IMG/VR virus record: IMGVR_UViG_2690316278_000011 | Direction: 5' to 3' (one strand) | Source of the DNA: a virus | Lineage: Duplodnaviria; Heunggongvirae; Uroviricota; Caudoviricetes | Length of the DNA: 6,906 nucleotides | In this document: piece by piece, positions 1 to 6,906 of the stretch | Position numbering within the stretch: position 1 is the stretch's first letter | Layout: every line of letters begins with the position of its first letter | The notes under the pieces: generated by a model | Databases searched by the model: none | Told to the model about the DNA's origin: nothing | Seen by the model: the letters and a program-made list of their open reading frames with translations, nothing else | Position numbers and translations under genes: made by a program

Positions 1-16
1 CGCCTTACCGTAGCGA

Positions 17-175
17 TCAAACTCGGAGCGGGTCGTATTCGTTTCGGTCAGGACATACATGCCGTAAATCTGCCCGACGCCAATTTTTCACATGCCGCCA
101 GCTTTTGTTTTGCTGTAACTGCTGATGCGGCAATGTACGCAGCTCAAAAACAAACATGCCGTAGATCATCATCAT
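17..175 (-). CDS. Short ORF (52 aa) with gpU-like N-terminus; possibly a disrupted tail terminator (gpU) gene
   Basis: Three tandem ATG codons (175-167) preceded by GAGGAG about 8 nt upstream; the first ATG overlaps the T-gene stop (ATGA). Translation MMMIYGMFVFELRTLPHQQLQQNKSWRH... resembles P2 gpU N-termini as I recall them. The ORF stops at 19-17 after 52 codons, while a second frame (87..1, ...KIGVGQIYGMYVLTETNTTRSEFDRYGKA) stays open to the window edge. Confidence 0.4.
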   Translation of the reverse strand: MMMIYGMFVFELRTLPHQQLQQNKSWRHVKNWRRADLRHVCPDRNEYDPLRV

Positions 176-3123
176 GGCCATGACTCCTCAATCTTTATCG
201 TAAAAACTGCCACGNNNNNNNNNNNNNNNNNNNNNNNNNNNNNNNNNNNNNNNNNNNNNNNNNNNNNNNNNNNNNNNNNNNNNNNNNNNNNNNNNNNNNN
301 NNNNNNNNNNNNNNNNNNNNNNNNNNNNNNNNNNNNNNNNNNNNNNNNNNNNNNNNNNNNNNNNNNNNNNNNNNNNNNNNNNNNNNNNNNNNNNNNNNNN
401 NNNNNNNNNNNNNNNNNNNNNNNNNNNNNNNNNNNNNNNNNNNNNNNNNNNNNNNNNNNNNCAGGGACCAGCGCCGGAGGCAGCGGAGCCGGGACCACGG
501 GNNNNNNNNNNNNNNNNNNNNNNNNNNNNNNNNNNNNNNNNNNNNNNNNNNNNNNNNNNNNNNNNNNNNNNNNNNNNNNNNNNNNNNNNNNNNNNNNNNN
601 NNNNNNNNNNNNNNNNNNNNNNNNNNNNNNNNNNNNNNNNNNNNNNNNNNNNNNNNNNNNNNNNNNNNNNNNNNNNNNNNNNNNNNNNNNNNNNNNNNNN
701 NNNNNNNNNNNNNNNNNNNNNNNNNNNNNNNNNNNNNNNNNNNNNNNNNNNNNNNNNNNNNNNNNNNNNNNNNNNNNNNNNNNNNNACAGGCTTCGGCGG
801 ATTGATTTTCGCCAGGTCCCCCTGAAGCAAGGCAACCTTGTCCTGAAGAATGGCCGCACGCTGTGCGTCTNNNNNNNNNNNNNNNNNNNNNNNNNNNNNN
901 NNNNNNNNNNNNNNNNNNNNNNNNNNNNNNNNNNNNNNNNNNNNNNNNNNNNNNNNNNNNNNNNNNNNNNNNNNNNNNNNNNNNNNNNNNNNNNNNNNNN
1001 NNNNNNNNNNNNNNNNNNNNNNNNNNNNNNNNNNNNNNNNNNNNNNNNNNNNNNNNNNNNNNNNNNNNNNNNNNNNNNNNNNNNNNNNNNNNNNNNNNNN
1101 NNAACCAGTTAAAGACCTGAATAATCCCATCGCGCACGACATCAAAAACAGGGCCAAACCGTTCAAAGGTTTCGCGCAACGGGGTCAGCCTTTCCATAAT
1201 CCCGCTGAACACCCCGGCAAAAAATGCCCTGATGGGATCCCAGTATTTCCAGATAAGAACGGCAGCTCCGGCAAGCGCAGCCACGATAAGACTAACCGGA
1301 CTGAACAGCGCCCCGATAGCGCCACCAAGTAAAGAAACGGAACCCGTCACCATTCCCCATAATGCAGGCAGAACCCTGACAACATTCATTGATTCGGTCA
1401 GGAGAGAAAAACCGAGACGCAACGTAGCCAGCTTCCCGTGAAGCACCCCAATAACCAGAGACAACGAACCAACCGTTGCTGTTGTCGCCAGCAGTGCGCC
1501 TCCCGCTATCAGTAACTGGCGCGTCAGTGCCGGGTGGGCCTGCGCCAGCGCCGTCACCTTTGAGACAACCCGCGTGAGCCACTGCGTGACAGAACGCAGC
1601 GGACCGTCAACCAGATCACTGATGCGAATACGCAGACCTTCCCATGCACTGCCGAGTGATTTCAGGTTGCCATCAAGGTTATTGGCCATAACCTTTGCCG
1701 TGCGTTCTGCCTCACCGCGCGCGCCTTCAAGTTCTTTTCTCAGTTTGGCTAAGAAGCCGTCACCTGCCGCATCAACGAGGCCCATAAATGATGTGAAAGC
1801 CTCTTCTCCGGCAATGTCCTTAAAGAACGATACCCGGTCAACCTCCCCGTATTTGCGGGTGGCTTTATAGAGATCGGCCAGCACATTCTCCATCGGGCGC
1901 ATTTTGCCTTTGGCGTCAGCAACTGACACCCCCAGCTCTTTCAGTGCTTCTGCCGCTGCCTTTGGCGGTGATGACAGATTGGCCAGGCTTTTACGCAACG
2001 CTGTACCTGCATCACTCCCCCTGATACCCATCTTCGCCAGCACGCCCGCCATCGCTGCGGCCTGCTCCAGCGATATTCCCAGCTTACCCGCCACCGGACC
2101 TGCATATTTCATGGTTTCGCCCAGTGCGCGAAGGTCAGTGTTGGTACGGGTAAACGCTGCGGTAAGTGTGTCACCGACCCGGTCCATCTGGTCAGCAGAG
2201 AGGCCGAACTGCGTCAGGATATTGGAACCAATATCCGCCGTCTCGCCGAGGTCCATACCGCCAGCCGTTGCCATGCTCAGCACGCCGGGAAGCGCAGCCT
2301 GAATGGCCTGCGGTGTGAAACCAGCCATTGCAAGAAATGCCTGTCCACTGGCGGCATCGCCTGCGGTGAACTGCGTTTCAGAGCCAAGTTTTAACGCCTG
2401 CTCACGCAGCGCCTTAAACTGCGGGCTGTTTTTATCGATTCGCGTCAGTGCCTGAACACGGGACATCTCTTTCCCGAACCCGATAGCGGGCTGCAAAAAA
2501 CGCCCGGCAGCATAGCCGCCCGCTGCCGCCGCACCTGTTGCCAGCGCACCACCTGTTTTCAGTTTTCCCGCTGTTTCCTGCGCGCGTGAATACCGCTCAC
2601 GCGCCTGCGTTACACGCGCAAGCGCCCGCCGTTCGCGTTCAAGCTGGTTGTTGTATTGTCCGGTGCGTCTGATGGCCTGCTGGATGGTGTTATCGCTGCC
2701 TGTCAGGGAAATGCCGTGGCGTTTCAGCTCTCCGCCAAGTTCCCGCATTTTCTGAATTTCCCGTGTGCGCGATTCATTCAGGCGTTCAAGCCGGGTGCTT
2801 AACTGCTGCATCAGCTTTTGTTGTTTTTCGCTGAGCACTGTACCCGTGCGTTGTAACTGATTAAGGGCGTTAAGCTGGCGTCGTGCTTTCACGATGCCCG
2901 CATCCGCTTTACTGACAGCGTCACGGGCGCGCTCAAATGAACGCGCCTGACGCTCGAGATTTTTGATCGCCCCCTGCGTTCGCTGGATGGAGTCACCAAA
3001 CTGCCCCATCAGGCGGCGGGCGTTTTCGGCAGGCCGGGTCAGCCTGTCAACGGCGCTGAAAGCGACCCGGATATCAAGAGTCTTCATTGTCTGCATTCCC
3101 GCTGCGAAGTGCCGCCCGCTCAC
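172..3123 (-). CDS. Phage tail tape measure protein (P2 gpT-like)
   Basis: Long minus-strand ORF, nominally 983 aa. The first 673 residues (3123..1105) are unmasked: coiled-coil-like N-terminal region, TMP core-like segment (...FTAGDAASGQAFLAMAGFTPQAIQAALPGVLSMATAGGMDLGETADIGSNILTQFGL...), then a long hydrophobic stretch (about 1240-1533). Sits directly after E/E' as in P2. Start is ambiguous (GTG 3123, ATG 3096 or ATG 3087). The C-terminal third crosses three N-runs and its frame cannot be verified. Confidence 0.85.
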   Translation of the reverse strand: MSGRHFAAGMQTMKTLDIRVAFSAVDRLTRPAENARRLMGQFGDSIQRTQGAIKNLERQARSFERARDAVSKADAGIVKARRQLNALNQLQRTGTVLSEKQQKLMQQLSTRLERLNESRTREIQKMRELGGELKRHGISLTGSDNTIQQAIRRTGQYNNQLERERRALARVTQARERYSRAQETAGKLKTGGALATGAAAAGGYAAGRFLQPAIGFGKEMSRVQALTRIDKNSPQFKALREQALKLGSETQFTAGDAASGQAFLAMAGFTPQAIQAALPGVLSMATAGGMDLGETADIGSNILTQFGLSADQMDRVGDTLTAAFTRTNTDLRALGETMKYAGPVAGKLGISLEQAAAMAGVLAKMGIRGSDAGTALRKSLANLSSPPKAAAEALKELGVSVADAKGKMRPMENVLADLYKATRKYGEVDRVSFFKDIAGEEAFTSFMGLVDAAGDGFLAKLRKELEGARGEAERTAKVMANNLDGNLKSLGSAWEGLRIRISDLVDGPLRSVTQWLTRVVSKVTALAQAHPALTRQLLIAGGALLATTATVGSLSLVIGVLHGKLATLRLGFSLLTESMNVVRVLPALWGMVTGSVSLLGGAIGALFSPVSLIVAALAGAAVLIWKYWDPIRAFFAGVFSGIMERLTPLRETFERFGPVFDVVRDGIIQVFNWXXXXXXXXXXXXXXXXXXXXXXXXXXXXXXXXXXXXXXXXXXXXXXXXXXXXXXXXXXXXXXXXXXXXXXXXXXXXXXRRTACGHSSGQGCLASGGPGENQSAEACXXXXXXXXXXXXXXXXXXXXXXXXXXXXXXXXXXXXXXXXXXXXXXXXXXXXXXXXXXXXXXXXXXXXXXXXXXXXXXXXXXXXXXXXXXXXXXXPVVPAPLPPALVPXXXXXXXXXXXXXXXXXXXXXXXXXXXXXXXXXXXXXXXXXXXXXXXXXXXXXXXXXXXXXXXXXXXXXXXXXXXXXXXXXXXVAVFTIKIEESWP
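215..461. other. Run of N (masked or unresolved), 247 nt
   Basis: Contiguous n characters inside the tape measure gene. Confidence 1.
502..786. other. Run of N (masked or unresolved), 285 nt
   Basis: Contiguous n characters inside the tape measure gene. Confidence 1.
871..1102. other. Run of N (masked or unresolved), 232 nt
   Basis: Contiguous n characters inside the tape measure gene. Confidence 1.
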
Positions 3124-3603
3124 GCCAGCTAACCACTTCGCCGGGCGTCATCATGAAGATTTCGGCGGGCGACCAGTTAAAAATGGCGGCAATATCCGCC
3201 ACAAAGTCTTCTATGTGCTCAAAGCACACAACCGTGATCAGGCTTCCGTCGCCTGTTCGTTCTTCTCGCCAGAGTCCGCACCGCTCAAAAAATTTACGGC
3301 AACCACACATAACTGAATAAAGTCACGGGATGCCATTTTTTTGATCGTCACTTCATCCAGTCGCGGTGATGTCACGCGTGACAGCAGCGTAAACATGGAT
3401 TCCGCTTTCAAATTCAGCACATCAGACAGCGACAAATCTCGCAGAGATCCAGCCTGCTCAATAGCCCCGGTGATCTCCACATACGTGATTTTTTCGCCGC
3501 CTCGCTCAATTGGTTGGGTAAGTTTTACGCCACGCTCACTGGTTTCTTTCACAGTGTCAGCAACGACCGTGTTTTCGGTATCGATGTTTTTCGTCTCTTT
3601 CAT
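3074..3603 (-). CDS. gpE+E' fusion chaperone made by programmed -1 frameshift (about 176 aa)
   Basis: The -1 frame is open from 3322 to its stop at 3076-3074 and overlaps the gpE frame across T TTT TTG (minus strand, 3292..3286). After the slip the reading continues ERCGLWREERTGDGS...NADNEDS. The E' frame has a stop at 3325-3323 upstream, so E' cannot be an independent long gene. The 3' end overlaps the T start. Confidence 0.7.
3238..3603 (-). CDS. Tail assembly chaperone, gpE-like (zero-frame product)
   Basis: 121-aa ORF between the tube and tape measure genes. ATG at 3603 preceded by AAGGAG with about 7 nt spacing. Contains the slippery heptamer near its 3' end. Confidence 0.8.
   Translation of the reverse strand: MKETKNIDTENTVVADTVKETSERGVKLTQPIERGGEKITYVEITGAIEQAGSLRDLSLSDVLNLKAESMFTLLSRVTSPRLDEVTIKKMASRDFIQLCVVAVNFLSGADSGEKNEQATEA
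3286..3292 (-). other. -1 programmed ribosomal frameshift slippery heptamer T TTT TTG
   Basis: Zero-frame codons AAT TTT TTG (N-F-L of gpE) fit the X XXY YYZ pattern; the -1 frame reads TTT TTT GAG into the E' extension. Both frames are open across the site. Confidence 0.7.
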
Positions 3604-3625
3604 CAGGAAACTCCTTTCAGTCAGA

Positions 3626-3644
3626 GGCGACGCACTGCGCCGCC
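3626..3644 (-). promoter_or_regulatory. GC-rich intercistronic stem-loop between the tube and gpE genes
   Basis: Plus-strand GGCGACGC-ACT-GCGCCGCC: 8-bp stem with one A/C mismatch and a 3-nt loop, inside the 54-nt gap between the FII stop (3658) and the E start (3603). No U-tract follows on the transcribed strand. Confidence 0.35.
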
Positions 3645-3657
3645 TGCATATTACTTA

Positions 3658-4170
3658 TCAGCCAAGCCCGAGCGCGGAACGGATGCGATCGGGCACAATG
3701 TCCCTGCCGTCCTTCCGGTAAATGAAGTTCAGCAGGTCAATCTCCCACAACGGGCGATCGTTAACACTCAGCTTGTAGTAGGTGTTTTTAATGGCGTAAG
3801 TGTGTGATGTGGCTTCGCCCTGTTTGGCTTCCCCCATATCAATTTCCGTCACACGTCCGCGCATTTCGACTTCATACAGGTCGCTTTCAGCGTCGGTGTA
3901 GTATTCACCCGCAAAACGCAGCAGCGTACCGTCAATCGTGCCGCCATACTTAAGGAACAGCTCACGAACTGCGCCCCCCATGACAAAGCTCGCATCAAGC
4001 GCGGAGTCATCCAGGCCGAGATCAATACTTACCGCTCCCATCATGCCACCACCCCGGTAGCTGTCGGTTTTGCGCGTCAGCTTAGGCAGAGTGACGGACG
4101 TCACCTTACCCACTTCGTTTTCACCATCCACAAACAGCGTAAAAAAGCGAAGATGTTTTGGTACAGCCAT
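3658..4170 (-). CDS. Tail tube protein (P2 gpFII-like)
   Basis: 170-aa ORF (MAVPKHLRFFTLFVDGENEVGKVTSVTLPKLTRKTDSYRGGGMMGA...) closely resembling P2 FII as I recall it (...VTLPKLTRK...YRG.GM...). ATG at 4170 preceded by GGGAGG; the start overlaps the sheath stop (TGATG). Confidence 0.9.
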   Translation of the reverse strand: MAVPKHLRFFTLFVDGENEVGKVTSVTLPKLTRKTDSYRGGGMMGAVSIDLGLDDSALDASFVMGGAVRELFLKYGGTIDGTLLRFAGEYYTDAESDLYEVEMRGRVTEIDMGEAKQGEATSHTYAIKNTYYKLSVNDRPLWEIDLLNFIYRKDGRDIVPDRIRSALGLG

Positions 4171-5253
4171 CAGGCACCTCCCAGCACCGCAAATGCGGGA
4201 CCAAAGAATTCATCAGTAAACGACTGGTAAAGCTCCATGTCTTCCAGCGGGGGAACAGGCGTATATTTGTAGCGAATACGCACGCGCCCCTGACGTAAAT
4301 TCGTGGTGCCGTTATCCACCACGTCATACCAGCACGACGCCCCAATCAGTTTCCCGGCAGTAACCAGTGAATCCAGTTTTGCCCTGATGGCACCGATAAC
4401 ATCCTTCACGTTCGCAGGCGTCAGTGGACTGTCGATGGTTTCAAACTGCGCTTCCGCAATTGAATCAGCCAGCACCTGTGCGGTTCGGGTATACACCTCA
4501 AAGATGTAGGCGTTCGTTTCCGGTGTGCGGTTGCCCCAGAAGCGGAACCCGTTGCGACGAATAATGGTCGTGATTTCTTTGTTGTTGAGGCTGTTGGCAT
4601 CACTGTCTTCGGCCTGCAACGACCAGAACACATGCCTGGACATCCCCAGCACATTTTTAACCGGAACGTTGGACAGCGATTTGTGCCAGCCCTGCTCATG
4701 GTCAATGTACGCACGAAGGCCGCACGCATAGGCAGGCGCGGGGAACGTTTCGTTTTTGCCACTTTTCGGGTTGTAGGCGATGAAGTCCGGCCATAAGAGC
4801 ATCACCTCACGTTCGTTGAATTTCTGGCGGTAGGTAATTGCCTCAGCCATCGTGTTACAGTCATGACATGAGGCATACACAAACGCGCGCAGTTTACCCG
4901 CAATCACGCACAGGGATTTTGTCACCGCCTCCGTGTCCAGCTCCGGCGCGGCCAGAATACGCGGACGGTATCCGATGCTTTCATCCTGCTCTGCAACAAG
5001 CAGCGCATACATCCCCGTATAGCTGCCGTCAGATTCAGAACCACCGATAACCAGTTGATCCTGCGTTTTTCCGTCTTCTTCNNNNNNNNNNNNNNNNNNN
5101 NNNNNNNNNNNNNNNNNNNNNNNNNNNNNNCCACGCGAACGACGATCACCTTTGTGCTCACCTGGTCTGCGATGGCCTTAAGCGCACGATAAAGCGTCCC
5201 CGTTGTTCCGCATTTTCCCAGCACGTCATTGACGCGGGGCAGCAGTGTGGGCT
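4170..5253 (-). CDS. Tail sheath protein (P2 gpFI-like), 5'-partial as visible
   Basis: The 280-aa ORF 4170..5012 matches the sheath C-terminal two-thirds (...GFRFWGNRT...YTRTAQV...YKYTPVPPLED...). The same frame stays open upstream of Met-5012 (EEDGKTQDQLVIGGSESDGSYTG-MYALL) up to the 49-N run. Segment 5131..5253 encodes PTLLPRVNDVLGKCGTTGTLYRALKAIADQVSTKVIVVRV, sheath N-terminal-like, but in a different nominal frame. The start codon lies inside the masked 5254-5541 block. Confidence 0.85.
5082..5130. other. Run of N (masked or unresolved), 49 nt
   Basis: Contiguous n characters inside the sheath gene; the sheath-like frames on either side differ by one position. Confidence 1.
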
Positions 5254-5541
5254 NNNNNNNNNNNNNNNNNNNNNNNNNNNNNNNNNNNNNNNNNNNNNNN
5301 NNNNNNNNNNNNNNNNNNNNNNNNNNNNNNNNNNNNNNNNNNNNNNNNNNNNNNNNNNNNNNNNNNNNNNNNNNNNNNNNNNNNNNNNNNNNNNNNNNNN
5401 NNNNNNNNNNNNNNNNNNNNNNNNNNNNNNNNNNNNNNNNNNNNNNNNNNNNNNNNNNNNNNNNNNNNNNNNNNNNNNNNNNNNNNNNNNNNNNNNNNNN
5501 NNNNNNNNNNNNNNNNNNNNNNNNNNNNNNNNNNNNNNNNN
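5254..5541. other. Run of N (masked or unresolved), 288 nt
   Basis: Contiguous n characters covering the sheath start and the region upstream of it. Confidence 1.
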
Positions 5542-5627
5542 CCCCCTCCGCACGCACATGCGACCATGCCACACAGGGAGGGAGCAGATGACCGACACCA
5601 CCATGCAATTGCTCAGTCAGGGCACAG

Positions 5628-5654
5628 NNNNNNNNNNNNNNNNNNNNNNNNNNN
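5628..5654. other. Run of N (masked or unresolved), 27 nt
   Basis: Contiguous n characters immediately upstream of the gpD-like ORF. Confidence 1.
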
Positions 5655-5660
5655 GACCCC

Positions 5661-6725
5661 GTGAAAATGCCGGATTTTGATATTCTCGCGGAGGGTAAAA
5701 CGCTGTCAGGCGTGGCAGAGCGCCTGATGAGCCTGTCACTGACCGACAACCGGGGATTTGAGGCGGACCAGCTCACCATCACGCTGGATGATGCGGATGG
5801 TCAGTTGCAGCTACCGCCACGGGGCGCGCGCCTGACGGTTCTCATTGGCTGGAAGGGAGAACCGCTGACAGAAAAAGGCACTTACATTGTTGATGAAATC
5901 GCTCACGAAGGACCGCCGGACAGGCTGACTGTTTCAGCCAGAAGCGCAGATTTTCGGGCTGAATTTAACGTTAAACGTGAGGTGTCCTGGCATGATGTGA
6001 CCGTTGAGCGTGTGGTATCCGCCATCGCTCATCGGTATGGTCTGAAACCGCAAATCAGCGAAATGCTGATGGATATCGAAATCGACCACGCCGACCAGAC
6101 CGAAGAAAGCGACATGTCCTTCCTTACGCGCATGGCGGAAATGCTGGGCGCAATCACCACGGTAAAAAGCGGTAATCTGTTATTCATCATGCCCGGTGGT
6201 GGCGTGAACGCACAGGGCCAGCCGTTGCCCTCGTTCGCCATCACACGCAGCAGCGGCGATCGCCATCAGTTCCGCATTGCTGACCGCGAAGCGTATACGG
6301 GGGTACGCGCTTACTGGCTTGATCTTAATTACGGGAAAAAGAAAAAAGTCAGCGTGAAACGCCGCAAACCGTCAAAACCAAAAAAGGAGAAAAGCAGCAG
6401 CCGGGAAGGCGACTATATGGAAGGTGCGGAAGGCAACGTGTTTGTGTTACGCAAAACTTATCAGAACGAGCAGGCAGCAAGACGTGCAGCGGCGGCAAAG
6501 TGGCAGCAGCTACAACGCGGAGCCGCATCATTCTCCATCACACTGGCGCATGGACGTGCAGAACTCTACCCCGAAATGCATGGCACGGTAACAGGATTTA
6601 AAAGCGAGATTGATAATCAGGACTGGATTATTGCAAAAGCCGAGCACACCATTGATAACAGCGGCTTTACCACGCAGCTTGAGCTTGAGGCAAAAATCCC
6701 GGAATGGATAGCAGAAACAGAGTGA
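5661..6725 (+). CDS. Tail/baseplate hub protein, P2 gpD-like (late control D family)
   Basis: 354-aa ORF with family hallmarks as I recall them: PDF near the N-terminus, SLTDNRGFEADQL, GW.GEPL, ARSADF, DQTEESD..FLTRMA, IADREAYTGVRAYW. The ORF-finder start is GTG 5661 (ATG at 5667), but the frame is open back into the N-run, so the true start is uncertain. Stop TGA at 6723-6725. Confidence 0.85.
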   Translation: MKMPDFDILAEGKTLSGVAERLMSLSLTDNRGFEADQLTITLDDADGQLQLPPRGARLTVLIGWKGEPLTEKGTYIVDEIAHEGPPDRLTVSARSADFRAEFNVKREVSWHDVTVERVVSAIAHRYGLKPQISEMLMDIEIDHADQTEESDMSFLTRMAEMLGAITTVKSGNLLFIMPGGGVNAQGQPLPSFAITRSSGDRHQFRIADREAYTGVRAYWLDLNYGKKKKVSVKRRKPSKPKKEKSSSREGDYMEGAEGNVFVLRKTYQNEQAARRAAAAKWQQLQRGAASFSITLAHGRAELYPEMHGTVTGFKSEIDNQDWIIAKAEHTIDNSGFTTQLELEAKIPEWIAETE

Positions 6726-6906
6726 GCAACTTAAATGTATTAACTCAGAACGGATCAACACACTCACAACATAGAGTCAATATAGCTGCTCGCTTTGTTC
6801 CAGCAAGGATGCCTATTTCTAAGGAAAAACAGAGCAGAAACATATGGTGTTTTCCTACCTGACATCAGGGGTGGTAGACTGGCCCCCTGAATCTCCAGAC
6901 AACCAG

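What the first reader, a model, noticed from the sequence alone, without database searches (positions are those of the whole stretch)
1..175. gpU-like gene downstream of the tape measure looks disrupted (frame change and probable internal deletion)
A well-signalled start (GAGGAG, three tandem ATGs, ATGA overlap with the T stop) opens an ORF whose first ~28 residues resemble P2 gpU N-termini, but it stops after 52 codons. A different frame (87..1) stays open to the window edge and encodes IGVGQIYGMYV..., which resembles motifs I recall from the middle of gpU (..IG.., GVG, MIYGMYV). The frames switch near an A5 homopolymer (84-88), and the spacing suggests roughly 50 codons of gpU are missing. 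If real, the tail terminator is inactivated, pointing to a degenerate prophage; otherwise it is a homopolymer sequencing error or a novel short ORF.
Basis: partly seen in the sequence, partly recalled or inferred. Interest (0 to 1): 0.5.

Follow-up and report, generated by a model that had tools for sequence, protein, structure and literature searches.

The report
Prophage gpU gene with 158-bp deletion
The P2-type gpU tail gene on this short, gap-ridden draft E. coli-type prophage contig lacks 158 internal bases that every related genome has, so it reads as a broken gene, which is an ordinary decay event or possibly an assembly error.

Summary
The window is the whole 6,906-base record CXCB01000198.1 of draft assembly GCA_001255415.1. 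Its minus strand carries a P2-like tail operon: sheath, tube, E/E', tape measure, gpU.

Window 214..83 and 82..1 are 100% identical to an E. coli prophage whose gpU-family gene is intact (162 aa). The window lacks the 158 bp between them: codons 32-83 plus two bases of codon 84. The frame therefore shifts. The ORF from ATG 175 gives 31 native and 21 out-of-frame residues, then stops at 19..17. Codons 85-111 sit in another frame and run to the contig end. Pfam PF06995 matches profile positions 1-29 in one frame and 79-106 in the other.

The A5 run is unchanged, so this is not a homopolymer error. The breakpoints show no microhomology, repeat or hairpin. The junction is absent from 5,426 complete E. 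coli genomes and from four other collections.

P2 gpU is a tube initiator at the baseplate hub, not a tail terminator. The tape-measure stop is TGA 190..188, not the ATGA overlap.

Without reads I cannot tell a real strain-private deletion (about 0.6) from an unmarked mis-join (about 0.33). The scaffold has six mis-sized N gaps. Ordinary finding, low interest.

The parts
188..3087 (-). Tape measure gene (gpT-like), interrupted by three N-runs (215-461, 502-786, 871-1102). The true stop is TGA at 190..188.
   Evidence: Colinear with the annotated tape measure genes of L001, L002 and L004. Stop frame taken from the identical L001 sequence. Start inferred from the 14-nt overlap with E' in L001. 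Deposited length is 2900, not a multiple of 3, because the N-runs are mis-sized.
184..189 (-). GAGGAG ribosome-binding site for the gpU-family gene, 8 nt before ATG 175. It overlaps the tape-measure stop codon.
   Evidence: Read directly from the sequence. The RefSeq start of the intact orthologue is the same ATG.
83..175 (-). 5' remnant of the gpU-family gene: codons 1-31 (MMMIYGMFVFELRTLPHQQLQQNKSWRHVKN), in the native frame.
   Evidence: 100% identical to L001 4481..4573. Pfam PF06995 profile positions 1-29. Aligns to the P2 gpU N-terminus.
82..83 (-). Deletion junction AAAAAT|TGGCGTC. The 158 bp of the intact gene (L001 4574..4731: codons 32-83 plus 2 nt of codon 84) are absent between these two bases.
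   Evidence: No microhomology, repeat or hairpin at the breakpoints. Junction absent from all collections searched.
17..82 (-). Out-of-frame tail of the truncated ORF (WRRADLRHVCPDRNEYDPLRV, then TGA at 19..17).
   Evidence: The complete 52-aa product is on record on this one contig only.
1..81 (-). 3' remnant of the gpU-family gene: codons 85-111 (GVGQIYGMYVLTETNTTRSEFDRYGKA). It is in a different frame from the start codon and is cut by the contig end.
   Evidence: 100% identical to L001 4733..4813. Pfam PF06995 profile positions 79-106. Aligns to P2 gpU.
3074..3603 (-). Tail assembly chaperone genes E and E+E', with the P2-type slippery heptamer TTTTTTG at 3291..3285.
   Evidence: ORFs. Weak Pfam Phage_TAC_7 match. 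Sequence. 'GpE family' annotation in L001.
3658..4170 (-). Tail tube gene (FII-like), intact, 170 aa.
   Evidence: PF04985. Annotated as tail tube in L001 and L002.
4170..5392 (-). Tail sheath gene (FI-like). Its 5' part is hidden by N-runs 5082-5130 and 5254-5541, so the start coordinate is approximate.
   Evidence: PF04984 and PF17482. Colinear with the 1185-nt sheath genes of L002 and L004.
5588..6725 (+). gpD-like baseplate hub gene, divergent from the sheath gene. As deposited it is split by a spurious 27-N gap at 5628-5654.
   Evidence: PF05954 E = 3.2e-17. Alignment to O111 strain 11128 and to phage Chuche shows that the gap flanks abut. Chuche gpD is 369 aa.

Best explanation
Window 175..1 (minus strand) is the remnant of a P2 gpU-family gene. 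This family is the tail-tube initiator or 'ripcord' protein that sits on the gpD hub and starts tube polymerisation. The gene is the last one in the sheath-tube-E-E'-tape measure-U operon of a P2-like (Peduoviridae-type) prophage of E. coli type.

A blunt 158-bp internal deletion removes codons 32-83 and two bases of codon 84. This takes out Pfam profile positions 30-78, including the conserved GVLYPE.TGG block, and shifts the frame. Translation from the normal RBS and ATG would give a 52-residue peptide: 31 native residues and 21 nonsense residues.

I consider it most likely that the deletion is real in the sequenced DNA, recent, and private to this strain. If so, this prophage copy cannot make functional gpU. 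By inference from the essential role of U in P2 tail assembly, it then cannot build tails unless another P2-like prophage complements it.

Shown: the deletion in the record, its exact extent, and its effect on the frame. Inferred: that it exists in the cell, and the loss-of-function phenotype. The confidence of 0.6 refers to the deletion being real in the genome. That the deposited sequence is a gpU-family gene lacking exactly these 158 bp is essentially certain.
For: - Exact extent: both flanks are 100% identical to the intact gene of NZ_CP065615.1, with 158 bp missing between them.
- The same gap appears against O111 strain 11128.
- Pfam PF06995 is split between two frames (1-29 and 79-106), against 1-120 in the intact orthologue. 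The protein alignment with P2 gpU agrees.
- Synteny directly after the tape measure gene.
- The intact gene is the norm: 1,106 complete E. coli genomes carry a place that covers at least 80% of window 1-215. All listed hits are in two pieces spanning 372 bp.
- The junction 40-mer is found in none of 5,426 genomes.
- For a real deletion rather than an artefact: the breakpoints share no sequence. An overlap-based or k-mer-graph join therefore could not create the junction without reads that span it.
- All gaps that the assembler recognised are marked with N and are over-sized, never under-sized.
- Function: the gpU family is listed as tail tube initiator, equivalent to T4 gp48/gp54. The PDB hit is R2 pyocin PA0626.
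Against: - The record is a poor scaffold. It has seven sequence pieces (40 to 3,979 bases) and six N-runs in 6.9 kb.
- Every N-run is wrong by +28 to +38 positions.
- One N-run is inserted where nothing is missing.
- The junction lies only 82 bases from the contig end.
- There is no microhomology of the kind usual for spontaneous deletions in E. coli.
- Neither the gene nor its neighbours show any further decay.
- The 52-aa product is on record only from this NCBI contig, not from any independent assembly.
- No reads were available.
Confidence: 0.6

Rival explanations
1. Assembly artefact. The gpU gene is intact in the strain. The 158 bp were lost when two short pieces (window 83-214 and 1-82) were joined without N during scaffolding or gap closing. 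This region is fragmented, probably because the genome holds more than one related P2-like prophage.
For: - Six N-runs in 6.9 kb, with islands as short as 40 and 84 bases.
- All N-runs are mis-sized by +28 to +38 positions against three references.
- A 27-N run with a duplicated base sits where the references are contiguous, which breaks the gpD frame.
- The missing stretches in the adjacent tape-measure 3' end are of similar size (204-253 bp) and alternate with short islands, so a 158-bp hole fits the local pattern.
- The junction is blunt, unique, and 82 bases from the contig end.
- The flanks are 100% identical to an intact gene.
- Many E. coli genomes carry 2-3 copies of this module.
Against: Every other gap was marked with N and was over-estimated, not collapsed to zero. 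A join with no shared bases cannot arise from read overlap or a de Bruijn graph. It would need an unusual unmarked concatenation, and I could not point to a pipeline step that does this (inference).
Confidence: 0.33
2. A homopolymer (A5) sequencing error causes the frame change, and the gene is otherwise colinear with gpU.
For: The frame changes right next to the A5 run at 84..88.
Against: The A5 run has the same length in the intact orthologues. The two frames correspond to Pfam profile positions 1-29 and 79-106, so 49 profile positions are absent. The DNA alignment shows a clean 158-bp gap.
Confidence: 0.01
3. The 52-codon ORF is a genuine, complete small protein gene and not a broken gpU.
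For: It has a good RBS and start codon and was called as a gene.
Against: Residues 1-31 are identical to the N-terminus of the 162-aa protein. Residues 32-52 are the out-of-frame reading of gpU codons 84-105. Its RBS and start are simply those of gpU. This exact product occurs on one contig only in the whole gene-position index. Pfam sees nothing in it but the gpU N-terminus.
Confidence: 0.01

Closest known systems
Intact orthologue WP_000979959.1 ('phage tail protein', 162 aa) of the P2-like prophage in E. coli FDAARGOS_943 (NZ_CP065615.1 4481..4969). Near-identical genes occur in phages 503458 (CP025874.1) and Chuche (PP925824.1).
   Same: DNA is 100% identical over window 214..83 and 82..1. 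The RBS, the start codon and the position after the tape measure gene are the same.
   Different: The window lacks 158 bp (codons 32-83 plus 2 nt), so it is out of frame and truncated. The 3' end of the gene lies beyond the contig end.
Bacteriophage P2 gpU (Pfam PF06995, Phage_P2_GpU), the sixth gene of the P2 FI-FII-E-E'-T-U-D tail operon
   Same: Same family: the intact orthologue is 46.5% identical to P2 gpU and matches the Pfam profile 1-120 at E = 7.5e-39. Same position directly after the tape measure gene.
   Different: The copy here is broken. In this phage lineage the FI..U block is inverted relative to D-ogr, so D does not follow U.
R2 pyocin 'ripcord' PA0626 (PDB 6U5B chain h), and T4 gp48/gp54 tube initiators by the literature table
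   Same: The C-terminal domain of PA0626 (residues 159-289) aligns with residues 8-129 of the intact orthologue (E = 2.3e-5). The gpU family is tabulated as tail tube initiator, equivalent to T4 gp48/gp54 (PMC4122934).
   Different: The similarity is distant. PA0626 has an extra N-terminal half. No structure or function was tested here.
Lambda gpU tail terminator
   Same: Only the letter U and a role in tail assembly.
   Different: It is a different family with a different position in the tail. Lambda gpU caps the head-proximal end of the tube (PMC10457771). The Pfam scan of the remnants and of the intact orthologue returned only PF06995.

Membership tests
Phage_P2_GpU (PF06995) | Colinear match to the whole profile in a single frame, above the gathering score (27.5 bits) | tested here: not met
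   The ORF scores 21.9 bits on profile positions 1-29. The other frame scores 20.1 bits on positions 79-106. Positions 30-78 are absent. The intact orthologue scores 132.5 bits on positions 1-120. The window therefore holds a remnant (pseudogene) of a family member, not a functional member.
Phage_P2_GpU (PF06995) | Descent from a family member: nucleotide identity with annotated intact genes | tested here: met
   100% identity over 132 + 82 bases with NZ_CP065615.1. 97.6-97.7% identity with O111 strain 11128.
Phage_P2_GpU (PF06995) | Gene position directly downstream of the tape measure gene in a contractile-tail operon (sheath, tube, E/E', T, U) | tested here: met
   ORF map and Pfam hits of the neighbours. 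Same order in L001, L002 and L004.
Phage_P2_GpU (PF06995) | Function in tail and baseplate assembly (tube initiation on the gpD hub) | not testable with these tools
   Rests on the literature table in PMC4122934, on the pyocin PA0626 homology, and on my own knowledge that P2 U is an essential tail gene.
Lambda gpU-type tail terminator | Sequence match to a tail-terminator family | tested here: not met
   The Pfam scan at E up to 10 returned only PF06995 for the two remnants and for the intact orthologue. The PDB sequence search returned only pyocin PA0626.

The most novel reading that the evidence does not exclude
The deletion is real and retained because it is useful. One version: the 52-residue product, which keeps the first 31 residues of gpU, acts as a dominant-negative fragment. 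It would poison tube initiation of superinfecting or co-resident P2-like phages. Another version: the deletion locks the prophage in place while its cargo genes stay useful. Nothing observed supports selection. The allele is seen once and shows no sign of age.
Probability: 0.02. Interest if true: 0.35.

Novelty: already known. Interest (0 to 1): 0.08.

Why it matters
It matters little. If the deletion is real, one isolate carries a P2-like prophage that lost an essential tail gene very recently. That is a routine first step of prophage decay and would make this prophage copy non-infectious unless complemented. If it is an artefact, it is a cautionary example: in fragmentary short-read scaffolds an unmarked join can mimic a pseudogene. 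The same contig also shows mis-sized N gaps that break the reading frames of neighbouring genes (gpD and the tape measure). Either way, no new biology is implied.

Tried and rejected
- Homopolymer slip at A5: rejected, because the run length is unchanged.
- Complete small protein: rejected.
- Slippage between direct repeats: the only nearby repeat, CGGCATGT, is spaced 191 bp apart. It does not coincide with the breakpoints, and both copies are still present.
- Hairpin-mediated deletion: folding the intact region as DNA gives nothing unusual (z = -0.42), and no stem brackets the breakpoints.
- Search for the same junction elsewhere: none in GTDB representative genomes, complete E. coli genomes, IMG/VR, JGI metagenomes or INPHARED phages.
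- Search for an independent assembly of the same isolate, by exact look-up of the 52-aa, 54-aa and 352-aa products: only the NCBI contig itself was found.
- Search for the assembly accession in the literature: nothing.
- A 2026 P2 cryo-EM preprint that names gpU and 'tube initiator' was listed but could not be opened.
- A search for 'FETUD' brought up nothing I used.
- I did not run the large protein searches or a structure prediction, because the DNA alignment already settles what the sequence is.

Full report
**What the window is.** The window is identical, N-runs included, to the reverse complement of locus L003. L003 is the complete 6,906-base record CXCB01000198.1 of draft assembly GCA_001255415.1. 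The Ns are therefore the depositor's scaffold gaps, and the gpU-like gene runs off the end of the contig.

The minus strand carries a P2-like contractile-tail operon:
- sheath, about 5392..4170
- tube, 4170..3658
- E, 3603..3238
- E', reached through the P2-type slippery heptamer TTTTTTG at 3291..3285
- tape measure, 3087..188
- the gpU-like gene, starting at 175

A gpD-like hub gene lies on the plus strand (5588..6725).

The DNA is of E. coli type. More than 1,300 complete E. coli genomes match the first 215 bases, and about 890 match most of the window. Isolated phage Chuche and phage record 503458 carry the same module in the same order. This shows that the lineage is viable when the module is intact.

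**Checking the observation.**
- GAGGAG at 189..184
- three ATGs at 175..167
- a 52-codon ORF ending at TGA 19..17
- a second frame open to base 1 that reads KIGVGQIYGMYV...
- an A5 run at 84..88

Pfam PF06995 (Phage_P2_GpU) matches the ORF on profile positions 1-29. It matches the second frame on positions 79-106. An intact orthologue matches positions 1-120 at E = 7.5e-39.

**What is really there.** Alignment with E. coli FDAARGOS_943 gives the exact anatomy (L001; intact 162-aa gene at 4481..4969, WP_000979959.1):
- Window 214..83 equals L001 4442..4573 at 100% identity.
- Window 82..1 equals L001 4732..4813 at 100% identity.
- The 158 bases of L001 4574..4731 are absent from the window.

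The left breakpoint falls exactly after codon 31 (AAT, Asn). The deletion removes codons 32-83 and the first two bases of codon 84. Because 158 is not a multiple of three, the frame shifts. Translation from the native start gives 31 native residues, then WRRADLRHVCPDRNEYDPLRV and a stop. Codons 85-111 survive in another frame up to the contig end.

The same 158-bp gap appears against O111:H- strain 11128. The protein alignment with P2 gpU, Chuche and FDAARGOS_943 places the two remnants at the N-terminus and at the G(V/T)G.IYGMYV block. The A5 run has the same length in intact genes, so a homopolymer error is excluded.

1. The tape measure does not end at the ATGA overlap. In the identical sequence of the intact, annotated orthologue it ends ...GSFYDKD* at TGA, window 190..188. 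That is 12 nt before ATG 175, and the GAGGAG overlaps that stop. The deposited tape-measure gene is 2,900 positions long, not a multiple of three, because its N-runs are mis-sized.
2. P2 gpU is not a tail terminator. That is lambda gpU (PMC10457771). The P2 family is tabulated as the tail-tube initiator, equivalent to T4 gp48/gp54 (PMC4122934). The only solved relative found by sequence is the C-terminal domain of R2-pyocin 'ripcord' PA0626 in the baseplate (PDB 6U5B, E = 2.3e-5).

From my own knowledge, U is an essential tail gene of P2. The likely consequence of the lesion is therefore failure of tube initiation on the gpD hub. This is an inference, not something tested here.

**Real deletion or assembly artefact?** This is the only open question, and it cannot be settled without reads.

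The junction AAAAAT|TGGCGTC is blunt. The breakpoints share no bases. No direct repeat brackets them: the nearest, CGGCATGT, is spaced 191 bp apart and both copies are retained. The intact region does not fold unusually (z = -0.42).

The junction is absent from every collection searched:
- 5,426 complete E. coli genomes
- INPHARED phages
- GTDB representative genomes
- IMG/VR
- JGI metagenomes

The 52-aa product is on record from this contig alone.

*In favour of an artefact:*
- The scaffold is poor, with seven pieces of 40 to 3,979 bases and six N-runs.
- Each N-run is 28-38 positions longer than the distance in three independent references.
- One 27-N run, with a duplicated C, sits where the references are contiguous. 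It falsely splits gpD.
- The junction lies 82 bases from the contig end.
- Neither the gene nor its neighbours show any other decay.

*In favour of a real deletion:*
- A junction without shared sequence cannot be produced by overlap or k-mer-graph assembly unless reads span it.
- Every gap that the assembler recognised was marked with N and over-estimated, never collapsed to zero.

I put a real, recent, strain-private deletion at about 0.6. I put an unmarked mis-join at about 0.33. About 0.02 goes to the two refuted alternatives together, and the rest to causes I have not thought of.

**Is the prophage degenerate?** Apart from this lesion there is no evidence for that on the contig. Tube, E and E' have the same lengths as in intact relatives. 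The N-free parts of sheath, tape measure and gpD are open. The apparent truncations of gpD (352-354 aa called, against 369 aa in Chuche) and of the sheath (280 aa called) are caused by N-runs.

**Comparison with the known, and novelty.** The sequence is a remnant of a well-known family (PF06995) in a common, well-annotated E. coli prophage lineage. Pseudogenisation of prophage structural genes is routine, so nothing here is new in kind. I file it as already known, with low interest (0.08).

The most novel reading not excluded is that the truncated N-terminal peptide, or the locked prophage, is selectively retained. I give that about 2%, and no observation supports it.

Noticed in passing
window 215-461, 502-786, 871-1102, 5082-5130, 5254-5541, 5628-5654: All six N-runs are native to the NCBI record. 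Each is 28-38 positions longer than the corresponding distance in three references (FDAARGOS_943, O111 strain 11128, phage Chuche). As deposited, the tape measure, sheath and gpD genes therefore have arbitrary reading frames across the gaps.
   Followed up: yes
window 5588-5700 (+): The 27-N run at 5628-5654 is a spurious gap. Its flanks abut in the references, with one duplicated C. This splits the gpD-like gene, whose true start is the ATG at 5588 (MTDTTMQLLSQGTDPVKMPDFD...). The 352-aa and 354-aa gpD calls are artefacts of this gap.
   Followed up: yes
window 1-6725; L002 and L004: In this prophage lineage the FI-FII-E-E'-T-U block is inverted relative to D-ogr compared with P2, so gpD is transcribed divergently from the sheath gene and U is not followed by D. 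The same order occurs in isolated phage Chuche and in about 890 complete E. coli genomes, so it is a stable and viable architecture.
   Followed up: partly
window 3285-3291 (-): The P2-type -1 frameshift heptamer T_TTT_TTG lies in the zero frame of the 121-aa E ORF and leads into the E' ORF, which ends at 3074. The tail-chaperone frameshift signal is therefore conserved.
   Followed up: partly
window 1103-5081: The N-free core (sheath 3' part, tube, E, E', tape-measure 5' part) is at most 96.1% identical over its full length to any of 5,426 complete E. coli genomes. The gpD flank is 99.7% identical to O111 strains and the gpU flank 100% identical to FDAARGOS_943. This points to a mosaic prophage, or possibly to a consensus blended from two prophage copies in the assembly.
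   Followed up: no
L001 5005-7709 and L002 13161-13733: Downstream of intact gpU the relatives carry different cargo. FDAARGOS_943 has a serine recombinase (invertase-type) next to opposed tail-fibre and assembly genes. O111 strain 11128 has a serine O-acetyltransferase, and Chuche has a glycosyltransferase. What follows gpU in the source strain is unknown, because the contig ends.
   Followed up: no
window 6877-6906: The last 30 bases of the contig, downstream of gpD, are not covered by the otherwise 99.7% identical match to O111 strain 11128. The flank may therefore differ from the PIN-domain and ogr region seen there.
   Followed up: no

What the first reader, a model, noticed from the sequence alone, without database searches (positions are those of the whole stretch)
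3286..3292. Canonical -1 frameshift heptamer T TTT TTG producing gpE+E'
The heptamer is exactly positioned in the zero frame of gpE (AAT TTT TTG), and the -1 frame is open only from 3322 down to 3074. The geometry matches the conserved chaperone frameshift of P2 E/E' and lambda G/GT, for which a T-run of this type has been reported in P2 to my recollection. This is direct sequence support that the module is a functional phage-type tail assembly cassette rather than random ORFs.
Basis: partly seen in the sequence, partly recalled or inferred. Interest (0 to 1): 0.5.

Follow-up and report, generated by a model that had tools for sequence, protein, structure and literature searches.

The report
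P2-type tail chaperone frameshift site
This is the well-known programmed -1 ribosomal frameshift that lets P2-like phages make two tail-assembly chaperones (E and E+E') from one gene, found here in a common P88-like E. coli prophage: real, but ordinary.

Summary
On the minus strand, 3292..3286 reads T TTT TTG in the zero frame of a 121-aa gpE gene (3603..3238). The -1 frame is open only from 3322 to 3074. The window is about 98% identical to phage P88 (Xuanwuvirus, Peduoviridae).

The -1 ORF carries the Pfam Phage_P2_GpE domain. The predicted 176-aa fusion aligns end to end with P2 E+E' (E = 3e-25). The Phe codon of the heptamer is an invariant column across 14 Peduoviridae. P2, Wphi, 186 and others have the same in-frame T TTT TTG at that column. 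Between the two Xuanwuvirus alleles, synonymous change switches from the zero frame to the -1 frame exactly at the site.

One refinement. A sister allele, including the active phage PhiSM, reads AAT TTT ATG and lacks T7G. It keeps the overlapping heptamer A AAT TTT, which is present in 80 of 80 unbiased loci against 64 of 80 for T7G. That heptamer belongs to the efficient class in E. coli. The slippery element is therefore best described as the decamer A AAT TTT TTG (3295..3286), and the junction may read NFL|ER or NF|FER.

No downstream stimulatory structure was found. Databases annotate E' as a separate CDS. This is a new member of a known kind, of low interest.

The parts
3238..3603 (-). 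gpE coding sequence (121 aa), the zero-frame tail assembly chaperone. A strong Shine-Dalgarno AAGGAG lies at 3616..3611, 7 nt before the ATG at 3603.
   Evidence: PHROG 103 'tail protein', E = 1.8e-35. PF10109 Phage_TAC_7 at 17.2 bits, below the cut-off of 25. Homologous to P2 gpE through the fusion alignment.
3286..3292 (-). P2-type slippery heptamer T_TTT_TTG (P site Phe TTT, A site Leu TTG).
   Evidence: The same heptamer in the same register sits at the homologous column in P2, Wphi, 186 and seven other Peduoviridae phages. P2 site documented in PMC3091744.
3289..3295 (-). Overlapping slippery heptamer A_AAT_TTT (P site Asn AAT, A site Phe TTT). With the previous part it forms the decamer A AAT TTT TTG (3295..3286).
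   Evidence: Present in 80 of 80 loci picked by tube-protein similarity, against 64 of 80 for T7G. It is the only canonical heptamer left in phages 520873 and PhiSM. The class H_HH.U_UU.Y is among the most efficient in E. coli (PMC4066793).
3074..3286 (-). E' segment read in the -1 frame after the slip (70 codons plus TGA at 3076..3074). The G at 3286 is read twice. It gives E+E' of 176 aa.
   Evidence: PF06528 Phage_P2_GpE, E = 1.9e-12. PHROG 1756, E = 2e-38.
3074..3322 (-). The whole open stretch of the -1 frame. It is bounded upstream by the stop at 3325..3323, so only slips between 3322 and 3238 can be productive.
   Evidence: The decamer holds the only in-frame X_XXY_YYZ heptamers inside this interval.
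3238..3285 (-). E/E' overlap, where purifying selection follows the -1 frame and not the gpE frame.
   Evidence: Allele A against allele B consensus, synonymous/nonsynonymous codon changes. Zero frame: 19/8 upstream against 2/7 in the overlap. -1 frame: 2/25 upstream against 6/4 in the overlap. Fisher p = 0.019 and 0.002. Variable sites peak at zero-frame codon position 3 upstream and at position 2, the -1 frame wobble, downstream.
280..3087 (-). Tape-measure gene T. Its ATG at 3087 overlaps the end of E' by 14 nt. The 3' end is hidden by an N run and is placed by homology with P88.
   Evidence: (PF10145).
3658..4170 (-). Tail tube gene FII, immediately upstream of gpE.
   Evidence: PF04985, E = 1.9e-46.

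Best explanation
A minority of ribosomes translating gpE slip back one nucleotide on the tract A AAT TTT TTG (minus strand 3295..3286) and continue in the -1 frame to the TGA at 3076..3074.

One mRNA and one start codon therefore give two proteins. gpE (121 aa) comes from normal termination at 3240..3238. E+E' (176 aa) is the gpE body fused to a P2_GpE domain.

By analogy with P2 E/E+E' and lambda G/GT, both are tail assembly chaperones. They coat the tape-measure protein T encoded just downstream and recruit tube subunits. The fixed low frameshift rate sets their ratio.

Shown here: the sequence, the frames, homology to the P2 pair, positional conservation of a slippery heptamer, and the switch of selective constraint to the -1 frame at the tract.

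Inferred: that the slip is ribosomal; its efficiency; which heptamer is used (T_TTT_TTG as in P2, A_AAT_TTT as in the sister allele, or both in succession); and the chaperone function.
For: 1. Register and open frame.
2. Gene order tube - E - E' - T.
3. E' is PF06528 at 46.9 bits. All 14 reconstructed fusions from different genera hit PF06528, and 13 of 14 hit PF10109.
4. BLASTP of the fusion against P2 E+E' is contiguous across the junction, E = 3e-25. Phe105 of the site is one of 17 invariant columns.
5. A canonical in-frame heptamer sits at that column in every relative, with E' always in the -1 frame. The heptamers are T_TTT_TTG (P2, Wphi, 186, YenM, SEN5, KSP20, Kp4872-3, RSA1, Alfacinha1, Milagro), T_TTT_TTT (pZM41, ST79), T_TTT_TTA (relatives of the Reipivirus phage Kp4846-1), C_CCT_TTC (59 Reipivirus loci) and A_AAT_TTT (Xuanwuvirus allele B). 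Only phage 1127AP1 differs: its G_GGA_AAG lies closer to the gpE stop, in a region that does not align.
6. Synonymous/nonsynonymous pattern flips from the zero frame to the -1 frame at the tract.
7. No premature -1 stop in 77 of 77 unique sequences.
8. Candidate independent starts for E' (ATG 3310, GTG 3229) have no good Shine-Dalgarno sequence, whereas gpE has AAGGAG.
9. Control: other in-frame heptamers in the window lack these properties. A_AAA_AAG in gpD is not conserved in relatives. T_TTT_TTG in T is followed by a -1 stop after 20 codons.
10. Literature: P2 site and products (PMC3091744); G-T type frameshifting is conserved in long-tailed phages and is 2- to 3-fold more efficient in P2-like phages than in lambda (PMC5009743).
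Against: - There is no protein-level evidence for this phage. The P88 and PhiSM papers do not mention a frameshift.
- T_TTT_TTG is not in the class of most efficient E. coli heptamers. UUG is a 'heterogeneous' A-site codon, and the U_UUG tetramer is only 1.8- to 3.6-fold above background (PMC4066793).
- T7G is absent from 16 of 80 unbiased Xuanwuvirus loci, including the active phage PhiSM. It is therefore not essential in this genus.
- No stimulatory RNA structure lies downstream: z = +0.65 for 60 nt and -1.41 for 100 nt. There is no Rfam hit. I see no upstream SD-like stimulator in the sequence.
- gpE is below the Pfam cut-off for Phage_TAC_7.
- RefSeq and the P88 record annotate E' as an independent 51-aa CDS.
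Confidence: 0.85

Rival explanations
1. The slip happens only on the P2-type heptamer T_TTT_TTG, exactly as the first reader wrote (junction NFL|ER). A_AAT_TTT is irrelevant in this allele.
For: Same heptamer, register and column as the experimentally characterised P2 site. It is the commonest form across Peduoviridae genera.
Against: Allele B phages, including the active PhiSM, lack it and keep A_AAT_TTT. Four unique P88-type backbones also read TTT ATG. By the E. coli rules A_AA.U_UU.U is in the efficient class and U_UU.U_UU.G is not listed there. Ribosomes meet A_AAT_TTT first.
Confidence: 0.3
2. E' is translated on its own from an internal start, either GTG 3229 as annotated in P88 and RefSeq or ATG 3310 in the -1 frame. 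No frameshift is needed.
For: Database records annotate a stand-alone 51-aa 'GpE family phage tail protein'. The Pfam domain (residues 29-64 of the E' segment) lies wholly downstream of GTG 3229.
Against: The -1 frame is under purifying selection upstream of GTG 3229, throughout the overlap. No usable Shine-Dalgarno sequence precedes either start. Annotated E' starts differ from phage to phage: 30 to 51 aa, at non-homologous codons. The homologous P2 protein is made as a fusion.
Confidence: 0.06
3. The fusion arises by transcriptional slippage. RNA polymerase adds one U in the U6 run, and ribosomes then read the edited mRNA normally.
For: The tract is a homopolymer run. Runs of A or U are known slippage sites (mentioned in PMC4066793). 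A +1 nt insertion would give the same frame change.
Against: The run is only 6 U. In allele B it is 4 U (AAAUUUUAUG), and those phages are viable. Relatives use C_CCT_TTC or G_GGA_AAG, which are not homopolymers. All sites keep the codon register X_XXY_YYZ, which matters for ribosomes but not for RNA polymerase.
Confidence: 0.04
4. The heptamer is a chance occurrence, and E' is an unexpressed remnant.
For: TTTTTTG occurs 5 times in the window. Any in-frame heptamer appears in about 10% of shuffles.
Against: The heptamer is conserved in position across genera, the domain hit is significant, and selection acts on the -1 frame.
Confidence: 0.02

Closest known systems
Phage P2 gpE / gpE+E' (FETUD operon; Christie et al. 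2002, cited through PMC3091744)
   Same: Homologous proteins: 31% identity over 150 aa across the junction. Same Pfam E' domain. Same position between FII and T. Same -1 direction. Identical heptamer T_TTT_TTG in the same register at the same alignment column. E' overlaps the start of T. No downstream hairpin.
   Different: gpE is longer (121 aa against 91) and the overlap is longer (85 nt against 37). There is an extra overlapping heptamer, A_AAT_TTT, because the preceding codon is AAT instead of GGT. The E' linker has about 10 extra residues. In this genus gene D is transcribed divergently and is not part of the same operon.
Xuanwuvirus allele B (phages 520873 and PhiSM / Shae_phiSM)
   Same: Same genus, about 86% nucleotide identity. 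Same gene order. The E' sequence is nearly identical.
   Different: It reads GTA AAT TTT ATG, so T7G is absent and only A_AAT_TTT remains. The predicted junction is NF|YER.
Phage lambda G / GT tail assembly chaperones (Levin 1993; Xu, Hendrix and Duda 2004, 2013, 2014, as reviewed in PMC5009743)
   Same: [quoted passage not shown]
   Different: No lambda G/T family was detected by the Pfam scan. The lambda heptamer is G_GGA_AAG. Lambda is a siphovirus, whereas this is a contractile-tail phage.
Reipivirus (Kp4846-1) and Baylorvirus (Mannheimia phage 1127AP1) E/E' sites
   Same: Homologous E and E'. Slip in the -1 direction.
   Different: Different heptamers. C_CCT_TTC in Reipivirus keeps the Phe codon in the A site at the same column. 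G_GGA_AAG in 1127AP1 lies closer to the E stop. This shows turnover of the slippery sequence.

Membership tests
P2-type gpE / gpE+E' frameshifted tail assembly chaperone pair | Two ORFs located between the tail tube gene (FII) and the tape-measure gene (T) | tested here: met
   FII PF04985 at 4170..3658, E at 3603..3238, E' down to 3074, T PF10145 from 3087.
P2-type gpE / gpE+E' frameshifted tail assembly chaperone pair | The second ORF is in the -1 frame and overlaps the 3' end of the first | tested here: met
   The -1 frame is open 3322..3074, giving an 85-nt overlap with gpE.
P2-type gpE / gpE+E' frameshifted tail assembly chaperone pair | In-frame X_XXY_YYZ slippery heptamer inside the overlap, at the column homologous to the P2 site | tested here: met
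   T_TTT_TTG at 3292..3286 and A_AAT_TTT at 3295..3289. Phe105 is an invariant column shared with P2.
P2-type gpE / gpE+E' frameshifted tail assembly chaperone pair | The extension carries the Phage_P2_GpE domain (PF06528) | tested here: met
   46.9 bits against a cut-off of 23, E = 1.9e-12.
P2-type gpE / gpE+E' frameshifted tail assembly chaperone pair | The first ORF belongs to Phage_TAC_7 (PF10109) | tested here: inconclusive
   17.2 bits, E = 0.005, below the cut-off of 25. However, 13 of 14 aligned relatives match at E <= 0.01, and BLASTP to P2 E+E' covers the E part.
P2-type gpE / gpE+E' frameshifted tail assembly chaperone pair | The -1 frame is under purifying selection within the overlap (it is translated there) | tested here: met
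   Synonymous/nonsynonymous counts flip at the tract; Fisher p = 0.002 to 0.019. Codon-phase pattern of variable sites agrees.
P2-type gpE / gpE+E' frameshifted tail assembly chaperone pair | Two proteins with a common N-terminus are actually produced, and both are needed for tail assembly | not testable with these tools
   Needs mass spectrometry, western blotting or genetics. No report was found for P88 or PhiSM.
Canonical stimulated -1 PRF cassette (heptamer + spacer + downstream hairpin or pseudoknot, or upstream SD), as in IS911, IS3 and dnaX | Stable structure 5-9 nt downstream of the heptamer, or an SD-like element upstream | tested here: not met
   Folding z-scores are +0.65 (60 nt) and -1.41 (100 nt). 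No Rfam family matched. No purine-rich SD lies in the 20 nt upstream. P2 is the same in this respect.
Lambda G/GT family | Sequence homology to lambda gpG/gpT and the G_GGA_AAG heptamer | tested here: not met
   The Pfam scan returns only PF10109 and PF06528, and the heptamer differs. This is a functional analogue, not a member.

The most novel reading that the evidence does not exclude
In Xuanwuvirus the operative slip site is not, or not only, the P2 heptamer. It would be A_AAU_UUU, with the Phe codon in the A site.

Under this reading the P88-type allele carries a tandem, overlapping double site (A_AAU_UUU then U_UUU_UUG). This gives ribosomes two consecutive chances to slip. The common T/A polymorphism at 3288 (TTG or ATG) would then be a natural tuning knob for the E : E+E' ratio.

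More generally, the E/E' site would be a place where the slippery heptamer turns over around a fixed Phe codon. Variants seen at that codon are T7G, T7, T6A, C_CCT_TTC and A_AAT_TTT. G_GGA_AAG in phage 1127AP1 is a further variant at a different position.
Probability: 0.35. Interest if true: 0.3.

Novelty: new member of a known kind. Interest (0 to 1): 0.15.

Why it matters
The practical value is mainly for annotation. About a quarter of complete E. coli genomes (1374 of 5426) carry this prophage module. RefSeq and the phage records call E' a separate 51-aa 'GpE family phage tail protein' starting at a GTG. The evidence here says the real product is a 176-aa frameshift fusion.

Biologically it confirms that the tail-assembly cassette is intact and P2-like. 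The only mildly new point is that this genus shows a natural polymorphism between a double slippery site and a single one. That could be used to study how heptamer identity sets chaperone stoichiometry.

Tried and rejected
- Rfam scan of the whole window for a known frameshift element or other RNA: no match.
- NCBIfam scan of E, E' and the fusion: no family.
- PDB sequence search with the family profile: nothing significant.
- Downstream stimulatory structure: not better than shuffled sequence. A 9-bp hairpin about 55 nt downstream is too far away, and its sequence is fixed by coding, so it was not pursued.
- Genome-contig scan with gpE: only 2 loci.
- Viral-contig scan with the tube protein: 80 near-identical loci. 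These were useful for allele counts but not for diversity.
- The pattern scan fixed GTAAATTTT, so it is biased for the A_AAT_TTT question. I used the tube-selected loci instead.
- Christie et al. 2002 (PMC135442) is not held in the library, so the P2 experiment is cited second-hand through PMC3091744 and PMC5009743.
- Other in-frame heptamers in the window were considered as additional recoding sites and rejected. gpD A_AAA_AAG (6380-6386) is not conserved in relatives. T T_TTT_TTG (2494-2500) is followed by an early -1 stop.
- The A8 run at 3335-3342 is out of register, and the -1 frame is closed there.
- L222, where E and E' are in one frame, is explained by a 5-nt deletion in a metagenomic contig. 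It is not a natural fusion.

Full report
**What the window is.** The region around the finding is 98% identical to Escherichia phage P88 (Xuanwuvirus, Peduoviridae) and to several sequenced relatives. The same 701 bases occur in 1374 of 5426 complete E. coli genomes. On the minus strand the order is:
- sheath (PF04984, PF17482);
- tube FII, 4170..3658 (PF04985);
- a 121-aa ORF, 3603..3238;
- a -1 frame ORF running to 3074;
- the tape-measure gene from ATG 3087 (PF10145).

A gpD-like hub gene lies on the plus strand. Six N runs mask parts of T, the sheath gene and gpD.

**Checking the observation.** The plus strand at 3286-3292 is CAAAAAA. The minus strand therefore reads TTTTTTG, inside GTA AAT TTT TTG AGC in the gpE frame. 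This is the X_XXY_YYZ register.
- A slip on T_TTT_TTG gives ...AVNFL|ERCGLW... and a 176-aa fusion.
- The motif by itself is not rare: 5 copies in the window against 1.55 expected.
- An in-frame T_TTT_TTG in the last 28 codons of codon-shuffled gpE appears in 0.4% of trials, and any canonical heptamer in about 10%.

**Homology.** The E' segment matches Pfam Phage_P2_GpE (46.9 bits, cut-off 23) and PHROG 1756. gpE matches PHROG 103 strongly. It matches Pfam Phage_TAC_7 only at 17.2 bits, below the cut-off of 25.

The conceptual fusion aligns with P2 E+E' continuously across the junction (31% identity over 150 aa, E = 3e-25). I reconstructed fusions from 14 Peduoviridae of different genera. All 14 hit PF06528, and 13 of 14 hit PF10109. 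The Phe of the slippery site is one of 17 invariant columns. My reconstruction from P2 DNA gives E = 91 aa and E+E' = 142 aa. [quoted passage not shown] Wphi, 186 and Milagro carry explicit frameshift annotations at the same place.

**Conservation of the site.** E' is in the -1 frame in every relative examined, and every one has a canonical in-frame heptamer in the overlap:

| Heptamer | Where found |
|---|---|
| T_TTT_TTG | P2, Wphi, 186, YenM_201.16, SEN5, KSP20, Kp4872-3, RSA1, Alfacinha1, Milagro |
| T_TTT_TTT | pZM41, ST79 |
| T_TTT_TTA | relatives of the Reipivirus phage Kp4846-1 |
| C_CCT_TTC | 59 Reipivirus loci |
| G_GGA_AAG | Mannheimia phage 1127AP1 (lies closer to the gpE stop) |

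The position is therefore fixed, apart from 1127AP1, and the heptamer can turn over. This is the known pattern for tail chaperone frameshifts (PMC5009743).

**The refinement.** The sister Xuanwuvirus allele is about 86% identical. It is found in phage 520873 and in PhiSM, which PMC6456863 describes as an active temperate phage. It reads GTA AAT TTT ATG. T7G is gone. What remains is A_AAT_TTT, one codon upstream, and this heptamer is also present in the window at 3295..3289.

I took 80 IMG/VR loci selected only by tube-protein similarity, so the sample is unbiased for the site. All 80 have A_AAT_TTT. Of these, 64 also have T7G and 16 read TTT ATG, one of them on a P88-type backbone.

The systematic E. 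coli study of Sharma et al. lists H_HH.U_UU.Y among the most efficient heptamers. That class includes A_AA.U_UU.U and C_CC.U_UU.C. The same study notes that heterogeneous A-site codons such as UUG shift less well, and that the U_UUG tetramer is only 1.8- to 3.6-fold above background (PMC4066793). The slippery element here is therefore best described as the decamer A AAT TTT TTG. A slip on the first heptamer gives NF|FER, and a slip on the second gives NFL|ER. The products have the same length and differ by one residue.

**Evidence that the -1 frame is translated from the tract onward.** I compared the consensus of 42 unique allele A sequences with that of 31 unique allele B sequences. Counts are synonymous/nonsynonymous codon changes:

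| Region | Zero frame | -1 frame |
|---|---|---|
| Upstream of the tract | 19/8 | 2/25 |
| 48-nt overlap | 2/7 | 6/4 |
| Beyond the gpE stop | 0/7 | 4/3 |

The Fisher tests give p = 0.0003 to 0.019. Variable columns peak at zero-frame codon position 3 upstream, and at position 2 (the -1 frame wobble position) downstream. None of the 77 unique sequences has a stop in the -1 frame after the site. This argues against independent initiation of E' at GTG 3229, which is how the P88 record and RefSeq annotate it. Neither that GTG nor the -1 frame ATG at 3310 has a usable Shine-Dalgarno sequence, whereas gpE has AAGGAG 7 nt before its ATG.

**Stimulators.** No significant structure follows the tract: z = +0.65 for 60 nt and -1.41 for 100 nt. 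No Rfam family matches. No SD-like element lies upstream. This matches what is reported for P2 and its Burkholderia relatives and suggests a modest, unstimulated frameshift rate.

**Mechanism and rivals.**
- Most likely (0.85): a programmed -1 ribosomal frameshift within the decamer. It makes gpE and E+E' in a fixed ratio as chaperones of the tape-measure protein. The end of E' overlaps the start of T by 14 nt.
- Transcriptional slippage is unlikely. Allele B has only four U, other genera use non-homopolymeric heptamers, and the codon register is conserved in all of them.
- A chance motif is excluded by the homology and selection data.

**Novelty.** This is a textbook recoding event at the site homologous to P2, in a phage group where it has not been annotated or discussed. 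I file it as a new member of a known kind, with low interest. The only slightly new angle is the natural polymorphism between the double and single heptamer.

Noticed in passing
window 3119-3152: A spacer in the type I-E CRISPR array of E. coli strain GmM066 (NZ_CM183652.1, next to cas2e) matches this stretch of the E'/T-start region at 100% over 34 nt. Some E. coli therefore carry immunity against this prophage family.
   Followed up: partly
window 215-461, 502-786, 871-1102, 5082-5130, 5254-5541, 5628-5654: Six runs of N mask parts of the tape-measure gene (including its stop and the start of gene U), the sheath N-terminus and the gpD start. ORF lists across these stretches are artefactual.
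   Followed up: no
window 6380-6386 (+ strand, gpD): An in-frame A_AAA_AAG, the most slippery E. coli heptamer, is followed by GGAG, and the -1 frame stays open for 71 codons. Most relatives read CCC AAA AAG instead, so it is not conserved and is probably chance.
   Followed up: yes
window 2494-2500 (- strand, gene T): A second in-frame T_TTT_TTG lies inside the tape-measure gene. The -1 frame closes after 20 codons, so any slip would only truncate the protein.
   Followed up: partly
window 3335-3342 (- strand, gpE): An A8 run (ATC AAA AAA ATG) is out of slippery register, and the -1 frame is closed there. In locus L003 the variant ATA AAA AAA is in register and the upstream -1 stop is lost.
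   Followed up: partly
L003 (NZ_JBQPOM010000071.1, 'Vagococcus sp. WN89Y'): A 226-kb contig labelled as the Gram-positive genus Vagococcus carries a gpE 94% identical to this enterobacterial prophage. This is most likely contamination or mislabelling of the assembly.
   Followed up: no
window 3603-3658 boundary; loci L140-L219: Loci whose tube protein is about 99% identical to the window carry either the A or the B allele of E/E' (about 86% nucleotide identity). This indicates a recombination junction between FII and E, i.e. module mosaicism.
   Followed up: partly
window 5661-6725 (+) against 5354-172 (-); L001: Gene D is transcribed divergently from the sheath-tube-E-T-U block. In P88 a DNA invertase follows U and a hok/gef-family (MokW-like) gene follows D. 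This differs from the P2 F-E-T-U-D operon.
   Followed up: no
L222 (IMGVR_UViG_3300031110_000632) 401-868: A Reipivirus-like metagenomic contig has a 5-nt deletion upstream of the slip site that puts E and E' in one frame. This is probably a defective copy or an assembly error.
   Followed up: yes
window 3074-3229; L001 4075-4230; L220 375-530: Both the P88 RefSeq record and PGAP E. coli annotations call E' a stand-alone 51-aa CDS starting at GTG. This systematic mis-annotation affects more than a thousand genomes.
   Followed up: yes

What the first reader, a model, noticed from the sequence alone, without database searches (positions are those of the whole stretch)
4170..6725. Synteny break: gpD-like hub gene is divergent from the sheath gene instead of following U
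In P2 and its known relatives the order is FI-FII-E-E'-T-U-D on one strand. Here the first six lie on the minus strand with U at the window's left edge, but the gpD-like gene is on the plus strand beyond the sheath start. Together with the apparently broken gpU this suggests an inversion or rearranged, possibly degenerate, element, a second tail-gene remnant, or an assembly artefact. The junction (5254-5654) is almost entirely masked, so it cannot be inspected.
Basis: partly seen in the sequence, partly recalled or inferred. Interest (0 to 1): 0.55.

Follow-up and report, generated by a model that had tools for sequence, protein, structure and literature searches.

The report
Normal gene order of P88-like phages
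The tail-hub gene D does face away from the sheath gene here, but this is the normal, long-fixed gene order of a large branch of P2-related phages (P88 and its relatives), so it is an ordinary prophage tail module and not a fresh rearrangement or an assembly error.

Summary
U', T, E/E', FII and FI lie on the minus strand, and D lies on the plus strand, divergent from FI.

The interpretation mostly fails, because this order is not peculiar to this element:
- At least 888 of 5426 complete E. coli genomes have it.
- The plaque-forming phages P88 and PhiSM have it, as does PhiR44_2, and so do four Peduoviridae genera (Xuanwuvirus, Senquatrovirus, Reginaelenavirus, Reipivirus).
- All 80 IMG/VR relatives have it.
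- 61 of 80 D-gene loci drawn from one representative genome per species, across many Enterobacterales genera, have it.
- P2, 186, Cartapus, Pseudomonas phage Dobby and Vibrio phage VP58.5 are colinear, so the inversion is old and lineage-wide.

The "masked" junction reads normally in two public genomes (L091, L096) that match every readable base of the window. It is a 157-nt spacer with the P2-type activator dyad (TGT-N12-ACA type) and -10-like hexamers at equal distance on both sides. I infer a two-way late promoter like P2 pP/pO that drives FI-U one way and D the other.

The N runs are 28-38 nt too long, which produces the apparent frameshifts in T, FI and D. D is intact (369 aa).

Only two features are specific to this copy: a private 158-nt deletion in gpU, and an IS2 end downstream of D.

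The parts
1..181 (-). gpU remnant. Codons 1-33 lie at 83-181. A later piece of U (GVGQIYGMYVLTETNTTRSEFDRYGKA) lies at 1-81 in another frame. 158 nt are missing at the 82|83 junction.
   Evidence: alignments to O111, P88 and L091. Pfam GpU profile positions 1-26 and 80-106 of 120, in two frames.
172..3123 (-). gpT tape measure gene. Three N runs (215-461, 502-786, 871-1102) lie in its 3' part.
   Evidence: PhageMin_Tail; the intact version is 935 aa in L091; 100% identity in all readable bases.
3074..3603 (-). gpE (3238-3603) and the E' frameshift extension (3074-3229).
   Evidence: Phage_P2_GpE; a weak Phage_TAC_7 match. gene calls of 121 and 51 aa.
3658..4170 (-). gpFII tail tube, 170 aa, intact.
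   Evidence: Phage_tube, 158 bits; this exact protein is listed in 812 blocks of the public assembly index.
4170..5430 (-). gpFI tail sheath. The start codon is hidden in the N run, at about 5392-5430. The apparent frame change across 5082-5130 comes from an over-long N run.
   Evidence: 394 aa and intact in L091; 49 N stand for 11 nt.
5431..5587 (.). FI-D spacer (157 nt in L091, P88 and O111). Only 5542-5587 is readable. That stretch shows TG-n-GACCAT (5559-5567, -10-like, reading towards D) and the ribosome-binding site GGGAGGG (5576-5582). The activator dyad TCT-N12-ACA lies under the N run.
5588..6725 (+). gpD baseplate hub, 369 aa and intact once the spurious 27-N run (5628-5654) is removed.
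   Evidence: the joined translation is identical to L091 D. Phage_GPD; alignment with P88, SEN5, Klebsiella phage, Cartapus and P2 D proteins.
6872..6906 (.). Terminal 35 nt of an IS2 copy inserted downstream of D.
   Evidence: row H122, a feature annotated as IS2; this 35-nt end recurs at unrelated loci in many E. coli genomes. L091 and L096 match through 6906 and carry the transposase ORFs there.

Best explanation
The window is the tail-tube, sheath and hub module of a P88-like (Xuanwuvirus-type) P2-family prophage. In related genomes this prophage sits next to ihfA-pheT.

In this lineage an ancient inversion turned the whole pF-FI-FII-E/E'-T-U block around. FI now diverges from D across a spacer of about 157 nt, and D-ogr kept their original direction. 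The order is fixed and compatible with viable phage.

I infer that D is expressed as its own late unit. The spacer holds one Ogr-type activator dyad (TGT/TCT-N12-ACA) at the P2-pF distance from FI. It also holds -10-like hexamers 43-48 nt from the dyad centre on both sides. One activator site would therefore fire both FI->U and D, as the single annotated site does for P2 pP/pO.

Shown here: the gene identities, the conserved order, the conserved dyad and hexamers, and the intactness of D. Inferred: promoter function and Ogr dependence.

Two features are specific to this copy. One is a 158-nt frameshifting deletion in gpU, an essential tail gene in P2, so this copy would be tail-defective if the deletion is real. 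The other is an IS2 insertion downstream of D.

The apparent frame breaks in T, FI and D are artefacts of N runs that are too long.
For: Same order elsewhere:
- At least 888 of 5426 complete E. coli genomes.
- P88, PhiR44_2, Xuanwuvirus P884B11, Citrobacter Shae_phiSM, Chuche and others; the P88 genome map.
- 80 of 80 IMG/VR loci.
- SEN5 and Klebsiella phages Kp4871-3 and Kp4848-1.
- 61 of 80 species-representative loci. The split is clean: D at least 61% identical to P88 goes with the divergent order, and D at most 53% identical goes with the colinear order.

Colinear comparators: P2, 186, Cartapus, Dobby and VP58.5.

Viability: P88 and PhiSM form plaques (PMC5285337, PMC6456863).

Promoter evidence:
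- The dyad is perfect in 35 and has one mismatch in 21 of 61 loci. Its centre lies 74-88 nt from the FI ATG, against 83 in P2 and 82 in 186.
- The dyad centre lies 62-80 nt (mostly 66-80) from the first D ATG in 45 of the 56 loci that have a dyad; the automatic pick gave 39-55 nt in the other 11.
- The consensus hexamers GAttAT (towards FI) and TG.AAtcAT (towards D) both lie at +43 to +48 from the dyad centre in 55 unique loci.
- In P88 the pattern TYT-N12-ACAACAA occurs only in the P/O and FI/D spacers.
- The spacer has no consensus sigma-70 promoter.

Window state:
- 100% identity to L091 and L096, where U is 162 aa, T 935, FI 394 and D 369 aa.
Against: No transcript mapping or reporter data for the FI-D spacer were found or made, so the two-way promoter rests on sequence conservation alone.

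The loci surveyed are phylogenetically related, so counts of conserved sites overstate independence.

The P88 pattern was derived from the two sites it then found.

Five of 61 loci lacked a dyad within one mismatch in the expected zone.

The 158-nt gpU deletion could be an artefact of whatever produced the faulty N runs.

The source record of the window was not found.
Confidence: 0.9

Rival explanations
1. A recent, element-specific inversion or scrambling in a decaying prophage.
For: gpU carries a frameshifting 158-nt deletion. An IS2 copy sits downstream of D. So this copy does show some decay.
Against: The identical order and spacer occur in intact, plaque-forming phages and in hundreds of genomes across many genera. 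L091 has the same order with an intact U. The decay marks are therefore independent of the gene order.
Confidence: 0.02
2. An assembly artefact, with a contig misjoin hidden under the N run at 5254-5654.
For: The N runs are plainly not faithful. All six are 28-38 nt too long, and one stands for no sequence at all. The window ends inside an IS2 copy, as short-read contigs often do.
Against: Finished chromosomes carry exactly this junction, with 100% identity on both sides (CP179990.1 = L096, NC_013364 = L001, and many more). The hidden stretch there is ordinary FI coding sequence plus the spacer.
Confidence: 0.02
3. Two abutting elements, with D belonging to a second tail-gene remnant and not to this tail module.
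For: None beyond the orientation. One IMG/VR contig (L083) does show a rearranged pair of P88-like elements.
Against: P88 (35.8 kb) and the other phages have a single D homologue per genome (527 places in 526 records). D identity tracks FI, FII and U identity across 61 loci, as expected if these genes are inherited together as one module.
Confidence: 0.01
4. The FI-U block is a switchable invertible segment flipped by the neighbouring Gin/Hin-type DNA invertase.
For: In P88 and L088-L097 an invertase gene lies directly next to U. A preprint notes invertases with inverted neighbouring genes at this P2 hotspot (10.1101/2024.10.15.618418).
Against: Every locus in the clade has the same orientation: 80 of 80 IMG/VR loci, 61 of 61 species-representative loci, and 888 E. 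coli genomes. SEN5 and most surveyed loci have no invertase nearby. No inverted repeats flank the block in P88; the only crossover-type repeats flank the tail-fibre segment (I1-I3). Cartapus has the same invertase with a colinear FI..D.
Confidence: 0.02

Closest known systems
Escherichia phage P88 (Xuanwuvirus P88, Peduoviridae; KP063541 / NC_026014)
   Same: Same genes in the same order and on the same strands: U T E' E FII FI on one strand and D divergent, with a 157-nt FI-D spacer. Nucleotide identity is 95-98% across the readable window.
   Different: The window lacks 158 nt of gpU and has an IS2 copy downstream of D. Downstream of D it resembles the O111 and L088-L097 variant, which carries a PIN-domain gene between D and ogr. 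P88 D is 366 aa against 369 aa here.
Bacteriophage P2 (Peduovirus P2) and 186 (Eganvirus)
   Same: Same tail gene set (FI, FII, E/E', T, U, D, ogr/B). Same type of activator dyad about 82-83 nt upstream of the sheath ATG. Protein identity to P88 is 33-49%.
   Different: FI..U-D-ogr are colinear on one strand and D is the last gene of the F/J operon. Here FI..U is inverted and D stands alone facing away from FI.
P2 pP/pO divergent late promoters
   Same: One annotated activator site (3057-3087) lies between two divergent late genes, with transcript starts 55-56 nt to either side. The FI-D spacer has one dyad with -10-like hexamers 43-48 nt to either side.
   Different: pP/pO are mapped experimentally (record annotation). 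The FI/D arrangement is inferred from sequence only.
Salmonella phage SEN5 (Senquatrovirus); Klebsiella phages Kp4871-3 (Reginaelenavirus) and Kp4848-1 (Reipivirus)
   Same: Same divergent FI/D order and a conserved dyad in the spacer.
   Different: D is only 62-71% identical to P88 D. SEN5 has no invertase beside U.

Membership tests
P2-family (Peduoviridae) contractile tail module | Homologues of FI sheath, FII tube, E/E' chaperones, T tape measure, U and the D hub, clustered together | tested here: met
   Pfam hits above the curated cut-off for sheath, tube, GpE, tape measure and GPD. The two GpU pieces are partial and fall below the cut-off because the gene is split. tblastn to P2 proteins gives 33-49% identity.
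P2-family (Peduoviridae) contractile tail module | Colinear order FI-FII-E-T-U-D on one strand, as in P2 and 186 | tested here: not met
   D is on the opposite strand to FI..U. This feature describes P2 and 186 but does not define the family: four Peduoviridae genera lack it.
P88-like lineage (Xuanwuvirus and allied genera) | FI..U block inverted, with D divergent from FI across a spacer of roughly 150-220 nt | tested here: met
   The window matches P88 piece by piece in that order. 80 of 80 and 61 of 61 relatives share the order.
P88-like lineage (Xuanwuvirus and allied genera) | Genus-level nucleotide identity to P88 over the whole genome (ICTV uses about 70%; from my own knowledge) | tested here: inconclusive
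   Identity is 95-98% over the 6.9-kb window only. The rest of the source genome is not available.
Ogr/B-dependent late promoter | Dyad TGT-N12-ACA centred about 55 nt upstream of the transcript start, with a weak or absent -35 | tested here: inconclusive
   The dyad and the -10-like hexamers are at the right distances in relatives, and there is no consensus sigma-70 site. In the window itself the dyad is under N, and no transcript start is known.
Ogr/B-dependent late promoter | Activation by the phage's own Ogr-type zinc-finger protein | not testable with these tools
   An ogr/Delta-family gene lies downstream of D in relatives. Its function was not tested.
Defective (cryptic) prophage | An inactivating lesion in an essential gene | tested here: inconclusive
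   The gpU 158-nt deletion shifts the frame. It is found in no other record, and the window has other artefacts, so it may not be real.

The most novel reading that the evidence does not exclude
In a large clade of enterobacterial P2-family phages, the ancient inversion made D a separate late transcription unit. The FI-D spacer would then be a second two-way Ogr-dependent promoter, in which one dyad fires both the FI->U operon and D. None of the papers I searched or opened mentions this for these phages.
Probability: 0.55. Interest if true: 0.3.

Novelty: already known. Interest (0 to 1): 0.12.

Why it matters
It matters mainly as a caution. P2 and 186 are not the only template for P2-family synteny. 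About one in six complete E. coli genomes, and prophages in dozens of Enterobacterales genera, carry the inverted FI-U block, so this order should not be flagged as damage or misassembly.

A smaller point concerns regulation. The conserved dyad with symmetric -10-like elements suggests how the hub gene stayed under late control after it was cut off from its operon. That is easy to test in P88 or PhiSM.

For this particular window, the N runs are unreliable in length, and the only possible real defect is the deletion in gpU.

Tried and rejected
**Finding the source record.** All attempts found nothing, so the flanks of the true source were not seen:
- The exact 40-nt gpU junction in GTDB representative genomes, IMG/VR and JGI metagenomes.
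- A 56-nt junction query against complete E. coli genomes.
- An exact look-up of the 54-aa truncated U product.

**tRNA scan of the window**: none. The right end is IS2, not a tRNA attachment site.

**Sigma-70 and terminator scan of the P88 spacer**: no promoter-like site in the spacer. This fits activator-dependent promoters but proves nothing.

**Inverted repeats around the FI-U block in P88**: only the tail-fibre crossover repeats and short chance-level pairs. I rejected the switchable-segment idea on this basis.

**Frameshifts in FI, T and D as signs of decay.** Considered and rejected once the N runs proved 28-38 nt too long.

**The 266-aa D annotation in O111 and L096 as a truncation.** Considered and rejected, because the DNA is identical to L091, where D is called at 369 aa.

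**Literature.** Searches for an explicit description of the inversion found only a passing remark about invertases and inverted neighbouring genes at the P2 hotspot.
Full report
**What is in the window.** ORF listing and Pfam scans show a P2-family tail module.
- On the minus strand lie a split gpU (1-181), the tape measure T (172-3123), E' and E (3074-3603), the tube FII (3658-4170) and the sheath FI (4170 up into the N run).
- On the plus strand lies the hub gene D, ending at 6725.
- The last 35 nt (6872-6906) are the end of an IS2 copy (row H122).
- No tRNA is present.

So the observed feature, D divergent from the sheath gene instead of following U, is really there.

**The N runs are not faithful.** Two public genomes, L091 (GCA_000188795.2, ADUU01000015.1) and L096 (GCA_013838625.2, CP179990.1), match every readable base of the window at 100%, including the IS2 end. 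I found them by looking up the exact tube protein.
- Against them, and also against P88 and an O111 prophage, the six N runs are 32, 32, 28, 38, 38 and 28 nt longer than what they replace.
- The 27-N run at 5628-5654 replaces nothing.
- With that run removed, D starts at the ATG at 5588 and is identical to the 369-aa D of L091.
- In L091 the other genes are also whole: FI 394 aa, T 935 aa and U 162 aa.

The apparent frame changes in T, FI and D are therefore artefacts. The "uninspectable" junction holds only the first 46 or so FI codons and a 157-nt spacer.

**The order is canonical for a lineage.**
- The whole window, in one orientation-consistent place, is found in at least 888 of 5426 complete E. 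coli genomes. Maximum possible coverage is 83.7%, so reaching the 80% threshold requires the D segment on the same strand as in the window.
- It is also found in phage genome records: P88, PhiR44_2, Xuanwuvirus P884B11, Citrobacter Shae_phiSM, Chuche and others.
- The P88 genome map reads ...V W J I H G | G' H' | invertase | U T E' E FII FI (minus) | D (plus) | hok.
- P88 is inducible and forms plaques (PMC5285337). PhiSM forms plaques and lysogenises E. coli K-12 (PMC6456863).
- All 80 IMG/VR loci with D at least 98% identical to P88 D have the same order.
- The next nearest phages also have it: Salmonella SEN5 (Senquatrovirus) and Klebsiella Kp4871-3 (Reginaelenavirus) and Kp4848-1 (Reipivirus), with D 62-71% identical.
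- I searched one representative genome per species with a D-protein alignment. Of the 80 D-gene loci returned, 61 had the divergent order. They come from Salmonella, Klebsiella, Enterobacter, Citrobacter, Serratia, Erwinia, Pantoea, Pectobacterium, Brenneria, Yersinia, Hafnia, Providencia, Morganella, Xenorhabdus, Photorhabdus and others. The other 19 were colinear.
- The split is clean: D at least 61% identical to P88 goes with the divergent order, and at most 53% goes with the colinear order.
- P2, 186, Cartapus (Elveevirus), Pseudomonas phage Dobby and Vibrio phage VP58.5 are colinear. The colinear order therefore looks ancestral, and the inversion looks like an old shared trait of one enterobacterial clade.
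- Each phage genome has one D, so this D belongs to this tail module.

**How D is probably expressed.** In P2 and 186, D is the last gene of the sheath operon, whose promoter needs the Ogr/B activator. The activator site is annotated about 57-58 nt upstream of the transcript start and 82-83 nt upstream of the sheath ATG.

In the inverted clade the FI-D spacer carries the same kind of dyad:
- GTTGT-N12-ACAAC in SEN5 and Kp4871-3, and TCT-N12-ACA in P88, O111, L091 and Kp4848-1.
- Across the 61 divergent loci it is perfect (TGT-N12-ACA) in 35 and one mismatch off in 21. Its centre is 74-88 nt from the FI ATG.

When 55 unique loci are anchored on the dyad, two consensus elements appear at the same distance, +43 to +48 from the dyad centre: GAttAT towards FI and TG.AAtcAT towards D. 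In 45 of the 56 dyad-bearing loci the first D ATG lies 62-80 nt (mostly 66-80) from the centre; in the other 11 the automatic pick gave 39-55 nt. This geometry mirrors P2 pP/pO, where one annotated activator site serves two divergent late promoters with starts 55-56 nt to either side.

In P88, the pattern TYT-N12-ACAACAA occurs only twice in 35.8 kb, in the P/O spacer and in the FI/D spacer. I derived that pattern from those same two sites, so it is supportive evidence only. No consensus sigma-70 promoter lies in the spacer.

I therefore infer a two-way late promoter. The inversion carried pF and its dyad next to D, and D became its own late unit. This is inference from conserved sequence, and no transcript data were available. 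In the window itself only the D-side part is readable: TG-c-GACCAT at 5559-5567 and GGGAGGG at 5576-5582.

**What is specific to this copy.**
- The window lacks 158 nt of gpU (L091 13997-14154), with a CAT microhomology at the junction. This leaves codons 1-33 and a later piece in different frames.
- No other record has this junction. I checked complete E. coli genomes, 69 IMG/VR loci, ten identical-lineage contigs, GTDB representatives, IMG/VR and JGI metagenomes and the exact-protein index.
- Given the faulty N runs, I cannot say whether the deletion is real. If it is, the prophage should be tail-defective, because U is annotated as an essential tail gene in P2.
- The IS2 insertion downstream of D is shared with L091 and L096 and lies between genes.

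**Rivals.**
- A recent element-specific rearrangement, a misjoin and a second remnant are all excluded by the distribution data above.
- A switchable segment driven by the adjacent invertase is also unlikely. All relatives have one orientation, many lack the invertase, Cartapus has the invertase with the colinear order, and no crossover-type repeats flank the block.

**Verdict.** The arrangement is already present in characterised genomes, so interest is low. The modest new point is the inferred two-way late promoter.

Noticed in passing
window 215-461, 502-786, 871-1102, 5082-5130, 5254-5541, 5628-5654: All six N runs are 28-38 nt longer than the sequence they stand for in 100%-identical genomes, and the last one stands for no sequence at all. 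Frames and distances across N runs in this window cannot be trusted.
   Followed up: yes
window 82|83: A 158-nt deletion inside gpU with a CAT microhomology at the junction. It is private to this window among every collection searched.
   Followed up: yes
window 6872-6906: End of an IS2 copy about 145 nt after the D stop. L091 and L096 have the same insertion, lying between D and a 500-aa PIN-domain gene.
   Followed up: partly
L083 1-5250: An IMG/VR contig with two invertase copies, a tape-measure gene cut at residue 443 next to one of them, and a second U/T piece in the opposite orientation. It looks like a rearranged pair of P88-like elements.
   Followed up: partly
L098 (NZ_JBQPOM010000071.1): An assembly labelled Vagococcus sp. 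carries a 99%-identical P88-like D with the enterobacterial tail module. This is probably contamination or mislabelling.
   Followed up: no
L001 20922-21722; L096 7550-8350 versus L091 7550-8659: The same D sequence is annotated as 266 aa (VgrG/Pvc8 family) in some records and as 369 aa in others. This is a start-codon annotation inconsistency, not a truncation.
   Followed up: partly
L002 27555-27596: An 18-nt-stem hairpin between the convergent stop codons of the invertase and gpU in P88. It is likely a two-way terminator that ends the inverted FI-U operon.
   Followed up: no
L001 21948-23450; L088-L097 5822-7324: A 500-aa PIN-domain gene lies between D and ogr in the O111 and L088-L097 variants but not in P88. 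It is cargo at the D-ogr hotspot.
   Followed up: no
rows H91-H95 (E. coli O157:H7 chromosomes): O157:H7 copies of this module are interrupted by IS30 and IS1203 and match only as far as window position 5961, so they are truly degraded versions of the same lineage.
   Followed up: no

What the first reader, a model, noticed from the sequence alone, without database searches (positions are those of the whole stretch)
5542..5680. Strongly signalled ATG at 5588 upstream of gpD, out of frame with it under the nominal gap length
AGGGAGGGAGCAG-ATG (ATG 5588-5590) is the best ribosome-binding site and start context on the plus strand; it encodes MTDTTMQLLSQGT before entering the 27-N run. The gpD frame is open across the 6 nt between the N-run and the ORF-finder's GTG start. 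Either this ATG is the true gpD start and the N-run is not frame-faithful, or it starts a separate small upstream ORF that nominally stops at 5678-5680.
Basis: seen in the sequence. Interest (0 to 1): 0.4.

Follow-up and report, generated by a model that had tools for sequence, protein, structure and literature searches.

The report
True gpD start; N-gap is artefact
The ATG at 5588 is the ordinary, already-annotated start codon of the prophage tail gene D, and it looks out of frame only because the 27-N run after it is a placeholder that stands for no real sequence.

Summary
ATG 5588 follows GGAGG with a 6-nt spacer. This is the strongest Shine-Dalgarno pairing of 235 candidate starts on the + strand. 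It encodes MTDTTMQLLSQGT, then meets a 27-N run, and is nominally +1 out of frame with the gpD body.

The frame problem is an artefact. Two public assemblies (L009, L014) match all 5,778 unmasked window bases, including the IS2 junction. Phage P88, E. coli O111 and a Salmonella genome are close relatives. In all of them the flanks abut directly (…GGCACA-G-ACCCCGTG…), so the window carries 28 positions that do not exist.

All six N-runs in the window are 28-38 nt longer than the sequence they replace. Every N-run inside a gene shifts its frame.

With the gap closed, ATG 5588 opens an intact 369-aa gpD (Pfam Phage_GPD, 50% identical to P2 gpD). The same start is annotated in P88 and in a 6,052-member protein cluster. 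Nearly all of the 120 closest homologues, and P2 gpD itself, carry a comparable N-terminal extension of roughly 10-40 residues before the PDF motif.

The "separate small ORF" is not real. This is a known gene start, of low interest.

The parts
5577..5581 (+). Shine-Dalgarno core GGAGG (within AGGGAGGGAG 5575-5584), 6 nt upstream of the start codon
   Evidence: Sequence. The duplex energy with the anti-SD is -11.6 kcal/mol, rank 1 of 235 on the + strand. The motif is conserved in O111, P88, Salmonella s1 and L005.
5588..5627 (+). Start codon and first 13 codons of gpD (MTDTTMQLLSQGT), plus the first base (G) of codon 14
   Evidence: Window 5588 aligns with the annotated gpD start of phage P88 (L002 7047). 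It also aligns with the 369-aa gene calls in L007-L010, L012 and L013. P0001 is a 369-aa protein, 99% identical, with 6,052 cluster members, and starts MTDTTMQLLSQGTDPVK.
5628..5654 (.). 27-N run that stands for no real sequence. Together with one of the duplicated G's (5627 or 5655) it adds 28 spurious positions and creates the apparent +1 frame offset.
   Evidence: The flanks abut, with a 1-nt overlap, in L001, L002, L003, L005, L007, L009, L013 and L014. All six N-runs in the window are 28-38 nt too long.
5655..6725 (+). Remainder of gpD (DPVKMPDFDIL… to the stop at 6723-6725). With the gap closed the gene is 1,110 nt, 369 codons plus the stop.
   Evidence: Reconstruction and translation are. 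Pfam PF05954 Phage_GPD scores 62.9 bits against a cutoff of 30.1. phrog_52 covers residues 1-369. The protein is 50% identical to P2 gpD and matches R2 pyocin chain 6U5H_C at E 1e-40.
5558..5680 (+). It is an artefact of the gap length and not a gene.
   Evidence: Listed. Its stop at 5678-5680 is reached only because of the 28 spurious positions. In relatives this frame is the gpD frame.
4170..5253 (-). Context: the tail sheath gene FI, transcribed divergently from gpD. Its 5' end and the 157-nt FI/D intergenic region are hidden by the N-run at 5254-5541.
   Evidence: Pfam Phage_sheath_1 and Phage_sheath_1C match. The sheath gene lies at L009 3817-5001. The frame shifts across the N-run at 5082-5130.

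Best explanation
ATG 5588 is the translation start of gene D (gpD, the baseplate hub protein) of a P88-like (Xuanwuvirus) P2-family prophage of E. coli. Ribosomes are recruited by the GGAGG 6 nt upstream. They translate one uninterrupted 369-codon ORF, MTDTTMQLLSQGTDPVKMPDFDIL…, ending at 6725. The first 17 residues are a lineage-variable N-terminal extension that precedes the conserved fold. The 27-N run is not masked sequence of that length. It is a placeholder whose length is about 28 nt too great, most likely a scaffold gap with an over-estimated size, and the two flanks actually abut. The apparent frame offset and the 'small upstream ORF' are consequences of that placeholder. Shown here: the continuity and frame in identical and related genomes, the strength of the ribosome-binding site, and the conservation of the extension. 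Inferred: the cause of the N-run, actual initiation at this codon, and the hub function.
For: (1) L009 (ADUU01000015.1) and L014 (CP179990.1) are 100% identical to all seven unmasked segments of the window, 5,778 nt in total, including the IS2 junction. In both, window 5627 and 5655 map to the same base (alignment).
(2) The same continuity is seen in O111 11128, phage P88, Salmonella s1 and L005.
(3) A 161-nt closed-junction query matches 1,361 complete E. coli records. Of these, 1,356 have one place covering at least 80% of it, none is below 90% identity, and all 30 sampled rows are single pieces.
(4) The six N-runs exceed the sequence they replace by 32, 32, 28, 38, 38 and 28 nt. Each unmasked segment still encodes the reference protein exactly, but in a frame that shifts at every intragenic N-run.
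(5) Closing the gap gives an intact 369-aa ORF. P88 annotates gpD from this ATG, and six of eight fetched loci aa. P0001 (369 aa, 99% identical, 6,052 members) starts MTDTT.
(6) The Shine-Dalgarno pairing is -11.6 kcal/mol, rank 1 of 235. The alternative starts score between -3.1 and +0.9.
(7) Nearly all of the 120 closest homologues have an extension before the (V/I/M)P(D/A/G)F motif: about 10-40 residues in the normally called proteins, 17 here, and longer still in a few calls with extended N-termini. A recurring …(A/P)VK motif precedes it. P2 gpD has 14 residues before its PDY.
(8) P88 differs by a synonymous GAC to GAT change in codon 3.
(9) P88 is an inducible phage (abstract of PMC5285337, listed).
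Against: The window's own source contig could not be found, so its true bases at 5628-5654 were not read directly. The window also lacks 158 nt of gpU that every relative has, so it is not simply an L009-type sequence with N's added. R2 pyocin PA0628 starts at the PDF-equivalent, which shows the fold does not require the extension. RefSeq annotates the same DNA as a 266-aa protein in some records. No experimental mapping of the gpD N-terminus was retrieved.
Confidence: 0.93

Rival explanations
1. The N-run faithfully masks real sequence. On this reading the source strain carries a 28-nt insertion (27 N plus one G) after codon 13, which frameshifts gpD. The gene would then be a pseudogene, or would be re-initiated at GTG 5661 or ATG 5667 to give an N-terminally truncated hub.
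For: Taken literally, the window has 28 extra positions. The source contig was not recovered. The locus shows other decay: an IS2 downstream and a 158-nt loss in gpU. R2 pyocin shows that a hub starting at the PDF motif can be functional.
Against: It would require six independent insertions of 28-38 nt, each exactly under an N-run, in a sequence otherwise 100% identical to public genomes over 5,778 nt. In the complete E. coli genomes with this junction, every best match is at least 90% identical and all 30 sampled rows are unbroken single pieces, so no insertion of that size was seen. GTG 5661 and ATG 5667 have no Shine-Dalgarno sequence. No protein with the 354-aa product is on record.
Confidence: 0.04
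2. ATG 5588 starts a separate small upstream ORF, a leader peptide of about 30 codons that ends at 5678-5680. It would overlap the gpD start and be translationally coupled to it.
For: The nominal ORF appears, the ribosome-binding site is strong, and the nominal stop overlaps the first codons after ATG 5667.
Against: The stop at 5678-5680 is in that frame only because of the 28 spurious positions. In all eight unmasked relatives the ATG reads straight into gpD. phrog_52 and phrog_4456 align from residue 1.
Confidence: 0.01
3. gpD starts at a different in-frame codon of the same ORF. Candidates are the upstream ATG 5558 (ten codons earlier), the internal ATG 5603, or GTG 5661 / ATG 5667.
For: The frame is open back to a TAA 135 nt upstream of ATG 5588. 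A few database entries carry longer N-termini (P0016, P0057, P0085). PGAP sometimes calls a much later start, giving 266 aa.
Against: None of these codons has Shine-Dalgarno pairing (+0.9, 0.0, -3.1 and -2.6, against -11.6 kcal/mol for 5588). Most independent gene calls and the 6,052-member cluster use ATG 5588. Homologues conserve residues upstream of the PDF motif.
Confidence: 0.02

Closest known systems
gpD ('tail protein', YP_009113094.1) of Escherichia phage P88 (Xuanwuvirus, Peduoviridae)
   Same: The DNA is about 97% identical across the gene. It has the same start codon position, the same Shine-Dalgarno sequence (one G to A difference) and the same MTDTTMQLLSQGTDPVKMPDF N-terminus. The gene order is also the same, with D divergent from FI-FII-E-T-U.
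   Different: P88 gpD is 366 aa against 369 aa here. In the window an IS2 sits about 150 nt downstream of D.
gpD of phage P2 (NP_046784.1, 387 aa), the founding member of the 'late control D' / Phage_GPD family
   Same: It is 50% identical from the PDF/PDY motif to the C-terminal end of the window protein, E 9e-122. It also has a short N-terminal extension, 14 residues before PDY. It belongs to the same tail gene set.
   Different: The extension sequence is not alignable. In P2, D follows U on the same strand in the F operon, ahead of ogr. Here D is transcribed divergently from the sheath gene.
R2 pyocin PA0628 (PDB 6U5H chain C, 329 aa)
   Same: It is homologous over residues 18-356 of the window protein, E 1e-40. 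Pfam describes this family as the tail baseplate hub.
   Different: It starts directly at the PDF-equivalent (MQPSFRIVADG) with no N-terminal extension. It also lacks the lysine-rich insert at about residues 240-262.

Membership tests
Phage late control D / Phage_GPD (PF05954), baseplate hub of P2-like tails | Match to the Pfam model above its gathering score | tested here: met
   62.9 bits against a cutoff of 30.1, E 3.7e-17, residues 91-349.
Phage late control D / Phage_GPD (PF05954), baseplate hub of P2-like tails | Full-length similarity to P2 gpD itself | tested here: met
   50% identity over query residues 19-369, E 9e-122.
Phage late control D / Phage_GPD (PF05954), baseplate hub of P2-like tails | Location in a P2-type tail module with sheath FI, tube FII, E, tape measure T and U | tested here: met
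   The gene tables of L007-L014 and P88 show the module. The orientation of D differs from P2.
Phage late control D / Phage_GPD (PF05954), baseplate hub of P2-like tails | Assembles as the trimeric hub at the tip of the tail tube | not testable with these tools
   Only sequence homology to R2 pyocin chain 6U5H_C is available.
Upstream small ORF / leader peptide | Own stop codon, in a frame separate from the downstream gene, in the real (unmasked) sequence | tested here: not met
   In all eight unmasked relatives the ATG is in frame with gpD and there is no intervening stop.
Type VI secretion VgrG (TssI) | Match to the NCBIfam VgrG models above their cutoffs | tested here: not met
   NF033848 scores 29 bits against 275. 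TIGR03361 scores 18.4 bits against 186. This indicates only remote relatedness of the hub fold.
Length-faithful sequence mask | N-run length equals the length of the sequence it replaces | tested here: not met
   Measured against assemblies identical at every unmasked base, the N-run and replaced lengths are 247/215, 285/253, 232/204, 49/11, 288/250 and 27/-1.

The most novel reading that the evidence does not exclude
The source strain really carries a 28-nt frame-breaking insertion after codon 13 of gpD, hidden by the N's. A strongly translated 30-codon remnant ORF would then terminate 12 nt past ATG 5667, and might drive coupled re-initiation of an N-terminally truncated, R2-pyocin-like hub protein.
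Probability: 0.03. Interest if true: 0.12.

Novelty: already known. Interest (0 to 1): 0.04.

Why it matters
It matters mainly as a caution. N-runs in this window cannot be used to infer reading frames, because each is 28-38 nt too long. Any ORF, frameshift or 'small gene' inferred across them, in gpD, the sheath gene or the tape-measure gene, is unreliable. Biologically this is the ordinary, already-annotated start of a common E. coli prophage tail gene.

Tried and rejected
Locating the source contig failed by every route:
- The whole window against complete E. coli genomes gave a best match of 95% identity over 83% of the window, with no identical record.
- A gapped pattern across the N-run in genome contigs gave 0 hits.
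- A 20-mer from the gpD start in genome contigs gave two real relatives and two chance hits, none of them the source.
- The 158-nt-deletion junction gave 0 hits in viral contigs and 0 in metagenome contigs.
- An exact look-up of the 354-aa GTG-started product found nothing on record.

A search of the 157-nt FI/D intergenic region of L009 found no P2-type late-promoter element (TGT-N12-ACA). The sigma-70 scan of L009 3500-4000 found no promoter-like site in that intergenic region and no terminator; its single promoter-like hit lies inside the gpD coding region. How D is transcribed in P88-like phages was therefore not resolved.

The reading of gpD as a T6SS VgrG was considered and rejected, because the NCBIfam scores fall far below their cutoffs.

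Full report
**What is in the window.** The window is the tail module of a P2-family prophage. On the minus strand lie part of gpU, the tape-measure gene T (ending near 3123), E/E', the tube gene FII (3658-4170) and the sheath gene FI (from 4170 upward). On the plus strand lies a gene D homologue ending at 6725. An IS2 end begins at about 6875. Six runs of N total 1,128 positions.

**The observation.**
- AGGGAGGGAG lies at 5575-5584, followed by a 6-nt spacer and ATG at 5588-5590.
- Thirteen codons read MTDTTMQLLSQGT.
- The N-run covers 5628-5654 (27 N).
- GACCCC is open in the gpD frame before GTG 5661 and ATG 5667.
- The nominal stop for the ATG 5588 frame is at 5678-5680.

The ribosome-binding site is not a chance feature. 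Pairing with the 16S 3' end gives -11.6 kcal/mol. This is the best of 235 candidate starts on the plus strand and equals the best on the minus strand, the tube gene start. In unmasked context the other candidate starts score +0.9 (ATG 5558), 0.0 (ATG 5603), -3.1 (GTG 5661) and -2.6 (ATG 5667).

**What the N-run hides.** A megablast of 5542-6906 found 2,648 E. coli records and 21 phage records. Most of the phage matches are P88-like (Xuanwuvirus) phages. In E. coli O111:H- 11128 and in phage P88 the sequence reads …CAGGGCACAGACCCCGTGAAAATGCCG… with nothing where the window has its N's. The window has GGCACAG + 27 N + GACCCC, which is 28 extra positions. A Salmonella genome and a further contig show the same.

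A look-up of the window's exact tube protein returned eight loci. Two of them, L009 (ADUU01000015.1) and L014 (CP179990.1), are 100% identical to all seven unmasked segments of the window. That is 5,778 nt and includes the IS2 junction. In both, window 5627 and 5655 map to the same single G.

A 161-nt closed-junction query matched 1,361 complete E. coli records. Of these, 1,356 have one place covering at least 80% of the query, and none is below 90% identity. All 30 rows sampled down the ranking were single pieces. No insertion at this site is therefore visible in the population.

**The N-runs are systematically too long.** Measured against the identical assemblies, the six N-runs compare with the replaced sequence as follows:

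| N-run (nt) | Replaced sequence (nt) | Excess (nt) |
|---|---|---|
| 247 | 215 | +32 |
| 285 | 253 | +32 |
| 232 | 204 | +28 |
| 49 | 11 | +38 |
| 288 | 250 | +38 |
| 27 | -1 (flanks overlap by 1) | +28 |

None of the excesses is a multiple of three. Each unmasked segment encodes the reference T, FI or D protein exactly, but the frame changes at every intragenic N-run.

A roughly constant positive bias with small scatter is what scaffold gap estimates look like when the library insert size is over-estimated. So are tiny islands of 40-123 nt between gaps, and flanks that overlap by one base. This cause is my inference. The length discrepancy itself is shown.

The source contig could not be found in any collection, so its own bases at this site were not read.

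**What the ATG is.** Removing the 28 spurious positions gives an intact ORF of 1,110 nt, or 369 codons. Window 5588 aligns with the annotated start of P88 gpD (L002 7047). It also aligns with the 369-aa gene calls in six of the eight fetched loci. The closest database protein, P0001, is 369 aa and 99% identical, represents 6,052 member sequences, and starts MTDTTMQLLSQGTDPVKMPDF.

The protein matches several family models and known relatives:
- Pfam Phage_GPD, described as the tail baseplate hub, above its threshold.
- phrog_52, over residues 1-369.
- P2 gpD, at 50% identity.
- R2 pyocin chain 6U5H_C, at E 1e-40.
- The T6SS VgrG models, only far below their cutoffs.

**The N-terminal extension.** I aligned the N-termini of the 120 best homologues, whose identity to the query is 72-99%. 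Nearly all have an extension before the (V/I/M)P(D/A/G)F motif, often ending …(A/P)VK. It is about 10-40 residues in the normally called proteins. The window clade has one of the shorter versions, at 17 residues. The exceptions are a few calls truncated to start at or after the motif, one fused protein, and a few with much longer N-termini.

P2 gpD has 14 residues before its PDY. The R2 pyocin homologue starts exactly at the motif. The extension is therefore a lineage-variable appendage rather than part of the core fold.

It evolves faster than the rest of the protein. P0002 differs at 5 of these 17 residues, against 92% identity overall. Between the window and P88 the only coding difference in the first 13 codons is a synonymous GAC to GAT change.

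**Mechanism.** Translation of gpD initiates at ATG 5588 through Shine-Dalgarno pairing and runs uninterrupted to 6725. The initiation step is inferred from the ribosome-binding site, the conserved ORF and consistent annotation. The product is the hub protein of a P2-type contractile tail, inferred from family membership. P88, which carries the same gene start, is an inducible P2-like phage (abstract of PMC5285337, listed).

The 'small upstream ORF' and the frame offset are artefacts of the gap length.

**Rivals.**
- A real 28-nt insertion in the source strain cannot be excluded formally. It would require six similar insertions, each exactly under an N-run, in a sequence that is otherwise identical to public genomes.
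- A different in-frame start (5558, 5603, 5661 or 5667) has no ribosome-binding site.

**Verdict.** The feature is a known, annotated gene start. Interest is low.

Noticed in passing
window 82|83 (within gpU, minus strand): 158 nt of gpU are missing from the window, with no N's at the junction and almost no microhomology. The same 158 nt are present in O111, in all eight tube-protein loci (L007-L014) and in all twelve listed top complete E. coli matches. The loss would frameshift gpU. It could be a real deletion or a misassembly.
   Followed up: partly
window N-runs 215-461, 502-786, 871-1102, 5082-5130, 5254-5541 and 5628-5654: Every N-run is 28-38 nt longer than the sequence it replaces in assemblies identical at all unmasked bases. 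The apparent 983-aa tape-measure ORF (172..3123) and the split sheath ORFs are therefore frame artefacts. The real T protein is 935 aa and the real FI protein is 394 aa.
   Followed up: yes
window ~6875-6906: The left end of IS2 is inserted about 150 nt downstream of the gpD stop, between gpD and a 500-aa PIN-domain gene. The identical insertion is present in L009, L013 and L014.
   Followed up: partly
L001 7303-8156; L011 and L014 2550-3350: DNA that is identical or nearly identical across gpD is annotated two ways. Some records call a 369-aa 'phage late control D family protein'. Others call a 266-aa 'contractile injection system protein, VgrG/Pvc8 family', leaving the first ~100 codons unannotated. 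In O111 11128 those codons are partly covered by a minus-strand pseudogene. Seventeen of the 30 sampled complete-genome rows show no feature over the gpD start.
   Followed up: partly
L009 3660-3816 (corresponds to the masked window stretch 5254-5541 plus 5542-5587): In P88-like phages gene D is transcribed divergently from FI-FII-E-T-U. In P2, D follows U in the F operon. The 157-nt divergent intergenic region contains no TGT-N12-ACA (Ogr-type late promoter) element, and the sigma-70 scan found no promoter-like site there. How D is expressed late in infection is not evident.
   Followed up: partly
L005 2833-3043 (NZ_JBQPOM010000071.1, 226-kb contig labelled Vagococcus sp. WN89Y): A contig labelled as a Firmicute carries this enterobacterial P88-like gpD start nearly unchanged. 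This suggests contamination or a mislabelled assembly.
   Followed up: no
H95, NZ_CP031343.1 1472879-1473038: This complete genome spans 160 nt for the 161-nt query across the gpD start. That implies a 1-nt indel and possibly a genuinely frameshifted gpD in that strain.
   Followed up: no
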